Below are positions 1-64,000 of a DNA stretch of 64,000 nucleotides, piece by piece (positions within the stretch are counted from its first letter, which is position 1; each line of letters begins with the position of its first letter). The position numbers were made by a program, and so were the translations under genes. The notes beneath the pieces were generated by a model. That model was not told where the DNA came from, searched no databases, and saw nothing but the letters and a program-made list of their open reading frames with translations. The stretch is taken from sequence record PQ287642.1. The stretch is one strand, 5' to 3'.

Positions 1-340
1 CGAGATCACTTTCTTCTTCTCCTTTAGGGTCACCACTGTCTTCAGCTTCGGCTTCAGATTCAACATCGGTATCGAACTTATCAACAACTTCACCGCAAGT
101 CAGCATCCGACCATCGTCATCATAGAACGCATCACGATGGAGTGCAGCTAGAACAGGAGATACGAGTGCTGCTACTTCGTTGTCATCATGACCTTCGAAA
201 GCAGCTTGTAGTTCTTCAAAAGAAAGGGGACCGTATTCAACCGGTGTCTCTTGGGGAGTTTCCGGAATAACAGGAGTAACAGGTTCTACCGGTTTAGCTA
301 CGGTAGGAATAGAGAAACCACGATTTCGATTTTTAGCCAT
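1..340 (-). CDS. Hypothetical acidic/Pro-rich protein, 5' part only (runs off the window)
   Basis: ATG at 340; reads MAKNRNRGFSIPTVAKPVEPVTPVIPETPQE..., open to position 1. Confidence 0.7.
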   Translation of the reverse strand, partial: MAKNRNRGFSIPTVAKPVEPVTPVIPETPQETPVEYGPLSFEELQAAFEGHDDNEVAALVSPVLAALHRDAFYDDDGRMLTCGEVVDKFDTDVESEAEAEDSGDPKGEEESDL

Positions 341-402
341 GGGGATTTCCTAGTTTGTGAATAGTCAAAGAATTAGGGGAATTGGTAAGATTCCCCTTTG
401 TC

Positions 403-1746
403 TTAAGAAAGACGACGGACCGGGTCCCATTTAACAGTCTTCAGAGTAGCACTGTGCATCTTCGACATGAAGATACTCAAGAAGCGTCCACCCACACCAG
501 CTGCCGCAGCAGGAATACCGTTGGGGTTCTCAGCAAGAGCTTTACCCGCACAAGTAGCACAGATATTCTTATCTCGTCCAAGGATACCCTTTTCAATGTC
601 ACGTCCAGACTTACACGTCATTGGACCGCGTACATCGATAATTTGACCCATAAGTCCATCAATGTTTTCAGAGGTAATAAGAATGGATTCTCCATCCTTA
701 ACCATAGTGTAACCAACGAGTTCTTTAGCATTAAACTTATCTACTCGCGTTGGAACACCAATATGTGTTTTACAGTCAGGTTCTATAATTCGGACTGTAC
801 CGACCATTCGATAAATAGTCTTGGTGGACTCGCCACCCAATGCAGTCTGAGCACCACGGTTATAAGAACCATAACGAAGAGAGTTGTTCATCACAGGCAT
901 GTGATCTGTATCAATGCCTTCTTCAAGTGACTTAGAGATAAGTTCAACCGACGTACCATCCGAGAACGGAGATTCACCACCAAATAGATAGTGAACTTTC
1001 TTACGAACACCACCGAATAGCTTAGCATGTTTTGCATCATAGAACTCATACGACTCATCGTCAGATAGATACTCTTCATCCATCTTAATAAGTTCGTTAC
1101 CTATTTTTGCAACAATAGCTGGGTCAGTTAATTGATCTTTATATTGTTCCAAAAGAGCTGCACGTACTTTATCTCTGTCTGGGTGAGCAGTCATCGATTT
1201 ACGTGTAACAGAAGTAACAAGGCTATCGGCGTAAGCGGGAATAGCTAGACAATGATCCGCAAACATTAGATATTGCCAAACGTAGATCTTACCATCCGGT
1301 GCTCGTTCAGTGACGTTACCATCTTCACGGTCGTCAATCAGTCTATCTAGCAGCTCATTCTCAATTTTAGCAGGTGAAAAATATCCTGTCTGAAATGGGA
1401 AGATATCCCCGAACGGAAGGACCAGACAGAGGTAGTTAACGAATACATTACCATACGTAGTACGTAACGGTTCAGTACCTTTGTAGTTTTCTATTTCACC
1501 CGGTTGTAAAATGAATTCATCACGGAAGTGTAAAGGAGCTCGACCTTCGATGTAATCATCGATGAAAATTTTCTCATCGCCATTCGGCATGTAGAACCAC
1601 ATTCGGCCTTCACCAAAATGTGGCTTATAAGGCATGTTAGGAATATCATCGTTATTATAAACGATGTTGAACAGACTGTTCATCCATGCACGTTTTTTAC
1701 ATAGACCAGCTTTAATTCCTAAAAGGAAATAATCACGCAGTTTCAT
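403..1746 (-). CDS. Virion RNA polymerase beta'-like C-terminal subunit (phiKZ gp80-like)
   Basis: 447 aa; Zn-site cysteines (DCKT, RGPMTCK, ICATCAG) and trigger-loop-like GGRFLSIFMSKMH; synteny. Confidence 0.8.
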   Translation of the reverse strand: MKLRDYFLLGIKAGLCKKRAWMNSLFNIVYNNDDIPNMPYKPHFGEGRMWFYMPNGDEKIFIDDYIEGRAPLHFRDEFILQPGEIENYKGTEPLRTTYGNVFVNYLCLVLPFGDIFPFQTGYFSPAKIENELLDRLIDDREDGNVTERAPDGKIYVWQYLMFADHCLAIPAYADSLVTSVTRKSMTAHPDRDKVRAALLEQYKDQLTDPAIVAKIGNELIKMDEEYLSDDESYEFYDAKHAKLFGGVRKKVHYLFGGESPFSDGTSVELISKSLEEGIDTDHMPVMNNSLRYGSYNRGAQTALGGESTKTIYRMVGTVRIIEPDCKTHIGVPTRVDKFNAKELVGYTMVKDGESILITSENIDGLMGQIIDVRGPMTCKSGRDIEKGILGRDKNICATCAGKALAENPNGIPAAAAGVGGRFLSIFMSKMHSATLKTVKWDPVRRLS

Positions 1747-2617
1747 AGAACTTTCCCATTTTACGCTTGATCTCGTCGATCACCCGTTCCATGATATTAC
1801 GTTCCATCTCGTTCTCTGTGTATTCATCGATAGAAACTTTAACAGTGCTATAGATACTATCGAGGTGAAGATTAGAGAAGAATGCAAGACCTACCATTTC
1901 ATAAGCCGCATCTTGAGCGTTCTTATTGTCCAGGCTTTCAAGACTATTAGAAAGGAGTTCTAACCAGTCATGTCCGACTCGCATACCAGAATTAGACAGT
2001 TCGAGAACCATACTAAACTTATCTCGACCTATGGTATTCATCAATCGATTAAGAACACGGATACGGGATACAGGAGCGATGTATTCGTCGATGTGACCAC
2101 GCGTCATCATAGTGTCTTGCACCATCGCTTTTAAAGCATCGATGAAAGAAACAGATACTTCATTAATTAAAGGCCACACTTCGTCGAAAGAAAGGCGTTC
2201 AAACATAGGTACCAGATGAGCAAGAATTTCCTCATTATCGAAATCGCCTTGTAGAATCAACTCAATCTGGTCAGGAAGAATATAATTTGGCAAACCTAAA
2301 ATAGTACGGACAATTGCAAGCCGTTGCTCTTGTGTCGCCTCATCCGATACTTTTACTTCGTGTGCAGCTAGAACCTGATCATGGGCCACACGGATAATAT
2401 CGTCGATACGGCCAAGCAACATCATAGTGTCTGCATTGTCATCAGCAATAGAGCAAACGGTATGCAGTTCATCAAGAGCTGCCGAGTAATCCATTTCCTC
2501 TAGGGAAGCTACGCATTCAAGCATGATTTCTTTTCGTTCTTCCATCACTAGGGGAGTGAGGATACTATCTAGCATTTCTTTCATTGGAATTATCCTGTAT
2601 AAATGAATATCTAACAT
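1733..2617 (-). CDS. Conserved phiKZ-like protein (gp79-like), probably virion; start may be 2584
   Basis: 294-aa ORF overlapping the next gene; synteny. Confidence 0.6.
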   Translation of the reverse strand: MLDIHLYRIIPMKEMLDSILTPLVMEERKEIMLECVASLEEMDYSAALDELHTVCSIADDNADTMMLLGRIDDIIRVAHDQVLAAHEVKVSDEATQEQRLAIVRTILGLPNYILPDQIELILQGDFDNEEILAHLVPMFERLSFDEVWPLINEVSVSFIDALKAMVQDTMMTRGHIDEYIAPVSRIRVLNRLMNTIGRDKFSMVLELSNSGMRVGHDWLELLSNSLESLDNKNAQDAAYEMVGLAFFSNLHLDSIYSTVKVSIDEYTENEMERNIMERVIDEIKRKMGKFYETA

Positions 2618-2708
2618 ACGGTTATGTTGCAGGTATGTCTTCGTAATATGTGAAAAGTTACGTTTCCTGTAACATCTATGTTACTACACTATTCCATTAG
2701 GAGCTTCA

Positions 2709-3305
2709 ATGAGTAAGTTTAGTGAGCTGCCGTTTAATTTGATGGATACAATACACCATCCAAAACCAACTCCTGAAGATGAAAAACGGCTCTCTGAAGC
2801 CCTTGATAAAATATTCCCCCATAATCCAAAATTGGAGCACAATCAAATGACCGCACTGTCCCCGAAAGAACAACTGGACCAAGCTGTAGAAGCTTCTGCT
2901 GTAGCAGCACAACAACTCATTAAAGAAGATGGCTGGGCCATTCTTCGCGAATTGTATCGCACTACAGCTGCTGCTCTTAATGCTACTTCCATTGTTATCA
3001 TTCCGGCGCTGGAGCGTCGTGAAGAAATTCTGAGTAAACTCAGTGATCCTGAAGGTTTCTCTAAAGATCTGCAAAACTGCATGTCTGATATTGAACAGAT
3101 GATCAGTGCTCTGGAAGCTCTTAGTATTCTTCACGTAAACAAAACTGGTACACCTGATCTGGCTGATCTCGATCAAATCGGTAAGCTGACTTTGGGTTAC
3201 GCAAATCTCCAACATAAAGTAGAAACAGCTGTTCAACCACTGCTGATGGGTCTCATTGCTAAGATGCAAGAAGCTGGTGTTGATACTGTTTCCTTCGTGA
3301 AATAA
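2709..3305 (+). CDS. Hypothetical helical protein
   Basis: 198-aa ORF with AGGAG upstream. Confidence 0.7.
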   Translation: MSKFSELPFNLMDTIHHPKPTPEDEKRLSEALDKIFPHNPKLEHNQMTALSPKEQLDQAVEASAVAAQQLIKEDGWAILRELYRTTAAALNATSIVIIPALERREEILSKLSDPEGFSKDLQNCMSDIEQMISALEALSILHVNKTGTPDLADLDQIGKLTLGYANLQHKVETAVQPLLMGLIAKMQEAGVDTVSFVK

Positions 3306-3316
3306 GGTAATACAAA

Positions 3317-4918
3317 ATGCAAGAGCTTGATATGGATAAAGAAGACAATTATCCTGCTGAGGGTAATTGGGAACAGCAAGCTGATGCAGAAGTAGAACAG
3401 GGGCCCACGGGTCCCACTCTACCAGACGCACCTGCGGAAGAAGTATCTTCTTCGCCTGCTGTTGAACTACCTCCACTGGTAATTGACCAGAAACCAGTTA
3501 ACTTCACTGAGACACGTTCTTGTTCTAGTGAAGCTATTCCTGGTATGACCTCTTTGATGAGTTTCATTCTAGAAAACCCCAAGACCTTTAACCAGGTATT
3601 GGAACGTCACTCGGCGCTATTGAATGGAATGCACCAAGGTGATCTCACTACTACTAGCAGTGACCGAGATTGGTTGATTTCTCTAGTAGCTGGTATGAAC
3701 CATACTAACCTTGACCCCACTCCTATCGGTGGGACGGAACGTGAAGGTTCTGTATGGCAACAAGGTATTACTGGTCATGATAACGGTAACCTTATTCGAC
3801 CAGGCCGCCCTTCTCAAAAGATCGATCGTAATAAACGACACAGTAAAGAAGAACTGTTGGCATACCTCTCCAAGAAATCTGGTCTTGGTGCGACATACGA
3901 AACGTTTATGCCTCGTTCGGGTATCTGGCTTCGCCTGCGTGCTCCGACACTTACTGAAGTAGTCGCATTGCAAACAGAAATGCAGCAGATCAAGCTCCGG
4001 CTGGGAATGCAAACCAAAGGCATGTCGTTCTCTAACGCTGGTTCCGTAATGATGAACGCGATGACTGACCTGGCTCTGTCTTGTGTTATTGCATCGAACA
4101 AGTCCTTCATTACTCCAAGTGACCTGGAACATGAACTATCGATCTTTGATGAAGCTATCCTGCATCATGCCCTAGCTTCTACAATGTACATTGATGGATT
4201 CAACTACGACGTTCCATGTATTGCAGACCCGGACAACTGTACGGCTCGTATCACTGCAAAACTTAACATGTCGTCTATCGTTTGGTTTGACAACACTGTA
4301 TTCAGTAATGATCAGCGTAAATTTATAGCTAAGAAATTTGCACCTGCTACGGATGAAGACTTCAAAGCTTACCGTGAAGGTTTCGGTATTGGCGGTAAGA
4401 AAGTATTCTGGTTTGGTGATATTGGTGTTCGTCTTGCTATCCCGACTATCGCTCAACGTAAGATGGCTGCTTCTCAGTGGTCTCAGACATTGATCGAAAT
4501 GTCTCAAGGTACATTTAACGAACCGCCACATGGTGTTCAACGTTCAGCGTACATTGATAAACTGAGTAAAGCTACTATCGCCATGCAGTACGCTCATTGG
4601 GTAGATGGTATCTATGAAAAGGACGACGATGTAGAAGACTTCGAAGATCAACTGCTTTCCGACGATCAAGAAATCATTAGTGATTATCTGGCGAACACTC
4701 TGAGTGATCCGCAGTACGCGGAGCAGTTCTTTGATACCGTACATGAGTATACTAACTCTTGTGTACTGGCTGTGGTAGCTCTTCCATCGCATAACTGCAA
4801 AGAATGTAAAGGTCCTCAGGGCCAAGCATTCAACGAACGTTTCCCGCACCTTGTACCGCTAGACATGATGGCAATATTTTTCACGTTGGCGGGCCAGAAA
4901 GCCAAGCACCTGGAGTAA
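3317..4918 (+). CDS. Putative tail/baseplate-hub assembly chaperone (T4 gp26-like / gpG-like; phiKZ gp77-like)
   Basis: 533 aa; two Cys pairs (VPCIADPDNC, HNCKEC) and a C-terminal PLDxxxIFF ending typical of myophage tail chaperones; function is inference. Confidence 0.55.
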   Translation: MQELDMDKEDNYPAEGNWEQQADAEVEQGPTGPTLPDAPAEEVSSSPAVELPPLVIDQKPVNFTETRSCSSEAIPGMTSLMSFILENPKTFNQVLERHSALLNGMHQGDLTTTSSDRDWLISLVAGMNHTNLDPTPIGGTEREGSVWQQGITGHDNGNLIRPGRPSQKIDRNKRHSKEELLAYLSKKSGLGATYETFMPRSGIWLRLRAPTLTEVVALQTEMQQIKLRLGMQTKGMSFSNAGSVMMNAMTDLALSCVIASNKSFITPSDLEHELSIFDEAILHHALASTMYIDGFNYDVPCIADPDNCTARITAKLNMSSIVWFDNTVFSNDQRKFIAKKFAPATDEDFKAYREGFGIGGKKVFWFGDIGVRLAIPTIAQRKMAASQWSQTLIEMSQGTFNEPPHGVQRSAYIDKLSKATIAMQYAHWVDGIYEKDDDVEDFEDQLLSDDQEIISDYLANTLSDPQYAEQFFDTVHEYTNSCVLAVVALPSHNCKECKGPQGQAFNERFPHLVPLDMMAIFFTLAGQKAKHLE

Positions 4919-4956
4919 TCAACGAGGACCCCCGGCATAGTCGTCTAACAATTAAT

Positions 4957-5379
4957 TTGGAGGACGACAACGGGCACGTTACAATGAACTCTTTCGGTCG
5001 CAAGACTGTTAATGGTAAGAGTGCATTCGATGAACTCGTGCGAACGCTAGATGCCGTAAGGCCAGCTATTGCCGAAATGTTGACCAGGAAGGCCTACCAT
5101 AAAGACTACGGTATTTTCGATCATGATTCACCAGAGGCTGATCCTTTAGATCTGGTTAGAATGCATCCTAAGGAAAACGTCGTAGAAGGTGGACCTGAAA
5201 GAACTTGGATACGGAAGTTTGTCAATTACAAGATCAATGACATTTATGGTTTATCTTTACTAGAGTTCTTTGAACTACCCTTTAATGATTGTTTGTTCAT
5301 GATTGAACTTGCAGAGTCGAAGGCTATTCAAAGTACATCGCAAGCTAGACAAATCGAGAAAGATCTTGGATTAAAATAA
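4957..5379 (+). CDS. gpT/T4 gp51-like chaperone extension (phiKZ gp76-like); probably made as a -1 frameshift fusion
   Basis: YGLSLLEFFELPFNDCLFMIELAE motif; no well-spaced RBS; frame open from 4810 across the 3' end of the upstream gene. Confidence 0.55.
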   Translation: MEDDNGHVTMNSFGRKTVNGKSAFDELVRTLDAVRPAIAEMLTRKAYHKDYGIFDHDSPEADPLDLVRMHPKENVVEGGPERTWIRKFVNYKINDIYGLSLLEFFELPFNDCLFMIELAESKAIQSTSQARQIEKDLGLK

Positions 5380-5394
5380 AAAAAAATAAAGCAT

Positions 5395-5427
5395 AGCTCC
5401 TACCCGAAGGTAGGAGCTTTATGCCGT
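5395..5427. terminator. Bidirectional hairpin with TATG tails
   Basis: AGCTCCTACC-CGAA-GGTAGGAGCT between convergent genes; TTATGCCGT on +, TATGC plus a U-run on -. Confidence 0.85.
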
Positions 5428-5428
5428 C

Positions 5429-5668
5429 TTACACTTGTGCTTCAATCATCATGAAAAGACCACCCAAGAAGAGAGTGATCAGCGCTACGATAGCAGCTCC
5501 CCATATGAGAGCAGTGCAAATCATATTAATGCGGTCGAGCATGATGATATCTTTCTTGGGTAAACGAGTTCGACGAACATCATCGTTATCTTTTACCAGT
5601 TTTGCTACGAACAGGGACCCAGCGATAATCGAAATAGAGATCCACCAGATCAGCATGATGGTTTCCAT
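5429..5668 (-). CDS. Small membrane protein (2 TM)
   Basis: 79 aa, two hydrophobic segments flanking a basic loop. Confidence 0.75.
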   Translation of the reverse strand: METIMLIWWISISIIAGSLFVAKLVKDNDDVRRTRLPKKDIIMLDRINMICTALIWGAAIVALITLFLGGLFMMIEAQV

Positions 5669-5681
5669 GATTAACTCCTTG

Positions 5682-5942
5682 TTAGTTCATGAGCGTCCAC
5701 GGCGGTAACTGGAGAGGGGTATACACGCTAACCAGGGCCGTAATGATCATTACTAGATAAATCGCAAAGCTAATTGCCCAACTGACGCAGAGGAACATGC
5801 AGAGGTACTTCCAATTAGGAAGCCACTTGCATACACCCATTACGAACAACCACGATACAGCATAGCCAGTCATGATCAATAGTCCAGGAAGGCTAAGTGT
5901 CCCGTAAATAAACGCTATTGGGTTAGTAAACATCAAATCCAT
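5682..5942 (-). CDS. Small membrane protein (2-3 TM)
   Basis: 86 aa, almost wholly hydrophobic; GGAG RBS. Confidence 0.75.
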   Translation of the reverse strand: MDLMFTNPIAFIYGTLSLPGLLIMTGYAVSWLFVMGVCKWLPNWKYLCMFLCVSWAISFAIYLVMIITALVSVYTPLQLPPWTLMN

Positions 5943-5950
5943 GTTAACTC

Positions 5951-6139
5951 CTATTTTGGAAGCATGTCGAATAAATGATATCCACTATAGCCGGTGATAG
6001 CAATAATAACTACGCCAAATAGAACCATAGAGATTCTATCTGAAAAGGTTTTACTGCTAGCTACCAAGCCATAGAAAGTCATTACACCTCCAACCGTAAG
6101 AGAAGCGAAGAAGGTGAGTATCAGTACAATCCATCCCAT
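5951..6139 (-). CDS. Small membrane protein (2 TM)
   Basis: 62 aa, two hydrophobic helices. Confidence 0.7.
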   Translation of the reverse strand: MGWIVLILTFFASLTVGGVMTFYGLVASSKTFSDRISMVLFGVVIIAITGYSGYHLFDMLPK

Positions 6140-6143
6140 GGTA

Positions 6144-6353
6144 TCAACTCAGAAAGATGTTATAAAAGGTTGCCATGATCAAGTATACGGCAAGAAGGAT
6201 TGCTGCCAAAGGACCAGATGCATTGAAAGCTTTAGCCAGTTTAATCGGCAGGTGGTTCGTTTTGACACCCATGACCGCAAGTCCCTGTTTCAGGAAAAAG
6301 ACGATGAACAGAGTGATGATAGCGAAAGCAAATACATTGGTGATAATAGCCAT
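6144..6353 (-). CDS. Small membrane protein (2 TM)
   Basis: 69 aa; AAGGA RBS; early promoter just upstream. Confidence 0.75.
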   Translation of the reverse strand: MAIITNVFAFAIITLFIVFFLKQGLAVMGVKTNHLPIKLAKAFNASGPLAAILLAVYLIMATFYNIFLS

Positions 6354-6388
6354 TACATTGTCCTTTATGTGGGTGTATATTCACAGTT

Positions 6389-6406
6389 GTAATATAGGCT
6401 TTAAAT
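6389..6406 (-). promoter_or_regulatory. Early (virion-RNAP) promoter
   Basis: ATTTAAAGCCTATATTAC; TATATTAC is the phiKZ early motif. Confidence 0.75.
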
Positions 6407-6703
6407 GAACTTAAATGCATATTTGAGATTAGCTGCTGCGAACATAGCAACAGTGAAGAACCCAAATCCAGCGATTAGATAATAACGATACTCTCTCCAG
6501 TGTTTAGGTGTATCGTAGGCATTTGGATCAACTAGTGCATTACCGATACCTAAAACACAGGTACATGCAGCTAGTACACCTGTTGAAATAGCCAGTGCAG
6601 CATAAGGTAGATAGATGTATGCCACAACGGGAATTGCTATAACAATTACCAGAAGGAGGAACATTAGGTTGGGGAAAGGGAGAGCAGCGGGAGATGTATT
6701 CAT
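6401..6703 (-). CDS. Small membrane protein (3 TM)
   Basis: 100 aa, three hydrophobic segments. Confidence 0.75.
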   Translation of the reverse strand: MNTSPAALPFPNLMFLLLVIVIAIPVVAYIYLPYAALAISTGVLAACTCVLGIGNALVDPNAYDTPKHWREYRYYLIAGFGFFTVAMFAAANLKYAFKFI

Positions 6704-6713
6704 TTGTAATTCC

Positions 6714-6986
6714 TTAGATGTGGGATGCAGCGATTACGAACATGGTCAGCGTAAAGTAAGCTAATACCAAGTAACATTTCTTTACGAACGTATGGATCAA
6801 TCGGGTCAATGCAATCTCAGAATACTCTATAGACTGCTTTATTAACTTCGGTTTGATGTTCTGTCCGGCTAAACGTAACAAGTGTTTATAGTGCGCCGTT
6901 CTGTACTCCTCACGGAGCTTCAGTTCCAATACATACATCACGACGGTTAATATCGGTGAAACAATAAGTAGGATCACAGGTGACAT
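6714..6986 (-). CDS. Small membrane protein (2 TM)
   Basis: ATG 6986 with AGAGGAA RBS (ORF-track start 7016 lies in a terminator); hydrophobic N- and C-termini. Confidence 0.7.
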   Translation of the reverse strand: MSPVILLIVSPILTVVMYVLELKLREEYRTAHYKHLLRLAGQNIKPKLIKQSIEYSEIALTRLIHTFVKKCYLVLAYFTLTMFVIAASHI

Positions 6987-7009
6987 TTCTATTCCTCTTA
7001 ACGGTATAA

Positions 7010-7029
7010 AGCCCACCCGAAGGTGGGCT
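7010..7029 (-). terminator. Hairpin terminator after the helicase
   Basis: AGCCCACC-TTCG-GGTGGGCT then TTATACCG on -. Confidence 0.8.
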
Positions 7030-7033
7030 GTTA

Positions 7034-8568
7034 TTAGTGCATGGCTATCCGTCTGAGTACCATTGAAAGAGTTTTACCGGCGAAATGCTCACTTTTATTC
7101 CGAGCATATCTCACGTGGTGCGGTATGTTTTCACACACTAGGTAGGTCAACCTAGGTACCACATCTTGGAAGTCTTTCAGTTTACGGAGACGACCCAGAA
7201 TTTGAATGTTATCTTTCTTGGAATCGGTAGCTTGTAACAATACTACCTCACGAAGATTAGGGATGTCTACACCTGTACCAGATGACTTAATAGTGGACAC
7301 CGTAATGTCGTTCTTAAGTAACTGTTCATAACTGCAACCTGAGACATGTCCGTTAACCACAAGGTCAGGGAACTTAGTCTTCAGATATTTAACCAGTTTT
7401 TCAATAAAGGCGACCGTTGCACAAAGGAGGAGTAGTTTCTGACCAGGTAACCGATCTTTCACATACACGCCATCAGCAATACGACCGACCATCCTGAAAT
7501 AGTCATCCATCCGTTTAGGATCTTTCATCATTACCGTTTCGTAACGCGCATGGTTATACGTATTCTTAAACGGTGTAAGATAATCCTTCGGTTTGATCTT
7601 TGGTTCAGTGTAGAGTAGCCCCATGCAGTTGATGTAGACATCGTAGTTGGGCAGGCGACACATGGTCTCTGCTGGCAACATCTTGTCAATCATCTTCGTC
7701 ACGTAGGCGTTCCCTGTGTAGGGAGTAGCCGACAAATAGATCTGCTTATTAATGTTAGAGTAAATATCGATACGGAAGGTTAGTCCTGGATCTTCTTGAA
7801 TCTCGTCGTTAATTTGCAGTCCTGCTTGTATTGCTTCGTGGAACCGGGGTGGAGGTACATTGTATCCGAGCTCATGGAGTCGGTTACCATACTTCTCAAA
7901 GTTATCTAGATATGCCCGGTAGGTAGTAGAAGAGATTACAATAACGTCAATCCCTTCAAGATCGTTTTCGACGCCGCGATCTATTAGTTTTTGGAGTTCT
8001 GCGGAACCCGAGATGGTAATGTATCTCTGGGCAATGTCCTTGTAAGTGTTCTGAAGAGCCTCAATCCAAATACCAAAATACTTGGGAGGAACCATCACAA
8101 CACATCTTACCCCCATCGAAGCCAAGGACGCTAGGCTCGTGAGGGTTTTCCCTTTCCCGTTTGCAAGTCTACCCGTGCAGAATGTAACCAATCACGCAAA
8201 ATATCTTCACGGATGATTTCCTGATAATCCCGGAGTACGTATTTCTCGTACATTTCGTAAACAGCAATTGCTGCTTTAGGGACAGGGATATCCTCAATCT
8301 CGACTCGTTCTCTTGGGATACCTTTGTTCTCCAGATAACCGATCAGGTCTTCTAGTGAATTTCGGTGGATATAAGTCTCTGATAGATCTTCGAAACAACC
8401 ATAGTACTTTTTCTTGAGTTCCATGATGATTCGATTACCAGGGATCTTCTTAGGTTCTTTCAAAGAAAGCCCTTCAAGAAACCCCTGCATCTTAGCGAAC
8501 GTTTCCCGAGTATACCCAGATAGTCGGACACCATGCGTATAGCGCTCAGCCTTGAGTATCGGTAGCAT
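7034..8568 (-). CDS. SF2 (UvsW/DEAD-like) helicase, phiKZ gp75-like, split by a -1 frameshift in Walker A
   Basis: ORFs 8131-8568 and 7034-8191 join into 511 aa with QTGKGKT, DEIQ, SAT, TGVDIPNL and QILGRLR motifs. Confidence 0.85.
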
Positions 8569-8624
8569 AAAAAATTAACGAGGGGAAAGGGAGAGCCAAA
8601 GCCCTCCCTACCTCGACCTCCATC

Positions 8625-10598
8625 TTAGAGCAGCTTACCTCCCATGACCGCAAGATCGTAGGGATGGTCATTCCTCAGTGTGTAGAGGAAACTGCCAGGA
8701 TTATTCAACGGCTCATGTTGCTTCTCAAACGACATCGCACCAGCAAGAGAACGGGACATCATCAGTTTGTTGTATTTTTCAAACTGACCCGTAATACCCG
8801 GCTTAGGCAGACGATAATCGCGTTCAGCGATAGAGCGCACCATCATAGCATAAACCAGAACCTCACAGTGAACGGCATTCAAAGAGAACTTCTCATTCAA
8901 CAGCGACACAGTGGCTGCCAAAGCATCAACTGGGTCTTTGTAGTTCTTAAGATAAGTCTTGCTAGTAAAACCTACCTTATCTGAGCTCAGTTTAGACCCT
9001 TCAGTATCACTACCAGAGTGCAGGAATGACTGAATACGCTTCATCACTTCGTACATGTTTACGTGCTTATTAGGCAACGTCAGGAACGGCAGGGCAAAGT
9101 CAAACCCGGCCATATCGATCACGATATTATCACGAGCGTCAAGTTCCCAACGTACACGTTTGATATGTTGCAGCATTTCAGTCGATAGACTAGCTCGACG
9201 GTTATACAGCGACACCGTCAATACATCGCCTTCGTCTACTCCATCAACCGTCCGTACCAAACCAATACGGGTCAGTTCAGAAGCACTCGGTGCTGGATAT
9301 GCACTAAGGTCATCGATCATCAGAATATCAGCCAGGTTCTGAGCTTCGTTACGACCGATCATCAAGCGGAAACCTTTGCCCGAGAGTTCTTTCTTCAGAT
9401 AAAGAGTTTCAGCCGCAGATCCAGTGCGCAGGTACTTAGCTTCGACGCCACCAATCTGATACTGTTCTACAGCCGAGGTTGCATCAGTGTGTTTTGTCGA
9501 CAATACCGCAGAAGTGATTTTGTCACCCATGGATACAGCCGATACCTGACCAATGACAGTTCCTTTTGGAATAGAGAAACTTAGTCGCCCATAACACCGC
9601 GAACATACACCCTGAGGATCCGGATGCACACATCCCAAAATAGAACGCATCTTAATCTTTTTACCGATAAGATGTTTCTCATCCCCTTTCAGCCAGTCCA
9701 GTTGACCTGTCTGTTCGTTCAGATAGTACTTACCACGAAGAGCTTTCAACGTACCCTGCATTACAGGGAAGTCGATCAAGTGACCATTACAATCACCAGT
9801 GTGTAGGTTCTGTACATACTGAGCAATCAACTGAGACTTCCGGTTGAAATACTCGGTTACACGCAGTAGCTCTTTGTTATACAACAGAGCTTTGGTACCC
9901 GATCGGGATTCGATCATGTTTTCATACAGACCCCAAATACCATCAATGTAACCAGTGGTACACGGCTCACTGAAAATATCAGAGTTAATGTCTGTCGGGA
10001 AACCACGTGGTCCGTATGCCTGAAGCAATTGCTCCATTTTCTGCGTACCCGAGCGCAGGCCCTCAATGATGCTGTTACCACGGAACTGTGTTTCGTCGTT
10101 GAATGCTTCTTTGATCATCCCGTAAGAAATGTTTTCAATCCCGTACGTAGTAGGCTGTACATCTTGGTTAGCCTTTCTAACTGCCGGGTGATTGTACACT
10201 TCCATAATGTCAAAGATCGACAGGGTTGCAATGTAAGCACTCAGTCGAGTAGTGGTTTCATTATAAAGCCAATTCTTTCCTTCAATAGCCAGTTTAGCCA
10301 AAACCTCTGGATCGATCTGTTCACCACTCCATGCATGAATACCCCAAATAACTTTGTTCAGGTATTTCACAAGAGATTTAGAGGTAACCCGAGTAGATGC
10401 CAGATGGTAATCTTTCAGAACCGGGGCATCAGGGAAAGCTTTCAGTGGATACCAGAGCAGAACCGACAGCTTGGTGATCCGATCTTTTGCATAGAGTTTC
10501 TCTCCGTCATCAAAGATGATCTCGTGCCATTCACTTGGAATCGCCCAGAGTTCATCGTAACTCATATTGAGAAGATCACGTGCTTTATACTGATTCAT
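8625..10598 (-). CDS. Non-virion RNAP beta' C-terminal subunit (phiKZ gp74-like)
   Basis: 657 aa; GPRGFPTD, bridge-helix-like ESRSGTKALLYNK, Zn motif CSRCYG. Confidence 0.85.
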   Translation of the reverse strand: MNQYKARDLLNMSYDELWAIPSEWHEIIFDDGEKLYAKDRITKLSVLLWYPLKAFPDAPVLKDYHLASTRVTSKSLVKYLNKVIWGIHAWSGEQIDPEVLAKLAIEGKNWLYNETTTRLSAYIATLSIFDIMEVYNHPAVRKANQDVQPTTYGIENISYGMIKEAFNDETQFRGNSIIEGLRSGTQKMEQLLQAYGPRGFPTDINSDIFSEPCTTGYIDGIWGLYENMIESRSGTKALLYNKELLRVTEYFNRKSQLIAQYVQNLHTGDCNGHLIDFPVMQGTLKALRGKYYLNEQTGQLDWLKGDEKHLIGKKIKMRSILGCVHPDPQGVCSRCYGRLSFSIPKGTVIGQVSAVSMGDKITSAVLSTKHTDATSAVEQYQIGGVEAKYLRTGSAAETLYLKKELSGKGFRLMIGRNEAQNLADILMIDDLSAYPAPSASELTRIGLVRTVDGVDEGDVLTVSLYNRRASLSTEMLQHIKRVRWELDARDNIVIDMAGFDFALPFLTLPNKHVNMYEVMKRIQSFLHSGSDTEGSKLSSDKVGFTSKTYLKNYKDPVDALAATVSLLNEKFSLNAVHCEVLVYAMMVRSIAERDYRLPKPGITGQFEKYNKLMMSRSLAGAMSFEKQHEPLNNPGSFLYTLRNDHPYDLAVMGGKLL

Positions 10599-10624
10599 TA
10601 TTTACCTCTTGGCGTGCAGCCCGG

Positions 10625-12736
10625 TTAAACACCGGGCGCGTACTTGAACTGCAATCCACGGCATTCCAACAAGTGCGACAGAAGTCCAACTGGTCGGGAG
10701 TTACCGAATGGGATTTTGGAACGATCAACTGCTTTCTCAATGTTGGACGGTTTATCCGCAGTGAGGATAGAGTTGATCACAGCAATGTGTGCTTCGGGGT
10801 TATTGGTTTGATCCAACAGTTCTACCGTGGGTAGTGCACCGACCGTACAGTTGTAAGATCGAGTCTCAGATTCACCAAACGAACGAATAGCGCTTTCTCG
10901 ACCAGGTGTACTGGACCGATCGGAGTTATTCAGTTTCGATGGTAGACCAAACTGTTGAGTCTTCACCGATGCTACGGCCGACCAGTCTTCACCGATCTTT
11001 TCGAGCAGCATCATGTATAGCGGGCCAAGCAACATTGGGTCTTTTGTCGTTACTTCTTTACCTGTTTGATCTCGATATGTCACCGGTGCATATGTTGGAC
11101 AGAAGCGAGAATTAAGGATCTGGTTACTTGCTGTCGGCAAATGTACGGGGTCATCAACCGGGGAATACAAGTACGCAAAACCATCTCTCAATACATGCGA
11201 TACATGTTGAATCGGATTCGGGTGATCCTTAACCATTCCATGCATTGTCGGAGTAACGATTGCATAGAAATCAAGCAGCTCATTAAAGGCATACTTGATA
11301 AAGTCAGGATTGTTTCTGATATGGTTTACAACGTCGTCAAGTTCATAGGAACCATGACGCTCTAGCCCACATTCAACTCGGAGACGTTGAGCCAGATCGC
11401 GAGATGCTGCACCGAAACCATGTTCATAGATACGACCATAGTTAGAACGACGCATAGTCGAGCCGCCAAAGATAACAACATCTGCAACGTTACCATTCAC
11501 GTCACGAGGCATATCTGCTCGCTTCATGATCTTACAAACGACACCTTTTCCGCCATGGAAATCAGTGGCTTTATATGCACCGCCCGGTTCTTTAATCGAT
11601 TCATAGGTGATTTCAACACGCCATTCATCAAGTTGATCCAGTCGATACATACGGGTCAGCTTACGTTGACCTTCGGCTTGAGGCAGATAGATCATCGCTT
11701 CTACTACAAGTTGACGAAACTCCTCGGTCATATGGAGGCGATCTTTACGGCGGGCAGACAGACCTTTATATACCTTGATGATCTCACGGTAATACGACGC
11801 CAGTGCGTCATAGTACTTCCGCAGTTGTCCATCCATACCACTCGGAGTATAAGATGGATTTTGACGATCATCCCAATACACTTTGATGTCTTTAATGATT
11901 GCGCCCGGATCACCAATTACGGCACGGTCGAACGTACGATCGAGAGTGCGCAATGCACGTGGAGTCATTTCAGCTGGCGAGAGATCGTCATCAAGGTCTC
12001 GAACAGCGAAGATAACACCATCATCACGAATACGTTCACCGATATCAGGGAAGAGCTTGATGTTTTTATCGTCACCGTACATATTGAGGAAGAATGCTTT
12101 CTTACCAGCTCCGCCAGTAGCGGTTGTATAAGTACGAGGAGCCATCTTCTCCCGAAGGAACTCATCGCAGAATACGAAACCGTCCTCAATAGTACCAGGC
12201 ATAGAACCGAACATCACGGTGGCGTTAACGCCCATGCCCAGAAGACCATTTTCTTTTACAGTTGTGGATTGTGCAATAACCGTATCTTTGGCAAACATCT
12301 CACCAACGGCAAGGTTATTCCATACATCTTTCTGCTTTTCAAGTTTGAATCCAAAGTCCTGGTGAAAGCTTAGGTACTCTGGTACATGGATAACACCGAT
12401 TCGTTTAAACTCGTCGTAATACTCCTCATACACGATCGTAGTTACGGGGTTATGTCGAATAGATCCACGACCCACACCAGTGGGATACTTACGGATAATA
12501 TTCAGAACAACGCAATCCGTTGGGAAACGAATATCGAAGGTATGTTCAGCATAACGCATTTCGATACCCGCCATTACCCGACGTGGCTCGTTCCCTTCCA
12601 CTACTGGCGATTGTCCAATATGTGACAGCAACATGGCACCGCGTGCCGCGGAGGTTGTTCCGTAATATGGATCAATTGCCGCGTGACCGAGCAAACGCAG
12701 GTTAATTTCACGGATGGCATTTGGTAGACTTTGCAT
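10625..12736 (-). CDS. Non-virion RNAP beta C-terminal subunit (phiKZ gp71-73-like), uninterrupted
   Basis: 703 aa; DFHGGKGVV (cf. RHGNKGV), YMMLLEK, FGESE. Confidence 0.9.
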   Translation of the reverse strand: MQSLPNAIREINLRLLGHAAIDPYYGTTSAARGAMLLSHIGQSPVVEGNEPRRVMAGIEMRYAEHTFDIRFPTDCVVLNIIRKYPTGVGRGSIRHNPVTTIVYEEYYDEFKRIGVIHVPEYLSFHQDFGFKLEKQKDVWNNLAVGEMFAKDTVIAQSTTVKENGLLGMGVNATVMFGSMPGTIEDGFVFCDEFLREKMAPRTYTTATGGAGKKAFFLNMYGDDKNIKLFPDIGERIRDDGVIFAVRDLDDDLSPAEMTPRALRTLDRTFDRAVIGDPGAIIKDIKVYWDDRQNPSYTPSGMDGQLRKYYDALASYYREIIKVYKGLSARRKDRLHMTEEFRQLVVEAMIYLPQAEGQRKLTRMYRLDQLDEWRVEITYESIKEPGGAYKATDFHGGKGVVCKIMKRADMPRDVNGNVADVVIFGGSTMRRSNYGRIYEHGFGAASRDLAQRLRVECGLERHGSYELDDVVNHIRNNPDFIKYAFNELLDFYAIVTPTMHGMVKDHPNPIQHVSHVLRDGFAYLYSPVDDPVHLPTASNQILNSRFCPTYAPVTYRDQTGKEVTTKDPMLLGPLYMMLLEKIGEDWSAVASVKTQQFGLPSKLNNSDRSSTPGRESAIRSFGESETRSYNCTVGALPTVELLDQTNNPEAHIAVINSILTADKPSNIEKAVDRSKIPFGNSRPVGLLSHLLECRGLQFKYAPGV

Positions 12737-12768
12737 CTATAACTCCTGTTGATCGTTGGTGCAGAATG

Positions 12769-12786
12769 ATTATATAGATGTGAAAA
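12769..12786 (-). promoter_or_regulatory. Early promoter variant
   Basis: TTTTCACATCTATATAAT upstream of the nvRNAP beta gene. Confidence 0.55.
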
Positions 12787-12809
12787 TTATTTTTTTGTAG
12801 GATTCCTCT

Positions 12810-13172
12810 ATGGCATTTACAATTATGGAACAAACCGGTGACGGTGGAGCATCAATGTTTTATGATCCAGCTTTCCGTTTAATTGTCGAAACACATATCA
12901 ACATTCTCCGTAATATCAACTCGGTTAGAGTAGAGATTCCGAATGAGTTGTACTGGCAATACGAAGGAAACTTTTATGGGTATTTAACAGAGATCGGTAT
13001 TGAGCCTGAACTCCATTGGATTTATTTGCGTGTTAATGGCATGGAAAATCCAAACCAGTTTGCAGCAGATGTCCGTAACCCTTTAGACAAAGTGTACAAC
13101 AATATCTTGATCAAGCCATCTAACAACGAGATCGGTGCATTACAACAGTTCTACACTAGTCGAAAATTTTAA
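12810..13172 (+). CDS. Conserved small protein, possibly LysM/T4 gp53-like baseplate component
   Basis: 120 aa; HWIYLRVNGMENP resembles the LysM-like WxIxxxNxxxNP pattern; function uncertain. Confidence 0.5.
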   Translation: MAFTIMEQTGDGGASMFYDPAFRLIVETHINILRNINSVRVEIPNELYWQYEGNFYGYLTEIGIEPELHWIYLRVNGMENPNQFAADVRNPLDKVYNNILIKPSNNEIGALQQFYTSRKF

Positions 13173-13178
13173 AGCAAT

Positions 13179-13213
13179 AGCAGGGGACCCTAAGGCCCCC
13201 TGCTTTATGCCGT
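13179..13213. terminator. Hairpin with TTATGCCGT tail between convergent genes
   Basis: AGCAGGGG...CCCCTGCT. Confidence 0.75.
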
Positions 13214-13214
13214 C

Positions 13215-14534
13215 TTACACCAATCCAAGACCATTGGTTTGACGCATGCCAGCCACAGCCTGCATGTACGGGTTAGCCGGTTGACCGTTACCCATCATCA
13301 TCATGCCCTGTTGTTGGCCACCCATCCACGCGGGAATGGGTGCGTTCGCTTGGATACCCTGGGGCTGCATGTTACCCATTTGCATAGGTTGCATCATCCC
13401 ACCCATGCCATTCATCTGCATCATGCCATTGCCTGGCATCATCATGCCGTTATTCATCGGCATCATCATTCCCATTTGCTGCTGCATCATCTGCGGTTGG
13501 GGATTCTGTGCAGCCATGAATTCGCTCATGGAGACAGTATCTTTTTCTACAGGTTTGCTAACAACTGCGGCGGGACGAGTCAGCTGAGGAGTACTGGCTT
13601 GTGGAGCAGTAACGCTCGGTGCTTGTTGCTGGGTTTGTACAGCTTCGGCAGTTTCCGGAGTATCCTCATCACGACCACCGAGGTTGCCATTCAGCGGAGG
13701 GATAAGGTTATAGATCTTCGGGAACTCGTCGATCAGATCCAGATCAAACACAGGAATAAGATTGACGGGGATTTGCAGTGGGATCGCGTACCGGTTAATC
13801 AGCTGATTGAGCATCACGATTACTTTGTGATACGCAGTCAGAAGACTGGTGTAATAAGGTGCAACACGGCTGGTAGTACCAAAGGCATACTCTTCCGGAT
13901 TGTCACCAAACGGAACGATCAGTTTGAACAGCGCAGTGAGAACCTTACGTTGTTTCTTCGCCATCTTGATACCAAGAACATCATCAGTTTCAGCCTGAAG
14001 ATCTTCCAGGATCGGGAAGCGAATGATCGCCATACGGTTTACTTTCTTACCATCGAAAGTACCGCCATTCTTCAAGTAAACTGCAACCAGTCGGTTCTTC
14101 TTAGTAGCAGCAGGCATCAGTTTCTCGAACAGACCGACAGTTGCTTTATCCGCATCTGCCAGTTTCTTCAGGAAGTCAGTTGCATCCGGCGGCAGGTCCT
14201 TGTGGGACGACTTGTCCGCTGCGATGGTCAGAAGTTGTTCGGCCATTTTGTGGACGACGAAACTAATGTGTGCTTTTGCTGCGCGTTGCAGATACTGAAT
14301 CACCGGGGAAGTACCCCGGCGACTCAATGCTTCACTCAGCGGGTGGAACGGCTGGAAGTCTTCACCGAATCCCTTGCGAAGGAACTTATCGGTTGGGATT
14401 ACAAGACGTTTACCGTCTACGGTCGAAGGAGAAGCAGTACCTACCGGATTACGGAGGCTGATATAACCTTCTTCATCGAACTCGCAGGCGAACGAGGGGA
14501 GTACAGACTTATACGAGTCCAAGATCAACGACAT
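13215..14534 (-). CDS. Conserved nucleus-block protein (phiKZ gp70-like) with Met/Gln/Gly/Asn-rich C-terminus
   Basis: 439 aa; synteny after picA. Confidence 0.65.
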   Translation of the reverse strand: MSLILDSYKSVLPSFACEFDEEGYISLRNPVGTASPSTVDGKRLVIPTDKFLRKGFGEDFQPFHPLSEALSRRGTSPVIQYLQRAAKAHISFVVHKMAEQLLTIAADKSSHKDLPPDATDFLKKLADADKATVGLFEKLMPAATKKNRLVAVYLKNGGTFDGKKVNRMAIIRFPILEDLQAETDDVLGIKMAKKQRKVLTALFKLIVPFGDNPEEYAFGTTSRVAPYYTSLLTAYHKVIVMLNQLINRYAIPLQIPVNLIPVFDLDLIDEFPKIYNLIPPLNGNLGGRDEDTPETAEAVQTQQQAPSVTAPQASTPQLTRPAAVVSKPVEKDTVSMSEFMAAQNPQPQMMQQQMGMMMPMNNGMMMPGNGMMQMNGMGGMMQPMQMGNMQPQGIQANAPIPAWMGGQQQGMMMMGNGQPANPYMQAVAGMRQTNGLGLV

Positions 14535-16143
14535 TGCTTGCTCCTTGGTTAATAGCGTTAGGCATCATGATGGGTGCAGCTACCGGATGTTGGTAACCGA
14601 CAGACTGAAGAGCCTGATGTTGAGTCGGATTGGGAATTACTTCTTGTACCAGCCACAGCATATCACCAGACAGGTTAGTCGGGTGTTGCTCGTTACGGGT
14701 AATCATCGGGGAGAACAGACTATCCGTAAAGGTCGGTGCAATGAAACGAGTCAGCGACTGACCACCGATGGCAATATCGATGATCGAGTCACCAGCCAAG
14801 TCCGAATGCATCGAGATACGGAACGGCAGCTGGTTACCACGGGTGATGTTGTTCAGGATATCGATAGCCAGGCGGCGTTCGAATTCCAGAATGTATTGAC
14901 GCATGTCCAGGTTATCAATGATAGCCTTAGAGTTCTGCGGATGGAACTCGAACGAATAGTTATTCGGACCAGTACCATTAGTTACAGCAAACGAGCAAGT
15001 GCGGAGGAAGGTATCCATCATGATCGACGGAATGGTCTGTGCCAACAGACTTGCACCAATGGAGGTATAGTCTGCACCGCTCCAAACTTCGGAGTCTTCT
15101 GCCTGAGAAATACGACGGATTGAACGGCCATCGTTCATGGAGAACTGAGTAACCTGTTGGGTGCCGCATTCAGGGAAGAGCCGCTTGAGATCACGGAAAG
15201 TGATATAGCCATTCTCCATATACCCGGCATGATCTTTAAGAACAGCCAAGAAGGTGTTAGTATGGATCTGCTGGTTCCTGCACTGGGCAGCAGCTTCACC
15301 AAACATCACATCTTTATCAGGAGCCCCGAACAGATCATCCCCTTGGTTCTCCATTGCATTCTCTTTGACAGCATGTTGGTATGCGCCAAGAGTATTCGAC
15401 AGATAACGAGTTGGGGAGGTATCTCGACGTTGGCTATACTTGTATGCTCCTCCTTCACCAACCATCGTGCGATGGTCGATGGACCGATTGATCATTCCGT
15501 CAAACAAACCAGAGCTTTGCAGTTTCTGTGCCACATGCGCTGTTTGACCAATACTAAAGATATCTTCAGGACGGATCAGGTGAGCAGTTGCACGAGAGAA
15601 CATTCCATTCATTCCGCCCATCATGTCAACAGGAGAAACGATCTGGTTGGAACCTACGATCGACGCAACGTGTTGGGGACCATGAATGGTTTGTTGAATA
15701 GCTTGAGCAATGATAGTTTCGGAGTTGAAGTAGATACGCATGTCATCCGGCAGATAATTCTGAGATGCGTCAGCGTGGTCACTATAGCCAAAGAAGATAC
15801 GTTGAGTCAGCGTTCCCGCAATGAATGGATGTTGCTCATTCACTTTCATCAAGAAGCGGAACCGGCGAGAACGCCAGCCATGTGCAATACCGACACTACC
15901 TTCTACCGATGCTTGGGGAGTGATAACCGAAGAAGCTACTTCTTGTACAGCACTTACCCGAAGGTTCATGCCACCATTTGTAGCTTGTTCCAGTTGACGA
16001 GCTACTTCTTGGTTAGCATTAATCGAGAAAGGTCGAATGTGCTGTTCTTGATAGGTGCCGGTTTCCACCAGAACAAAGTTCTGTACGGACAGCTTCGAGT
16101 TGACAGCTGCACCAGCGGAAATGCCCATGTTGATTCCGTGCAT
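14509..16143 (-). CDS. picA: Phage-nucleus protein import factor PicA/Imp1 (phiKZ gp69-like)
   Basis: 544 aa in the conserved position between the gp68-like and gp70-like genes; assigned mainly by synteny. Confidence 0.7.
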   Translation of the reverse strand: MHGINMGISAGAAVNSKLSVQNFVLVETGTYQEQHIRPFSINANQEVARQLEQATNGGMNLRVSAVQEVASSVITPQASVEGSVGIAHGWRSRRFRFLMKVNEQHPFIAGTLTQRIFFGYSDHADASQNYLPDDMRIYFNSETIIAQAIQQTIHGPQHVASIVGSNQIVSPVDMMGGMNGMFSRATAHLIRPEDIFSIGQTAHVAQKLQSSGLFDGMINRSIDHRTMVGEGGAYKYSQRRDTSPTRYLSNTLGAYQHAVKENAMENQGDDLFGAPDKDVMFGEAAAQCRNQQIHTNTFLAVLKDHAGYMENGYITFRDLKRLFPECGTQQVTQFSMNDGRSIRRISQAEDSEVWSGADYTSIGASLLAQTIPSIMMDTFLRTCSFAVTNGTGPNNYSFEFHPQNSKAIIDNLDMRQYILEFERRLAIDILNNITRGNQLPFRISMHSDLAGDSIIDIAIGGQSLTRFIAPTFTDSLFSPMITRNEQHPTNLSGDMLWLVQEVIPNPTQHQALQSVGYQHPVAAPIMMPNAINQGASNVVDLGLV

Positions 16144-16162
16144 GTAATTTACCTCTTGAATT

Positions 16163-17740
16163 TTACTGGTTGATCTGAGCGAGGTGTAGAACCACTTCGG
16201 TGATCGTGTGCTTGATATTTGGAGGTGGAATCAGAATGTTGTTCTGAGCAATCTGTCCAGAAAGCTTGAACAGCTCAGGTGGACCATGATAGATCCAAGT
16301 AGAGGAGCGGATGGACTGGTTACAGTTATTCACTGCAATACCCGCCATGTTATCTGGCTTAGGAATCTCTCCCGATTGGGGGACCTTAGCGAGTTTCATA
16401 TGCGGATAGAGTTCATCGAGCTGTGCCTTATACTTCTGAGCAATTCTCGAACCACTTCGGGTATTACTAAGCTGATTAGTCGATCCATGTTCACCGTGAT
16501 AAACAGGTTCGACTTGTAGGAACACAGCTACATCAAGGTAACCCCAATGCCACAGTAGAGCCTGGGTAGTTGCCAACAGTGTATTGACTGGCAGTTTGGA
16601 GATATGATAGAAAGCACGCGCCGGGAAAGCTTTTGCCATTACCCATTGTGCCAGTAGTACTTGGTGAGGACGGATCTCAAAGTTCGCGACCTGACTCACG
16701 CAACTAATACATTTTCTCAGTTTCTCCATGTCGATAGTAGGATCTACCGTTTGTGCCAGTAGCTCATAATCCATCGCATCGATGTTGTATGCCTCAATGT
16801 CGCCTGGGCTAACTCGACCTTTCGTCTTGTGTGCCTCAATAAACGAAGTTTTATCTTCGTCGTCACCACCGCCGCCTTCTGGACGCTTTTCATTAACGCG
16901 ATCAGTTGGACTACGCTCGGCAGGATTGAGATTGCTACGTACGTAACGGAACGTGTTAGCTACGATAGAGTGGGACATTGGATCGTTCAGAGGAACGATT
17001 GTCAGTCGGCGAACCAGAACCTTCGAACGAAGATGTACTGGAATTTCAACTGAACTCATACCACGCCAAAGGCTACCCAAAGTAGTCGGTTCATCTTCAA
17101 CGCAGAATTTGACGTACCCTTCCAGTTTGTCAAATGCCGCATCTACATCTTCACCCACTTCATCTTTTTCAAGTAGCGGCCAGTTAGCAATTTCACAACG
17201 GCTAATCAAACCAACAACTTCGTTTTCTTTGTGGAGTTCTTGATCCGTACCAGAATCAATGTATTCTCCCCAAATCGGAACCATCGGTCGAAGACCAAGT
17301 GCCACAGTAGCGAGGTTGATGTAGTCATGTTGAAGATAAGTCTGCTCACGCTTGGTGTAGCGCGATTCATCAGTGATCGTTTTCTGGATCTCTGGTGGAA
17401 TATGCAGATTACCAATAGTCAACAGCCAACGACGGAGTTTGTTCATTGGCAGAGCTGAGTAAAGTTCATGGATGTAATGGATCAGCGTACTGGAGATGTG
17501 CGCCGGTTCGAAGTCCATCTTGAACAGATCGTTGATTTTGACATAGCTGTTCCAGATACGATCTTGATCAGCCTCATCGCAGCTTTCTAGGTAATCATTA
17601 AATTCCTTGAAAACACGAGTTGGATCATTGAGTTTTACTTTGCTATAAGCCCTTGTACTCCACTTGATTTCGTTTCCTTTATGGCTAGTGGTTACTTCCA
17701 CAAAGCCGTTGCCTTGTACCCCAGTAACGTCGATGCGCAT
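16163..17740 (-). CDS. Non-virion RNAP promoter-specificity subunit (phiKZ gp68-like)
   Basis: 525 aa; synteny; early promoter upstream. Confidence 0.75.
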   Translation of the reverse strand: MRIDVTGVQGNGFVEVTTSHKGNEIKWSTRAYSKVKLNDPTRVFKEFNDYLESCDEADQDRIWNSYVKINDLFKMDFEPAHISSTLIHYIHELYSALPMNKLRRWLLTIGNLHIPPEIQKTITDESRYTKREQTYLQHDYINLATVALGLRPMVPIWGEYIDSGTDQELHKENEVVGLISRCEIANWPLLEKDEVGEDVDAAFDKLEGYVKFCVEDEPTTLGSLWRGMSSVEIPVHLRSKVLVRRLTIVPLNDPMSHSIVANTFRYVRSNLNPAERSPTDRVNEKRPEGGGGDDEDKTSFIEAHKTKGRVSPGDIEAYNIDAMDYELLAQTVDPTIDMEKLRKCISCVSQVANFEIRPHQVLLAQWVMAKAFPARAFYHISKLPVNTLLATTQALLWHWGYLDVAVFLQVEPVYHGEHGSTNQLSNTRSGSRIAQKYKAQLDELYPHMKLAKVPQSGEIPKPDNMAGIAVNNCNQSIRSSTWIYHGPPELFKLSGQIAQNNILIPPPNIKHTITEVVLHLAQINQ

Positions 17741-17772
17741 TTATACCTCTTTAGTTCTGGTGATGCACAGTT

Positions 17773-17790
17773 GTAATATAGATCTGAGAT
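17773..17790 (-). promoter_or_regulatory. Early promoter
   Basis: ATCTCAGATCTATATTAC. Confidence 0.8.
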
Positions 17791-17818
17791 ATTTTTTAAT
17801 GTCAGGAAATAGAGGGCA

Positions 17819-17855
17819 TACAGCATCTCTCGGTGTTTACCAAAGAGATGCTGTA
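17819..17855 (-). terminator. Long hairpin after chmC, no U-tract
   Basis: TACAGCATCTCT/AGAGATGCTGTA 12-bp perfect stem ending in TATGCC. Confidence 0.6.
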
Positions 17856-17862
17856 GATTTAT

Positions 17863-18609
17863 TTAGAAGTCAGGAATGGAATCGTCAAAGCCATTGTCCT
17901 GGAAACCACCGGAGGACGGACGATTGTAACCTTGAGGAGCACCACCGCTATTACCACCACGGTTGCCGCCATTATAGCCACCTTGACGTTGACCACCGCC
18001 GCCACCGTTACCAAAGTTAGCTGGGTTGGCTACGTTCTTAGCGTTCTGGTCAAAACTGCTTACCATCATCTGGTAAATGATTGCAGTGGCCGGTTCCAGG
18101 AAACCGGTAGCGTAAGCTTCGGACATCTCTTTCGGAGAGATGGGCGAACCATCACCATTCAGGATGGTGTGATATTTCGACGGACCGAAGAAGAACCGGA
18201 TACGCGGGCGCTGTTGCTGAGAAGAGATAAGAGCAATGTAAATACGACCAGAGTTCTGTTCGCGGCCGATTACCAGTGTGGTGATCGGAATGATCTTATC
18301 GATCTTTTTACCGCCAACAAAGTCATCTTGGTGAACAAACTTACGTTCTTGAGGAACATCTTTACCATCGACAAGATCCCGTGCATACTTCATTGCAGCT
18401 GCAAAAGTAGCCAGGTCAGTTTTGAATTCAATCTTACCGTTATTCAGATCACCTTGAACGTTAGTACGTACGGTCAGGCGAGGTACGTTACCAAAGACAC
18501 CGAAACGCAGGTTAGGACGTTTCTGAGAACCTTCTACCGGATCAGCATGTAGCCAAGTGGACATTACAGAGAACGGAGAGAGGGCAGGGCCTTGGGATTG
18601 TTGAGACAT
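17863..18609 (-). CDS. chmC: Nucleus-associated RNA-binding protein ChmC (phiKZ gp67-like)
   Basis: 248 aa; beta-rich core plus G/N/Q/R-rich disordered tail (GNGGGGGQRQGGYNGGNRGG); directly upstream of the gp68-like gene. Confidence 0.7.
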   Translation of the reverse strand: MSQQSQGPALSPFSVMSTWLHADPVEGSQKRPNLRFGVFGNVPRLTVRTNVQGDLNNGKIEFKTDLATFAAAMKYARDLVDGKDVPQERKFVHQDDFVGGKKIDKIIPITTLVIGREQNSGRIYIALISSQQQRPRIRFFFGPSKYHTILNGDGSPISPKEMSEAYATGFLEPATAIIYQMMVSSFDQNAKNVANPANFGNGGGGGQRQGGYNGGNRGGNSGGAPQGYNRPSSGGFQDNGFDDSIPDF

Positions 18610-18694
18610 GATGTGTTAGCTCCAATTGGATTAATTTTTTACACTTCGCGAAAGTGTTTCTACGTACTATATCGATGAAGAGTATTCTTTCTAA

Positions 18695-19522
18695 TCAGCG
18701 TAATAGCGCGTAACATTCTTTAAGTTCTTTACTGCCATGAGTTGTAATGTCATGATAGATTTTGTCTTGTGTAGTTACAGGCGACCAACGTCTCGAAGCA
18801 GCTAACTGTTTCAGTTGGGCCTTAATAGCTTTTGGTTGTGCATCGAAAACAACGCTATCGCCAAACACTTGTAGAGTGAATTTAGTGAATGGGATGGGCG
18901 TATCCTCTTTTATGCCGTTAAGCTTGGTGTACCACAAGTTGTACGGTTTTATTTTCCCTGTGTGGGATTCCAACAAAAGAAGACGATCGAAATATTGTTT
19001 CCACAATAGCTCGTGTGGAAAATGGGTAACCAAAGCGATCGTACCTTGGGTCCTTACTGGAGCTTTATCGATCTCCATCACTTCTATTCCTGCATCTTTC
19101 ATTTGATGCAGAAGTTCAATTGCCGCGTAACGTTCGTATACTTCATATGCCATTTGTTTTGGCGTTTTGGCTTCTTTATAAATAGCCTTGGGGTATTCCC
19201 ACTTGACCGCGTCTTTAGATGCAATATACCAACGCACCTTGACTTTCGATCCATGTTGCCCCAGTGCAACCGGAATTGTCTGTATTTCCTGCATTAGGAT
19301 TGTAACAGCATCAGCTGGATTAATGCCATGGACTTTATCCGTAGCTACAGCTGAATTAAGATTACGGGCCAATGTTCGAAGATTGACCCATATCTCTTTT
19401 ACCGATTTAACGTCAATCGGATGCTTAGGTTGATTCGGGTGAATTCCTAAGAATCCCTCAAAGGCAAGAGAAGTACCGATACTAACTGGAAGTTGTCCGA
19501 CATCTCTTTCAATGAGTTCCAT
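18695..19522 (-). CDS. Conserved core protein (gp66-like), possible degenerate PIN/FEN fold
   Basis: 275 aa; IWVNLRTLARN and IALVTHFPHELL resemble 5'-nuclease motifs without the acidic residues. Confidence 0.5.
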   Translation of the reverse strand: MELIERDVGQLPVSIGTSLAFEGFLGIHPNQPKHPIDVKSVKEIWVNLRTLARNLNSAVATDKVHGINPADAVTILMQEIQTIPVALGQHGSKVKVRWYIASKDAVKWEYPKAIYKEAKTPKQMAYEVYERYAAIELLHQMKDAGIEVMEIDKAPVRTQGTIALVTHFPHELLWKQYFDRLLLLESHTGKIKPYNLWYTKLNGIKEDTPIPFTKFTLQVFGDSVVFDAQPKAIKAQLKQLAASRRWSPVTTQDKIYHDITTHGSKELKECYALLR

Positions 19523-19524
19523 AT

Positions 19525-20670
19525 TTAATTCCTAACGAACTGTGCCAACCTTTCAAGACAACGGACTTGTATGGTCTGATCATCAGTGACTTTTGAAATC
19601 TCTTCTTTAAGAAGATCACTAATTGTCTCTGGTGTAATAGCGATAAACTTAGACATGTCAAATTCTTTTAGACTTGTCGCTACACTATTCTTTTTCTTAG
19701 TAGCTTTTTCCACCAAGACAGACCATTCGTAGTTAGGATACTCAACTCGAAATGTTTCGATATCGCCGTTAGCTACGTCCATTGGGTCACAACGCAGTCG
19801 TATAGCAGAATACTTGGGTAGTTCTGCTAAGGTTTCTTTTACTTTATTAAGAAGTTGTTTAGTATCATAACCGTGAACTTCTAAAGTAACATACTTCTTA
19901 GCATTCTTGTTCTTTATAAATGTCGCCGTGAAATTACCATCCTCACGAACGATAAAATGAAACAACCCTTTATCGATCTCATCGCCATGACAGATTCGAT
20001 CGAAAGAACCAGCTGCGTAAATTCTATCATTAATAGTCATGTTGTGGACATGACCAATTAAGATCTGATGTTTTACTAAAGCTAAGTATTCTTCTTCATC
20101 GTGAGTTGGTTCTTCTACAATGGAAGGTAGCTGATAACTAAATGCACCATGCATAATAGCAAAGTCAACCTTCTCTATGCCCAGTGAAGCCATCTGTTCT
20201 TTTACCTGCGATAAAGTAACAGCTGTTGATGGATGCCATTTATCTGGGACATAAAGAAAATGTGCATCGAGCTTCTCAATATACTCAATTGACAGTGTCT
20301 TAGAGTAATGGAGATCGACTGGAATATTTACGTTTACTTTTTGCTCTACAAAGAACTGGGTTTGTTCCCTATCATGGCTAGGTGTACCTTCAACTATTCT
20401 GAGCATCACGTTATTTGCAGCGCAGCGCATCATGAACGTTGTTGCCCAACGGTTTATCTGATGTACAGATTCATCACCGTAGTTAAGCTGTCGGTCGAAT
20501 AGGTCACCAGTAATAATGACCATATCGAGTTCCTTTAACATCTTGTCTGTAATAACTTTATCTAAGTTTAACAGAATATGAGAGGTAGGAGTTGTCCGAT
20601 GACCTAGGTGAATATCACCTAGGCTTATATATCGAAATGTACCGGGGAACTTTGTTTTATCAGTCTTCAT
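19525..20670 (-). CDS. sbcD: SbcD/Mre11-like metallophosphoesterase nuclease (gp65-like)
   Basis: GDIHLG, ITGDLFD, GTPSHD, HGAF, GHVH, AGSF motifs; likely start ATG 20670. Confidence 0.9.
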   Translation of the reverse strand: MKTDKTKFPGTFRYISLGDIHLGHRTTPTSHILLNLDKVITDKMLKELDMVIITGDLFDRQLNYGDESVHQINRWATTFMMRCAANNVMLRIVEGTPSHDREQTQFFVEQKVNVNIPVDLHYSKTLSIEYIEKLDAHFLYVPDKWHPSTAVTLSQVKEQMASLGIEKVDFAIMHGAFSYQLPSIVEEPTHDEEEYLALVKHQILIGHVHNMTINDRIYAAGSFDRICHGDEIDKGLFHFIVREDGNFTATFIKNKNAKKYVTLEVHGYDTKQLLNKVKETLAELPKYSAIRLRCDPMDVANGDIETFRVEYPNYEWSVLVEKATKKKNSVATSLKEFDMSKFIAITPETISDLLKEEISKVTDDQTIQVRCLERLAQFVRN

Positions 20671-21271
20671 AATCGTCGTCAAATGAGCTTGTATCAGCCT
20701 GTTGACGTACACTACCATTAGACCCTTTAACGGGAACACCCCCGGCGAGGGTGTACAATGGATTCCCACTTTCATCTTCGAAAGTGCGGTTGTACATCGC
20801 CAGGATGTTAGCTAAAGGAATGAGAACACTTTTGTCCACGGTTGTAGTAATAGATACACTACTTAAGAATTCCGTGATATACGGTTCAAGATCTTGCAGA
20901 GACCGTTCACGTTCAATAGCAATGTAATCTACTACATGTGAAATAGATGCAGTTGTAGCATCGGCTGCCCATGAGGTAGCTGGCCTGGGATACAAAGCTG
21001 GTACAGTAAAAAGAATCTTCGGCTCTGCTTCATTAGAAGCTACACGCAGAGGATTTGTCAATTCTAGTACGTATTTCCGATAACGGGTTAAGTTATCAGT
21101 ATCCCATGGTCTTACTAGTAGGGGTAAGACCTCTTTCACAAACCTGTCTTCCAGGATAATGGGCAACTGCATCTCGTCGTTTGCGATGATTGTATTCAGA
21201 CAATCATCGATTCCACGCGTTACATGACGTGCGCGGATTTCTTCAGCTGTATCAGTTTGATACTGGCTCAT
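20660..21271 (-). CDS. Conserved hypothetical protein
   Basis: 203-aa ORF, GGAG RBS. Confidence 0.7.
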   Translation of the reverse strand: MSQYQTDTAEEIRARHVTRGIDDCLNTIIANDEMQLPIILEDRFVKEVLPLLVRPWDTDNLTRYRKYVLELTNPLRVASNEAEPKILFTVPALYPRPATSWAADATTASISHVVDYIAIERERSLQDLEPYITEFLSSVSITTTVDKSVLIPLANILAMYNRTFEDESGNPLYTLAGGVPVKGSNGSVRQQADTSSFDDDYED

Positions 21272-21842
21272 TCAATTCTCCTTGTACTTTTTCAAGTGCA
21301 TCTTTAGAAGCAAGGATATTAATGACGATTGCATTCTGACCTTCAAACAGTTCATCATGTTGCTTCAGGTATTGAACGAATGGTTCGGTTCCATGGTTTT
21401 GGATTTGATCGGGGGTATTAATAGATGCGAAATCAATACCACCATCTTCTCGTTTGGTTGCAATTACACTATTCTCGTGTGCCGTTACGTTAACACCATC
21501 AACAACTTCAATAGTAAAACCATAACGACGTGTGGATACTTCTTGAGTCATATGCTCAAGACTTTCACGAAGGCTATTATTCAACCCACCAAAGAAACTA
21601 GAGAGAATCTTAATGACACGGAGTTCATGTAGATCTTCCGATTGGGTCAATGCTTCCAAAATTTGTTTAATAGCCTTTTCAGAAACATGAAGCCTTTCGC
21701 TCAGCCGTTCTACCGTGCGATTAAGATGTTCCACTCGTTGAATGAGTGCATCTGTTTCATTAAGGTCAGGAGCAGATTTAACATCTGATTCCCCATCGAC
21801 CAGTATCTGTGCTTCTTCCATTTGAGAATCAAGATTCGTCAT
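21252..21842 (-). CDS. Hypothetical coiled-coil protein
   Basis: Heptad-like LIQRVEHLNRTVERLSERL; start probably 21842. Confidence 0.65.
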   Translation of the reverse strand: MTNLDSQMEEAQILVDGESDVKSAPDLNETDALIQRVEHLNRTVERLSERLHVSEKAIKQILEALTQSEDLHELRVIKILSSFFGGLNNSLRESLEHMTQEVSTRRYGFTIEVVDGVNVTAHENSVIATKREDGGIDFASINTPDQIQNHGTEPFVQYLKQHDELFEGQNAIVINILASKDALEKVQGELNEPVSN

Positions 21843-21846
21843 ATAT

Positions 21847-22251
21847 TTACCCGTTGTTGATATTAGCAATATTCACAATGTGTGAATTTTGGAATTGAAC
21901 CAGTTTACCCACTGTATACTCTTTAGTACCATCAGTGACTATACCTGTAAACTGAATGGAGAATGCATCCGGATTATCTGGACTCGCTGGAACAATACTA
22001 ACCAAAGCCTGAGCTGATTCACCAAACACGGTTCGTAGTTTATTTGTTAGTACATCACGAAGCTGAATTTCCAGATTAAGGATATCGTTAGCATATTCCT
22101 TCAGTAGATATTGAAGCGAAGTATTTTGTGTCCTATGTAACGTTGACATGGACCTATTTGTTGTAAGGAAAGTAGAGATGATGTAGTCTGCTTTGGATTC
22201 CATTGAGGTAATCCAACCATCAGTACCTAGTGTTGGGAGAGAGACTGTCAT
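21847..22251 (-). CDS. Conserved virion protein, possibly T4 gp25-like
   Basis: 134 aa, helix-then-strand pattern; function weakly inferred. Confidence 0.45.
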   Translation of the reverse strand: MTVSLPTLGTDGWITSMESKADYIISTFLTTNRSMSTLHRTQNTSLQYLLKEYANDILNLEIQLRDVLTNKLRTVFGESAQALVSIVPASPDNPDAFSIQFTGIVTDGTKEYTVGKLVQFQNSHIVNIANINNG

Positions 22252-22283
22252 GGCAACTCCAAAAAAAAATAATAGGAAAGTAT

Positions 22284-22303
22284 GCGGAGTCCTAAGACTC
22301 CGC
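22284..22303 (-). terminator. Hairpin terminator
   Basis: GCGGAGTC-TTAG-GACTCCGC with a U-run further downstream. Confidence 0.7.
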
Positions 22304-22320
22304 TAACTACATCATTGGAC

Positions 22321-22743
22321 TCAATCGGACTCCACGAAAAGGAAGTCTAAGAAAGGATGTCCGAATGGCAACTCAATCCTTTTTCGGGTATAGCCGCCAC
22401 CGATAGCGTTGATTGCTTCCCAAATACGACCATCATGAATTTCCACGAAATGTACTTTATCATTAGGGTCATTGGAAATCTGTAATTGAATCGTATCTGG
22501 GAATCCAGGGGGACCCATGACAATTATTTCATTTTTGTCAATTACTTCGACGCCATCACGTTCAATACAACAATACCATTTATTACCGTCGCGATGTATC
22601 TTAACCATCTTATCAGGGTTATTGGCACAGTAAGTTACTACATTCATACGCCCTTTTTGAGCTTGTATTTTTTGAGCGTAACTATCGAGAATAGGGCGAC
22701 GTGCTTTATTAGGATCGGCCTTAAACGACACCGGTTCGATCAT
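22321..22743 (-). CDS. Hypothetical protein
   Basis: 140-aa ORF, AAGGA RBS. Confidence 0.7.
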   Translation of the reverse strand: MIEPVSFKADPNKARRPILDSYAQKIQAQKGRMNVVTYCANNPDKMVKIHRDGNKWYCCIERDGVEVIDKNEIIVMGPPGFPDTIQLQISNDPNDKVHFVEIHDGRIWEAINAIGGGYTRKRIELPFGHPFLDFLFVESD

Positions 22744-22771
22744 ACTAAATTCCTTATATCCTCGTTATAAA

Positions 22772-22791
22772 GGAGTCCCCTAAGGGACTCC
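22772..22791 (-). terminator. Hairpin terminator
   Basis: GGAGTCCC-TTAG-GGGACTCC then TTTATA. Confidence 0.75.
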
Positions 22792-22801
22792 GTTTATGTT
22801 G

Positions 22802-23416
22802 TTAACCCAACAAGTTCCCTACAGGACTGGTTGGATCCATTTCGTTTTCATCTAGAGCAACATTCACAAGATTCCATGAACGGAGAATATCAACCTTCTC
22901 GTAGAGAGAAAGCTCTTTATCACCTTCTGGGATTTCTTCGTAGAACTGCTTGACTACGGTGTGGTCATCATTGACAACCAGTACTTCGTCCATCACACGA
23001 CGATAATCGTAATGGCGTTCGCCAACACGATCACCATGATGGTTTACATACGAATCAGCATAACCTTCAACCATGTTGTTCAGATACATACCACGCAGGC
23101 GTTCTTGTGCCATGATGTATCGTTGCATGATAGGATTTGCGGTTTGCAATTGCTCTAACGTGTACAGTCCGTGAATGTTGTTAGACATCCAACTGTTATC
23201 CGTTTTAGCAACAATGTTCCGCATCGCCTGTACCGCTGTGCTGGTACTGATCATCTGGTAAAGATTTTGTGCTTGATCGAAGAACGAAGTTGCCATCGAA
23301 CTCAGGTTACTACGAAGTGTCTGAGAACGTTCACCCAACCAGTTCGTGGTATTTTGATCCAGATGGCCACCAGCGACGATGTCCATCAGATCGACGCCGT
23401 ATGCCTGTTGTAACAT
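22802..23416 (-). CDS. Conserved Chimalliviridae core protein (possibly phiKZ gp59/Imp3-like)
   Basis: 204 aa directly downstream of the nvRNAP beta' N subunit; identity from synteny only. Confidence 0.45.
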   Translation of the reverse strand: MLQQAYGVDLMDIVAGGHLDQNTTNWLGERSQTLRSNLSSMATSFFDQAQNLYQMISTSTAVQAMRNIVAKTDNSWMSNNIHGLYTLEQLQTANPIMQRYIMAQERLRGMYLNNMVEGYADSYVNHHGDRVGERHYDYRRVMDEVLVVNDDHTVVKQFYEEIPEGDKELSLYEKVDILRSWNLVNVALDENEMDPTSPVGNLLG

Positions 23417-23436
23417 GGATTACTCCTCTTGGATCG

Positions 23437-24903
23437 TTAAGCTGCTTTCGCCAACCATTCTTCCAAGGACGGAAGATAGTCCTCGTGAGCATAGTTGATG
23501 ATGGTCTCTACTACCGGACCTTGTAGTTCCAAGTTACCCGAGATCTCGTGCGGATCATCAGGACTCAGTACCCAAGTATGCGGAGCGATTCGTTCAGTTG
23601 CATTAGCCAGATAGTTATCGGGCATCAACGTCAAATTCAACTGATCGCCGTCGAAATCCGCATTAGGAGCTTTAAGACAGAGGACCGACATGCTGATCGA
23701 GTTATCGCGAATGTCATTCTTGATAACGGTGATGAAGAACTGTTGAGTCGAACCACGTTGCAGAGTCGGGTTGCGGTGGAATACACAAGGAAGACCCTTA
23801 TACTTCGATTCCGCGATGATCTCTTTGAACAGTTGATCGATGACTTCGTTGTACTTCAGAACGTTCTCGTAAATGAACGAGTTCGCTTGGCGAGTCGTCA
23901 TACGGAATTTGCGTTTGAGCTTGTTGATCAGATGATACTTCAACAGCTGACAACCGACACCCCACGGAATGTGAAGTTCATCGTAATCATGCGGATCACT
24001 GATAGAAGTAATTACTGCACGCGCAGTCAGGTTAAGACGACCACCTAGTACATGTCGACGAACCAAACCGGGTTTCTGTGCAATTCGTTGTTTGTCGTAG
24101 TTCTCGTGGAAGATAGCTAGAAGCTTCAGTGCACGAGCTACACGGTTTTGTACAGTGATTGGTTTCAGCGGAATTGCCGAACTACCGATACTACTAATAG
24201 TCAGTACCGCATCGATTGCTGCGCCGATCGGCTTATCGATGTAAACACCCGAGGTCGTAGACTCTACAACGAAGCAGAGTTTAGTTGGGATCGGAATGTT
24301 CTTCGGGAACAGATGTTCTTTATTCTGGTTAACGAATGCAGCCATCTCACCTTTGTTGGTATTGATGATACTGCTATCGAGCAAGAACTGGAAGATCGTA
24401 TCGAAGTTCTGAACGAAGTTGTTCAGTCCACGCGGGAACTGGCGAGCCAGCAACTTGTCAAGTTTCCGTTTTGTTTCCTTCGAACTGATCGTATCGTAAT
24501 CGTACTGATACTGGGTGTTGGTCAGATACTCCAGGAAGTCGAATTCTTTCATCGACATATAACCTGAAAGCATAATCCACAACTCGGGACTCACCAGACG
24601 ATCCACCCCTTCCGGTGCCCGAATCCACATCGATGGAACGATGGGTCGGTTGCTCGTGCTTACTACTGGTGTACCGCAGTTATCGCAGATTACCCCAAGC
24701 TTGTATGCTTCTGTGATATGCTCACAGTCACACGAAGCTGAGTTCTCGATCGCATCTGCATCCTGATAATGGGAGAACAGATAACGTTGGAATTCCTCCT
24801 TTTGTTCAGCATTGCTGGTATTAAAGTCATTAGCGAATACTACTTTACCTCTTTGGTTAGCGAGCATCTCGTCATGATTGACAACCTGAGCATATAGACC
24901 CAT
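23437..24903 (-). CDS. Non-virion RNAP catalytic beta' N-terminal subunit (phiKZ gp55-like), uninterrupted
   Basis: NADFDGD catalytic motif, HRNPTL, RAVI, N-terminal Zn ribbon (CDC...CDNC). Confidence 0.95.
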   Translation of the reverse strand: MGLYAQVVNHDEMLANQRGKVVFANDFNTSNAEQKEEFQRYLFSHYQDADAIENSASCDCEHITEAYKLGVICDNCGTPVVSTSNRPIVPSMWIRAPEGVDRLVSPELWIMLSGYMSMKEFDFLEYLTNTQYQYDYDTISSKETKRKLDKLLARQFPRGLNNFVQNFDTIFQFLLDSSIINTNKGEMAAFVNQNKEHLFPKNIPIPTKLCFVVESTTSGVYIDKPIGAAIDAVLTISSIGSSAIPLKPITVQNRVARALKLLAIFHENYDKQRIAQKPGLVRRHVLGGRLNLTARAVITSISDPHDYDELHIPWGVGCQLLKYHLINKLKRKFRMTTRQANSFIYENVLKYNEVIDQLFKEIIAESKYKGLPCVFHRNPTLQRGSTQQFFITVIKNDIRDNSISMSVLCLKAPNADFDGDQLNLTLMPDNYLANATERIAPHTWVLSPDDPHEISGNLELQGPVVETIINYAHEDYLPSLEEWLAKAA

Positions 24904-24927
24904 ACCTACTTCCTATTATGTCTCGAC

Positions 24928-24964
24928 AAAAAAAGGAGATAGAAGCGGCTCCCGAAGGAGCCGC
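24928..24964 (-). terminator. Intrinsic terminator closing the chmA 3' region
   Basis: GCGGCUCC-UUCG-GGAGCCGC, stem extension, then U7. Confidence 0.85.
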
Positions 24965-25295
24965 CTTATCTACTATCGATGGACCACCAACGGAGCCTGG
25001 CACGATCCTAGCATCGTCTACAAAGCTTAACCTCCGCTCTTCTCTGTAGCACTTTGACACTAGGACCTTTTACCATCCATCGTTGTTTGATCACACGTTA
25101 CCCAAGAGTAACTCCTTTCGGTTAAGTGATCACTCACGGCCCGTGTAGCGAGAGGTCGACCTAGACTTTACGCCCACTAGTCGATTACTTCGCGGAACCT
25201 ACTCCTAACCGTTATCACCGAAGTGAACCAGGGTCGCAGTATTTGAATCGGGATGCCAGCCTTCTGACACCCCTATCAACCGGGGGAGTTGTTTC
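24965..25295 (-). ncRNA. Candidate large structured RNA 3' of chmA, class unknown
   Basis: No credible ORF; about 51% GC; at least 8 helices, UUCG/GAAA/CUUG tetraloops, possible pseudoknot. Confidence 0.7.
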
Positions 25296-27161
25296 TTAGT
25301 ACAGAGTACCAACCGAACCTACCATGTTCATCTGGTAGCCGCCACCAACGCCCATGCCGTTGACAACCTGTGCGGTAGAACCGACAGCGAAGTCTTGGAT
25401 CATGGTGTTGCCAACGAAGCGCTGAGCACCGAAGACCTGTGCAACGTTGTCCATTGCTACAGTCAGACCAGCAGCAGCAATCGCCTTATCCAGACCCTCG
25501 ATGAACTTCGGGTTGAAGATACCACGATGTGCACGAGTGGTGTAGGTTACAGCACCTAGGAACGCACGGTCGTAGTTCTTGGATTGCTTGTTACGCAGTT
25601 CCGGATGGATGTTCGGGTTGCATTGAGTACCGTACCAGGACATCCACTCTTGTTGGTTGCCCTCAGCAGCGTTCAGTGCACCCAGTGCATCCAGGTCACG
25701 ACGGTCACGTTTCTCGTCGCCATCCCAGTAGTAGCCCTTGTTCACTTCAGTGCCAGTCGATGCAATGATCGGCTGAGTGTTGAAGTCGAAGAAGCGCTCG
25801 AAGCCACCACCAACCAGGTTCTGTACAGCGCGAATGATCGCGGCAGTAGCTTTCTGTTGGTTCGGGCCACCCATGGCATCCAGGAAGATTACGTCCAGTG
25901 CTGCGTTGTCGCCCATGCGATCCAGATCGATCAGGAAGGACGGGTTCGGACGAACCATGCTCAGCATCAGATCAGCGAAGTTCTGATCGGTGAAGGTATC
26001 GGACTTGGTATCGATCTTCTTACCCAGGTTGGACAGCCAACCCAGAGCACCGATGTCACCCAGGTCTTTAACTTTACCAACTTGAGGCAGGAACTTACGA
26101 GCCCAAGCCTGGCCAGCGGTTACGCGGAAGGCGTTCGACAGAGCGAAGAGGTACAGTTCCAGAGTGTTTGCCTTGATCCAGTTGGCCTGACGAATGTCGG
26201 TTACCAGGATCGCCGGGGAGAACGGCGGCAGCGGTTGGGTCTGTTGACCGAACATCTGGGCTTGCGGAGTGGGGGTGTACTCCAGGGTTACTTGTACCGA
26301 CACCTGGTTCAGCATGGTGTCTGCTTCGTAGAACTCGTTCTCTTGCTGACCTTGTTTCTTGGTACGGTTCAGGCTGATCACGATATCGGACTTGATCGGG
26401 TTACCGACGCTGTCCATTACCGGACGACCGGAGAAGTCCATCTTGGCAGCCAGGGTTTCATCTTGACCGCGCAGCATTGCGATCTGGAACGGAGTCTCGC
26501 CAGCTTTCTTAGCCAGAACGTCGTCACACAGGTTGACGGAACGGATCAGAATGTCTTTCAGCAGGACTTCGTCTTTCAGATCGAATTCAGCCGGGATCGG
26601 CAGCGGGCCAGCCGGGTGTACTTCAGCCTTCGGACGACCGGTGGTCTGACGAACGAATTCGCAGATGCGGTTCCAGTACTGAACGGTGAATACGTCTTGT
26701 ACTTCGACGTCTACATCGAAGCGATCGTGGCTCATGCCGTTCTGAATGGTAACCTGACGCGGAGGCAGGGTGATTGCCGGGTTCGGCATGATCAGCGGAC
26801 GAACTACGATGATACCGTTGCCACCAGCAGCGTGCTTGACGATCAGCAGCGCGGAGTAGCCAACACGGTTGGCATCACGGTCGAAACGCAGAATCTGGAA
26901 ATCGTTTTCCAGGTCTTGATGGTCGATGGCATCTTTGCCAACGCGGGTCATTACTTGCAGCGCTTCGCTCGCACGGGCGTCGCCGCCATCAGTACGACCG
27001 GAACGTTTGAACATGTTCGGCAGGCCGGAAATACCGCCTTGCAGAGCTTGAGGTGCAGCTTGTTGCATACGAGGAGCTTCCTGTTGTGCGCGCGGAGCAG
27101 CTTGAGCCGGAGCGTTGTTGGCTTGAGCTTGAGTGTTTTGAGTTTCGGTATCACGAATCAT
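25296..27161 (-). CDS. chmA: Chimallin, major phage-nucleus shell protein
   Basis: 621 aa; GGDARASEAL, LRFDRD, QENEFYE, FALSNAFR, DIGALGW, DGDEKRDRRDLD and NAAEGN match my recollection of 201phi2-1 gp105. Confidence 0.97.
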   Translation of the reverse strand: MIRDTETQNTQAQANNAPAQAAPRAQQEAPRMQQAAPQALQGGISGLPNMFKRSGRTDGGDARASEALQVMTRVGKDAIDHQDLENDFQILRFDRDANRVGYSALLIVKHAAGGNGIIVVRPLIMPNPAITLPPRQVTIQNGMSHDRFDVDVEVQDVFTVQYWNRICEFVRQTTGRPKAEVHPAGPLPIPAEFDLKDEVLLKDILIRSVNLCDDVLAKKAGETPFQIAMLRGQDETLAAKMDFSGRPVMDSVGNPIKSDIVISLNRTKKQGQQENEFYEADTMLNQVSVQVTLEYTPTPQAQMFGQQTQPLPPFSPAILVTDIRQANWIKANTLELYLFALSNAFRVTAGQAWARKFLPQVGKVKDLGDIGALGWLSNLGKKIDTKSDTFTDQNFADLMLSMVRPNPSFLIDLDRMGDNAALDVIFLDAMGGPNQQKATAAIIRAVQNLVGGGFERFFDFNTQPIIASTGTEVNKGYYWDGDEKRDRRDLDALGALNAAEGNQQEWMSWYGTQCNPNIHPELRNKQSKNYDRAFLGAVTYTTRAHRGIFNPKFIEGLDKAIAAAGLTVAMDNVAQVFGAQRFVGNTMIQDFAVGSTAQVVNGMGVGGGYQMNMVGSVGTLY

Positions 27162-27230
27162 GATTTGTTCCTATGTTTGTAACGTTTCTTGATCAAGAAT
27201 GAGATCCAACAGTGTATTGGATTCAAAACT

Positions 27231-27248
27231 GTTATATAGATCTCAGAT
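27231..27248 (-). promoter_or_regulatory. Early promoter of chmA
   Basis: ATCTGAGATCTATATAAC, 70 nt upstream of the ATG. Confidence 0.75.
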
Positions 27249-27372
27249 TTTTTTTAATGCAATATAGACCGGAGGACCCGCTATAAAAGCAAGGTCATTT
27301 GAGGACATTCAGTCTTCACATACTGTATTACATATTTGTTTCCTTAAGATTCAAACTTCAGTATGCAGTGAT

Positions 27373-27440
27373 CTGGGGCATAGCTCAAATAGCAGGTCAG
27401 GACCTCACGGTCATTTCCTGTATTAAATAACTAGCCCCAG
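27373..27440 (-). other. Long irregular RNA hairpin with GNRA cap upstream of chmA
   Basis: CUGGGGCUAG/CUAUGCCCCAG, AUACAGG/CCUGCUAU, GACC-GUGA-GGUC. Confidence 0.6.
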
Positions 27441-27451
27441 TATTTCTTTTC

Positions 27452-29077
27452 TTATTTCTCGTCAGACAGGAGGTCTTCAAGATCATCCAAGTGGTCTTTC
27501 AACTTACTGTAGATTTCCTTCGCACTCTTAATGTTCACAACTTTACTGAGTTGATCAGCGTATTGCGCAATCGCCGAAGAATACTCCTTCATGTGAGTGA
27601 GCATCGTGTCATCAAAACGATTGTCATCTTCAATAAAGGAAGAATGCAAATTGCGAAGACCTTGAATGGCCGTCACTGGATCGATGGTGTTGTTTTTAAC
27701 ACAATCCCGAACATGCGCCTTGACGATAGAGAATACCCAGTCTCGTTCCTTCTTATCTTTGATAGAAGAGAAAACAATAGTCAGCGGAGAACGGAAATAC
27801 TCACCCCGGCGAATACTATCTGCCGAAAGTGCCGCAATCTTCATCGATTTTACATTGCCTCCTTCCTTATTAATTTTATTTGCGGTTTCACTAATACGCT
27901 GAGCCTCTTCAACAAGAAGTTGTGCAATAGAAGGACCAGAGAATTCACGATGGATAGCAGCACGCGCTTCTTCCTCTGGGGAAAGTTTACCACTCGTGAA
28001 AGCAGTAGAGATCCGATCAAGTGTATGCGTATTCTCTTCTACATGTTTGTCATTATCGTTATTATCACTCTCTGCATAGTAGAGATCAGTGAGACCTGGG
28101 TTTTGCAGGTATGACGAACTTTTCACTGTTTCATGTTCGAACCCAGTATTGATCCGATTACCACCACGGAAAATAGAAGGTACGGAACGAAGGCGAGTTT
28201 CAGCAATGAAATCATCACCGAGTTGGTTCGTTTTCTGGGAGGGCGCGTAACTAATCGGACCTTTCGAAGTATACTGACCAACGATGTACGGGTTATCGTG
28301 TTTGATTTCCTTTTTCTCCATTCGACCAGTAGAGATCAACCAATCTTCAAACAGCATCCCATTCATCTGGCCGGCTTCACAGCAACGTTTATAGAAGTTA
28401 ATATATTTCCCATAAACGATAGCTCGTTCATCGAGAGCTTTGCTATAATTGGAATTAAGGAAGTTCAGTACTTCCCCAACAGTTGGGATCTTGTTCGAAG
28501 GCAGGTTTCGAATATCCAGATCAATAGCTACTTTAACTGCCAGTTCTTTAACGAACTTGCCGTTATACCCAATGAAATCCATGCGATGTTCTGTAGGTAT
28601 AACGCTGGCGATGAAGTCAGTAATGGCTTCGGCAAGATTAATGTCAATATTCTTGTCTTTGGATTGCATCTCACTATTCTCCACTTTGTCAATAAGTTCG
28701 TCGTATTTACCGGACTGAGCCAACATGATACCTTCGCGTTGTCTCTCGTAATACCAGTCTTCAAAAAGAATACCTGTATTACTTTTCTGATATGTTTCTT
28801 TAAATATACTGAAATTTTCAGACATCGCTTTAACGCGATCAGAAACAGTATTAAGGAACTGAACACGGATGTGATTATTAATAACGTCCGTGGGTGCATG
28901 AAAATCCGGAAGGGTTTTCAAAATCTCATCGAACATGGCTTTAACAAATTTCGGGTTATGTATCACGAAAAGATCCGTGTTAATTCGACCCATCGTTTCC
29001 TCGAAGAAACGTCTGAGCGAATTATTGACAACAGCAAGTTTATAAGAAGACGTGCTGTTCAATGCTTTATTTATCAT
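27452..29077 (-). CDS. Hypothetical protein (position of phiKZ gp53)
   Basis: 541-aa ORF, AAGGA RBS, early promoter. Confidence 0.75.
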   Translation of the reverse strand: MINKALNSTSSYKLAVVNNSLRRFFEETMGRINTDLFVIHNPKFVKAMFDEILKTLPDFHAPTDVINNHIRVQFLNTVSDRVKAMSENFSIFKETYQKSNTGILFEDWYYERQREGIMLAQSGKYDELIDKVENSEMQSKDKNIDINLAEAITDFIASVIPTEHRMDFIGYNGKFVKELAVKVAIDLDIRNLPSNKIPTVGEVLNFLNSNYSKALDERAIVYGKYINFYKRCCEAGQMNGMLFEDWLISTGRMEKKEIKHDNPYIVGQYTSKGPISYAPSQKTNQLGDDFIAETRLRSVPSIFRGGNRINTGFEHETVKSSSYLQNPGLTDLYYAESDNNDNDKHVEENTHTLDRISTAFTSGKLSPEEEARAAIHREFSGPSIAQLLVEEAQRISETANKINKEGGNVKSMKIAALSADSIRRGEYFRSPLTIVFSSIKDKKERDWVFSIVKAHVRDCVKNNTIDPVTAIQGLRNLHSSFIEDDNRFDDTMLTHMKEYSSAIAQYADQLSKVVNIKSAKEIYSKLKDHLDDLEDLLSDEK

Positions 29078-29119
29078 TACAATTTCCTTTTCTTTGATTA
29101 GGGTGAATATATCAAAACT

Positions 29120-29137
29120 ATGATATAGATTTGAAAT
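29120..29137 (-). promoter_or_regulatory. Early promoter variant
   Basis: ATTTCAAATCTATATCAT. Confidence 0.7.
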
Positions 29138-29158
29138 AATTTCTAATGGACGAAAACC

Positions 29159-30244
29159 ATGTACATGCTATTCCGGGACGCCCCAGCGCGGCGCTTAGGG
29201 CAAGCAGTTGACCCAAAGATCGTCTATCTCCGTAGGACGTATCGGGAACTGATCAATGATGTAAAAACGTATTACCGTCGAGCCCCCAAAGCGGTTGGCT
29301 CGGCTAATATTTTCGCCAACATGATTCAACATTTTATCATCGACTGGAAGATTGATGATGCCGCTTGGGCAAAGAAGGTTGAAGATCAGGCTAAAGGTTT
29401 ATCACGCGTATTTGGTCTTACCTCAGCTATTAATAGAGGGAAGATTCATGAGAAGGGGATTACACTAGGTCCCAACTGTGAAGAAGTCGCTATTGCCAGT
29501 TATGAGAAGTTCGAGAAGGAGGGTCTCGGAAAGCGCTGGAGAGATCTGACTCCAGTTAAATATCTTTATCATACCCGGACAGACGTGAATCTTCCAATGA
29601 TGAATAATACTACAGCTGGTAAAGGTTACGGTGTTATCACAGTTAACATTCCAATGCTGTTAGTTCAATATCGCTATTGGTTACGTTGGCAACAACAACG
29701 TGGTGTAGAACAACTAGAGAATGCCTATCGCTTCGTTGGGAGTATCATCCTCCCCAACATGGTAGAGAGCTATTTAGATGTTGCTTACTTCAATAGGTTA
29801 TCTCGACAAGCACAGGGTATCAAATGTTTGAATTTCCCTGTATCTCATCCTTTCTATCTAACTGACATGACTCCACGGGTTGATAAGCTCGTAGAGAATG
29901 TAAACTTTGAGAACTCTATTAAAGGCATAGAGCTGGAAGGTCTAGCTTGGATTACTCCTGCTATTGTTAAGACTAATCTTTTCGAAGTTATGGAGATTCC
30001 TCGGGAACCTATCACGTATCAAAACGAATGGGCTTACACTTTAGCACGTCTACCGTACATTAAGTATCTAGTAACCATGCTTAAGAAGAACCCAGGTTAC
30101 GACCGTTCCCAGATGAACGAAGTATTAATCGATCTGATTGACGCTACCAACGACCAAGTCTTCAAAACCGCTGGTAATACCGAAATGGTTAAAGCGCTAC
30201 GTCGTGATGTAGCTATCCTAATTGAAGAAATGAAAAAAACATAA
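29159..30244 (+). CDS. Conserved core protein (phiKZ gp52-like), probably virion
   Basis: 361 aa, divergent from the chmA block as in phiKZ. Confidence 0.6.
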   Translation: MYMLFRDAPARRLGQAVDPKIVYLRRTYRELINDVKTYYRRAPKAVGSANIFANMIQHFIIDWKIDDAAWAKKVEDQAKGLSRVFGLTSAINRGKIHEKGITLGPNCEEVAIASYEKFEKEGLGKRWRDLTPVKYLYHTRTDVNLPMMNNTTAGKGYGVITVNIPMLLVQYRYWLRWQQQRGVEQLENAYRFVGSIILPNMVESYLDVAYFNRLSRQAQGIKCLNFPVSHPFYLTDMTPRVDKLVENVNFENSIKGIELEGLAWITPAIVKTNLFEVMEIPREPITYQNEWAYTLARLPYIKYLVTMLKKNPGYDRSQMNEVLIDLIDATNDQVFKTAGNTEMVKALRRDVAILIEEMKKT

Positions 30245-30249
30245 TAAAC

Positions 30250-30281
30250 AGCCCCTACCCGAAGGTAGGGGCTTTATGTCG
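30250..30281. terminator. Bidirectional hairpin with TTATGTCG tail
   Basis: AGCCCCTACC-CGAA-GGTAGGGGCT. Confidence 0.85.
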
Positions 30282-30704
30282 TTATTTGAATTGTTCCAAG
30301 AGTTTATCGTAGAACTCTTGATTCTTCTTCTTAGTCGCCTCAGCGCGAAGACCGACCAGTTCTTTCTTCAGTACTTTAGCCTTGAGGAACTGATAACCAG
30401 AATACCAATTGATATCTTTAGATGGAACGTCTTCACACTCAGCATATACATCCGACAACAAACGAATGTAACGCTGATTACGAATACTGTTCTTTACAGT
30501 TTCGGCTTTTAGGTTAGGGTACTTAGCGATCAGCTTATCCCATACATCTTTCTTTATCGAAATAGAGATGTGCTGTGGGTCGATCTGCCGTCTAACTGAT
30601 ACAGCTAGTGCAGCCATACCAGTCACAACGAAGTCATTAGAAGATAAATTGTAATGACTCTTAACCCTGAGTAGTGGACCATGGACCTTTGGGTTATGGA
30701 TCAT
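30282..30704 (-). CDS. Hypothetical basic protein
   Basis: 140-aa ORF. Confidence 0.7.
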   Translation of the reverse strand: MIHNPKVHGPLLRVKSHYNLSSNDFVVTGMAALAVSVRRQIDPQHISISIKKDVWDKLIAKYPNLKAETVKNSIRNQRYIRLLSDVYAECEDVPSKDINWYSGYQFLKAKVLKKELVGLRAEATKKKNQEFYDKLLEQFK

Positions 30705-30712
30705 ATTAACCT

Positions 30713-30739
30713 CGACATAAAGCCCAGCTTAAGCTGGGC
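30713..30739 (-). terminator. Hairpin with TTTATGTCG tail
   Basis: GCCCAGC-TTAA-GCTGGGC. Confidence 0.8.
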
Positions 30740-30746
30740 GTTTAAG

Positions 30747-31916
30747 TTAAACCTGTTCACCGTCCTGTGCAGAGACTTCCTCAACAGGTTTCAGGGGTTT
30801 ACTATCAGCACGCTCTTGGAACTTATCCAGGAGACGTTTCTGATACTCAGGGATAGCCTCACCGGAAACAGTTTCAACGAAAGAACTCAGGGTATGGTTC
30901 TTGAGGATCTCACGTTTAATACCATCTTGGGTCTGAGTTTGAATCTGACTCAGCTTAGCCAAAATAGATCCACCCATCAAAGCTTTCACCATACCGGACT
31001 TACAGTTGGTGATATGCTTGGAACGCTTGGCACCTTTCTTTTTCTTACGGCGGGTGCGCATGCGGGATTCGATCGAATCGATTTCGGTCGGCTCAGCTTC
31101 AACAGTTTCCATTTTGCTCAGGTGTTGTTCCAGAAGGTCAGTAGACATTGCAGATTCAGTATCAGTAGATTCCAACATGATGTTGTTATGTCCTAGTTCA
31201 CGAAGTTTATTGTACATGTAGAGACGGCTATTCGTTTTGGGAATGTCGTCCAATACAGGAGAGGAAATGATTTGGAGTTCGCCCGGTTTGAAGCCCTTGG
31301 TGAAAACGTCGTTTATACTCAACCATTCAGGAGGAGTAACGATACCATCGAACTTTGGCATTTCATTACATTCGGTATCGTAGGTGGGTATCTTTTTCAT
31401 AAGTACCTCATGTCGTGTACCAGGTAGTTCACCGTTTTTGCTGATCAGGTTATTGTACTGGGTCCATAGTCTTTGGCTTTGCGAAGTTGTCGATCTTGTA
31501 CCATGCAATACCCAGCTACGACGAACAAGGGTCATACCAGCCCAAAGAGTTTCTAGTTGATCCTTAGAGAGTTCTTCATGTTCTTTCATGAAGTTAGCGA
31601 TAAGATCATCTAATTCTTGGAGTTCATCCGGTAGATATCCTGCAAGTGTATAACCCGAGTAAGAATCTGTAATCAGTTTGCCTTCCGGAGCGAATGCCTG
31701 ACGTAGAGCAACATCAAAATGGCAGTACATGTTGTAATCCAACAGTAATGCTTGTTCCATATAGGGGTAGTCTAAGCCAAGTGTACAGATCTTTGCGAAA
31801 CGGCTAGCTCCAGGTTGAGCAATCTCACCACATAGATTACCATCCAGTACATTGTAAGTACCGAAAGGAAAAGATACAACTTCTTTATTTTGCGTTGGAT
31901 TGGAATTATACATCAT
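30747..31916 (-). CDS. Hypothetical protein with a degenerate DnaB/RecA-like segment
   Basis: 389 aa; FTKGFKPGELQIISS...PKT. Confidence 0.6.
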   Translation of the reverse strand: MMYNSNPTQNKEVVSFPFGTYNVLDGNLCGEIAQPGASRFAKICTLGLDYPYMEQALLLDYNMYCHFDVALRQAFAPEGKLITDSYSGYTLAGYLPDELQELDDLIANFMKEHEELSKDQLETLWAGMTLVRRSWVLHGTRSTTSQSQRLWTQYNNLISKNGELPGTRHEVLMKKIPTYDTECNEMPKFDGIVTPPEWLSINDVFTKGFKPGELQIISSPVLDDIPKTNSRLYMYNKLRELGHNNIMLESTDTESAMSTDLLEQHLSKMETVEAEPTEIDSIESRMRTRRKKKKGAKRSKHITNCKSGMVKALMGGSILAKLSQIQTQTQDGIKREILKNHTLSSFVETVSGEAIPEYQKRLLDKFQERADSKPLKPVEEVSAQDGEQV

Positions 31917-31937
31917 ATTTTCTCATCTGTGGATTTA

Positions 31938-31965
31938 CGACATAAAGGAGTCCCGAAGGACTCCT
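31938..31965 (-). terminator. Hairpin with TTTATGTCG tail
   Basis: AGGAGTCC-TTCG-GGACTCCT. Confidence 0.8.
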
Positions 31966-31970
31966 CTGGT

Positions 31971-32135
31971 TTAAAGTTTTCCAATGTAATCAATAATGAT
32001 CGGTCCCTTGAACTCAATACCACTACGGACTATGCGGTCGTTACATGGTTGCTTGGCTGTAACGATAACCACATCTTTATTAAACGTGAATTTACGCATA
32101 CGTTCATAGATCATTTTCAATTCAGGATCGCTCAT
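31971..32135 (-). CDS. Small protein (54 aa), below the ORF-track cutoff
   Basis: MSDPELKMIYERMRKFTFNKDVVIVTAKQPCNDRIVRSGIEFKGPIIIDYIGKL; AGAGGT RBS; fills the gap between the polymerase gene and the terminator. Confidence 0.7.
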   Translation of the reverse strand: MSDPELKMIYERMRKFTFNKDVVIVTAKQPCNDRIVRSGIEFKGPIIIDYIGKL

Positions 32136-32145
32136 TATTCACCTC

Positions 32146-34296
32146 TTAATAGAAATCGGAAATCAAACGAGTGTTACCTTTATCGATCAGGAAGATACCC
32201 AAAGATTCAAAGATCAGATAGAAGACACCCATCGTGTTGGAGATGATCGTACGAACATCCGCTACACGTGTGATCTCATCTGGGATACCACGGTTTTCTA
32301 CAACAGACATTGGAACATGGAAGTTGGTAATACCAGTCTTCTTATTTTCCATAGCCCAGCGTTTTAGACGCATGGCCAAGCCTTTATCTTCGATGGATTC
32401 AACCCATTCGTTAAAACGGGTTCTGTTGTCAACCGTTACAGAAATCTTTACGAAACTATAAGGTGGTTCTTCAATCTCACCAAAGGATGGACTGCATACT
32501 TCTTTCCAGAAAGTATGTTTGGCATAAGTGGCATTATCTTCAGATTTGTATGCATCTATTTTCTTACACTTACCAGTGGTAAGATATTCAGCTTTACCAG
32601 AACGTACAGATGCGATAATGTCTCTTTCCAGATCTGCTACTTCTTTCAACATTGCTGGTAGATCTAAAGGTGTTTCAGCTTTAATGGATTTAATAATATC
32701 ATCCATCATTCGCTTAGCGGTCTTGTTGATCTTCGGTGGAACTTTAGAATCTCGAAGGCCGACACCTTTAACTTCCATACGTGCTTTAGCAAACATAACA
32801 CCCTCTTGTGCATCTTGAGACGCGTAGTAGTGTTTTGAACGTGTGGTCAGGGAAAGTACCGCGAAGTAATATTCGTTCTTCATAGCGAGCAGGCGGAGCT
32901 TCTCTTTCGATACGCCCATGTTAGCCGATTGAATCGCTAGAATGTGTGCTACAACACACGACACCAAGAATACCAACGCAAACACTAGACGCTTGGCTTC
33001 GTCAGTGAAAGTGATCTTACCAAAGAACTCTTCTACCCAATACTGCATCGTGAACATGGTCGAGTCTGTATCGGAAATAACAGCTGCACGACGATAAGCA
33101 GTTGGGAAAGCATGAATGCTGGAAGGAACGTTCTTGGTCAGCAATAGTGCATCAATAAGACGCTTGTATTTCCACAGCGTATCAGAGATGTTCTTACCTG
33201 TTGCATAGATCTTGTCGAATACTTCAGGAGACTCTTTACTCAGCTTGTCGTAGTTACGACCTTTAACCAAGTCAAAGCAGATGAAGTTAGCCAACAGTTG
33301 GAGGTCACCATCGTAAGTGTTGTAAACTTCTTTGGTAACCTTTTGTTCATCGGTACCTACTTTAGCAAGCTCAGTCAGGAAACCGCGAATCAAAGTTTTG
33401 TTATGTTTGTAAGTATGATACAGATCACCTACGTACATAACAGCAGCACGTTGTAGTGGTGTGAAGCCAGTAACCAACATCCGAATCTGTTCGGTGTAGT
33501 CACGGTTCTGCCAATAGTGCGCAGTCGAATACAGAACCATCTCAACCACTTCTTCCGGAGTCGGATAGTGCATGTTGAAATGTTCGATGCAATCTTTCAG
33601 CTTCTTCATGTCGGTGTTGTTAGCAATCGACAGAAGATTAGCCTTGGTGATTTCCGGACTATAATAGTGACGGTTACCGGTGATGAACTTCTCGTTGTTA
33701 GCGTTAGCATACGAGGTTGCTGTACGGCAGGTCGATGTCAAACTGGAGTGAGTCGACTTGTAATACAGAATTGTTGCAGCTGATACGGTTGCTCCACTAT
33801 AGGAGTTATTGTTAATTTTGAAGTTCTCTTGTTCGCCTTTACGAACCTGGGCAAGTTCTGCTGCTTCAGGAGTACCTTCACCTTCCAACCGCATTTGTTC
33901 TTTCTTTACACGTTTACGGTTAGCAACACCTTCAGCAATATACTGCGAGTGTGTAGACTGTCGCTGTGATTCTGGGAGATACACAGTCATACTCGGCGAC
34001 AGCAAAAGATTCTGTTTTTCTACGCGTCCAAGAAAACCCATAAAAGTGGTTTCTTTAAGACTACGGTCACCATGGGGGTTTTTATCAACCACCAGGGTTT
34101 TTGGATTATTCAAGGCAAATTGACCTTGAGGACGAGATTGTTCTTTTACAAACTCCAGACAGGTTTCAAAATCATCTCCCGTCATTGCCGAGATATAAAG
34201 AGCCTGATCATTGAGGTATCCTTCAATGATGTTCAAGTCACGGGCATATTCATCGACCGGGAGAATGAACGGGTTAGGCATACTGCACTGGTTCAT
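32146..34296 (-). CDS. Family B DNA polymerase, polymerase-domain subunit (phiKZ gp50-like)
   Basis: 716 aa; KINNNSYSG (motif B), SDTDS (motif C), KHYY, EVKGV. Confidence 0.9.
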   Translation of the reverse strand: MNQCSMPNPFILPVDEYARDLNIIEGYLNDQALYISAMTGDDFETCLEFVKEQSRPQGQFALNNPKTLVVDKNPHGDRSLKETTFMGFLGRVEKQNLLLSPSMTVYLPESQRQSTHSQYIAEGVANRKRVKKEQMRLEGEGTPEAAELAQVRKGEQENFKINNNSYSGATVSAATILYYKSTHSSLTSTCRTATSYANANNEKFITGNRHYYSPEITKANLLSIANNTDMKKLKDCIEHFNMHYPTPEEVVEMVLYSTAHYWQNRDYTEQIRMLVTGFTPLQRAAVMYVGDLYHTYKHNKTLIRGFLTELAKVGTDEQKVTKEVYNTYDGDLQLLANFICFDLVKGRNYDKLSKESPEVFDKIYATGKNISDTLWKYKRLIDALLLTKNVPSSIHAFPTAYRRAAVISDTDSTMFTMQYWVEEFFGKITFTDEAKRLVFALVFLVSCVVAHILAIQSANMGVSKEKLRLLAMKNEYYFAVLSLTTRSKHYYASQDAQEGVMFAKARMEVKGVGLRDSKVPPKINKTAKRMMDDIIKSIKAETPLDLPAMLKEVADLERDIIASVRSGKAEYLTTGKCKKIDAYKSEDNATYAKHTFWKEVCSPSFGEIEEPPYSFVKISVTVDNRTRFNEWVESIEDKGLAMRLKRWAMENKKTGITNFHVPMSVVENRGIPDEITRVADVRTIISNTMGVFYLIFESLGIFLIDKGNTRLISDFY

Positions 34297-34440
34297 ATTT
34301 CCTCTCTTAAAATTTGATCTTTCAAGAGATGGCTACGCTAAAACGGAAAAAAATTAGGACACCCAATGGATGTCCAAAGATTGAGCGGTAGCACATCAAA
34401 TTACTTTCACATATTGATGTGCCACAAGGTAAAAGTTCGC

Positions 34441-34471
34441 GACGACATATATGCCCTCCGAGTGGAGGGCA
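34441..34471 (-). terminator. Hairpin with TATATGTCG tail
   Basis: TGCCCTCC-ACTC-GGAGGGCA. Confidence 0.7.
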
Positions 34472-34477
34472 CTATGT

Positions 34478-34885
34478 TTATTCCAAGACAACTGAATCTG
34501 GAACTTCGTTATTCATCTTGCAAGCTTCGATGATTCGTTCCAAACGTCGTTGATCGATATTCTGGAATACTAAGGTAGCTTTCTGACCGTTGTTGACGAC
34601 CACGCTTCCTTCACGAATCCATGGAATACCAATATACTGGTGCTGCCCACCTTCAAATTCAACGCGTACATAACTGTACTGCGATGGATCGTTTGGTGTA
34701 CCCGCTGGGAGAGTCGGATACACGTTTTGGTGAGCGGCGATTAAATCGAAACCCAGGATACGTACAAGATTTGCGTCTAGGAATGCGGCCAGTGTTACAT
34801 TCTTAAAGTTGTTTCCGTATTGTGCAGACGGATAAACTTCAAAACTGATTTTCTGGCCAATTGCTACGTCACGAATGGATGGCAT
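34478..34885 (-). CDS. Conserved core protein (gp49-like)
   Basis: 135 aa, GGAG RBS; synteny with the polymerase. Confidence 0.65.
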   Translation of the reverse strand: MPSIRDVAIGQKISFEVYPSAQYGNNFKNVTLAAFLDANLVRILGFDLIAAHQNVYPTLPAGTPNDPSQYSYVRVEFEGGQHQYIGIPWIREGSVVVNNGQKATLVFQNIDQRRLERIIEACKMNNEVPDSVVLE

Positions 34886-34908
34886 GATTGACTCCGTTGA
34901 ACTGATTG

Positions 34909-35334
34909 TTAAGCACTCATAGGTTTGCGCGAAACCACGAATGCAAACGATCCATTCATATCAATCGGCCACATTGACAGAACGTCTAATAACGGGTTAT
35001 TCAGTGTAAACTCTTTAAAGACTTTATACATCTCAACCACGTTGATATCATCGTCGTCTAACAGATCGTCCGTAGCGCCGGCTGATTCGAGAATATGTAT
35101 CCCGAAATTGTTCATTACTTCTCGTTGAAAATAGAACAGAACGCGCTTACGGATTTGATCAACCGGCAACTTAATATCTTTACCTACTGTTGCAGCTAAT
35201 TCGTCTTCCAGGGAATCATCTACTTCCTTTTTATCCCGCTCGTCCATCCAACGATCCTGATAGAACCGCAATCCGAATCTCTCTGCATACTGAGCTCCTG
35301 CAATTGTACCAGCTATGACAAGATCATGTATCAT
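34909..35334 (-). CDS. Hypothetical protein
   Basis: 141-aa ORF, coupled to the upstream gene. Confidence 0.65.
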   Translation of the reverse strand: MIHDLVIAGTIAGAQYAERFGLRFYQDRWMDERDKKEVDDSLEDELAATVGKDIKLPVDQIRKRVLFYFQREVMNNFGIHILESAGATDDLLDDDDINVVEMYKVFKEFTLNNPLLDVLSMWPIDMNGSFAFVVSRKPMSA

Positions 35335-36118
35335 CGTTCAATCCCAACCCGATTTGTTCTTTAGTTACGCTAAGGGGTGAATTAATTGTACGCAAATATG
35401 ACTCACGATCCTCTGGCGGCAGCATTGCAAGCTGTAGCTCCTGTTCACGTTCAAGACGAGCTTGTTCGCGATACGGATTGTCATTAGGATTGTAAGGTTC
35501 ACGTACATGTGGACCATCGGCCGGATCATCTGTGTATGGAGCGTCAGGATTGTCACCGACCAGAACATAATAGCTGTCGTACTGACCAACAGCAAAGTTC
35601 TCTATCTTATCGATTAAACAGCCATTATTTTCCAAATCAGCGATCGCTGGTTGAAGACATTCTCCGAGCATTCCCGTTGTCTCTGCAAACTTAGCTTCAA
35701 GATAAAGCATAGTTGTAGAGTCATTAATAAGATCATTCTTAATGCTCGGGAAATATTCTTCTACGTAGTGTACAAAACCTACGTTTTCCTTAGCTGGGGC
35801 AGTTAGGATATATTCGACGTGTTTGTTAACACAGTCTTGCATGAGTGCAATAACAGAATCTTCTTCTGCTACATGATCGTCTTCGTTTTTTGGTACATGT
35901 GTCTGTAACATCTTGTTCCGGACAACATCTGTCATCTGAACAATCTGACGATCAATCACTTTAGAGTTGATCATGATCCCGCAAGTACGGGGACCAGCAG
36001 ATTCTTGAATCTGGGTTGGGGTGATGTAATGGGGTCTATTAGCAACACCAATTAGATCAACGGTGCCATCCGGATTGAAGATGTCGGGTATCGCTCGATG
36101 CATTTCTTGGACATTCAT
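35324..36118 (-). CDS. Hypothetical protein
   Basis: 264-aa ORF, ATGA/TAA-type coupling. Confidence 0.7.
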   Translation of the reverse strand: MNVQEMHRAIPDIFNPDGTVDLIGVANRPHYITPTQIQESAGPRTCGIMINSKVIDRQIVQMTDVVRNKMLQTHVPKNEDDHVAEEDSVIALMQDCVNKHVEYILTAPAKENVGFVHYVEEYFPSIKNDLINDSTTMLYLEAKFAETTGMLGECLQPAIADLENNGCLIDKIENFAVGQYDSYYVLVGDNPDAPYTDDPADGPHVREPYNPNDNPYREQARLEREQELQLAMLPPEDRESYLRTINSPLSVTKEQIGLGLNDDT

Positions 36119-36567
36119 TTAGGGGCCTCCATGGAGATCACCATTATTGAGAGTTTGTATTTGTCATAACCTACTATGTTCACAGTAGAAATTATCTCTG
36201 ATTTTGACTGGAACGAACGTAGGGTAGATACCATATCGTCCTTATAGGCATTTACACAGACATCCATCAATTCTCGAAAACGGAGGCGCCAATCGACAGC
36301 TTCACCATCGTCGTTAATTGTCTTTATGATGTCCTGACCATCAAAATCTTCACTAATAAGAGATAAATAAGAATCCTCCAGATAGAGCTCATAATAGCCA
36401 TCCCAGCTCGGTAGGTTTAAGTGCCCGACGTACTGCCAAACACAGTCGGCAAAGTAAGCCAGCACACGCTTAACTAGAAGCGCGTTTTCTTCCTTTACCA
36501 ACTGGTCGGTTAAAGTCTTCGATTCGAAAACCAGTAACGATCGCATGCTGTTGCCACTTACTCCCAT
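36115..36567 (-). CDS. Hypothetical acidic protein (start may be 36546)
   Basis: 150-aa ORF. Confidence 0.6.
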   Translation of the reverse strand: MGVSGNSMRSLLVFESKTLTDQLVKEENALLVKRVLAYFADCVWQYVGHLNLPSWDGYYELYLEDSYLSLISEDFDGQDIIKTINDDGEAVDWRLRFRELMDVCVNAYKDDMVSTLRSFQSKSEIISTVNIVGYDKYKLSIMVISMEAPK

Positions 36568-36907
36568 AGTACTCTAGCAGAAATCTAGCAGCTGTTCCTT
36601 TAAACATTATCGGGAATATACTAACAATTCCTCGTGGTAATGCTTTCAGAAATATGATCGCGTGCTCTAGAAACAACTCCTGATATCGTTCCGCTAGTTT
36701 ACCATTATAACTAAAATTTGGTATGGTAACATCCTTTGGTATTACCTCTGGATTTTCATTTAACGTCTTAGATACGCTAAGTACCCAAGTTATAACGTCA
36801 TCCCATACTCCTCCTGGACCGTAGCCCTTGAACTCTTTCTTCTTGTAGATCACTCGATGTAATCTTTCAAGCTCGTTGTAATTAGGGAAGAATATTCCCA
36901 GGTCCAT
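36470..36907 (-). CDS. Hypothetical protein
   Basis: Likely start MDLGIFF at 36907; overlaps both neighbours. Confidence 0.55.
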   Translation of the reverse strand: MDLGIFFPNYNELERLHRVIYKKKEFKGYGPGGVWDDVITWVLSVSKTLNENPEVIPKDVTIPNFSYNGKLAERYQELFLEHAIIFLKALPRGIVSIFPIMFKGTAARFLLEYYGSKWQQHAIVTGFRIEDFNRPVGKGRKRASS

Positions 36908-37256
36908 TGAGAAGACTAGGGACGCGGGTGGCGATAACATACACTGCATCTCCATAAGTTCTTAAGTAACGAAGTTCAATGGTGTCGGTTGGAAGGTATG
37001 ATATTATCTCTTTTATTTGTCGTCGGATTGTCCTAACGATACATTTACCAATATCTGAATCCATAAAAACTTCAGTGATAATTGCATCGTCATCGAGATC
37101 AGTTCCGTGACCTATATCAGCCTCAGCCATCAATATAGCTAATGAGTTGATATCGGATACCGTGAAGCCAACCAAATCTGCCCATGCTTCTATTTGCCGA
37201 CTACGAGGTCCATAAAGAACATCCATGGATAGCCTCACGAATATCGTCTCACGCAA
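36882..37256 (-). CDS. Hypothetical protein
   Basis: 124-aa ORF. Confidence 0.6.
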   Translation of the reverse strand: MRETIFVRLSMDVLYGPRSRQIEAWADLVGFTVSDINSLAILMAEADIGHGTDLDDDAIITEVFMDSDIGKCIVRTIRRQIKEIISYLPTDTIELRYLRTYGDAVYVIATRVPSLLNGPGNILP

Positions 37257-37641
37257 CGTAATACCCCACGATTAAGTAGACTGTATCTGATTTCTCGTCT
37301 AAGTAAACTTTTCTATTTGCGTAGTCAAGATGGATACAATCTGGGATAAGATATCCCAGTGCCTTAACCCTATTCATGACGAACTCAATGAGTATCTTGT
37401 CATGAGTATCTTTGGATTTAGATTTATTTGACTCTTTCTTGTATCCGCAGATTAAAAGAACTGATTTCTCAAAGAGCTCAATATGTTCTTCATTATCAAA
37501 GTCAAGCTGCCAGCAAATAGATGTGGCAATTAGATCGACAAGACCTTCTCGTCCGATATTACGCATTACATCGTAATATTTATCATCGACCATGCCGATG
37601 AAATCCGACGCCTTGAATGTTATCAATAACTGTTCTTTCAC
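37249..37641 (-). CDS. Hypothetical protein
   Basis: 130 aa, GTG start with GGAG RBS. Confidence 0.6.
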   Translation of the reverse strand: MKEQLLITFKASDFIGMVDDKYYDVMRNIGREGLVDLIATSICWQLDFDNEEHIELFEKSVLLICGYKKESNKSKSKDTHDKILIEFVMNRVKALGYLIPDCIHLDYANRKVYLDEKSDTVYLIVGYYVA

Positions 37642-37652
37642 ATTTATCTCTC

Positions 37653-37677
37653 CGGCATAAAGCCTCCTTTCGGAGGC
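37653..37677 (-). terminator. Hairpin with TTTATGCCG tail
   Basis: GCCTCC-GAAA-GGAGGC. Confidence 0.75.
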
Positions 37678-37683
37678 CCTATG

Positions 37684-38703
37684 TTAGTTATTTTCCAAAT
37701 ACCAACGTTCTGCAATAGCCCGTTGTTCTGGGGGAAGATAATCGTTACGAAGGAACGATGCAACAAGCTCCATCATTTCTTTCTCCGTACGACTGATCCC
37801 TTTCATTTCGTATATGGCGAGAATGTGACTAGAACTGTATTCAAGCGTGTATTTCTTATCCCGTTTAACATACGACGAGAAGTAACTCAGGCCGAAAGCC
37901 GTGATAACTTTACGCACGTAATTTTGTTTGAATTCCTCCATGTTAGCAATACCAACAAGTGCGAACAAATCATCGTTCACTTGAGGACAAATGGGATCAA
38001 GGGTTATCATTGGATACATAGTTGTCAGTGTATCCAAGAACACTGCTGCCATGGCCCTGTTGGGATTATTCAGGAAATCAATTACTTTCTGAACTCGTTC
38101 AGGTGTACGATGTTTACCCATCATTGCAATTGCACGGGTCAACGTATTTGGATCTCGCATTACGGCTCCAAATGTACGCATGAATTCACCATGCAGATAC
38201 GACACTAGAGAAGTGCAGTTCAATGCAATCTCGGCATGGCTGTCATCATTATGCTGATCGGTCAGGCGATAGTATTCTTGGATTCTATGATCTTCACCTT
38301 CAGCAAGCCCAATAAGGTTACCAATGCAGACTGGTTTCCATTCGGTATAGGTGCGTCGATCAATGTGGTGTTCCAATTGATTATCGATTTCAATCGTAAC
38401 GCCTTCCCAGATAACATCACTAGCAAAGATCTTATAAACCTCCAGTTGTTTTTCATCTAATGTGCCTGGAGGAGAATTAAATAGGGCACCTGCTTTATGT
38501 ACCTCATAGTCAATCTCTGTTTCGAATGCACTTCGACTAGTCAAGATTTCTTTGACTGTAAGGAACACCAGTTGAATCGCGGTGTTACGAGTCGGGCGCG
38601 GTAGACCCAGATGCGGATTGCTTTTGGTAAAGTGTTCGAGATATGTATACAGGACATCTACCTGTGGGTTAATCTCAAGCACTACAAACCGTTTGGACGA
38701 CAT
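37684..38703 (-). CDS. Conserved phiKZ-like protein
   Basis: 339 aa, GGAG RBS. Confidence 0.7.
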   Translation of the reverse strand: MSSKRFVVLEINPQVDVLYTYLEHFTKSNPHLGLPRPTRNTAIQLVFLTVKEILTSRSAFETEIDYEVHKAGALFNSPPGTLDEKQLEVYKIFASDVIWEGVTIEIDNQLEHHIDRRTYTEWKPVCIGNLIGLAEGEDHRIQEYYRLTDQHNDDSHAEIALNCTSLVSYLHGEFMRTFGAVMRDPNTLTRAIAMMGKHRTPERVQKVIDFLNNPNRAMAAVFLDTLTTMYPMITLDPICPQVNDDLFALVGIANMEEFKQNYVRKVITAFGLSYFSSYVKRDKKYTLEYSSSHILAIYEMKGISRTEKEMMELVASFLRNDYLPPEQRAIAERWYLENN

Positions 38704-38719
38704 TGCATTGCTCCATTTA

Positions 38720-39133
38720 TTAATTGATAGGTATTGCTAAGTAGATAACAGAACCAATACGTCTGTAACCAACATGCATCCCGGAAGCTTCCACTGGAAG
38801 ATTGAGAGTGTCGTAAAGTAATGAACGCGCCTCATTATGAAATGCCATCCATTCCAGTTCGGCCTGCGTGTTACGATATGGTGCGTAACCCATTACAAAA
38901 CAACATTGAAACGAATTTATTGCGTTCTGGATGAAATCATCTATTAACTGTTCCTTAGCTTTTACCAGGAGTCCTGAGAAGTCAGTAGTATCCATGTCAA
39001 CCGATTCAATTGCTTTAGATTTAACTAAAGCCATGAAGGGTGGTTGAGTAATGGCCTTTATGACTCCAGCCAACTCGAAGGCATGAAGTTGAACTTGTCT
39101 TTGAGGAATCATAGTTAGTATTCCGGAAATCAC
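38720..39133 (-). CDS. Hypothetical protein (start may be 39112)
   Basis: 137-aa ORF after an early promoter. Confidence 0.65.
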   Translation of the reverse strand: MISGILTMIPQRQVQLHAFELAGVIKAITQPPFMALVKSKAIESVDMDTTDFSGLLVKAKEQLIDDFIQNAINSFQCCFVMGYAPYRNTQAELEWMAFHNEARSLLYDTLNLPVEASGMHVGYRRIGSVIYLAIPIN

Positions 39134-39141
39134 TCAGAGCT

Positions 39142-39159
39142 ATGATATAGATTTGAAAT
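39142..39159 (-). promoter_or_regulatory. Early promoter variant
   Basis: ATTTCAAATCTATATCAT, identical to 29120-29137. Confidence 0.7.
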
Positions 39160-39261
39160 CTTTTAAAATCGTCACAGAACCCCCGTTGTATATGATACCC
39201 CACCTGGGTATTATCTCCATGGGTGTTCGTTCGCTGGCGAGCTTCCTAGGGGCGTTTAAAC

Positions 39262-40074
39262 ATGAATGCTATTCAATATGCACTTCGAGATTTACCTTTC
39301 CGAATTCCCCGTCAGATTCTAGAGTCTGTTTTCATTGGACAAGAAGCTGCATCTAATGCAGCTATTTGCGGTGAAGTCATTTCTCTTGAAACTAGAATTC
39401 GAGAGGCGGTATTAGAACCACGTGTCTTTGCAGACATGAACTTGATCGGTGGAACTAAAACTTATATTCCACTGGACTTTCCTGTTAAGTCTGAATATGT
39501 CGATCCGTACACTGTTATTTACTATATCCCGGATGAATACACCCAACAGCGTCCCATCGTCCAGGTATTTAGTATTCACTTCGGTATCCTAGGTTATCAG
39601 AACTCTGGATATGCAATGCACTATAATGAATCGACTATTGGTGCTGAATCACGTAAAGTATTAGACTCTGCGCGAAGACTACCTGTTGCACAGACTGCAT
39701 ACATTAACTTGATTAACCATAACACTGTTATGGTTAGATTTATTTACTTGCCTTCACATGCCGCGTATTTATCGTGTCGCTTGGGTAATGATGACGAGTT
39801 ACTTAATATTCGTCCTCAGGCTATCCCTGTATTCTCTAAACTAGTTGAATATGCTGTTAAAGCCTACTGCTATAATGAACTTTACATCAATATGGGTGAA
39901 GCTCAGTTATCTGGCGGTCAAGAGCTTGGTGTATTCCGTGACAAAGTTTACGAATGGTCTGAAGCGAACGATCTCTATGATGAGCAACTGAAGAAGTGGC
40001 GGAAGGTATCCCGGAACTTCAATGACCCTGAAGGTAACCGACACCATATCCGTACTATCATGGCGGCGCCGTAA
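39262..40074 (+). CDS. Conserved core virion protein
   Basis: 270 aa on the late (+) strand; TATG upstream. Confidence 0.6.
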
Positions 40075-40090
40075 GGGCGTAGGTGTTTAT

Positions 40091-41008
40091 ATGTTCGAGT
40101 CTTTACTCGCTACATTAGTCAGAACTAATCTTGGATGGCAAGGAATCCCTGTACAGGGTCCTAACATGCCTGTTACTAGGGTAGGTGCACCTGCAACCCT
40201 ACTCAATGGTAAAGTATATATTGCTGGTGGCGGCACGCAAGGTGGAACAAATGGTGTATCCACTTCGACGTTAATGACGTATGATCTTGCCACTGGTGTG
40301 TATGATCAAAACTTCAGTACTGTTCCGTCGTCTGTATATTTCTCTGGTATCGTTAACGATGGAACATATCTGTACCACCTCGGCGGCGCTACATTTCCAG
40401 GTAATGCTGTTAATAGCACTTTTGTTAGGATTGATCCATTAACAAAAGAAAAACTGGTTTTGAAATCCCCACCTGTGGCTCGTTACGATTTCCACATGTT
40501 CTATGAGTCGGGCTTTATTTATACTTACGGTGGCACGCCGTCAAACGACGTGTTAATGAAATATAATATCGCTACCGACACTTGGGAAACTGTAACCCAA
40601 CCAACACTTCGCCCGCCAGCTAGAACATCGTCTGCTAGTGTTTATCTAAATGGTAAATTCTATTTAATCGGTGGCGTTAGCAATCGTAATGATTTCTGGG
40701 AATATACTTTATCCACAAATACGTGGGTACAGCTAAGTAATTTCCCAATTACTACTTGGGTTGGTAGTGGCTTCACCATGGATGGTCGGATATTCCTGAT
40801 GCCTGGTGCACCCTTAATCAATAACAACGCGAATAAAAATATCTACGAATATTTACCCGATGAAAATAAATGGGTATTGTTCAAGAATATAGCTAATATC
40901 GTATTCAATTCGAGTATTGTATCCGATGGAAAACGGTTGTATTGTTTCGGTGGTTCTGGTAACAGTTCAGTCAACGCTGCTAGTAATGCCATGTATTATC
41001 TAAAATAA
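40091..41008 (+). CDS. Kelch-repeat beta-propeller protein
   Basis: Repeated YxxGG...YD/YN...W units (YIAGG, YHLGG, YTYGG, YLIGG, YCFGG); start ATG 40091 after AGGTG. Confidence 0.85.
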   Translation: MFESLLATLVRTNLGWQGIPVQGPNMPVTRVGAPATLLNGKVYIAGGGTQGGTNGVSTSTLMTYDLATGVYDQNFSTVPSSVYFSGIVNDGTYLYHLGGATFPGNAVNSTFVRIDPLTKEKLVLKSPPVARYDFHMFYESGFIYTYGGTPSNDVLMKYNIATDTWETVTQPTLRPPARTSSASVYLNGKFYLIGGVSNRNDFWEYTLSTNTWVQLSNFPITTWVGSGFTMDGRIFLMPGAPLINNNANKNIYEYLPDENKWVLFKNIANIVFNSSIVSDGKRLYCFGGSGNSSVNAASNAMYYLK

Positions 41009-41023
41009 AAAAAAAATAAGTAT

Positions 41024-41055
41024 AGCCCCTACCTTCGGGTAGGGGCTTTATGCCA
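41024..41055. terminator. Bidirectional hairpin with TTATGCC tail
   Basis: AGCCCCTACC-TTCG-GGTAGGGGCT; same stem as 30250. Confidence 0.85.
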
Positions 41056-41292
41056 TTATGACAAACGCTCCAAGCATTCCAGAACGTCATCAGGATCACA
41101 TTTCATGCAAACCAAATCAGGTTTCGATGCCGATGCTTCAGCAACAAGCTCTAGATTACTATCATTAATGATGACCTTATCTTCCTGAACGAAGACATCC
41201 CAATCCCCATAAGTCCAACGGCCCTGAGGATTAGTTTCGACAACACGTTTGGCTTCAGCTTGGACCTTATCAAAGAAAGCTTGCATAATCAA
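41056..41292 (-). CDS. Hypothetical early protein
   Basis: 78 aa, AGGAG RBS. Confidence 0.7.
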   Translation of the reverse strand: MIMQAFFDKVQAEAKRVVETNPQGRWTYGDWDVFVQEDKVIINDSNLELVAEASASKPDLVCMKCDPDDVLECLERLS

Positions 41293-41297
41293 TCTCC

Positions 41298-41522
41298 TTA
41301 CACGTTATTAAGAATAGACAGGATCATTGCTTTCGGAGTAACGCCAACACCGGCACAATAACGACGGAAAGATTCGCATGGCTGTGTAGCTTTACGTTCA
41401 ACTACATTCAAGTTAAAGCACATGTTACCACGTGCATCAAGAATGGTTACAAATTTACTATTGCTGGTTACTCGGTAATCACGACCGAGAACCTTTACGG
41501 TTTTGTACGCATGGCTATTCAT
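41298..41522 (-). CDS. Hypothetical early protein
   Basis: 74 aa, AGAGG RBS, promoter upstream. Confidence 0.7.
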   Translation of the reverse strand: MNSHAYKTVKVLGRDYRVTSNSKFVTILDARGNMCFNLNVVERKATQPCESFRRYCAGVGVTPKAMILSILNNV

Positions 41523-41555
41523 GTCGTGATACCTCTAAGGTTTATTATCACGTTT

Positions 41556-41573
41556 GTAATATAGCCTTTAAAT
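41556..41573 (-). promoter_or_regulatory. Early promoter
   Basis: ATTTAAAGGCTATATTAC. Confidence 0.8.
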
Positions 41574-41606
41574 TGGTTTGAATGTAAAAAAGAAAAACAA
41601 AATAAA

Positions 41607-41624
41607 CCCACCCCGAAGGGTGGG
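41607..41624 (-). terminator. Intrinsic terminator
   Basis: CCCACCC-TTCG-GGGTGGG then a U-rich run. Confidence 0.8.
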
Positions 41625-41631
41625 CCTGTAT

Positions 41632-42039
41632 CTAAATGTTTACTAAAAGAGCTTTATCCAACAGCAAGATAACCCAGAAAGAAAATAAGTATGCTTCAAC
41701 AGCAGCAGGCTTATATTTCTGTTTTACATCTTCCATTAAGTTGAATACATGTATCGAATATAGTTTACCTATAATAGCAATTATCGCTACAAGCGTAACA
41801 ATACCCGCACCAATCCACATGCTATCAACATTCTTATTAAGGAAGCCAACCGTCACGCTTGCCATGAATACAACAACCGTGGTTATCAACCAATTAGCTA
41901 ACTGATTAACACGTAGCTCCAGTTCAGGATGACGGTTATTGTTATCGTCTCTATATTTTTTTTTATCTATCGCAATGATAGTAAAGGAAATACCAAGACC
42001 GATGAAGAAAGACAAAAATATCGCAAACAGACTTATCAT
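41632..42039 (-). CDS. Membrane protein (about 4 TM)
   Basis: 135 aa with four hydrophobic segments. Confidence 0.7.
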   Translation of the reverse strand: MISLFAIFLSFFIGLGISFTIIAIDKKKYRDDNNNRHPELELRVNQLANWLITTVVVFMASVTVGFLNKNVDSMWIGAGIVTLVAIIAIIGKLYSIHVFNLMEDVKQKYKPAAVEAYLFSFWVILLLDKALLVNI

Positions 42040-42045
42040 TTTATC

Positions 42046-42552
42046 TCACCAATAACGTCTAAGGAATACATCGAGATCTTGTACAGCACGATGATCCTTA
42101 GCCCGTACTTTAGGGTCTCTCGATTCTATCTTCTCAAGGGCTTCAAACGTTTCTTTCAGGTGAAGGGGATGGAGAACTTGGACCTCGTAACTATTAACAA
42201 GTTGTCCTTGTTGCTCCTTTGTCATTTTGCGCAAACGGGTGAAATCATAGAAGACAATGAACTTACCTTGATCGTCTTCTGTCTCTTCGTTACCAGCTTC
42301 AATCCAGCGATTGTATTGAGCAGGTGTCAGAAAGATATCAATGGTATTCACTTCTTTACGCAGATTGTAAATAACCATTGCACTGAGATGACCTAGGGCC
42401 ATTTCTTCAGGTGGGCACTTATTGGTAGTAGCCCAAGTTTTCATGATCTCGATGATGTGTTCACGTTGCGACATGCTAAGTACTCTATAGTGATTACATA
42501 TCAGTAGTTTTGGAGTGTCTTTCCAATACAAAACTGTGCCGTACTGATCCAC
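42046..42552 (-). CDS. Hypothetical protein
   Basis: 168-aa ORF. Confidence 0.65.
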   Translation of the reverse strand: MDQYGTVLYWKDTPKLLICNHYRVLSMSQREHIIEIMKTWATTNKCPPEEMALGHLSAMVIYNLRKEVNTIDIFLTPAQYNRWIEAGNEETEDDQGKFIVFYDFTRLRKMTKEQQGQLVNSYEVQVLHPLHLKETFEALEKIESRDPKVRAKDHRAVQDLDVFLRRYW

Positions 42553-42779
42553 TGGCGGACTTCACCTTGCGTGGACGAGAGTTCAATTTCATCGCCCGTC
42601 AAAGTGGCGGTGAGATATTCCTTTGTATGTCCGCGACTACGACTAGAAAAGGTAATTACATTACCCTTCTTTTTGACAGCAAGACGAGTATAGCTATCAC
42701 CAGCTACGCAGGTTTCATCGAGTTCAAGTTCGATCCATTCTCGGATCATTTCTTTGAGTTGCTCATTTGGACTTTGCAT
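42501..42779 (-). CDS. Hypothetical protein
   Basis: Likely start MQSPNEQ at 42779 with GGAG RBS. Confidence 0.6.
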   Translation of the reverse strand: MQSPNEQLKEMIREWIELELDETCVAGDSYTRLAVKKKGNVITFSSRSRGHTKEYLTATLTGDEIELSSTQGEVRQWISTAQFCIGKTLQNY

Positions 42780-43329
42780 TAACTTTCTCCATCGCTTCAA
42801 TTGCTAGCACGATACCAGCACGGGTAGGGATAGGTTCTTCAGTAGAGTAATCAAACGTCACGGTCTTTTCTGAAAGATTGACCTCTACGGGCCATTGACG
42901 CCATCTGGCGGCAGTGTGACGGATCCACAGTATATCTTTGTCGATAGGAGAACTGTAGAACTCTAGGTTATTATGCACGCTATCATTCCACGCTTGACGT
43001 GGAAGTTTAGACACCCGATCTACGACTGTCTTTTCAAACGATCGATGAACGATAAATTGGAGAGTGTTATAAATTAACTCATGGGCACTATCCTGATCGT
43101 CAGCCCAAAGACAGTTGATACGATCAAGCCGTTTCGAGAGAGGATCAAGTTCAAATACAACATCGGGACACAACCGCTTATTTGGATCCGTCCCTTGCAT
43201 CAGGATAGAATTTTTATTTGGCGCATACCACAATTGAACATGGCGTTTGGTATTAGGGTCGATACATGCAGAACGCTGACGGCCGAGAAGTCTCCAGATC
43301 TGGATCAGGGTAGCTATATCGTTAAACAT
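42763..43329 (-). CDS. Hypothetical protein
   Basis: Start ATG 43329 (GGGAG RBS); the ORF-track extension runs through a terminator. Confidence 0.65.
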   Translation of the reverse strand: MFNDIATLIQIWRLLGRQRSACIDPNTKRHVQLWYAPNKNSILMQGTDPNKRLCPDVVFELDPLSKRLDRINCLWADDQDSAHELIYNTLQFIVHRSFEKTVVDRVSKLPRQAWNDSVHNNLEFYSSPIDKDILWIRHTAARWRQWPVEVNLSEKTVTFDYSTEEPIPTRAGIVLAIEAMEKVNAKSK

Positions 43330-43350
43330 TTCTATCTCCCATGGACATAA

Positions 43351-43372
43351 GCTCTCCCATCTAAGGGAGAGC
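43351..43372 (-). terminator. Hairpin with TATG on both sides
   Basis: GCTCTCCC/GGGAGAGC. Confidence 0.7.
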
Positions 43373-43374
43373 AT

Positions 43375-43872
43375 TTATGCCACTTTTTCTTTACATGTTT
43401 CGGTTAATGTTACACCCCATCCGGGATGACTCTTTCTGTTAAATAACAATGGCTTACTACGTATAAACGGAGCATCCTCTGTAAAAACGGTGAATGTACA
43501 ATGACCGGGGTTGTCATCAATCTTGAAATAGAAATTTTCTTTTAGGTCATCTACTTTAGTAATGTTCAATGGAATTAACATTCCACCCCCATGAACATAC
43601 CAACGTTTGTAAATCCTTTTAGCAAGCCTATCCTCGACCATTGGATTAGACTGGAACCGAGCTATCCTCAAACGCATTCCATTGACTTCAGACCACGCAT
43701 CAACTTTGTCGTAACATGTGACTCCATTCTTGTCATATACAAACACAAAGCCTTCAAGAACGCCGACTAAGGTGACGGCATGGTGTAACATCGCTGTGTA
43801 ATTGGAGAGTTCGAGGTTAAGCTCAGCTGCCATTAGCTCATCGAGCTTTTTCGCTGCTGTCTTAGCCATCAT
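43375..43872 (-). CDS. Hypothetical protein
   Basis: 165 aa, AAGGAGG RBS. Confidence 0.75.
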   Translation of the reverse strand: MMAKTAAKKLDELMAAELNLELSNYTAMLHHAVTLVGVLEGFVFVYDKNGVTCYDKVDAWSEVNGMRLRIARFQSNPMVEDRLAKRIYKRWYVHGGGMLIPLNITKVDDLKENFYFKIDDNPGHCTFTVFTEDAPFIRSKPLLFNRKSHPGWGVTLTETCKEKVA

Positions 43873-43948
43873 TCCTCCTTAGAGGTTTAATCAGGTTTCA
43901 TTATTGATTCCTTACTGTTGTTAATTGATACAAAAGATTGGACGGTTA

Positions 43949-44371
43949 TTAAGGCTTCATATAACCTTGATAACGTTCTATAGCTCGTTCACCTACGGCT
44001 TTACGATGTTCATGCATTTCAACAGCATCGCGCCTGGCATACGTAGCCCAAATGCGGGCACTGTCCATTATATCCCTTTGATAAAGGTCAGTTCCACTCA
44101 GAGCTTGAATAAACTCATCGTCCGGTAGATCTTCCTGTTTGTAGAAAGTATCCTCTGCTTGGATATAATAAAACAGTACTTGGAGTGCAGCCCTTGTCTC
44201 GGAGTCAGAGAGCAAAGCTTTCAATGCACTGCGCATTGTGTTATTACAGACGTCGCAGTTAATAGCGAGTTCACCAATGGTAATACGGTCATTCTGTGCC
44301 ACAGTTCGCATCAATACTTCAGTGCAATCAACGGCCAGTTTGATAAGACGTTCAGGTGTAAGCTTTATCAT
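43949..44371 (-). CDS. Hypothetical protein
   Basis: 140 aa, coupled start. Confidence 0.7.
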   Translation of the reverse strand: MIKLTPERLIKLAVDCTEVLMRTVAQNDRITIGELAINCDVCNNTMRSALKALLSDSETRAALQVLFYYIQAEDTFYKQEDLPDDEFIQALSGTDLYQRDIMDSARIWATYARRDAVEMHEHRKAVGERAIERYQGYMKP

Positions 44372-44610
44372 TTCTTCTCCTTACAAACAAAGATAATCTT
44401 CGTTGTTCGATTTGTATTGATGACATGGAGTTCACTGTTATCGCCACGGTGGTAACTGATATTCCAATTATTCCGGGTATACAAAGAACTGTGTTGATCA
44501 ATGATGGCTCTACACACCTCAATGGAAGACACAGAAACTTCTTCTTCTTTAACTACAGGTAATTCGCCAATAGCTCCTGTAGAGACAATGGTAGCTAAGA
44601 TCCAACTCAT
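44368..44610 (-). CDS. Hypothetical small protein with two Cys
   Basis: 80 aa, GGAGG RBS. Confidence 0.7.
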   Translation of the reverse strand: MSWILATIVSTGAIGELPVVKEEEVSVSSIEVCRAIIDQHSSLYTRNNWNISYHRGDNSELHVINTNRTTKIIFVCKEKK

Positions 44611-44632
44611 GAAACCTCCAGACGGAATAAAA

Positions 44633-44650
44633 GGGGAGCCGAAGCTCCCC
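44633..44650 (-). terminator. Terminator after phuZ
   Basis: GGGGAGC-TTCG-GCTCCCC then TTTTATT. Confidence 0.85.
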
Positions 44651-44656
44651 AGTTAT

Positions 44657-45604
44657 TTAGAGGACGAAACCATCATCAGAACGGTTGTCATCGATATCAA
44701 CGATCGCAGCTCGTTGGGTGTAACGAACTTGCTGACGATGATGTTCCTGTTTTTGATCCAGGAGAGACTTAATCCGCTCTTGGATACCAACCGAGTTGAT
44801 AACGAAGTGCAGTTGCTCAGACAGAGCGTCTTCGTCGTCAGGGGATGCGATACCCACAGTCCGAACAAACGGATTACCATAAGCTACTTCTTTGGAAGCA
44901 TCTGTGTACAGGGATGCGACAGAAATCATCTCAGGGACAGAAGCTGCTTCTTGGCGAGAAGTATGGATATGCAGTTCACACAGTTGCGGTTGAATGTAAC
45001 TATGCTTACTAGTGAAACGTGCCCAGTGATCCAGATCCAGTACATCAAGACGTTCATGTTTCTGATTAGACAGGTAAATCAGAGCATGGACAGCAAATAC
45101 CGCATCTTTGTCGATTTCGGAATACGGAACGCCGTTCACGTTTTCGATCGGACAGATGTTGATCGGGGTGTTGGTTGCAGCAGCGATACCTTCCAGAGTC
45201 TTCATGGTATCGATATCGTTTTGCAGAACCTCAGTGGATTCAATACCACTGACAACGACTGGAATTACAGTTTCACCAGCTTTAGCCAGAGCCGATACAA
45301 TCAGCGGACCAAGAACAGAACCAGAACCACCACCCATAGAAAACAGGACGATATTGAAATCGCCAGCTGGATATCGTTCAAGGAAAGGTGCAATCTGATG
45401 GCGAACCTTAGGCATGATGAATGCACGGTTCTTACCTGCCCCACGAGTACCCTCGGTCAAAAAGACACGATCGATATCATGACTAGAACTTACGTTCTTA
45501 TCGCAGGTGTCAATGTATACCAGATCCGGATGCCATTGAAGGTTTACACCAATATTCAGACCAGCACCACCACAGCAGTATACACGAGTTTTTACTTTAG
45601 TCAT
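44657..45604 (-). CDS. phuZ: Phage tubulin PhuZ
   Basis: GGAGLNI, GAGKNR, tubulin signature MGGGSGS, acidic tail DIDDNRSDDGFVL. Confidence 0.95.
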   Translation of the reverse strand: MTKVKTRVYCCGGAGLNIGVNLQWHPDLVYIDTCDKNVSSSHDIDRVFLTEGTRGAGKNRAFIMPKVRHQIAPFLERYPAGDFNIVLFSMGGGSGSVLGPLIVSALAKAGETVIPVVVSGIESTEVLQNDIDTMKTLEGIAAATNTPINICPIENVNGVPYSEIDKDAVFAVHALIYLSNQKHERLDVLDLDHWARFTSKHSYIQPQLCELHIHTSRQEAASVPEMISVASLYTDASKEVAYGNPFVRTVGIASPDDEDALSEQLHFVINSVGIQERIKSLLDQKQEHHRQQVRYTQRAAIVDIDDNRSDDGFVL

Positions 45605-45750
45605 TTCCACGTTTCCTCTTGATTAACCTTCTTGAATTGTAACTAGCGTGTCGCGTTCTTGTTCATTGAGCACAGTCTTGCTGTTCATCCCAAAATGAAT
45701 ACTACCAAACGCTCCATTGTCACACATATTAACCGTAACTCCGGTATTTG

Positions 45751-46515
45751 TTAGCTAAGAACTAGCTCTTGGTCTTTGAACGAATTGAGATAGACTTTAA
45801 CCTGAACATCGACTCCAAGATAGTAACCTACCATCAAGGTTACCGTACAGTTATCGTGAACCATGGTGTTAACAATGGATACATTATCCAGATTAGCAAA
45901 ATTCCTGATTGTTGGCGTTATCCGATAAATCTTCGGAATTGACTCGAAGTCAAACTCGTGTCGTTCACTAACCTTCAGTGTATTCAGATCCAAGAACGTG
46001 ATTGTCTTTGGACGACAGTATTCATCAACTTCGACATGTTTAATCGCAGATGACGTATTCTCAGGAACTAGAAGCTGATATACTCGATCATTACTGTAGA
46101 AAGTAATACGACCGATTTCCTGTTTGATCCACTCACTGGGTTTATAATAACTAACCGAATGAACGGCGGTATCGAAGCTCATAGAACTTTGGACATCGAA
46201 GAATTTATATCCTTCGGCAATCATCAGTTCAATAAGCTTCTGATAATGTTCTCCCAATCGATGAACTGTATTACGTTGACCAATTGCACTGAAGAACGAA
46301 CCTAGGTTCTGTTTAGTGATTTCAATATTTGCCTCACTAGGTTTGTAGGTCAGTTCGAAGTCTTCCTGTGTTACGTTCCATTCCGATACTTTCAGAAAGA
46401 TATCGTTGGTAACTGGATGAACTGCACCAAAGGTGATTTCATCTACGTTTTCAATAACCAGGAAGTTCTTGAAGATATCTTTGATGGCTGGAAGTGCTTC
46501 GCCAATAGATTTCAT
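45751..46515 (-). CDS. Hypothetical protein
   Basis: 254 aa, AGAGGA RBS. Confidence 0.7.
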   Translation of the reverse strand: MKSIGEALPAIKDIFKNFLVIENVDEITFGAVHPVTNDIFLKVSEWNVTQEDFELTYKPSEANIEITKQNLGSFFSAIGQRNTVHRLGEHYQKLIELMIAEGYKFFDVQSSMSFDTAVHSVSYYKPSEWIKQEIGRITFYSNDRVYQLLVPENTSSAIKHVEVDEYCRPKTITFLDLNTLKVSERHEFDFESIPKIYRITPTIRNFANLDNVSIVNTMVHDNCTVTLMVGYYLGVDVQVKVYLNSFKDQELVLS

Positions 46516-46640
46516 TTCGATTCCTCTTTAGGAAGGACCAAGAAAGTAAACCCGTTACCACTTGCATGGATAACCAGTTCCAATTTGCCACCGTTGTCGA
46601 TAGCATGTTGCATCAGGCGGTTGTAATTGATAGCGCTCAT
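46512..46640 (-). CDS. Small protein (42 aa), below the ORF-track cutoff
   Basis: MSAINYNRLMQHAIDNGGKLELVIHASGNGFTFLVLPKEESK; GAGGA RBS; stop overlaps the next ATG (ATGA). Confidence 0.7.
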   Translation of the reverse strand: MSAINYNRLMQHAIDNGGKLELVIHASGNGFTFLVLPKEESK

Positions 46641-46650
46641 TTGTATTTCC

Positions 46651-46872
46651 TCAGGTTAGAATTTCAGAAATGGGGACCACACGAATAATCAGGGTCGTTG
46701 GAGATTGATACTCTTTACTAACCGTTGCCATTATCACTGACGGATAAGAACAGAGAATCGTCTTAGGGGAGACCATGTCGACTTTGAACTTAATGTACAT
46801 CTGTTTGATCAACTCATGGACATCTTCGTCGTTGTTAACCAAGAACAAAGAATCAGGGATCAATGTTTTCAT
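46651..46872 (-). CDS. Hypothetical early protein
   Basis: 73 aa after an early promoter. Confidence 0.65.
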   Translation of the reverse strand: MKTLIPDSLFLVNNDEDVHELIKQMYIKFKVDMVSPKTILCSYPSVIMATVSKEYQSPTTLIIRVVPISEILT

Positions 46873-46911
46873 TTTCGGTTTTTCCAGTTTTACGAGTTAA
46901 TATTCAACTAG

Positions 46912-46929
46912 GTAATATAGATTTGAAAT
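46912..46929 (-). promoter_or_regulatory. Early promoter (consensus)
   Basis: ATTTCAAATCTATATTAC. Confidence 0.85.
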
Positions 46930-47210
46930 CTTTTTTACTACTGGGTGGATGGGGCTTTGTAGCCCCACGACACCCTCTTCCAAGTTTTGCGACATAGTCG
47001 TTTTTATTTCCCTACCCCCGTACTAAAGAATAAGGAAATTATATATGGGACCCCCCCAAAGGGTCCCCCCCACATATAATTACTATTTATATAAAATTTC
47101 TTTTAAAGAAAAAGCATTTAATAAGGAAAATACTCTTTATTAAAGATATCTATTCTTTAACAACAAGTTACTTATGCGCGGCCGGCCCCGCGAAAAAAAA
47201 AATAAAGTGG
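46930..47210. other. Non-coding region with inverted repeats, C7/G7 tracts and an AT-rich tract (origin candidate)
   Basis: See finding; the structure is directly visible, the function is inferred. Confidence 0.45.
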
Positions 47211-47215
47211 AATAA

Positions 47216-47244
47216 CCCTCTCCCGAAGGAGAGGGCTTTATGCC
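47216..47244. terminator. Hairpin with TTTATGCC tail
   Basis: CCCTCTCC-CGAA-GGAGAGGG. Confidence 0.8.
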
Positions 47245-48030
47245 TTAACGATTACTAAGCTTGATCATGGAGACAAACTTAGGATCCCAAGCCAGCCTAT
47301 CCATATCAAAGTAACGGATAGGATGCATCATGAATCCAACTGCAACTCCATGATAGATACTTTCGACATCATCAACTGCGATAACAACAGAACGGGTGTA
47401 TTCATTCGCATCGTTTTTCATTACGTGTACGAACGATTTGACACCCTTGCTACCAGTCAACCATTCAAGCCGTCGTTTAGCTACCTCCGCAAAACGCAGA
47501 ACCTCTGGACGAACCCATTGCGGGTAATGTAAGACATTATTGTTTTCCAGTTTACGAATAGAATCAGTCTCTTCATCGAGATCACCAAATACATAGGACG
47601 ATACCAAACCCATGATCTGGAAATTAACCGGTTTATCAGAGGCGTCTGTAATCACCTGGTACACACCAGTAGTATTAGACAAGAAGCCACGGTCAGAGAA
47701 CTCATCTACTACATCACGATACGCACGTTGAATACGTTGTTCGATCCACCCACATTTTTCAATGTAAACGTCACGCAACAAAGACTTAACATGGGCAACG
47801 TACGATTCCTCATTGAAAGAAGAATTCAATCCACGTACGTTCAAGTAAGAACGATCTCGTCCTTCGAACGTGACAGTTGGTTTACTCCAACCACTGTGGC
47901 TTTCCACCTGTACACGGATGTTGTACGCATCCAAGGCGCCATTACCTGTAATATCGAACCAGATGGTGTCTAGATGGTTTTTGGTGAGCCCTAATTCTTT
48001 TGCGTTAAAACTAAAATCAATATTGCTCAT
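47245..48030 (-). CDS. Hypothetical early protein
   Basis: 261 aa, AGGAG RBS. Confidence 0.75.
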   Translation of the reverse strand: MSNIDFSFNAKELGLTKNHLDTIWFDITGNGALDAYNIRVQVESHSGWSKPTVTFEGRDRSYLNVRGLNSSFNEESYVAHVKSLLRDVYIEKCGWIEQRIQRAYRDVVDEFSDRGFLSNTTGVYQVITDASDKPVNFQIMGLVSSYVFGDLDEETDSIRKLENNNVLHYPQWVRPEVLRFAEVAKRRLEWLTGSKGVKSFVHVMKNDANEYTRSVVIAVDDVESIYHGVAVGFMMHPIRYFDMDRLAWDPKFVSMIKLSNR

Positions 48031-48064
48031 CGTAACTCCTATTTAGTGATTGAATATCATTTTA

Positions 48065-48082
48065 GTAATATAGATTTAAAAA
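48065..48082 (-). promoter_or_regulatory. Early promoter
   Basis: TTTTTAAATCTATATTAC. Confidence 0.8.
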
Positions 48083-48090
48083 CAAATACA

Positions 48091-48115
48091 ACATAAAGCC
48101 TCCCCGAAGGGAGGC
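48091..48115 (-). terminator. Hairpin with TTTATGT tail
   Basis: GCCTCCC-TTCG-GGGAGGC. Confidence 0.8.
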
Positions 48116-48122
48116 GTTTATA

Positions 48123-48428
48123 TTACTCGCGTTCAACCCATGGACGAAGATCCATTACTGTGGGAGCAGCCTTTTTAATGTAAGTTAAGATAGAGGCTTT
48201 GTCAACTGTAGGTTCTAAAGCGATACCAATTACGATACTATCTTTATTACGGATCAGTAGACGTGGTTTATTGCTCTCCAGACGTTGTTCTTCGAAGAGA
48301 ATCTTACTTGGATAGGGTAAGTCATAGGGAAGTTGAAAAAGCTTATGTAGGACCATTGGAACGATTTCTAGAGGGGTACCTAGTTCGGCTTTTATTTCTT
48401 CCAAGGTAACTTCAAATTGTGTTGCCAT
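48123..48428 (-). CDS. Hypothetical protein
   Basis: 101 aa, AAGGA RBS. Confidence 0.7.
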   Translation of the reverse strand: MATQFEVTLEEIKAELGTPLEIVPMVLHKLFQLPYDLPYPSKILFEEQRLESNKPRLLIRNKDSIVIGIALEPTVDKASILTYIKKAAPTVMDLRPWVERE

Positions 48429-48437
48429 GTTAAATCC

Positions 48438-49199
48438 TTAGATTGTGTAATATTCGTGATAACGGCGAAGTTTGTCATCATCCAACGCGATCTCTTGATA
48501 ACTGATCGTAATCTTCATGTGGTTCCATGGAGATCGGAATGCGCGTCCAGTTAACGATACTTCACGGTAATCATTTACGTGTTCGTCTTTCACTTCTTCC
48601 TCGAACACGACCCCGAGTTTACTAAAACGTTTAATCAGTAGTTCAATAGATCTACCAAGCTCACCGGGGACATCCGGAAATTCTGTTGCTGATGCAATTC
48701 TAGGCATGATCACAGGACCATCTTCAACTTCATAATCTACCTTGAATACAACAACACCCAAATCTTTTTGGATTGGTCGGAAAATACGATAACCATCTTT
48801 GGACCTCCGAAGCTTATATCCATCATCCGGATGTGCTTCTTGTAGGGCCTCTAAATGATCCTCTAGTGCGCGAACGACACCACGGTTATACCGTAGCTCT
48901 CTTTCACGATAATCGCGTTCAAACGCTTCCTGCGGGCCTTCTTTTGTAAATTCTTTTACAACGGTGTATTCAATCGTTTCACCAGTCAGATGATCGGTGA
49001 TAACGAATAAGTACGTCATGGCATCAACCAAAGAATGTTGAACGCTATACCGGGTCATATCACATGGAATGGCACCAGCTCGTTCTTCTTTGAGATAATC
49101 AAACATGTCTTTGAGATGGGCCCAAACATCACAATCGCTACCTAGTCCATCCAGGTCAATCGATGTATCCGGGATTTCTCTCTGAGCACAACAACTCAT
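48438..49199 (-). CDS. Hypothetical protein
   Basis: About 253 aa; ATG 49199 with AGAGG RBS. Confidence 0.7.
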   Translation of the reverse strand: MSCCAQREIPDTSIDLDGLGSDCDVWAHLKDMFDYLKEERAGAIPCDMTRYSVQHSLVDAMTYLFVITDHLTGETIEYTVVKEFTKEGPQEAFERDYRERELRYNRGVVRALEDHLEALQEAHPDDGYKLRRSKDGYRIFRPIQKDLGVVVFKVDYEVEDGPVIMPRIASATEFPDVPGELGRSIELLIKRFSKLGVVFEEEVKDEHVNDYREVSLTGRAFRSPWNHMKITISYQEIALDDDKLRRYHEYYTI

Positions 49200-49247
49200 A
49201 CGCACCTCTTCAATTATATTTGGCGTTCACATGATAAAAGAAAAAGG

Positions 49248-49276
49248 CGACATATAGCCTCTCCCGAAGGAGAGGC
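49248..49276 (-). terminator. Hairpin with TATATGTCG tail
   Basis: GCCTCTCC-TTCG-GGAGAGGC. Confidence 0.8.
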
Positions 49277-49286
49277 CAATGCCAGG

Positions 49287-49634
49287 TTAAGATTTCACCT
49301 GTTCATCCAGGGAAGCAAGAAACTTCTCCCAAGCGGGGCGAACCCCATGGAGGTAGTAGCTATTCTGAGTAGTCTTTTTCAGGGACTCTACGGAACATTC
49401 TTCAGGATCCCATTGATTATCGCCACCACTGCCCGGACTGAGCCCATAGCAGCTGCAATGTGAACCGTGGACCTCGTAGTATTTACCATCGCGCTCAAAG
49501 AGCACGAAAGCACTACCCGAGTAATCCTCGTATTCATACCACGCAAAAAGAATGGTAGCGTTATCAAGTTCACCCTTAGTCAGACCGAACTCAGAAATTA
49601 CATCTTGCTCATTTTCAAAAATACCGAAGTACAT
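49287..49634 (-). CDS. Phage protein of unknown function with a GSHCSCYG motif
   Basis: Start ATG 49634 with AGGTG RBS; YEDYSGSA...EVHGSHCSCYGL. Confidence 0.75.
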   Translation of the reverse strand: MYFGIFENEQDVISEFGLTKGELDNATILFAWYEYEDYSGSAFVLFERDGKYYEVHGSHCSCYGLSPGSGGDNQWDPEECSVESLKKTTQNSYYLHGVRPAWEKFLASLDEQVKS

Positions 49635-49742
49635 GATTTCACCTTTATGTTGTCTTTGCGGAATGCAAAAAAACGTTTGCAACGTTCATGCAAAATAGAC
49701 AACAGGGAAATCTAACCTGTATTAAATACTGGATCTCAGTAT

Positions 49743-50126
49743 TTATTCATCATCGAACTCTATACGGATATTGAGTTTACGATAAAGAGCAATCGCTTCT
49801 TTGTTGTTCTTGTTAACAACGGTGTTGGTGACTTTGGTGTGTTTCAGCAGTGCTTTACCAAGACCTTTACCGCGAGCTTTGCTTGCCACGTGAATAAGGT
49901 CAAGTGTATGGCTCGGTTCCAGTACAATGGCGTAGCCCAGCATTTCACCATCCAAAAATGCTCCGTAGGCTTTCCGACCAATGCGGAAGGATGGCTTTGT
50001 TAACAAAGTTTTAATACTATCTAGATCTACGACTGGCTCTAAATAAAAGGGAAGTTCCTTTTCAGCGTACTTATTCAAATACGCTTCGATGTCAGAATAC
50101 GTCACAGGTTTAATTTGAATACTCAT
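49743..50126 (-). CDS. GNAT-family acetyltransferase
   Basis: Acetyl-CoA motif A VASKARGKGLGKALL and motif B NKEAIALYRKL. Confidence 0.85.
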   Translation of the reverse strand: MSIQIKPVTYSDIEAYLNKYAEKELPFYLEPVVDLDSIKTLLTKPSFRIGRKAYGAFLDGEMLGYAIVLEPSHTLDLIHVASKARGKGLGKALLKHTKVTNTVVNKNNKEAIALYRKLNIRIEFDDE

Positions 50127-50210
50127 CTGTGTTCTCTAAAGTCTTCCCCGAAGGGAGTGCGGTGCGATTAATCTAACAATGCCTGGTCGAGAAGCGATTC
50201 AAGGTAGTCA

Positions 50211-50233
50211 GGGAGGACAACGTGTGTCCTCCC
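50211..50233. terminator. Hairpin
   Basis: GGGAGGACA-ACGTG-TGTCCTCCC. Confidence 0.6.
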
Positions 50234-50245
50234 GACCTTTATGAA

Positions 50246-50872
50246 CTACCCAAAGACTTTAATGAATGCTTCTGGCCAGAGCATGGTTTTGAAATCAACC
50301 CCATTAAGTTCAATTACAAGAAAACCGTGTTCCAGTTTAAGTCGGATGATATCAGTCTCGTCCATCTCACGTTCAGCTACATTTGACATGTAAGCAAACA
50401 CAGCCTCGTTCGGAATCATGTATGTCTCATCCACATATGCCTTTACAACGAACAGAACGTTCTGGCATTGGATGTAATGAGTTTCAGAGAGTTCATCATA
50501 ACTGAATCGAGCTCGAACAGCAGTCTTCTGGTGAAGACTATTTGCGGTGATCTCGATATCCGTGATAACAGCCATCGCTTTAGACAATGCAAAGGTAGAC
50601 ATGCTACCAGAGCCTAACCAAAGGCGATGAATTTCCGTGGGAGTTAGATCAACAGCGGACATGGGAATTTCGATAGTCGAACTATCGTAAACTTCAATGC
50701 AGTCACTGGCATACTCACCATTAATCAAGAAACGGAATACATTCCCATCTTGCTCATACTTCCAGCGGGAACCAACATTGCGCATCATTCCATCCAGATA
50801 CAGTGCGACAACGTCAGACTTACTTGGGGATTTGAAAGTTACTTCTTCATTACGCAGGGTTGGTTGAGACAT
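50246..50872 (-). CDS. Hypothetical protein
   Basis: 208 aa, AGGAG RBS. Confidence 0.75.
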   Translation of the reverse strand: MSQPTLRNEEVTFKSPSKSDVVALYLDGMMRNVGSRWKYEQDGNVFRFLINGEYASDCIEVYDSSTIEIPMSAVDLTPTEIHRLWLGSGSMSTFALSKAMAVITDIEITANSLHQKTAVRARFSYDELSETHYIQCQNVLFVVKAYVDETYMIPNEAVFAYMSNVAEREMDETDIIRLKLEHGFLVIELNGVDFKTMLWPEAFIKVFG

Positions 50873-50881
50873 GATAACTCC

Positions 50882-51886
50882 TTAGAAATCAATGGTGATG
50901 GTTACTTCGTCTTTGTTATCGTCAATGGCACGGAGACTAATGATAGTCTCGTAATGACGAATGGACTTAGAAACAGATACCAGTTTAGTGGCACCGAGGA
51001 CATGGAGAGTATCCATGATTTCTTTTGCATCAATACTAGAAGGTTGATTTGCGTAACTAACTAGCAGTTGTTCAATGCGCTCTTGAGTAAGAGGTTCAAC
51101 GAATGCCGTTTGCTGGTCGATTGCAGAGTAATGTTCAAAATGACAAATTGTGTACTTACGTTTAAGAATGCCACCAACCTGACTAACGACATCCACACGC
51201 CGATGCGAATAACTGTAGTTTTCAAGAACATACAGATTGTCAGGGTACAGGGGAGCCAGTTTATCAACGATGCCATTTGAAGCTTCACCAATGGTGGAAT
51301 CGAGCTGCACCATTACATCACTACCAGCGTAATCGATCCGGACGTTTGCGTAAGGCTTTGCGTCAATAGTCCGGTTTGCTTGCTGTTCAGAGTGAAGGTA
51401 ATTCAATGCATAACCTTTACCGGCCAATTCGTCTGATACCTTAGCAAGGAGCTTCAATAGCTCACTACCAGCCGGACTCTTCTCAGCATACTCGCCATAA
51501 AGCGTGGCTAGTTCTTTACTTACCGACACCTTGGTGAAATCGGTGCTCCGTAGAACAATAGAATTACTGGAATTACGGTAAGGTTCGTAATAACCATCCT
51601 CTTCACCGAATCCATTATAACCACCCCCGTATTTACGAATGATGCCAATAGCACCAATCATCTTTCGGGTATTAAGATCGAAGATATACTGATTTAGTCT
51701 TGGACATTGATTTACAGAAACCTGGGTATTTTCATAGCCGGTATTATACCAATCACTTACCAGTAGGTTGCCATGAACACCAGGTTCGATCAGATCAAGA
51801 CCAACATATTTAGCTGACCAGTTTTCCCAGGTGAATTTGGGTTCTTCGTGTTTTACAGCTTCTTCTTTTACAACAACATTGGACAT
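50882..51886 (-). CDS. Hypothetical early protein
   Basis: True start ATG 51886 (AGAGG RBS, promoter upstream); about 334 aa. Confidence 0.75.
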   Translation of the reverse strand: MSNVVVKEEAVKHEEPKFTWENWSAKYVGLDLIEPGVHGNLLVSDWYNTGYENTQVSVNQCPRLNQYIFDLNTRKMIGAIGIIRKYGGGYNGFGEEDGYYEPYRNSSNSIVLRSTDFTKVSVSKELATLYGEYAEKSPAGSELLKLLAKVSDELAGKGYALNYLHSEQQANRTIDAKPYANVRIDYAGSDVMVQLDSTIGEASNGIVDKLAPLYPDNLYVLENYSYSHRRVDVVSQVGGILKRKYTICHFEHYSAIDQQTAFVEPLTQERIEQLLVSYANQPSSIDAKEIMDTLHVLGATKLVSVSKSIRHYETIISLRAIDDNKDEVTITIDF

Positions 51887-51925
51887 ATTGCAAAACCTCT
51901 TTTTAACGGAATGTTTAGCTTGCAT

Positions 51926-51943
51926 GTAATATAGATCTAAGAT
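51926..51943 (-). promoter_or_regulatory. Early promoter
   Basis: ATCTTAGATCTATATTAC. Confidence 0.8.
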
Positions 51944-51985
51944 ATTTTTTAGCGCAATGATCTGATTAATCAAAGAGGTATAACC

Positions 51986-53230
51986 ATGGCTCTCACTATT
52001 CGTCAAGTTCTTGACAAGCATTTCGAAGATGTCAAGTTTGACCGAGACCTTTGCAAACGAATCATCGACTACACCGTCCGTTACATGAACCGTAATGAAG
52101 ATCACTCTGCATTTTTTGGTGGAGTTCTTCTAGGTGTTCAAGAAGTTCGCTTCTATGATACTGACCGTGAGATTTGGTTTGATGACGTGCTACGTGTAGA
52201 TGACGATCTACTCCGTCACGATTTCGTTAAAGCTGAAGGTATCGATCCTACACACATTGTGGCATCTGATCCATTCAACCATATTCCAGGTTATCTTACG
52301 ATCCAACTGAATAAACGTAATGACATTCCGTTGAATATCAAACAAGAAGCAATTACATGCGCTTTCATGGTGCTACATTTTAAATATCTAACATCTCTAT
52401 TGGTTAGACGATTTAAATATCCGGCTAGGCGTGAAGTGGCCGAAGCGACATTTGCTGCCCTTAACTACAAGTTTGATATTAAAGCTATTGGTAGCTGGGG
52501 AAAATTAATTCGTGAACGTTCCGAGGGGATTTCTTCGAACGACACTTCGAATATTTATTACTCGTATCTTCATGATAAGATCGAGGATAAAGACGGCTAT
52601 ATGTCGAAACGCGTTGTAACTGACACGCAGTCACGTATCCGTGAATTGATCAATAAATACTACGAAGTTTATATCCGTACTTTACAATCTGGTTCTAGAT
52701 TGGTTATGACCTCTGACATTGGTGTCAATACTGATGGAGATCAAATACTAAGAGATAAAGTTAACGGTTATTCGGGTTATCTTCGCTACATGCATGGTGT
52801 TGTTAACAACGAACAGAACTTTATTAGACCTGAGCTATTGGGTGTGATTGAGAACTCAATGGCAGCTATGCCTCCAAAGCTTCTAGTGGAATCGCTACAG
52901 TACATGTCGCGAAATTATGGTCAACCGAGAATGGGTCATCTAGAGAAACTAGTTGATGAATGTCTGCTCTACGCGTTTGACTACATGCAGTCGATTAAAA
53001 CCTCTGTACAGCGTAATACCGACCTAAACGGTATTATCGTGAAGATCCGTGCTAAGCTGATGGCTTCGCGTTCAGAAGATCCACGTGTACTCTTTATGCG
53101 GGACACCGGTGAAGCAATGGTGAAAGAAGCAACGAAGATTAAGAACCCAGCTGTTATTGCAGCTACCCGTACTGGGATCATGCTTTACATTATTCTTCGA
53201 GCTATGACCAGGAATTATTATTCCAGGTAA
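51986..53230 (+). CDS. Conserved core virion protein (phiKZ gp32-like)
   Basis: 414 aa, AGAGG RBS; synteny near the sheath and tube genes. Confidence 0.65.
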   Translation: MALTIRQVLDKHFEDVKFDRDLCKRIIDYTVRYMNRNEDHSAFFGGVLLGVQEVRFYDTDREIWFDDVLRVDDDLLRHDFVKAEGIDPTHIVASDPFNHIPGYLTIQLNKRNDIPLNIKQEAITCAFMVLHFKYLTSLLVRRFKYPARREVAEATFAALNYKFDIKAIGSWGKLIRERSEGISSNDTSNIYYSYLHDKIEDKDGYMSKRVVTDTQSRIRELINKYYEVYIRTLQSGSRLVMTSDIGVNTDGDQILRDKVNGYSGYLRYMHGVVNNEQNFIRPELLGVIENSMAAMPPKLLVESLQYMSRNYGQPRMGHLEKLVDECLLYAFDYMQSIKTSVQRNTDLNGIIVKIRAKLMASRSEDPRVLFMRDTGEAMVKEATKIKNPAVIAATRTGIMLYIILRAMTRNYYSR

Positions 53231-53249
53231 AGAAAAAAAAAACATAAAT

Positions 53250-53280
53250 GCCCTCTCCCGAAGGAGAGGGCTTATGTCGT
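53250..53280. terminator. Bidirectional hairpin with TTATGTCGT tail
   Basis: GCCCTCTCC-CGAA-GGAGAGGGC. Confidence 0.85.
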
Positions 53281-53281
53281 G

Positions 53282-53497
53282 TTACTTGAATAAGTGGTCT
53301 GCCAGGATTACAACGAACAAAGCGAGTAATGTATTTCTCCCGCCTTTGAATACGCGTATCCACCACTTAGATCGTTTCAATGTAACTGAGTCACACCCAG
53401 CTAGCTTTTCATGTTCATATTGCTTTGTCGAATAGAGATATCCGATATTTAAAATCATTGCAATAAAGAACAGACTAGCTAAACCGAAAGCGATCAT
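53282..53497 (-). CDS. Small membrane protein (2 TM)
   Basis: 71 aa, hydrophobic termini. Confidence 0.65.
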   Translation of the reverse strand: MIAFGLASLFFIAMILNIGYLYSTKQYEHEKLAGCDSVTLKRSKWWIRVFKGGRNTLLALFVVILADHLFK

Positions 53498-53700
53498 TAG
53501 TTATTGTAATCAACTACAGATGCGAGAAGATCAGCGGCAGTCCGATCATCAGCATTCCATAGTTTATCACACCACTCCTTATCTTCCGGATTGGTGATTT
53601 TGTGAAGTTCCATGTAACTATGGAAAGCTTGACCCCAACGTAGATTCTTATCGAGGTTCTTAAAGGAAGCCAGTCGGGTGTAGGGAATTGTTATGGCCAT
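53497..53700 (-). CDS. Hypothetical early protein
   Basis: 67 aa. Confidence 0.7.
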   Translation of the reverse strand: MAITIPYTRLASFKNLDKNLRWGQAFHSYMELHKITNPEDKEWCDKLWNADDRTAADLLASVVDYNN

Positions 53701-53703
53701 AAC

Positions 53704-54069
53704 TCACCGTATGCATTTAAGGGTACGTTTAGTCTGTTCACTCAGAGGACCAGTGCAGTCACCAGTCTTCAGTGCTACCAGGGTTTGATAAAACTCAGTT
53801 AACAGTGGTCGATATTTGTCGATTTCATGTTCACTGTATTTGCCTTTAGGAAAAGCGATTGTGTAACCATCAGGTGGCGGCATGTCAAACTCGGTGAACA
53901 AGTCACCATTATCGACATAATTACAGATACCTTTGTTACAGTAGATCAGATCAGAACTATCTACCATTTCAGCGTAGAGTTGGGCATCGTATTCCACCGG
54001 ATTGAACGGATCAGCGACAGCGACTTGTAATGCAATAGTGGATACCACAGCGATGAACAGTTTACGCAT
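53704..54069 (-). CDS. Putative exported protein
   Basis: 121 aa; signal-peptide-like MRKLFIAVVSTIALQVAVA; four Cys. Confidence 0.7.
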   Translation of the reverse strand: MRKLFIAVVSTIALQVAVADPFNPVEYDAQLYAEMVDSSDLIYCNKGICNYVDNGDLFTEFDMPPPDGYTIAFPKGKYSEHEIDKYRPLLTEFYQTLVALKTGDCTGPLSEQTKRTLKCIR

Positions 54070-54080
54070 TTCGATGTTCC

Positions 54081-54440
54081 TTACTTAGCGGTTTTGAAAT
54101 GGTTGGTTACAGCGTTGATCAACATCTCTTCGATATCGACCTTACGGTATTCTGGTTCTGCGTTCTCGTCTTCTACCATATCCCAGTAGATAGTGGCACG
54201 CAGCAGCGCTGGTGCAATGAAACGAATGATCTTGCCAGTAGCATCGAACTCCACGCTGAACATGGCATACTGTTCAGAGGTACCAGCTTTGTAGAAGATG
54301 AACGATCCGGCGAAGGTACGAATCTCCAGTTCACCGAAGGTACTGATACGGACTTGTTTATCGAAGTACTCACCTTTGGTGCGCATATTGTCTTCGATAA
54401 CAGTGAACAGTTCTTTGAGAAGTTCTTTATTGAGGTGCAT
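54081..54440 (-). CDS. Hypothetical early protein
   Basis: 119 aa after an early promoter. Confidence 0.75.
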   Translation of the reverse strand: MHLNKELLKELFTVIEDNMRTKGEYFDKQVRISTFGELEIRTFAGSFIFYKAGTSEQYAMFSVEFDATGKIIRFIAPALLRATIYWDMVEDENAEPEYRKVDIEEMLINAVTNHFKTAK

Positions 54441-54475
54441 TTGTAGATCCCTATTGTGGTATTGAATTCACATTT

Positions 54476-54493
54476 GTAATATAGGTTTTTAAT
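54476..54493 (-). promoter_or_regulatory. Early promoter
   Basis: ATTAAAAACCTATATTAC. Confidence 0.75.
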
Positions 54494-54509
54494 ATATTTA
54501 AATACAAGC

Positions 54510-54536
54510 CGACATAAAGCCCAGCCGAAGCTGGGC
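54510..54536 (-). terminator. Terminator of the tail operon with TTTATGTCG tail
   Basis: GCCCAGC-TTCG-GCTGGGC. Confidence 0.8.
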
Positions 54537-54542
54537 CATATA

Positions 54543-54755
54543 TCAAGCGTACTGTGCGTTTGCTTCTACGGGTAAACCACGAGCGATGTTATCTGCATCG
54601 GTAGCTACAGAAGCAGCTACTCGATTAATACGGTGCCAAAGACCATTATCCTCAGCAGCGACATCAGCAGAGATCAAATCGTTATACCTTTCAACGGAAC
54701 CCCCTTGAGCGGGAGTTTGCGTCGAAGCATCATCTAGCTTAAGGGGATTAGCCAT
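54543..54755 (-). CDS. Small protein co-transcribed with the tail tube
   Basis: 70 aa, TAATG coupling. Confidence 0.65.
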   Translation of the reverse strand: MANPLKLDDASTQTPAQGGSVERYNDLISADVAAEDNGLWHRINRVAASVATDADNIARGLPVEANAQYA

Positions 54756-55630
54756 TAGTCAGCACCATCGTAGGTTACACGGTTAGTAGCGGATTTCTCC
54801 AGCTGATCACGCAGACCAATGTTGGCAGCACGTACGTCAGCAGAGATGGATTCAATCCAACCACGTTGTTCGTTCGGGTTCATCCCTTTAATGTTCAGTG
54901 TACGGAACAGTTGACGAGCATACATGGTAACACCTTCAGATACGTCAGTCATCGCCGAGAACTCAATACTGAGGTCAAGGTTCTGGCCGATCTGAGCGGC
55001 GTCTTTACGGCTCTCCCATTGACCAGTCGACAGCGGGAACATGTTGGTGCAGAGATATGCGCTAACAACGTCTTGGAAAGTCGGGTCTGGTTCAACGAAT
55101 AGAATCGTGGCACCGTAGAAGGTAGCATCGTATTTCTCCGGCGGAACGTTACCTTCTGCAACGATACGCGGGATCTTGGTATTCTCGTCACCGATACCGT
55201 AGGTGATCCACCACTTCAGGTAACGCTGGATAGCACGACCTTGCAGTTCCCAGCAACCCAACGACGGAGTCGAACGAGCACGGGTAACGTTGGTGGCAGC
55301 CTGGATGGCTTCACCAGAACCACCCCAAGGAGCTTCTGCGGTATCAACAGTTACAGTCTGCTGTAGACCATCGATAGTACGAACATGGTTCTCTACCAGG
55401 GCTTTAAGCGAACGAACTAGTTGCCGGCTATTGCTAGCGTATTGGAAGAAGCGTGGAGCTTCCAGAAGGAACGGGACGAGGTTCCGGCTAACGTAAGGAG
55501 TGTTACTCGCAAGGTTAGCCAGATCAGGACGAAAGACATCCGTACCAGCCTGAGCCAGGTTGATGGTGTTCTTGGAACCACCTGCACCGTAGCCGGACTG
55601 AGGAGCCATCGGGTCATTATAACGTTTCAT
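54755..55630 (-). CDS. Tail tube protein (phiKZ gp30-like)
   Basis: 291 aa immediately after the sheath; YLCTNMFP motif. Confidence 0.8.
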
Positions 55631-55662
55631 TTCGATTCCTCAAAAATGAGTAGTTACCGAGC

Positions 55663-57756
55663 TTATTGCTGCTCGGTAACGTTCTCGCGGCGAACGGTTT
55701 CCAGTTGGAAGTTCAGAGTGGTGCGCGGGTTATTAGCCGCAACAGTCACAGTGCAAGTCCAGCTGGTGCCATTGTTCTCATCAATACCGGTGATCTCGGT
55801 ACGCGGGATCACGTCTACACGACCACCAAACAGATCACGAGTACGATCAAGGATCTCTTGGTCGCAACGTTCAACAAGCTGTTCTTTAGTCAGGAAAGCG
55901 TTACCCGAGAACTTAGCGTGGATCTTGTGGATCAACCGCATGATTACGCAGCAGATATTCACAGTGATCGGGCTAAGCAGTACCGATGTGTCGTCCAGAT
56001 ATACCGAACGCAGACACGGGTAGTAATTCGAACGATGGTCGTACGAAGTAGAGTAAGTTGCACCATTGGCCCAGAGGTTAGCCGATGTACGAGCATTGAA
56101 GAACGGTACGTTAAGCTTCTTAACCATGGTTACACGGTTATTCGGATCAACGTCCATTTCAGCGCCTGCACGTAGGATACCGGTGCCAGCACCAGCATAA
56201 CGCGACCACATCATGGCAACGTCGAGCAACTGCGGAACAAACTTATTGTAACCGCCGCCAACAAGCTTACCAGATTGCATTACAATCATCGCACGGCACA
56301 CAGGGGTACCATACAGGGTAGCTTCCGGGAAAGCCTTCAGACGAGTCATCAGAGCCTGTACACGGGATACTTCTTCAGATGCCGTCGGAAGACGGGTCTC
56401 ACCTTCAACAAAGGTAGTGAAGAAGTACTGTACGTCACGACGAGCAGACAATACTTGCATTGCCTTATATTTCGAGGCCATCGGCAGACCGGTGTCGTAC
56501 AGGATACCGAATTGATAGAGCGCAACGTTTTCGTACTGATCACCAAGCTTACCAAAATTGGTATTCTCGATGTCAACAAGTTTGACGTATTCATCCAGGG
56601 TAGTGGTACCGTCTTTACCGCCTTGGGCGTAGACAGTAGCGTTCTTACCTAGAAGCACACCACCTTCAATCGGACCTTCCAGTTTGATGGATTGATACGG
56701 GTCACCATCTTCACCAAGCATAGTGAGGAAGTCAATCTGACCAGGTGCATCGATATGTGCATTGATTGCCGGGTTTACACGGGTCTCTGCATCGTAGATA
56801 ATCTCGCGAACGAGTTCTACGTTGTCACGATATACATAGCACTGCGAGAACGGGCTATAAAGCGGGGACATACCCGACTCAATACCGTCGTCGTTATACT
56901 GATCGATAAGAACTTCATCGATGGTTAGATCACGATCATACTGTTCCGACCAAACACCTTCGTCGAACGATACGTTGACGTAGTCTTCATCGGTCTTGGT
57001 CTTGATGATGATCGGAGTGCTTGTCCCGTCCATGAGTTCAACGAATTGAACACGATACAGACGAGTCTTGAAGCGCTGGCCAGTGAATTCATCGTAGCCA
57101 TCCGGATCGAGCTGAGTCGGTGCCCAGATACGCATGCCCAGGTTATTACCGGACTGACCGAAGAACGAAGCGGGTAGTTCGAACAGCGGATATACAGTGG
57201 ACTGACTACCGTCCATACCGGAGACCATGGTACCCGGCAGGCGCCGTTGAGTACCCACTTCGGATTGGTTATCAGCAATCAGAACGATGCGTGCACGATA
57301 ACCTTCAACAGTATCGGTACCAGAAGCAATCGGACCATTACCAGTGTCAGTTACAGCATCAGGATAGTTAAAGCCACTGAGACGGGTCACAGAAGCAGGA
57401 ATCATGTCTTGGACCATTTCCAGGGCCACAGTGATTCGAGCAGGGTTACCAGCGTCTTCGGGTTTCAGGCGTTTAACATAGAAACCGTTACCTTGACCAA
57501 GCAGGTTCAGCGCCAGCAGCGATTGCTGGTTAAAATACTTGCTGCGTGGATCAAGAGAGCTTTGACCAAAGATAGATGCGAAGCCATCTTCGGAATCACC
57601 TACATAAGTGGTTTCAGTTGGGCCAGTCTCAGTGAAGAGACGAAGCAGAGGAGTGTGTTGGGCGAAAGTAATCTCGGGACGAATGAACGCCCGACGGCTA
57701 CGATCTCGAATCCCGTTAAACACAACCTTAGGAACAGCGTTGTAGTACGTGGACAT
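55663..57756 (-). CDS. Contractile tail sheath protein (phiKZ gp29-like)
   Basis: 697 aa; sheath-like C-terminus ([10 protein letters not shown]...[14 protein letters not shown]); synteny. Confidence 0.85.
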
Positions 57757-57887
57757 CTTTATGTTTCTCCCAGATGTGGAGCTTTAAACTCGATGTTATG
57801 AGTGTTAACTAACAGTCAATCATAAATATTGTTCATAGTTGGCTGTGATAGTTATTTTTCCCTACCCATGAAAGGAGTAAAACGGTA

Positions 57888-58823
57888 ATGTTTTCGCTAC
57901 CGTATCAAACAACAGTCTGTGGGATCTATCCTAAATATCAACAGGTGATCGCAGCAGCCCGTCGGGCAGAAATTGATTTGCCATTCCCCCTGGTAGAAAC
58001 ACCCGGTGGAAATCAGTTAATGAACTCTGCGTTCGTAACACCTCGTGAAGAACACGAAGCAATTCCGAACTTCACTCAGATTATCAATGTGGGCGAACCC
58101 AATAAACCACGGCTTCTTATTGATAGCCGCCAATACATGAAGTTTGACGCTCGATCTCAGAAGTATTCTTTGATCGCTCAAAACGACTGGCAGTTCCAAT
58201 GCGTTCGTCTAGCTTTGAACAATCGCCTGCTTTCTGGCGACGAAGCTTTCTTTAATCGCTTATCGGACCTACCTGCAAAAGTATTCCATCGTTGGGTTAG
58301 CGGTGTATTGGTTACACGCTACAATCTACCGATCGAATCGCAGATGGCACTCTTTGTCATTACGGCTTATTACTATTACGCCATGTCCACCCCTGAACTT
58401 CGTCAACCGGGTGAAGAGCGTGAAAAATTTGCACCGATTATTTCTCGCTGCACTTCGGTGCCGCCAGAATTTGTACTCGATGTTGCCGCAACGATGGGTA
58501 AGCTGGAGAATGCCTCTGACCTCATTCATGAGATGTCAGTTAACTCCCGTCAACAGCGTACCGGTGAATTGAAGTTTGGGGATCTTTTTGCATTGATCTC
58601 GACTTCTTGGTTCGGTGTAAACTCCCGTGAAAACGTGGGTGTAGCCCTCGAACATTTACCGACTTTCATTGCATTGCTTTACATGGCAATTGCAGAACGC
58701 TCATACCGTAAAACAGTAATTACTCAACGAGTAGAATCGTTAGCTCGTGGAAACGAGCTTAAAGTCTTTACTGACCTCGTTTTCAAAGCGGTTTCCGAGC
58801 AATTCACACGTCTGCATCAGTAA
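57888..58823 (+). CDS. Virion structural protein (phiKZ gp28-like)
   Basis: 311 aa, AAAGGAG RBS; divergent from the sheath gene. Confidence 0.7.
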   Translation: MFSLPYQTTVCGIYPKYQQVIAAARRAEIDLPFPLVETPGGNQLMNSAFVTPREEHEAIPNFTQIINVGEPNKPRLLIDSRQYMKFDARSQKYSLIAQNDWQFQCVRLALNNRLLSGDEAFFNRLSDLPAKVFHRWVSGVLVTRYNLPIESQMALFVITAYYYYAMSTPELRQPGEEREKFAPIISRCTSVPPEFVLDVAATMGKLENASDLIHEMSVNSRQQRTGELKFGDLFALISTSWFGVNSRENVGVALEHLPTFIALLYMAIAERSYRKTVITQRVESLARGNELKVFTDLVFKAVSEQFTRLHQ

Positions 58824-58833
58824 TGGGTGATTA

Positions 58834-61530
58834 ATGAACGACTATCTATTGCGCTACGCAATTGAGAACGTTTGGTGTAACCCTACTCAGGATCGACAGT
58901 TCGTATATAAGCTCCGTCAATTAACTCCCCGCTACGGTGTACGGGGTAGTTACGTGGTGGAGCACGAACGTTATAAACTTCCACAAATCTCTACTCGTGA
59001 CTTCTGGCATATCTACCAAATCGGTCAGGTTATTCCTCGCCATCTTGGTATTCCAAAGCTGTTGAATAACTGGATCAGCCTTGAGCAACTGGGTAAAGAG
59101 GTACATACTCTCGCGGAAGTTTATGTCAGTAATGGAATTCAGTTCCCACGTTCTGAAACATATATCCTGGTAACCCAAACGCAAAACTTGCTTGTAGCTA
59201 TTCGACGAAATGATCGCTTCCCTGATTTGGACGAAGCCGAGAATAATCCATATCTCCATGTTTATCACAACGCGTATTTCAACTCTGATCGTAGCGATAT
59301 AGCAGCAGCCCGTTATATCGATGTGATGACTTTGACACCTAACTCTAACGAAGAGCTTCGTCAATTCCAAATTCAAATTATGGACTTGATTGAAACTAAA
59401 GGTGGTTACCCCCAGTACTTCGTTAACGGTAGGTTCGTACAAGAGATATCGTTAGTAACAGCTGGTCCGGGCGATTACTGTGAATTCATCCTTGATCCAA
59501 GTATTAAACGTGTAGTCGATTTAGATCTACGTGATCTTAAAACATTCAATTCTACGCTCGATAAAGAAAGGAAATATATCCTTCACTACGACGATAAGAA
59601 TGTCAACACGATTGAGTACTTCGACGATCTAGATGTTTATCTTTGCAAAAGGGGTTCATTGCCTGGTCGGTTCAGTGGTGTGATGTATCACCACAATGAA
59701 GGTAATTGGCTTCGAATGTTGACGCATAAAGACTATTCGGCTCCTGTTGATCGAATTCAGTCTTTCATCACAAGTCACCCTGAAGACCCACGCCATGCAA
59801 ATGATCCATCGCGCTGGCCTTCTGACAAATGGACAGGTATTGAAGATAAGTTCCTTCGCCTTTACATTCGTCATTCTGGATACGAACGACCTCTGGTAGC
59901 CGATGTTGGTCGCATTCAAGAACTCTATCGTTTATCCTCGGATAATATCCTTAGGGCCATGACTGGAGCAGACGCTACTTGCCCATTATGGAGAGCAGAG
60001 AATCTTGAACAATCGGCGTATGTTCAATTCATGTCCGCTGATCCAGATGTAATCTACCCTATCGCTTTCCAAGATCCTGATGAGATATCTCAGGGTAAGA
60101 TCGATGCCCAGAATTTTGCCGGTGATGTATTCGGTTACCATAAAGCCGCAGATATTCAGGCACATAATCCAACCAAGGTCCATGTTGACCAAGGTACAGT
60201 ATATGCAAGTCTTCCATACAACTATTGGGAGAATGCTACTGTTTTCGAATATGATTCGAAAGGGATTTTGTTGGGTTATTACCATCATGTCGCAGGGCGC
60301 CGATACCGCGTGGTAAATCAAACTGAATGTAAGATGGTAGAATGTATTACTGGTAAAGGTGATACCAATCTTCATGGTGTATTTGGTAATGGAACAGTCG
60401 ATCTTTCGGAAGGTTATAACTTCCGTCTTTACGTCTGTAAAGTCTGGGCTGGTGTACCAACCAACGAATGGATTGATATCACTGACCTACCTAATCGAAA
60501 TGATTGGGGTTTCCATGATACAACTGATATTGAACATCCTAAATGGACATGGACTGCTTTACCAAATGAATGGTACGGTTATGTCCGTATGGATAACTAC
60601 TTCTACCTGAAGGAAATGCGGTTTACTAAAGACCAGGGTATTATTCGATTTGGAATCGATAACTGGGAAGAGCATAACGGTGAACTAATCAACAAGCTCA
60701 TGGAGATCCCATTCGGACAACTAGATATCTTCTTAAATAATCGACCGATCATAAATGGTCTCGATTACTTTGATAAAGGTATTATGACTGTACTGAATAA
60801 CCATGAGTATTTGGTTGATGGTATTAATACCGTTCTTGTACGAGGTACCGGTTACTGTACTCCTGATCTTCAGCGTTATAAACCTGGTGAAGTTGGTTGG
60901 GTAGAGTATAATGTTCTTTCCAATAATGGTATTTACGATATCCATACGCACAAAATGCAAAGGATCATTGTAGATGGACATTACCGCGCCCGTGAAGATT
61001 TGGTGTTTGAGGAGGATAATAATTCTCTTCTGATTACCGATGAACGAAATGGAGCACCCTTCCAAATCCAAACACCGCAATCCACTTTCCGTGATGTTTA
61101 CGATACTGATCAGCAAGCACGTATCGCAGATGACGAACGTGATAAACAAGTTTCCGATTACATGACAGCGTATTTCCCTAAGAGAACACGCGATCAAGTT
61201 GACTCGGTTACACGTCGTTATGTGGTATATTCGGCATTCTCTAACAAAGTTCTCCATGACATTGTTAAGGGTACGCTGAAGCCACCGCTGGTTAATGGTC
61301 GTTACAACGAGATGGATATTGCTCGGGTTATGGCATCCTACGAGTGGTTGGTTCCGTTTGATATCCTAAACACAGATTACAACACCAACCATGTGGTAGT
61401 TTATCCACATTGGCATAGTGATCCTATTGGGTTAGATACTGATCAGTATGACTTCTACATTCGTGTACTGAAGTTGTATTTACAGCGCCCTATGGACATC
61501 GCGCCATTCGTATACCTAACGAGGACTTAA
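58834..61530 (+). CDS. Large virion/baseplate protein (phiKZ gp27-like)
   Basis: 898 aa beginning [14 protein letters not shown]; synteny. Confidence 0.7.
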
Positions 61531-61531
61531 C

Positions 61532-63196
61532 ATGCTTCCTGTACCATACGGGAATTCCGACTACATGGACCCTAATAGGGGTTGGTGGGTTTGGAACCGC
61601 AAAGATATCGTCCAGCAAGCTGGACAAGTAAATAAGTGGGTCCCCAATATTGGGGACCTCGTTTGGGACCGCGAGAATGGCTGGTTCACAGTTGAGGATG
61701 TCGAAGAGGGTACTCACGTAGCTACTCTTAAAGAATGGTATCCTCCAACCAAAGTTGACCCCGATGGCGAAGAAAACGTACTGGTGGGCGTAGGTCCAGG
61801 CTATAGCTCCGAAAGCTACCGTCTGTTCCTTGATACCAGCGTTATTCCCCATACTCTCGCACCCGATAAACGTCTGCATTTTTATGGCTCGATGGTTGCT
61901 AGTTACAAAGTCTTTAAGGGTAGTGATATCTCTGAAGAATTTGGTAAGATCATCTCTGCTTTCTTCACTCCCTCTGGTGATTACACGGGTCCACTTATTC
62001 CAGTTGAGACAGTAACCGTCGGTAATGGCTCTCAGAACGTCATTAAGGCCCCTATGGTTGGTTTTACAGCCGAGGAGATGGATGACGGTGAGCGTTGCAC
62101 CTTGGTGGCCTACGATGACCTTGGCGGGGTTGTGTCGATAGCACAGTTGCTCGTACAAAACACGAAAGCAATTCGACAGTCTGATAATTCGAAGAAGTAC
62201 ATTGCCGGTATCGAGATCGAGAGTCCGTTCCTGTCTGCTGCCGATCCTAAGGTTATTGAATTCCCGCTGAACGTAAACGTTGAATCTCTTCCGATGGTTG
62301 GTATGATTAACTATCGTGGTGGTTCTAAAGTACGTCGCGGTATCGATAACTCGACAATGTTCTTGTTTGGCATGGAAAACTATATCGCTACTGAGATTGG
62401 ACAGGAGTTCCCGCTTACTCTTGCTTACCAGTTAGCAGACGATGAAATTTCCTATGCGTTGACACCAACAGCAAATCGTCGGATTACAGAAAACTACATT
62501 GCCCGTACAACTGCTGCCGATGGAGCTTACGAATGCCGTCTATTCGTTTATCCAGTATGGCAAAACGTTACTGCTGGCTACCGTCTGGAATTCTGGCTTT
62601 ACAACTTGGATCGCCAACGTTTCTACAACGTTACTTCTTTGGTTGAACTTGGTGTTAACTCAGCACCATTCAATCCGAAGGGTTATGGTAATCTACAAAC
62701 GCTTACCTACGCTGTTAACCTGAACAAGGTCGATGGTCGTTTCGCACCACATCGATTCGTTACTACATTCCAAGTTGCGCTCCTGACATCTGGTGAAAAC
62801 CGTGATGCTAACTGGGAAATCTACACTCGTCCTGATGTAGACGCAGCTTATGGACGTGGTCTGAAAGCCGATCTGGAATACATCCAAACCAACGCTTGGG
62901 ATCTACGTCTCCAGAACGGAGCTAATACCAAAGAAGCATGGTTGCGGAAGATGTATGAAGCAGCCGAGCCTCTTGTAAATCCGGACTCTGAGATTGTGGC
63001 TCCTACACCGACTCACTTTGTATTGCATTTCTTGCATAACAAATACGAGTTCAGTGTTGAACAATGGAAAGATAAGTTGCGTGTTAATAACGATCTTGCC
63101 GATGGAGAGCTTCTCTACATCCAATGGATTCGTCGTGAATACGACACTGATCTTCAATTGGCGATGACCGGTATTCCAGTACTGAAACGCGCTTAA
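61532..63196 (+). CDS. Virion/baseplate protein (phiKZ gp26-like)
   Basis: 554 aa; synteny. Confidence 0.7.
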
Positions 63197-63234
63197 GGCA
63201 TAGTGCCGTCTCATTAGAGACGGCTTTATGTCGT
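63197..63234 (+). terminator. Hairpin with TATG on both sides
   Basis: GGCATA-GT-GCCGTCTC-ATTA-GAGACGGC-TTTATGTCGT. Confidence 0.8.
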
Positions 63235-63263
63235 TTTAGTATGTAACAAATAGGAGCTGGACC

Positions 63264-63914
63264 ATGATTGAAATTTTACTATCGGTCAACTCTAAAAGAG
63301 CTAAACCAAGTGTTTTACCTACTGAACTGATAGCCGGTGATTCGACACTAGGTTATTTTGGTACAGTTACAGCTGCCGATTTCATTGGCGCTGAACAAAT
63401 GAACGATGTACACGGTTTTTCTGGTAATCCGTATGGAACGCGAATGCCAGATCAAACAGATGTAGATTGGTTAATGTTCTCTTTAAATGACAGACGACTC
63501 TTAGTCTCTACAAAGACTATCCGTCATTCAATGTCCTTTGATCAATTAGTTTTGGCCATTAATAACTTCAATACTAATTCATCTAAAGTAAAAGATATTG
63601 ATTGTAAGATATCTTATCTGTCAGGCGGTGCAAGTGGTTCCCCAGCCAACTCGGAGTGGGGTCAGCTGATGTACCGTGTATCCGCGAATGATCCAACTGG
63701 AACATTCTGGGAAAATTTAAGTAATGAGGATCTTGGATTTGTACATCCAAGTAACCTCGGTATTTGGACATGGACACCCACTAATGGTAACACTGGGTCT
63801 CCTAGGTTCAAAGTCTTACGTGGTGGACCTAATGGCGTAACAGGGTGGGGGCAGAACGCACCATCTCAACCTAACGTAGGTTATGGTTGGCGCCCAGTAC
63901 TAGAGTTAATCTAG
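63264..63914 (+). CDS. Virion protein of a phiKZ-like paralogous family
   Basis: 216 aa; GYFGTV...FI...WLMF...LLVSTKTIR and GWRPVLE patterns; AGGAG RBS. Confidence 0.6.
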   Translation: MIEILLSVNSKRAKPSVLPTELIAGDSTLGYFGTVTAADFIGAEQMNDVHGFSGNPYGTRMPDQTDVDWLMFSLNDRRLLVSTKTIRHSMSFDQLVLAINNFNTNSSKVKDIDCKISYLSGGASGSPANSEWGQLMYRVSANDPTGTFWENLSNEDLGFVHPSNLGIWTWTPTNGNTGSPRFKVLRGGPNGVTGWGQNAPSQPNVGYGWRPVLELI

Positions 63915-63920
63915 ATACAG

Positions 63921-63952
63921 AAGCTTTCCCTTCGGGGGAAGCTTTATGTCGT
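63921..63952 (+). terminator. Hairpin with TATGTCGT tail
   Basis: AAGCTTTCCC-TTCG-GGGGAAGCTT. Confidence 0.8.
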
Positions 63953-64000
63953 AAATTAACCCTAAAGGTATGAACCTTTTGTTTCTTTAAGGAAACGGTC

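Follow-up and report, generated by a model that had tools for sequence, protein, structure and literature searches.

Programmed -1 ribosomal frameshifting in phages is best known from the tail assembly chaperones of the lambda gpG/gpGT type (also P2 E/E+E' and Mu gp41/42; Xu, Hendrix & Duda 2004 as cited in PMC9024508, and described in PMC5009743), in which a -1 slip a few codons before the stop of the upstream ORF gives a minor, C-terminally extended fusion alongside a major short form. The arrangement is conserved across very divergent phages even though the proteins diverge and annotators call two genes, and a stimulatory RNA structure is often not obvious. In phage T7, a -1 frameshift on a GUU_UUC-type U run near the end of gene 10A adds a short C-terminal extension (10B) to a minority of capsid protein molecules, a shift that has not been described outside a narrow phage group. 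In bacteria, ribosomes slip -1 on X_XXZ_ZZN or Z_ZZN motifs in E. coli dnaX (tau/gamma) and in the OrfA/OrfAB genes of the IS3 family, setting a fixed ratio of two products (PMC4066793, PMC5009743); those sites use A_AAA_AAG with clear stimulators (an upstream SD-like element, a downstream hairpin or a pseudoknot), and the dnaX shift truncates the protein rather than extending it. Nested products are also made without frameshifting: T4 gene 26 yields 26 and 26' by an internal in-frame start, and its product gp26 and gp51, both members of Pfam PF12322 (T4_baseplate), are listed as baseplate hub assembly chaperones, gp51 being needed for assembly but absent from the particle (PMC3004832).

Here we examine a 64,000-nucleotide stretch of a Pseudomonas Pawinskivirus (record PQ287642.1, hereafter the window), in which a sequence-only reading had proposed a -1 programmed frameshift giving a G/GT-style tail-chaperone pair. 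The sequence features on which that proposal was based are confirmed at their coordinates, whereas its interpretation is only partly supported: comparison strongly supports a -1 frameshift, but not a conserved pseudoknot or membership of the G/GT chaperone family.

Results

Sequence features of the gp77 locus

ORF1 runs from ATG 3317 to TAA 4916-4918 on the plus strand (533 aa), ends ...NCKECKGPQGQAFNERFPHLVPLDMMAIFFTLAGQKAKHLE, and is the homolog of phiKZ gp77, PhiPA3 gp074 and 201phi2-1 gp136. It matches phrog_4585 at 1e-156, tblastn finds it in 214 phage records, and the family comprises 1651 clusters at 50% identity. The AlphaFold (AF2) model has a pLDDT of 85.6 and a pTM of 0.84, and residues C301, C308, C494 and C497 are invariant. 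Near its end, I-F-F is encoded ATA TTT TTC, so that A_TTT_TTC (4876-4882), covering the last base of Ile520 and the codons of Phe521 and Phe522, lies in the phase of ORF1, 11 codons before its stop. It is the only phased heptamer in the overlap. The -1 frame is stop-free from 4810 to 5379; its first NTG codons are TTG 4957 and ATG 4984, and a GGAGG (4959-4963) lies 20 nt before ATG 4984. A slip would give 522 + 165 = 687 aa with the junction ...IFF/HVGGPES... (a predicted junction peptide spanning ...IFF/HVGGPESQAPGVINEDPR; the phiKZ equivalent would span ...TFF/YFGG...). Of 36 phased slippery-type heptamers inside long open segments of the window, only this one is followed by a long -1 open frame (165 codons, against a next best of 33 and a median of 7), which is more than chance.

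In the dual-coding overlap (4882-4918) the ORF1 tail TLAGQKAKHLE* is read in frame 0 and HVGGPESQAPGV in frame -1. The -1 frame extension (4882-5379, plus strand; 165 codons plus stop) matches phrog_12109 and is the homolog of PHIKZ076.4, PhiPA3 gp073 and 201phi2-1 gp135; the phiKZ partner of gp77 is PHIKZ076.4 and not gp76, as the sequence-only reading had named it. Its AF2 model has a pLDDT of 83.8, with a confident helical domain at residues 48-161. Directly upstream of ORF1, a co-oriented ORF (2709-3305, plus strand) matches phrog_14050 and is the phiKZ gp78 homolog; a gp78-like ORF directly precedes the gp77 homolog in every annotated relative, and the two probably share an operon. A 10-bp GC-rich hairpin at 5395-5418, between the end of the extension ORF and the convergent minus-strand genes, is a likely terminator marking the end of the gp78-gp77 transcription unit.

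Conservation of the frame relationship and the slippery run

We compared the junction in 17 GenBank phages found by tblastn, 34 IMG/VR loci, 7 distant phages including Goslar, SPN3US and Bacillus phage AgentSmith, and 4 divergent metagenome loci. In about 58 of 58 loci, from Pseudomonas, Burkholderia, Ralstonia, Xanthomonas, Erwinia, Salmonella, E. coli, Klebsiella, Vibrio and Bacillus phages, the second ORF (ORF2) is in the -1 frame, where 1/3 would be expected, and that frame is open from at or before a phased N_TTT_TTY run (T5 in two loci) at the homologous position. In L042 and L065 (two of the compared loci) it opens exactly at the heptamer, and in phiKZ, Psa21, D6 and Phabio 12 nt before. 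The window's heptamer is non-canonical at its first base and its T run is only 5 long; relatives carry T_TTT_TTT/C/A/G, G_TTT_TTY or A_TTT_TTY, most of them the canonical T_TTT_TTY, two loci (L036 and pVa-21) have NTT_TTT, resembling the T7 site, and U_UUY is present in all of them. One of the three seed patterns used in collecting loci contained FFTL, although the tblastn loci and the exact-lookup loci were not selected that way.

The length of the extension after the heptamer is near-constant (151-176 aa in 41 lineages), whereas the first ATG/GTG/TTG lies anywhere from codon 8 to 85 and the first ATG from codon 14 to 136. phiKZ has no start for 85 codons, yet its sequence aligns throughout, and tblastn alignments reach back to the slip site in phiKZ, PhiPA3, Psa21, Noxifer and others. 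Annotated ORF2 lengths range from 75 to 182 aa. An exception to the open frame is RVTF4, which has a stop in the -1 frame 58 codons after the site. ATG 4984, used as the ORF2 start in GenBank records of this phage group (131-aa product; annotated in HHBS36_1 and HPP-Temi), is not a conserved start: the Met sits inside the conserved GHV.x..FG motif and is replaced by L/H/F/Q/N in relatives, and the GGAGG upstream reads GGATG in HPP-Temi.

Coding constraint around the proposed slip site

The stretch annotated as intergenic (4919-4983), which holds the conserved SRL...D.NGH part of the extension, evolves as protein-coding sequence in the -1 frame: mean pairwise divergence at codon positions 1/2/3 is 0.37/0.28/0.62, the same pattern as the ORF2 body at 0.45/0.36/0.64. 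Residue H32 (4975-4977) is nearly invariant and lies upstream of ATG 4984. Conversely, third-position divergence of ORF1 is 0.60-0.65 upstream (0.60 in the 20 codons before the site) and falls exactly at the slip site to 0.16 at the FF codons and 0.34 after it. These codon-position statistics rest on protein-guided alignments. The longest identical run against HPP-Temi (69 nt, 4866-4934) covers the site and the overlap, while the region overall is 81% identical. The first Phe codon is TTT in 44/44 sequences and the second in 39/46, against 32% TTT (68% TTC) overall in these genes; other conserved Phe columns are TTC in 35/40 and 30/38. FF(T)L is also conserved as protein, so that part of the T-run conservation is amino-acid constraint, which the codon-choice control addresses only for synonymous positions.

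We looked for natural in-frame fusions, but none of the 150 best of 1651 family clusters carries the extension in frame, all ending at the profile end; the longer family members examined (P0066, P0068, P0069 and P0075) proved to be extended at the N-terminus.

The proposed pseudoknot is not conserved

The sequence-only reading had proposed an H-type pseudoknot downstream of the heptamer. The complementary segments exist in the window (TTGGC 4886-4890 with GCCAA 4901-4905, and CCAG 4894-4897 with CTGG 4910-4913). However, RNAalifold on 20 homologous junctions predicts no pairs, the named pairs are kept in 63% of cells, no more than in shuffles, without covariation, and the local fold of the window is weaker than shuffles (z = +1.69). 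The pseudoknot is rejected as a conserved element. No SD-like stimulator is visible upstream of the site in the aligned junctions. Such stimulators are not obligatory for phage frameshift sites.

Relationship to tail chaperones and baseplate hub assembly proteins

Membership of the G/GT tail-assembly-chaperone family is not supported. Neither part has a Pfam hit, the proteins are 533/687 aa instead of roughly 140/280 aa, and the only tail-assembly-chaperone structure among the BFVD matches of the ORF1 model has E = 3.0 (rank 49); the extension matches only its own family in a fold search. The locus is not between tail tube and tape-measure genes, its neighbors being RNA polymerase beta-subunit fragments, a helicase, virion/head proteins and small hypothetical proteins. 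Searches of PDB sequences gave nothing, PHROGs returned only families of unknown function, and a PDB fold search with ORF1 gave nothing below E = 1.

The sequence-only reading had suggested a check against T4 gp26/gp51. A Foldseek search of BFVD with the AlphaFold model of ORF1 finds several predicted structures named 'Baseplate hub assembly protein, T4-like' or 'baseplate hub subunit' at E 3.7e-5 to 1e-3 (TM 0.52-0.60 on the target), the C-terminal ~340 residues of the model superposing on them, and the AgentSmith homolog is annotated as a baseplate hub assembly protein. Both families have invariant Cys pairs. However, ORF1 is more than twice as long, and neither it nor the AgentSmith homolog has any Pfam hit, with no match to the PF12322 HMM above the gathering score, whereas T4 gp26 and gp51 score 216 and 178 bits. 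Alignment of the ORF1 profile with single T4 gp51 or gp26 sequences using hhalign was not significant, and against a gp51-family profile the match was weak, at a probability of 33% and E 4.6e-4 over 59 columns. There are only hints of absence from the virion: the 201phi2-1 gp136 record lacks the mass-spectrometry note that the neighboring gp138 carries, and gp81 and gp82 (numbers taken from locus tags HOV27_gp081/082) do not occur in the Goslar virion-structure preprint.

Discussion

We propose that the gp77-family gene of this Pawinskivirus, and of phiKZ-like jumbo phages generally, is decoded in two ways (probability about 0.82, on comparative sequence evidence alone and without protein-level support for the fusion). 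In this view most ribosomes read ORF1 to its stop and make the 533-aa protein, while a fraction slip one base backwards on A_UUU_UUC, either because the tRNA-Phe pair re-pairs on AUU_UUU or because the P-site tRNA-Phe alone re-pairs on U_UUY, and continue in the -1 frame to 5377 to make a fusion of about 687 aa (residues 1-522 plus 165 new residues). The second gene annotated from ATG 4984 would then be mainly, perhaps only, the C-terminal extension of the first. What comparison shows is that the frame relationship, the slippery run, the open frame and the coding constraint all begin at the slip site and are conserved across very divergent phages; that the slip is ribosomal, that the trans-frame protein is made and that slip efficiency sets a fixed ratio of short to long form are inferences. 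The inferred expression architecture is that of lambda G/GT, but the slippery site here is a U run encoding Phe-Phe and, in contrast to dnaX and the IS3 family, no stimulator is conserved.

The alternatives appear unlikely. All ~25 annotated records checked treat the locus as two ordinary genes, with ORF2 translated only by its own initiation and the overlap incidental or reflecting translational coupling; the window does have an ATG with a GGAGG nearby, and in some lineages (Psa21, D6) an ATG lies 18 codons after the site, close to the ORF1 stop. However, the start position is not conserved, the conserved motif and coding signature lie upstream of the starts, the GGAGG is distant and lost in HPP-Temi, and neither the constant -1 relationship nor the reversed Phe codon bias and drop in synonymous divergence beginning exactly at the T run fit this view. 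Non-canonical initiation (ATT, CTG, ATA or similar) just after the ORF1 stop, giving a free ~150-aa protein that contains the conserved N-terminal motif, cannot be excluded from sequence alone, as the coding signature can be shown cleanly only after that stop; we consider it as improbable as the two-gene reading, because no conserved near-cognate codon or ribosome-binding site is visible in the aligned junctions, the synonymous constraint starts at the heptamer, inside ORF1, and the TTT bias is left unexplained. Slightly less improbable is transcriptional slippage, in which the phage or host RNA polymerase adds one U at the T run in a fraction of transcripts and standard translation gives the same fusion. 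Many relatives carry runs of seven T's, U7 runs are noted as under-represented in E. coli genes, possibly because of transcriptional slippage (PMC4066793), and the slippage behavior of the phage's own multisubunit RNA polymerases is unknown. Against this, the run is only T5 in the window, the Noxifer group, L036 and pVa-21, and T6 in many others, shorter than the runs that usually give efficient polymerase slippage, and what is conserved is the codon phase N_TTT_TTY rather than run length, although that phase is also fixed by the FF amino acids.

The function of the pair is more weakly inferred. We speculate, tentatively and from fold similarity to predicted structures only, that the protein is a non-virion morphogenetic factor related in fold to the T4 gp26/gp51 hub assembly proteins, the long form adding a helical partner-binding domain as the T part of lambda gpGT does. 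A bolder possibility, which we regard as doubtful, is that the gp77 family is the jumbo-phage counterpart of these chaperones and its frameshift obligatory, the fixed short:long ratio controlling assembly of the baseplate hub or the tail-length/ejection apparatus. This would extend the principle of the frameshifted assembly chaperone from lambda-type G/GT to an unrelated protein fold, in more than 1000 phage lineages, from Pseudomonas to Bacillus, including all the model nucleus-forming phages. Alternatively, given its neighbors, the pair may act in a non-morphogenetic process such as transcription or replication inside the phage nucleus, which would be more surprising still.

We found no published report of this frameshift, and no paper retrieved links phiKZ-like phages with frameshifting; 'gp77' in those papers refers to other proteins, namely a Goslar capsid decorator, a PhiPA3 RNA polymerase subunit and the PCH45 small terminase. 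If confirmed, this would be a recoding event conserved across a whole family of giant phages, comprising phiKZ, PhiPA3, 201phi2-1, Goslar, SPN3US, the Erwinia and Ralstonia jumbo phages and at least one Bacillus phage, that is currently mis-annotated in every record examined as a gp77-like gene plus a small 'hypothetical protein' of arbitrary length. Confirmation would correct the proteome of the main model systems for phage-nucleus biology, add a ~78-kDa protein that nobody has looked for, and, by forcing the short-only or long-only form, give a simple genetic handle on the function of a conserved gene of unknown role. It would also show that a U-run Phe-Phe site without an obvious RNA stimulator can be maintained as a frameshift signal over very long evolutionary distances.

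Identity of the locus and the gp77 junction

The region 3317-5379 is 100% identical to Pseudomonas phage HHBS36_1, 99.5-99.7% identical to the PA1C / PS119XW / BRkr group and 82% identical to HPP-Temi (genus Pawinskivirus), all of which are ~300-kb phiKZ-like jumbo phages. ORF1 (3317-4918, 533 aa) is the homolog of phiKZ gp77, PhiPA3 gp074 and 201phi2-1 gp136 (tblastn; phrog_4585), and the downstream reading frame is the homolog of PHIKZ076.4, PhiPA3 gp073 and 201phi2-1 gp135 (phrog_12109). The neighbors are a gp78-like ORF directly upstream, a divergent virion/head protein gene, RNA polymerase beta-subunit fragments, a helicase and small hypothetical genes, and this is not a tail module. The genes annotated as RNA polymerase beta-subunit fragments and the split helicase ORFs (1083 + 438 nt in HHBS36_1) flank the locus at 403-2617 and 8625-10598 (minus strand); the helicase appears as two adjacent CDS in this phage group but as one in phiKZ and PhiPA3. 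A 10-bp GC-rich hairpin at 5395-5418, flanked by an A-rich tract on the plus strand and the corresponding T tract on the minus strand, lies between the convergent genes and is likely a bidirectional terminator closing the gp78-gp77 unit.

A sequence-only reading had proposed a programmed -1 frameshift near the end of ORF1, and each of its statements about the sequence proved correct. A_TTT_TTC lies at 4876-4882 in the phase of ORF1, the ORF1 stop is at 4916-4918, the -1 frame is open from 4810 to 5379, and the first NTG codons in that frame are TTG 4957 and ATG 4984, with GGAGG 20 nt before the ATG. The complementary pentamers and tetramers of a proposed H-type pseudoknot are present where that reading placed them, and the fusion would comprise 522 + 165 = 687 aa. 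Within the 64-kb window, 36 phased slippery-type heptamers lie in long open segments, and this is the only one of them that is followed by a long -1 open frame (165 codons, against a next best of 33 and a median of 7).

Comparative analysis of gp77 junctions

Homologous junctions were collected by four routes, namely 17 GenBank phages found by tblastn, 34 IMG/VR loci, seven more distant phages (SPN3US, Goslar, Deimos-Minion, pVa-21, Halocynthia phage JM-2012, Centimanus and Bacillus phage AgentSmith) and four divergent metagenome representatives retrieved by exact look-up. In all of them the downstream ORF is in the -1 frame relative to the gp77 homolog, and the -1 frame is open from at or just before a single phased T run that encodes the conserved Phe-Phe of the motif FF(T)L. 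The run takes the form T_TTT_TTT/C/A/G in phiKZ, 201phi2-1, Goslar, SPN3US, AgentSmith and many others, NTT_TTT (T5) in pVa-21 and in the locus designated L036 in our collection, and G_ or A_TTT_TTY in the rest. The -1 frame opens exactly at the heptamer in two further loci, L042 and L065, and 12 nt before it in phiKZ, Psa21, D6 and Phabio; the open frame therefore consistently includes the site but is not maintained upstream of it. The only locus in which the -1 frame is interrupted is that of Pseudomonas phage RVTF4 (L010, 2561-3084), where there is a stop 58 codons after the heptamer and the rest of the extension continues in the +1 frame, in which the record annotates a 106-aa ORF. This could be a sequencing error or assembly indel, or a genuine disruption of the long form.

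The arrangement is also present in the 200-kb Bacillus phage vB_BspM_AgentSmith (L054, 5374-7526), with T_TTT_TTA, a 171-codon -1 frame and an annotated 77-aa 'gene 12' at its end; there the gp77 homolog sits near genes annotated as central spike protein and virion structural protein. In several distant relatives (L062 at 3533-3982, L064 at 3702-4160, and Goslar, L056, at 3073-3633) a macro-domain protein gene directly follows the extension ORF, which is not the case at this position in the window.

Measured from the heptamer, the extension is nearly constant in length, at 151-176 aa in 41 distinct sequences, whereas the first ATG/GTG/TTG in that frame lies anywhere from codon 8 to codon 85 and the first ATG from codon 14 to codon 136. 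phiKZ has no possible start for 85 codons after the heptamer, yet its sequence aligns with the others over the whole stretch. Annotators and gene callers accordingly give the 'second gene' lengths from 75 to 182 aa, and the reference annotations disagree strongly: PHIKZ076.4 (phiKZ, L003, 2549-3052) is annotated as 80 aa starting 219 nt after the gp77 stop, while Deimos-Minion gp272 (L057, 2535-3083) is annotated as starting 78 nt upstream of the heptamer, overlapping gp273 by 136 nt. ATG 4984 falls inside the conserved motif NGHV.x..FG; the nearly invariant His is upstream of it, the Met is replaced by other residues in relatives, and the upstream GGAGG reads GGATG in the closest relative, HPP-Temi.

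Evolutionary signatures at the proposed slip site

We compared 27 Pseudomonas-type lineages. The stretch after the ORF1 stop and before ATG 4984 diverges at -1-frame codon positions 1/2/3 by 0.37/0.28/0.62, the same pattern as the body of ORF2 (0.45/0.36/0.64), which shows, on this comparative evidence, that it is translated in that frame. Third-position divergence of ORF1 is 0.61-0.65 along the gene and still 0.60 in the 20 codons just before the site, but drops to 0.16 at the two Phe codons and 0.34 in the nine codons after them, so that the extra constraint starts at the heptamer. Phe codons in these genes are 68% TTC, and two other conserved Phe columns are TTC in 35/40 and 30/38 sequences; at the site, however, the first Phe is TTT in 44/44 and the second in 39/46. 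Against HPP-Temi (81% identity over the region), the longest identical run is 69 nt and spans 4866-4934.

We also looked for natural fusions of the two parts. An exhaustive profile search found 1651 clusters (50% identity) of the gp77 family, and all of the 150 best end within a few residues of the end of the profile; the longer members that were examined are extended at the N terminus. Across this diversity the two parts were never found simply fused and never placed in another frame, which is what selection for making both products from one message predicts.

The proposed H-type pseudoknot was not supported. RNAalifold on 20 junctions predicted no pairs, the named pairs form in 63% of cells, equal to the shuffle mean and with no covariation, and the 78 nt downstream of the site in the window itself fold less well than shuffles. 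No SD-like element precedes the site. The region is dual-coding, which limits covariation tests, and many phage frameshift sites work without strong stimulators; the absence of a detectable stimulator thus lowers confidence about the efficiency of the slip but not about the existence of the signal.

Predicted structures of ORF1 and the extension

AlphaFold gave a confident model of ORF1 (pLDDT 85.6, pTM 0.84), with a disordered N-terminal segment of 46 residues and with the slip site in the last predicted helix (residues 517-530). A fold search of the PDB returned no neighbor. Against predicted viral structures, the model matches, after its own jumbo-phage family, several ~250-aa proteins named 'Baseplate hub assembly protein, T4-like' or 'baseplate hub subunit' (E 3.7e-5 to 1e-3, TM 0.52-0.60 on the target), and the AgentSmith homolog (tblastn 1e-28) is annotated as a putative baseplate hub assembly protein. 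T4 gp26 and gp51 both belong to Pfam PF12322 and are listed as hub assembly chaperones, gp51 being required for assembly but absent from the particle (PMC3004832). However, sequence-level tests of this link, by Pfam search and by profile alignment to gp51 and gp26, failed or were weak. Four cysteines of ORF1 (C301 and C308, at 4217-4240, and C494 and C497, at 4796-4807) are invariant across 53 family members, and the T4 gp51 family likewise has invariant C85, C88 and C185. The invariant cysteine pairs of both families suggest, but do not prove, a shared metal site, inferred here from sequence conservation alone.

The extension begins with a Gly/Pro-rich, lower-confidence segment of ~45 residues that carries the GHV..FG motif, followed by a confidently predicted helical domain at residues 48-161; a fold search returned no relatives outside its own family. 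There are hints that the protein is not a virion component: the 201phi2-1 record lacks the mass-spectrometry note for gp136 that its neighbor gp138 carries, and the gene-product numbers gp81 and gp82 (taken from locus tags HOV27_gp081/082) do not appear in the Goslar virion-structure preprint.

Discussion

The interpretation offered by the sequence-only reading was thus borne out in part, the comparative data supporting a programmed frameshift but not the pseudoknot, which we reject as a conserved element, nor membership of the lambda G/GT tail-chaperone family. Independent initiation of the second ORF does not explain the constant extension length, the wandering starts, or the conserved residues upstream of ATG 4984. 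As to transcriptional slippage, U7 runs can cause polymerase slippage (PMC4066793); however, the run is only T5 in this phage and several others, which favors ribosomal slippage, and U_UUY and X_XXU_UUY are recognized -1 motifs in bacteria (PMC4066793). We cannot exclude a contribution by the phage RNA polymerases. The frame relationship, the open frame from the T run and the coding constraint beginning there are shown by comparison, whereas the fusion protein itself, in the absence of direct protein evidence, the ribosomal nature of the slip and any function are inferred. We put the probability of ribosomal -1 slippage at the FF codons at about 0.82 and hold a programmed frameshift, by any mechanism giving the fusion, to be somewhat more likely still, while a role as a hub/tail assembly factor analogous to T4 gp26/gp51 remains tentative.

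In how it would be expressed, the pair works like lambda G/GT, with a -1 slip a few codons before the stop, a minor extended product, conservation of the arrangement despite sequence divergence, and habitual mis-annotation as two genes. It is not a member of that family: size, fold and position were each compared with it, and none of them agreed. The U-run slippery site recalls the T7 10A/10B frameshift. In fold, ORF1 may be related to the T4 gp26/gp51 hub assembly proteins; gene 26 of that family also makes two nested products, but by an internal start.

We found no report of this frameshift in the literature searched. Nothing linked phiKZ, Chimalliviridae or jumbo phages with ribosomal frameshifting, a comprehensive 2016 review of frameshifting does not mention phiKZ or jumbo phages in the part examined, the PRFect paper does not mention them either, and none of the ~25 annotated records uses a joined CDS. 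The mechanism is well known, and what is new is its occurrence in this very widespread gene family. Given its presence in Bacillus phage AgentSmith, the signal predates or exceeds the Gram-negative nucleus-forming phages, and it is of clear practical interest to those working on nucleus-forming phages.

Follow-up and report, generated by a model that had tools for sequence, protein, structure and literature searches.

A conserved structured RNA directly after the chimallin gene of a Pseudomonas aeruginosa jumbo phage

Why should the gene for the nuclear shell protein of a jumbo phage be followed by several hundred nucleotides that seem to encode no protein? We asked this of a 64-kb stretch of DNA (record PQ287642.1, hereafter the window) from a Pawinskivirus of the PA1C/PS119XW type, in which chmA (25296-27161, minus strand; stop codon at 25296-25298; full-length Pfam match to PF25677, Chimallin_Phikzvirus, 1101.8 bits) and the gene for the N-terminal part of the non-virion RNA polymerase (nvRNAP) beta' subunit (23437-24903, minus strand; Pfam RNA_pol_Rpb1_2) are separated by a 392-nt spacer at 24904-25295. 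The original prediction, made from sequence alone, was that about 330 nt between the chmA stop and a UUCG/U7 terminator form a large, densely structured non-coding RNA matching no recognised family, co-transcribed from the early chmA promoter and associated with the phage nucleus. Its coordinates and letters proved correct, and the observation itself holds. Its interpretation is only partly supported, since RNA-level selection, the lack of a known family and co-transcription stand up, whereas a general role in the phage nucleus does not appear likely.

We first tested whether the spacer could be coding. Each frame contains 5-11 stops, the longest ORFs are not conserved, substitutions between the window and phiKZ fall 19/19/17 over the three codon positions, and indels are not multiples of three. 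Two short "hypothetical protein" genes annotated inside the RNA in the Pawinskivirus HPP-Temi (positions 134-241 and 387-575 of the stretch we label L023) are not conserved ORFs and are probably spurious, and in Psa21 one such annotation, gp057, lies on the opposite strand of the spacer (4362-4604 of stretch L009). The G+C content over 24961-25260 is 0.507, against 0.44 for the whole window. The claim that other spacers are short and AT-rich is only partly true, as the median gap is 71 nt but seven gaps reach 290 nt or more.

Next, we examined whether the predicted folding exceeds chance. The 368-nt stretch folds at -142.4 kcal/mol on the minus strand, with z -4.70 and 0 of 100 dinucleotide shuffles as good, whereas the plus strand gives z -1.53. 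Without the terminator the core still gives z -3.6, and the phiKZ core gives -2.6. Folding energy alone does not single out this locus, however, because among the twelve largest spacers of the window four reach z of -4.5 or below on at least one strand. The strongest of those tested, 34297-34477 on the minus strand (z -5.8 to -6.75), is a 181-nt run of four consecutive near-perfect hairpins with a 33-nt block 91% identical to phiKZ. Another, the 372-nt spacer at 46873-47244 just downstream of the Dip gene (gp37), folds well on both strands (z -4.7 and -4.1), contains a 120-nt block (47026-47145) that is 80.8% identical to phiKZ, and may be another conserved non-coding element. What distinguishes the chmA spacer is the highest energy density (-0.375 kcal/nt), the strand asymmetry, the G+C content and, above all, the comparative evidence.

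A sequence search recovered the spacer, once per genome, in 57 phage records, all from P. aeruginosa phages: Pawinskivirus (96-100% identity; 100% to phage HHBS36_1 and 99% to PA1C and PS119XW), Phikzvirus (83-86% over about 360 nt; in phiKZ between gp54 and gp55) and PhiPA3 (core only). Against 85 kb of phiKZ, this RNA is the best-conserved 300-nt block of the entire window, at 0.85, followed by a coding block at 0.82, with a median of 0.65. By contrast, ChmA of the window is only 48.5% identical to phiKZ ChmA in amino acids, and four-fold synonymous sites of chmA and the nvRNAP gene are 30-43% identical, which is saturated, while the RNA is 83-85% identical. Co-conversion by a homing endonuclease was considered as the cause of this identity, since in phiKZ an HNH/NUMOD endonuclease gene (gp56; 4664-5668 of the phiKZ stretch L001) splits the nvRNAP beta' N-part gene, separating gp55 (420 aa) from gp56.1, which matches the last ~68 aa of the intact 488-aa gene of the window. 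We rejected it because the gene lying between is only 64.5% identical in nucleotides; the window and PhiPA3 lack this insertion.

To define the structure, we combined RNAalifold on 12 sequences with the originally proposed helices into a curated model of three domains followed by the terminator. Domain 1 (25140-25284, minus strand) is a four-way junction closed by the long-range helix P1 (CCCG/CGGG; 25284-25281 with 25143-25140), with P2 (25279-25276/25246-25243) stacked on hairpin P2a (25273-25250), arm P3 (25241-25200, UUCG tip) and arm P4 (25193-25148). Compensatory changes occur in P1, P2, P2a, P3 and P4, all helices of this domain are 98-100% paired in 13 sequences, and the phiKZ sequence folded alone returns the same architecture. 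Domain 2 (25089-25131) is a three-way junction in which P5, GAUCAC/GUGAUC, encloses CC-GAAA-GG and GUUACUC/GGGUAAC together with the conserved strand CACUUAACC; in HPP-Temi an A-U to G-C change occurs here. Domain 3 (24977-25082) is a long irregular hairpin made of P6 (25082-25075/24984-24977), P7 (25067-25056/25015-25004), P8 (25049-25042/25025-25018) and a 16-nt apical loop, with G-C to A-U double changes in P6 and U-A to G-C in P7. The terminator (24928-24970) comprises an outer GAUA/UAUC stem, an inner 9-bp G+C-rich stem GGCGGCUCC-UUCG-GGAGCCGCU, then CC and U7 (24934-24928), and the ribosome-binding site of the nvRNAP gene begins about 10 nt after the U run. A simple terminator scan missed it because the outer stem separates the 9-bp stem from the U run, but the hairpin and U7 are plain in the sequence, form in the minimum-energy (MFE) fold and are conserved after chmA in all relatives.

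Most of the originally proposed helices were confirmed, positions included: GGGGUGUCAG/CUGGCAUCCC, UCAC-UUCG-GUGA, the three-way junction with its two hairpins, CGAUGGAU/GUCCAUCG (with G-C to A-U covariation), the 12-bp helix (two positions of which mismatch in the phiKZ clade) and CUACAGAG/CUUUGUAG. One, GAG(U)AGG/CCUCUC, is contradicted, because a C-to-A change in the phiKZ clade breaks it, and is replaced by the covarying alternatives UACU/AGUA and GCGAAG/CUCUCGC (C-G to U-A), which close the four-way junction that had not been foreseen. The proposed pseudoknot between loop GCGGAG (25037-25032) and CUCCGU (24995-24990) is possible, but its six standard pairs are invariant in 12 sequences, so the pairing is neither supported nor refuted, and both partners are absent in PhiPA3.

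On 12 sequences 97.9% of pair cells are standard pairs and 7 pairs show changes on both sides, while sliding the partners by 1-3 columns gives 35-41% pairing and 0-1 such pairs. A covariance model of the 314-nt core found PhiPA3 at 51.9 bits (E 4e-13), aligning domains 1 and 2 through two large insertions but not domain 3, which is replaced there. With PhiPA3 added, giving 13 sequences from three genera, 97.4% of cells are paired and 14 pairs show double changes, against 32-41% and 0-1 pairs in slid controls, and 0 of 500 shuffles reach the observed values. PhiPA3 rebuilds several helices with different letters: P2a becomes GGGGUGUAC/GUACAUCCC, P3 gains a GAAA tip in place of UUCG, P4 becomes GUGGUAG/CUAUCAC, P5 becomes AACCAC/GUGGUU (two double changes), and the adjoining hairpin reads GUCACUC/GGGAGAC. 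Most of the covariation nevertheless rests on few independent events, as only three clades are represented, and MAFFT sub-alignments were not structural enough to build separate domain models. Between the window and phiKZ, 18 of 21 substitutions in paired columns keep the pair, and paired columns diverge 11% against 21% for unpaired ones. The unpaired strands are kept exactly in PhiPA3: the junction strand J3/4, GUAGGUUCCG (25193-25202), the strand CUACACG (25142-25148; P4 end, J4/1 UACA, P1 start) and CACUUAACC are identical across the window, the phiKZ clade and PhiPA3, apart from one C-to-U change within GUAGGUUCCG in the Phikzvirus isolate T2P. Hairpin tips and the PhiPA3 insertions vary, which is the pattern of a functional RNA core.

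These data bear on whether the element acts as DNA or as something other than RNA. Many pairs are G-U and would be A-C on the other strand, so the RNA is sense to chmA. An A-run followed by TACT (AAATACTG, 25244-25237, minus strand) loosely recalls the published description of the phiKZ middle-promoter motif (PMC8244752), and a similar AAAUACUGG sits in the hairpin loop of the 201phi2-1-type UTRs. Yet the strand-asymmetric folding, the compensatory changes, the absence of ORF conservation or periodicity, the absence of group I or II intron hits and the position between two intact genes rather than inside one make a DNA-level element (promoter, origin or packaging signal), a degenerate intron or mobile-element remnant, or a hidden small gene very unlikely, despite the homing endonuclease nearby in phiKZ.

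We then asked whether the RNA belongs to a catalogued family. Searches of Rfam 15 (4227 models, including riboswitches, ribozymes, 6S, tmRNA, RNase P, GOLLD, ROOL, OLE and HEARO) with the window, phiKZ and PhiPA3 versions gave no family match even at E<=10; the best hits score 15-21 bits against gathering scores of 34-55 and cover only the terminator hairpin. ARAGORN finds no tRNA or tmRNA in the whole window, and the arms of the four-way junction are far longer than tRNA arms. Multi-way junctions with invariant unpaired strands are typical of aptamers and ribozymes, and the element sits directly upstream of a terminator and a gene start, so a ligand-sensing or self-cleaving RNA that controls the downstream nvRNAP subunit or separates the two messages can be envisaged. 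We consider this doubtful, given the Rfam result and the replacement in PhiPA3 of domain 3, which abuts the terminator; inspection by eye revealed no stretch complementary to the 5' strand of the terminator that could serve as antiterminator, and the terminator forms in the MFE fold.

The distribution of the RNA is narrow. It is confined to three genera of P. aeruginosa phages (Phikzvirus, Pawinskivirus and Miltoncavirus). The covariance model detected nothing in the spacers of 201phi2-1, Phabio, Viktualia, D6, Psa21, Noxifer, a 325-kb IMG/VR contig (L005) or a 290-kb metagenomic contig (L025), and an approximate search of these spacers for the four invariant strands found nothing ordered. Pattern scans of IMG/VR returned only PA7 and PhiPA3, and two scans of bacterial genome contigs gave first nothing and then a single Cyanobium hit, a chance match with no model hit. 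Other relatives fill the slot differently. 201phi2-1 (~4855-4890 of stretch L004), the 325-kb contig (~4936-4970) and Viktualia (~4293-4335 of stretch L007) have shorter spacers sharing a different hairpin, whose stems differ completely but stay paired around a conserved loop CCUAAAU(A/G)CUGGNUAAA, and some also have a GGGAUCGAAAGGUCCC hairpin right after the stop codon. Unrelated orphan ORFs of 83-188 aa without PHROG match occupy the slot in the 290-kb contig (2679-2930), Phabio (4549-4821 of stretch L006), 201phi2-1 (5047-5613) and Viktualia (4524-4856); the first, the only locus returned by a metagenome scan with the nvRNAP protein, is an 83-aa ORF (ATG start; 88 aa from the upstream TTG) in place of the RNA. 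Psa21 has an unrelated 435-nt spacer, and D6 and Noxifer have only the terminator. The terminator is therefore the ancestral, sufficient device for ending the chmA message and alone can set the ChmA:nvRNAP ratio, so the additional 300 nt have a separate role, and the RNA is an accessory occupant of a variable slot rather than a universal part of the phage nucleus.

The phylogeny of the RNA is incongruent with that of its neighbours. The flanking proteins place the window with PhiPA3 (nvRNAP 85% identical to PhiPA3 gp54 against 67% to phiKZ gp55; ChmA 65% against 49%), while the RNA places it with phiKZ (83% against 62%). Mosaic tracts also occur inside the RNA (alignment columns 220-245, window 25068-25043, and 151-205): the Phikzvirus isolates SL2, T2P and PA7 carry the Pawinskivirus-type P7 strand (in SL2 and PA7, 88% to the window and 69% to phiKZ, while domain 1 is 99% phiKZ-like), and HPP-Temi carries phiKZ-type letters in domain 2. 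Either the module has moved between co-infecting genera, or PhiPA3 alone remodelled it under otherwise extreme constraint, and in both cases the pairs have been kept; the high identity to phiKZ may partly reflect recent transfer rather than constraint. The host-restricted distribution, the variable slot and this incongruence might point to an accessory host-interaction or anti-defence RNA, a decoy or sponge for a host protein or defence sensor that spreads as a cassette between co-infecting jumbo phages. This reading is unlikely on present evidence, as Rfam gave no resemblance to host RNAs or known decoys, exact-pattern scans found no copy in bacterial genomes, there are no tandem repeats like ToxI, and the three genera are also each other's closest relatives, so that host restriction may simply be ancestry. 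An RsmA sponge was rejected because GGA is not enriched (6 counted by eye, about 8 expected from composition), and a CRISPR-repeat mimic because the only resemblance to the I-F repeat is a 7-nt GTTCACT. The broader and equally improbable version is that the RNA is a transferable RNA-only accessory gene acting in trans, as decoy, ligand sensor or catalytic RNA, whose invariant junction core would be essential for infection of this host.

What, then, might the RNA do? Published phiKZ maps place PHIKZ054 in a six-gene operon with early and middle promoters (Wicke et al., PMC8244752), which fits co-transcription with chmA and partial read-through. Consistent with a 3' UTR origin, no sigma-70-like promoter lies in the spacer and the only terminator is the shared one. 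The phiKZ Grad-seq, dRNA-seq and ONT-cappable-seq papers, the 201phi2-1 transcriptome paper, the ASO and Tn-seq papers and a jumbo-phage review do not describe this RNA, although the Grad-seq and ONT-cappable-seq surveys listed other ncRNAs. The only functional hint is a statement by Enustun et al. 2024 (PMC11077065) of ChmC eCLIP peaks between chmA (gp53) and gp54 in PhiPA3, which the authors took as a sign of small regulatory RNAs bound by ChmC. These coverage peaks are also the only indirect evidence for a discrete processed species. This lends outside support to one of the originally listed functions, a ChmC ligand, but it is one sentence about the homologous PhiPA3 spacer, ChmC showed little sequence specificity overall, and ChmC is conserved in all chimalliviruses while this RNA is not. 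The ribozyme, shell-scaffold and localisation ideas remain hypotheses.

Our leading but tentative explanation, held with less than even confidence, is that the fold, transcribed as the 3' untranslated end of the chmA message, is a specific protein-binding platform rather than a mere terminator or spacer. In this view most transcripts would stop at the terminator, placing the fold at the 3' end of the most important early mRNA, and read-through would supply the nvRNAP gene; the strands GUAGGUUCCG, CUACACG and CACUUAACC would form the recognition surface, with the nucleus-associated RNA-binding protein ChmC as the best candidate partner. Binding would either aid the stability, export or translation of the chmA message in cis, or leave a stable 3'-UTR-derived RNA acting in trans. 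Our analysis establishes an RNA that is real, non-coding, strand-specific, structurally constrained, restricted in distribution and phylogenetically incongruent, with a near-invariant junction core fused to the chmA terminator; the operon context and the crosslinking signal come from others, and the transcript ends, the protein partner, its binding and the effect are inferred. The closest rival, which we regard as unlikely but not remote, is a purely cis-acting 3'-end element without a specific partner, protecting the message from 3' exonucleases and RNase E and tuning read-through. Its location after a very highly expressed early gene and immediately upstream of a conserved terminator, the structured chmA 3' UTRs of other shapes in relatives, such as the 201phi2-1-type hairpin and the 435-nt Psa21 spacer, and the hairpin-rich spacers elsewhere in the window favour it. 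However, a stability element needs structure rather than sequence, whereas here 7-10-nt junction strands are nearly invariant across genera with saturated synonymous sites, and D6 and Noxifer manage with the terminator alone. Two further ideas gave nothing: pairing between the 5' and 3' UTRs of the chmA message is no better than shuffles (z -1.7, -0.8 and +0.9), and a ribosome-binding role was dropped because Shine-Dalgarno-like loops (GGAGG, AGGAG) are not kept in PhiPA3.

phiKZ is the model nucleus-forming phage and chmA its key early gene, and the uncatalogued element attached to this message is better conserved between genera than any protein-coding stretch of the window. The element sits in the best-studied jumbo phage and is readily testable. 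If a function follows, it would offer a concrete handle on how early messages are handled (stability, export from the infection vesicle or nucleus, local translation), on what ChmC recognises, and on whether jumbo phages trade RNA-only modules during co-infection; it also adds a candidate family to RNA databases.

Phage UTR-embedded structured RNAs without assigned function are already known, and the nearest are those of Pseudomonas phages (phiKZ 3'UTR_PHIKZ298 and 5'UTR_p40, Gerovac 2021; PAK_P3 ncRNA1/2, Putzeys 2024). Like the present RNA they are phage-encoded, structured and lie in an untranslated region of a protein gene, the 3'UTR-derived ones sharing that gene's terminator, but they are 90-210 nt long with two stem-loops, whereas this one is about 330 nt with two multi-way junctions and cross-genus covariation, and neither survey listed it. 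The large structured ncRNAs GOLLD, ROOL, OLE and raiA of phages and bacteria are likewise long, multi-domain and non-coding, with conserved junctions and an association with phage; the present RNA has no sequence or structure match to them in Rfam, is smaller, sits at a fixed position in an mRNA 3' UTR rather than free-standing near tRNAs, and has a very narrow distribution. Flavivirus exonuclease-resistant RNAs (xrRNA/sfRNA) are also viral 3'-UTR folds with junctions, and the possible pseudoknot and a potential stable non-coding product would extend the parallel, but xrRNAs block a 5'-to-3' exonuclease and no homology was found. Terminator-coupled riboswitches share a conserved multi-junction fold directly upstream of a terminator and a gene start, although here no known aptamer matches, no alternative antiterminator pairing was seen by inspection, and the domain next to the terminator is not conserved in PhiPA3. 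Finally, the last 43 nt are exactly an intra-operon intrinsic terminator of the kind that sets gene ratios, lying between a highly expressed gene and a less expressed one, while the preceding 300 nt are dispensable for that role, because D6 and Noxifer have the terminator only.
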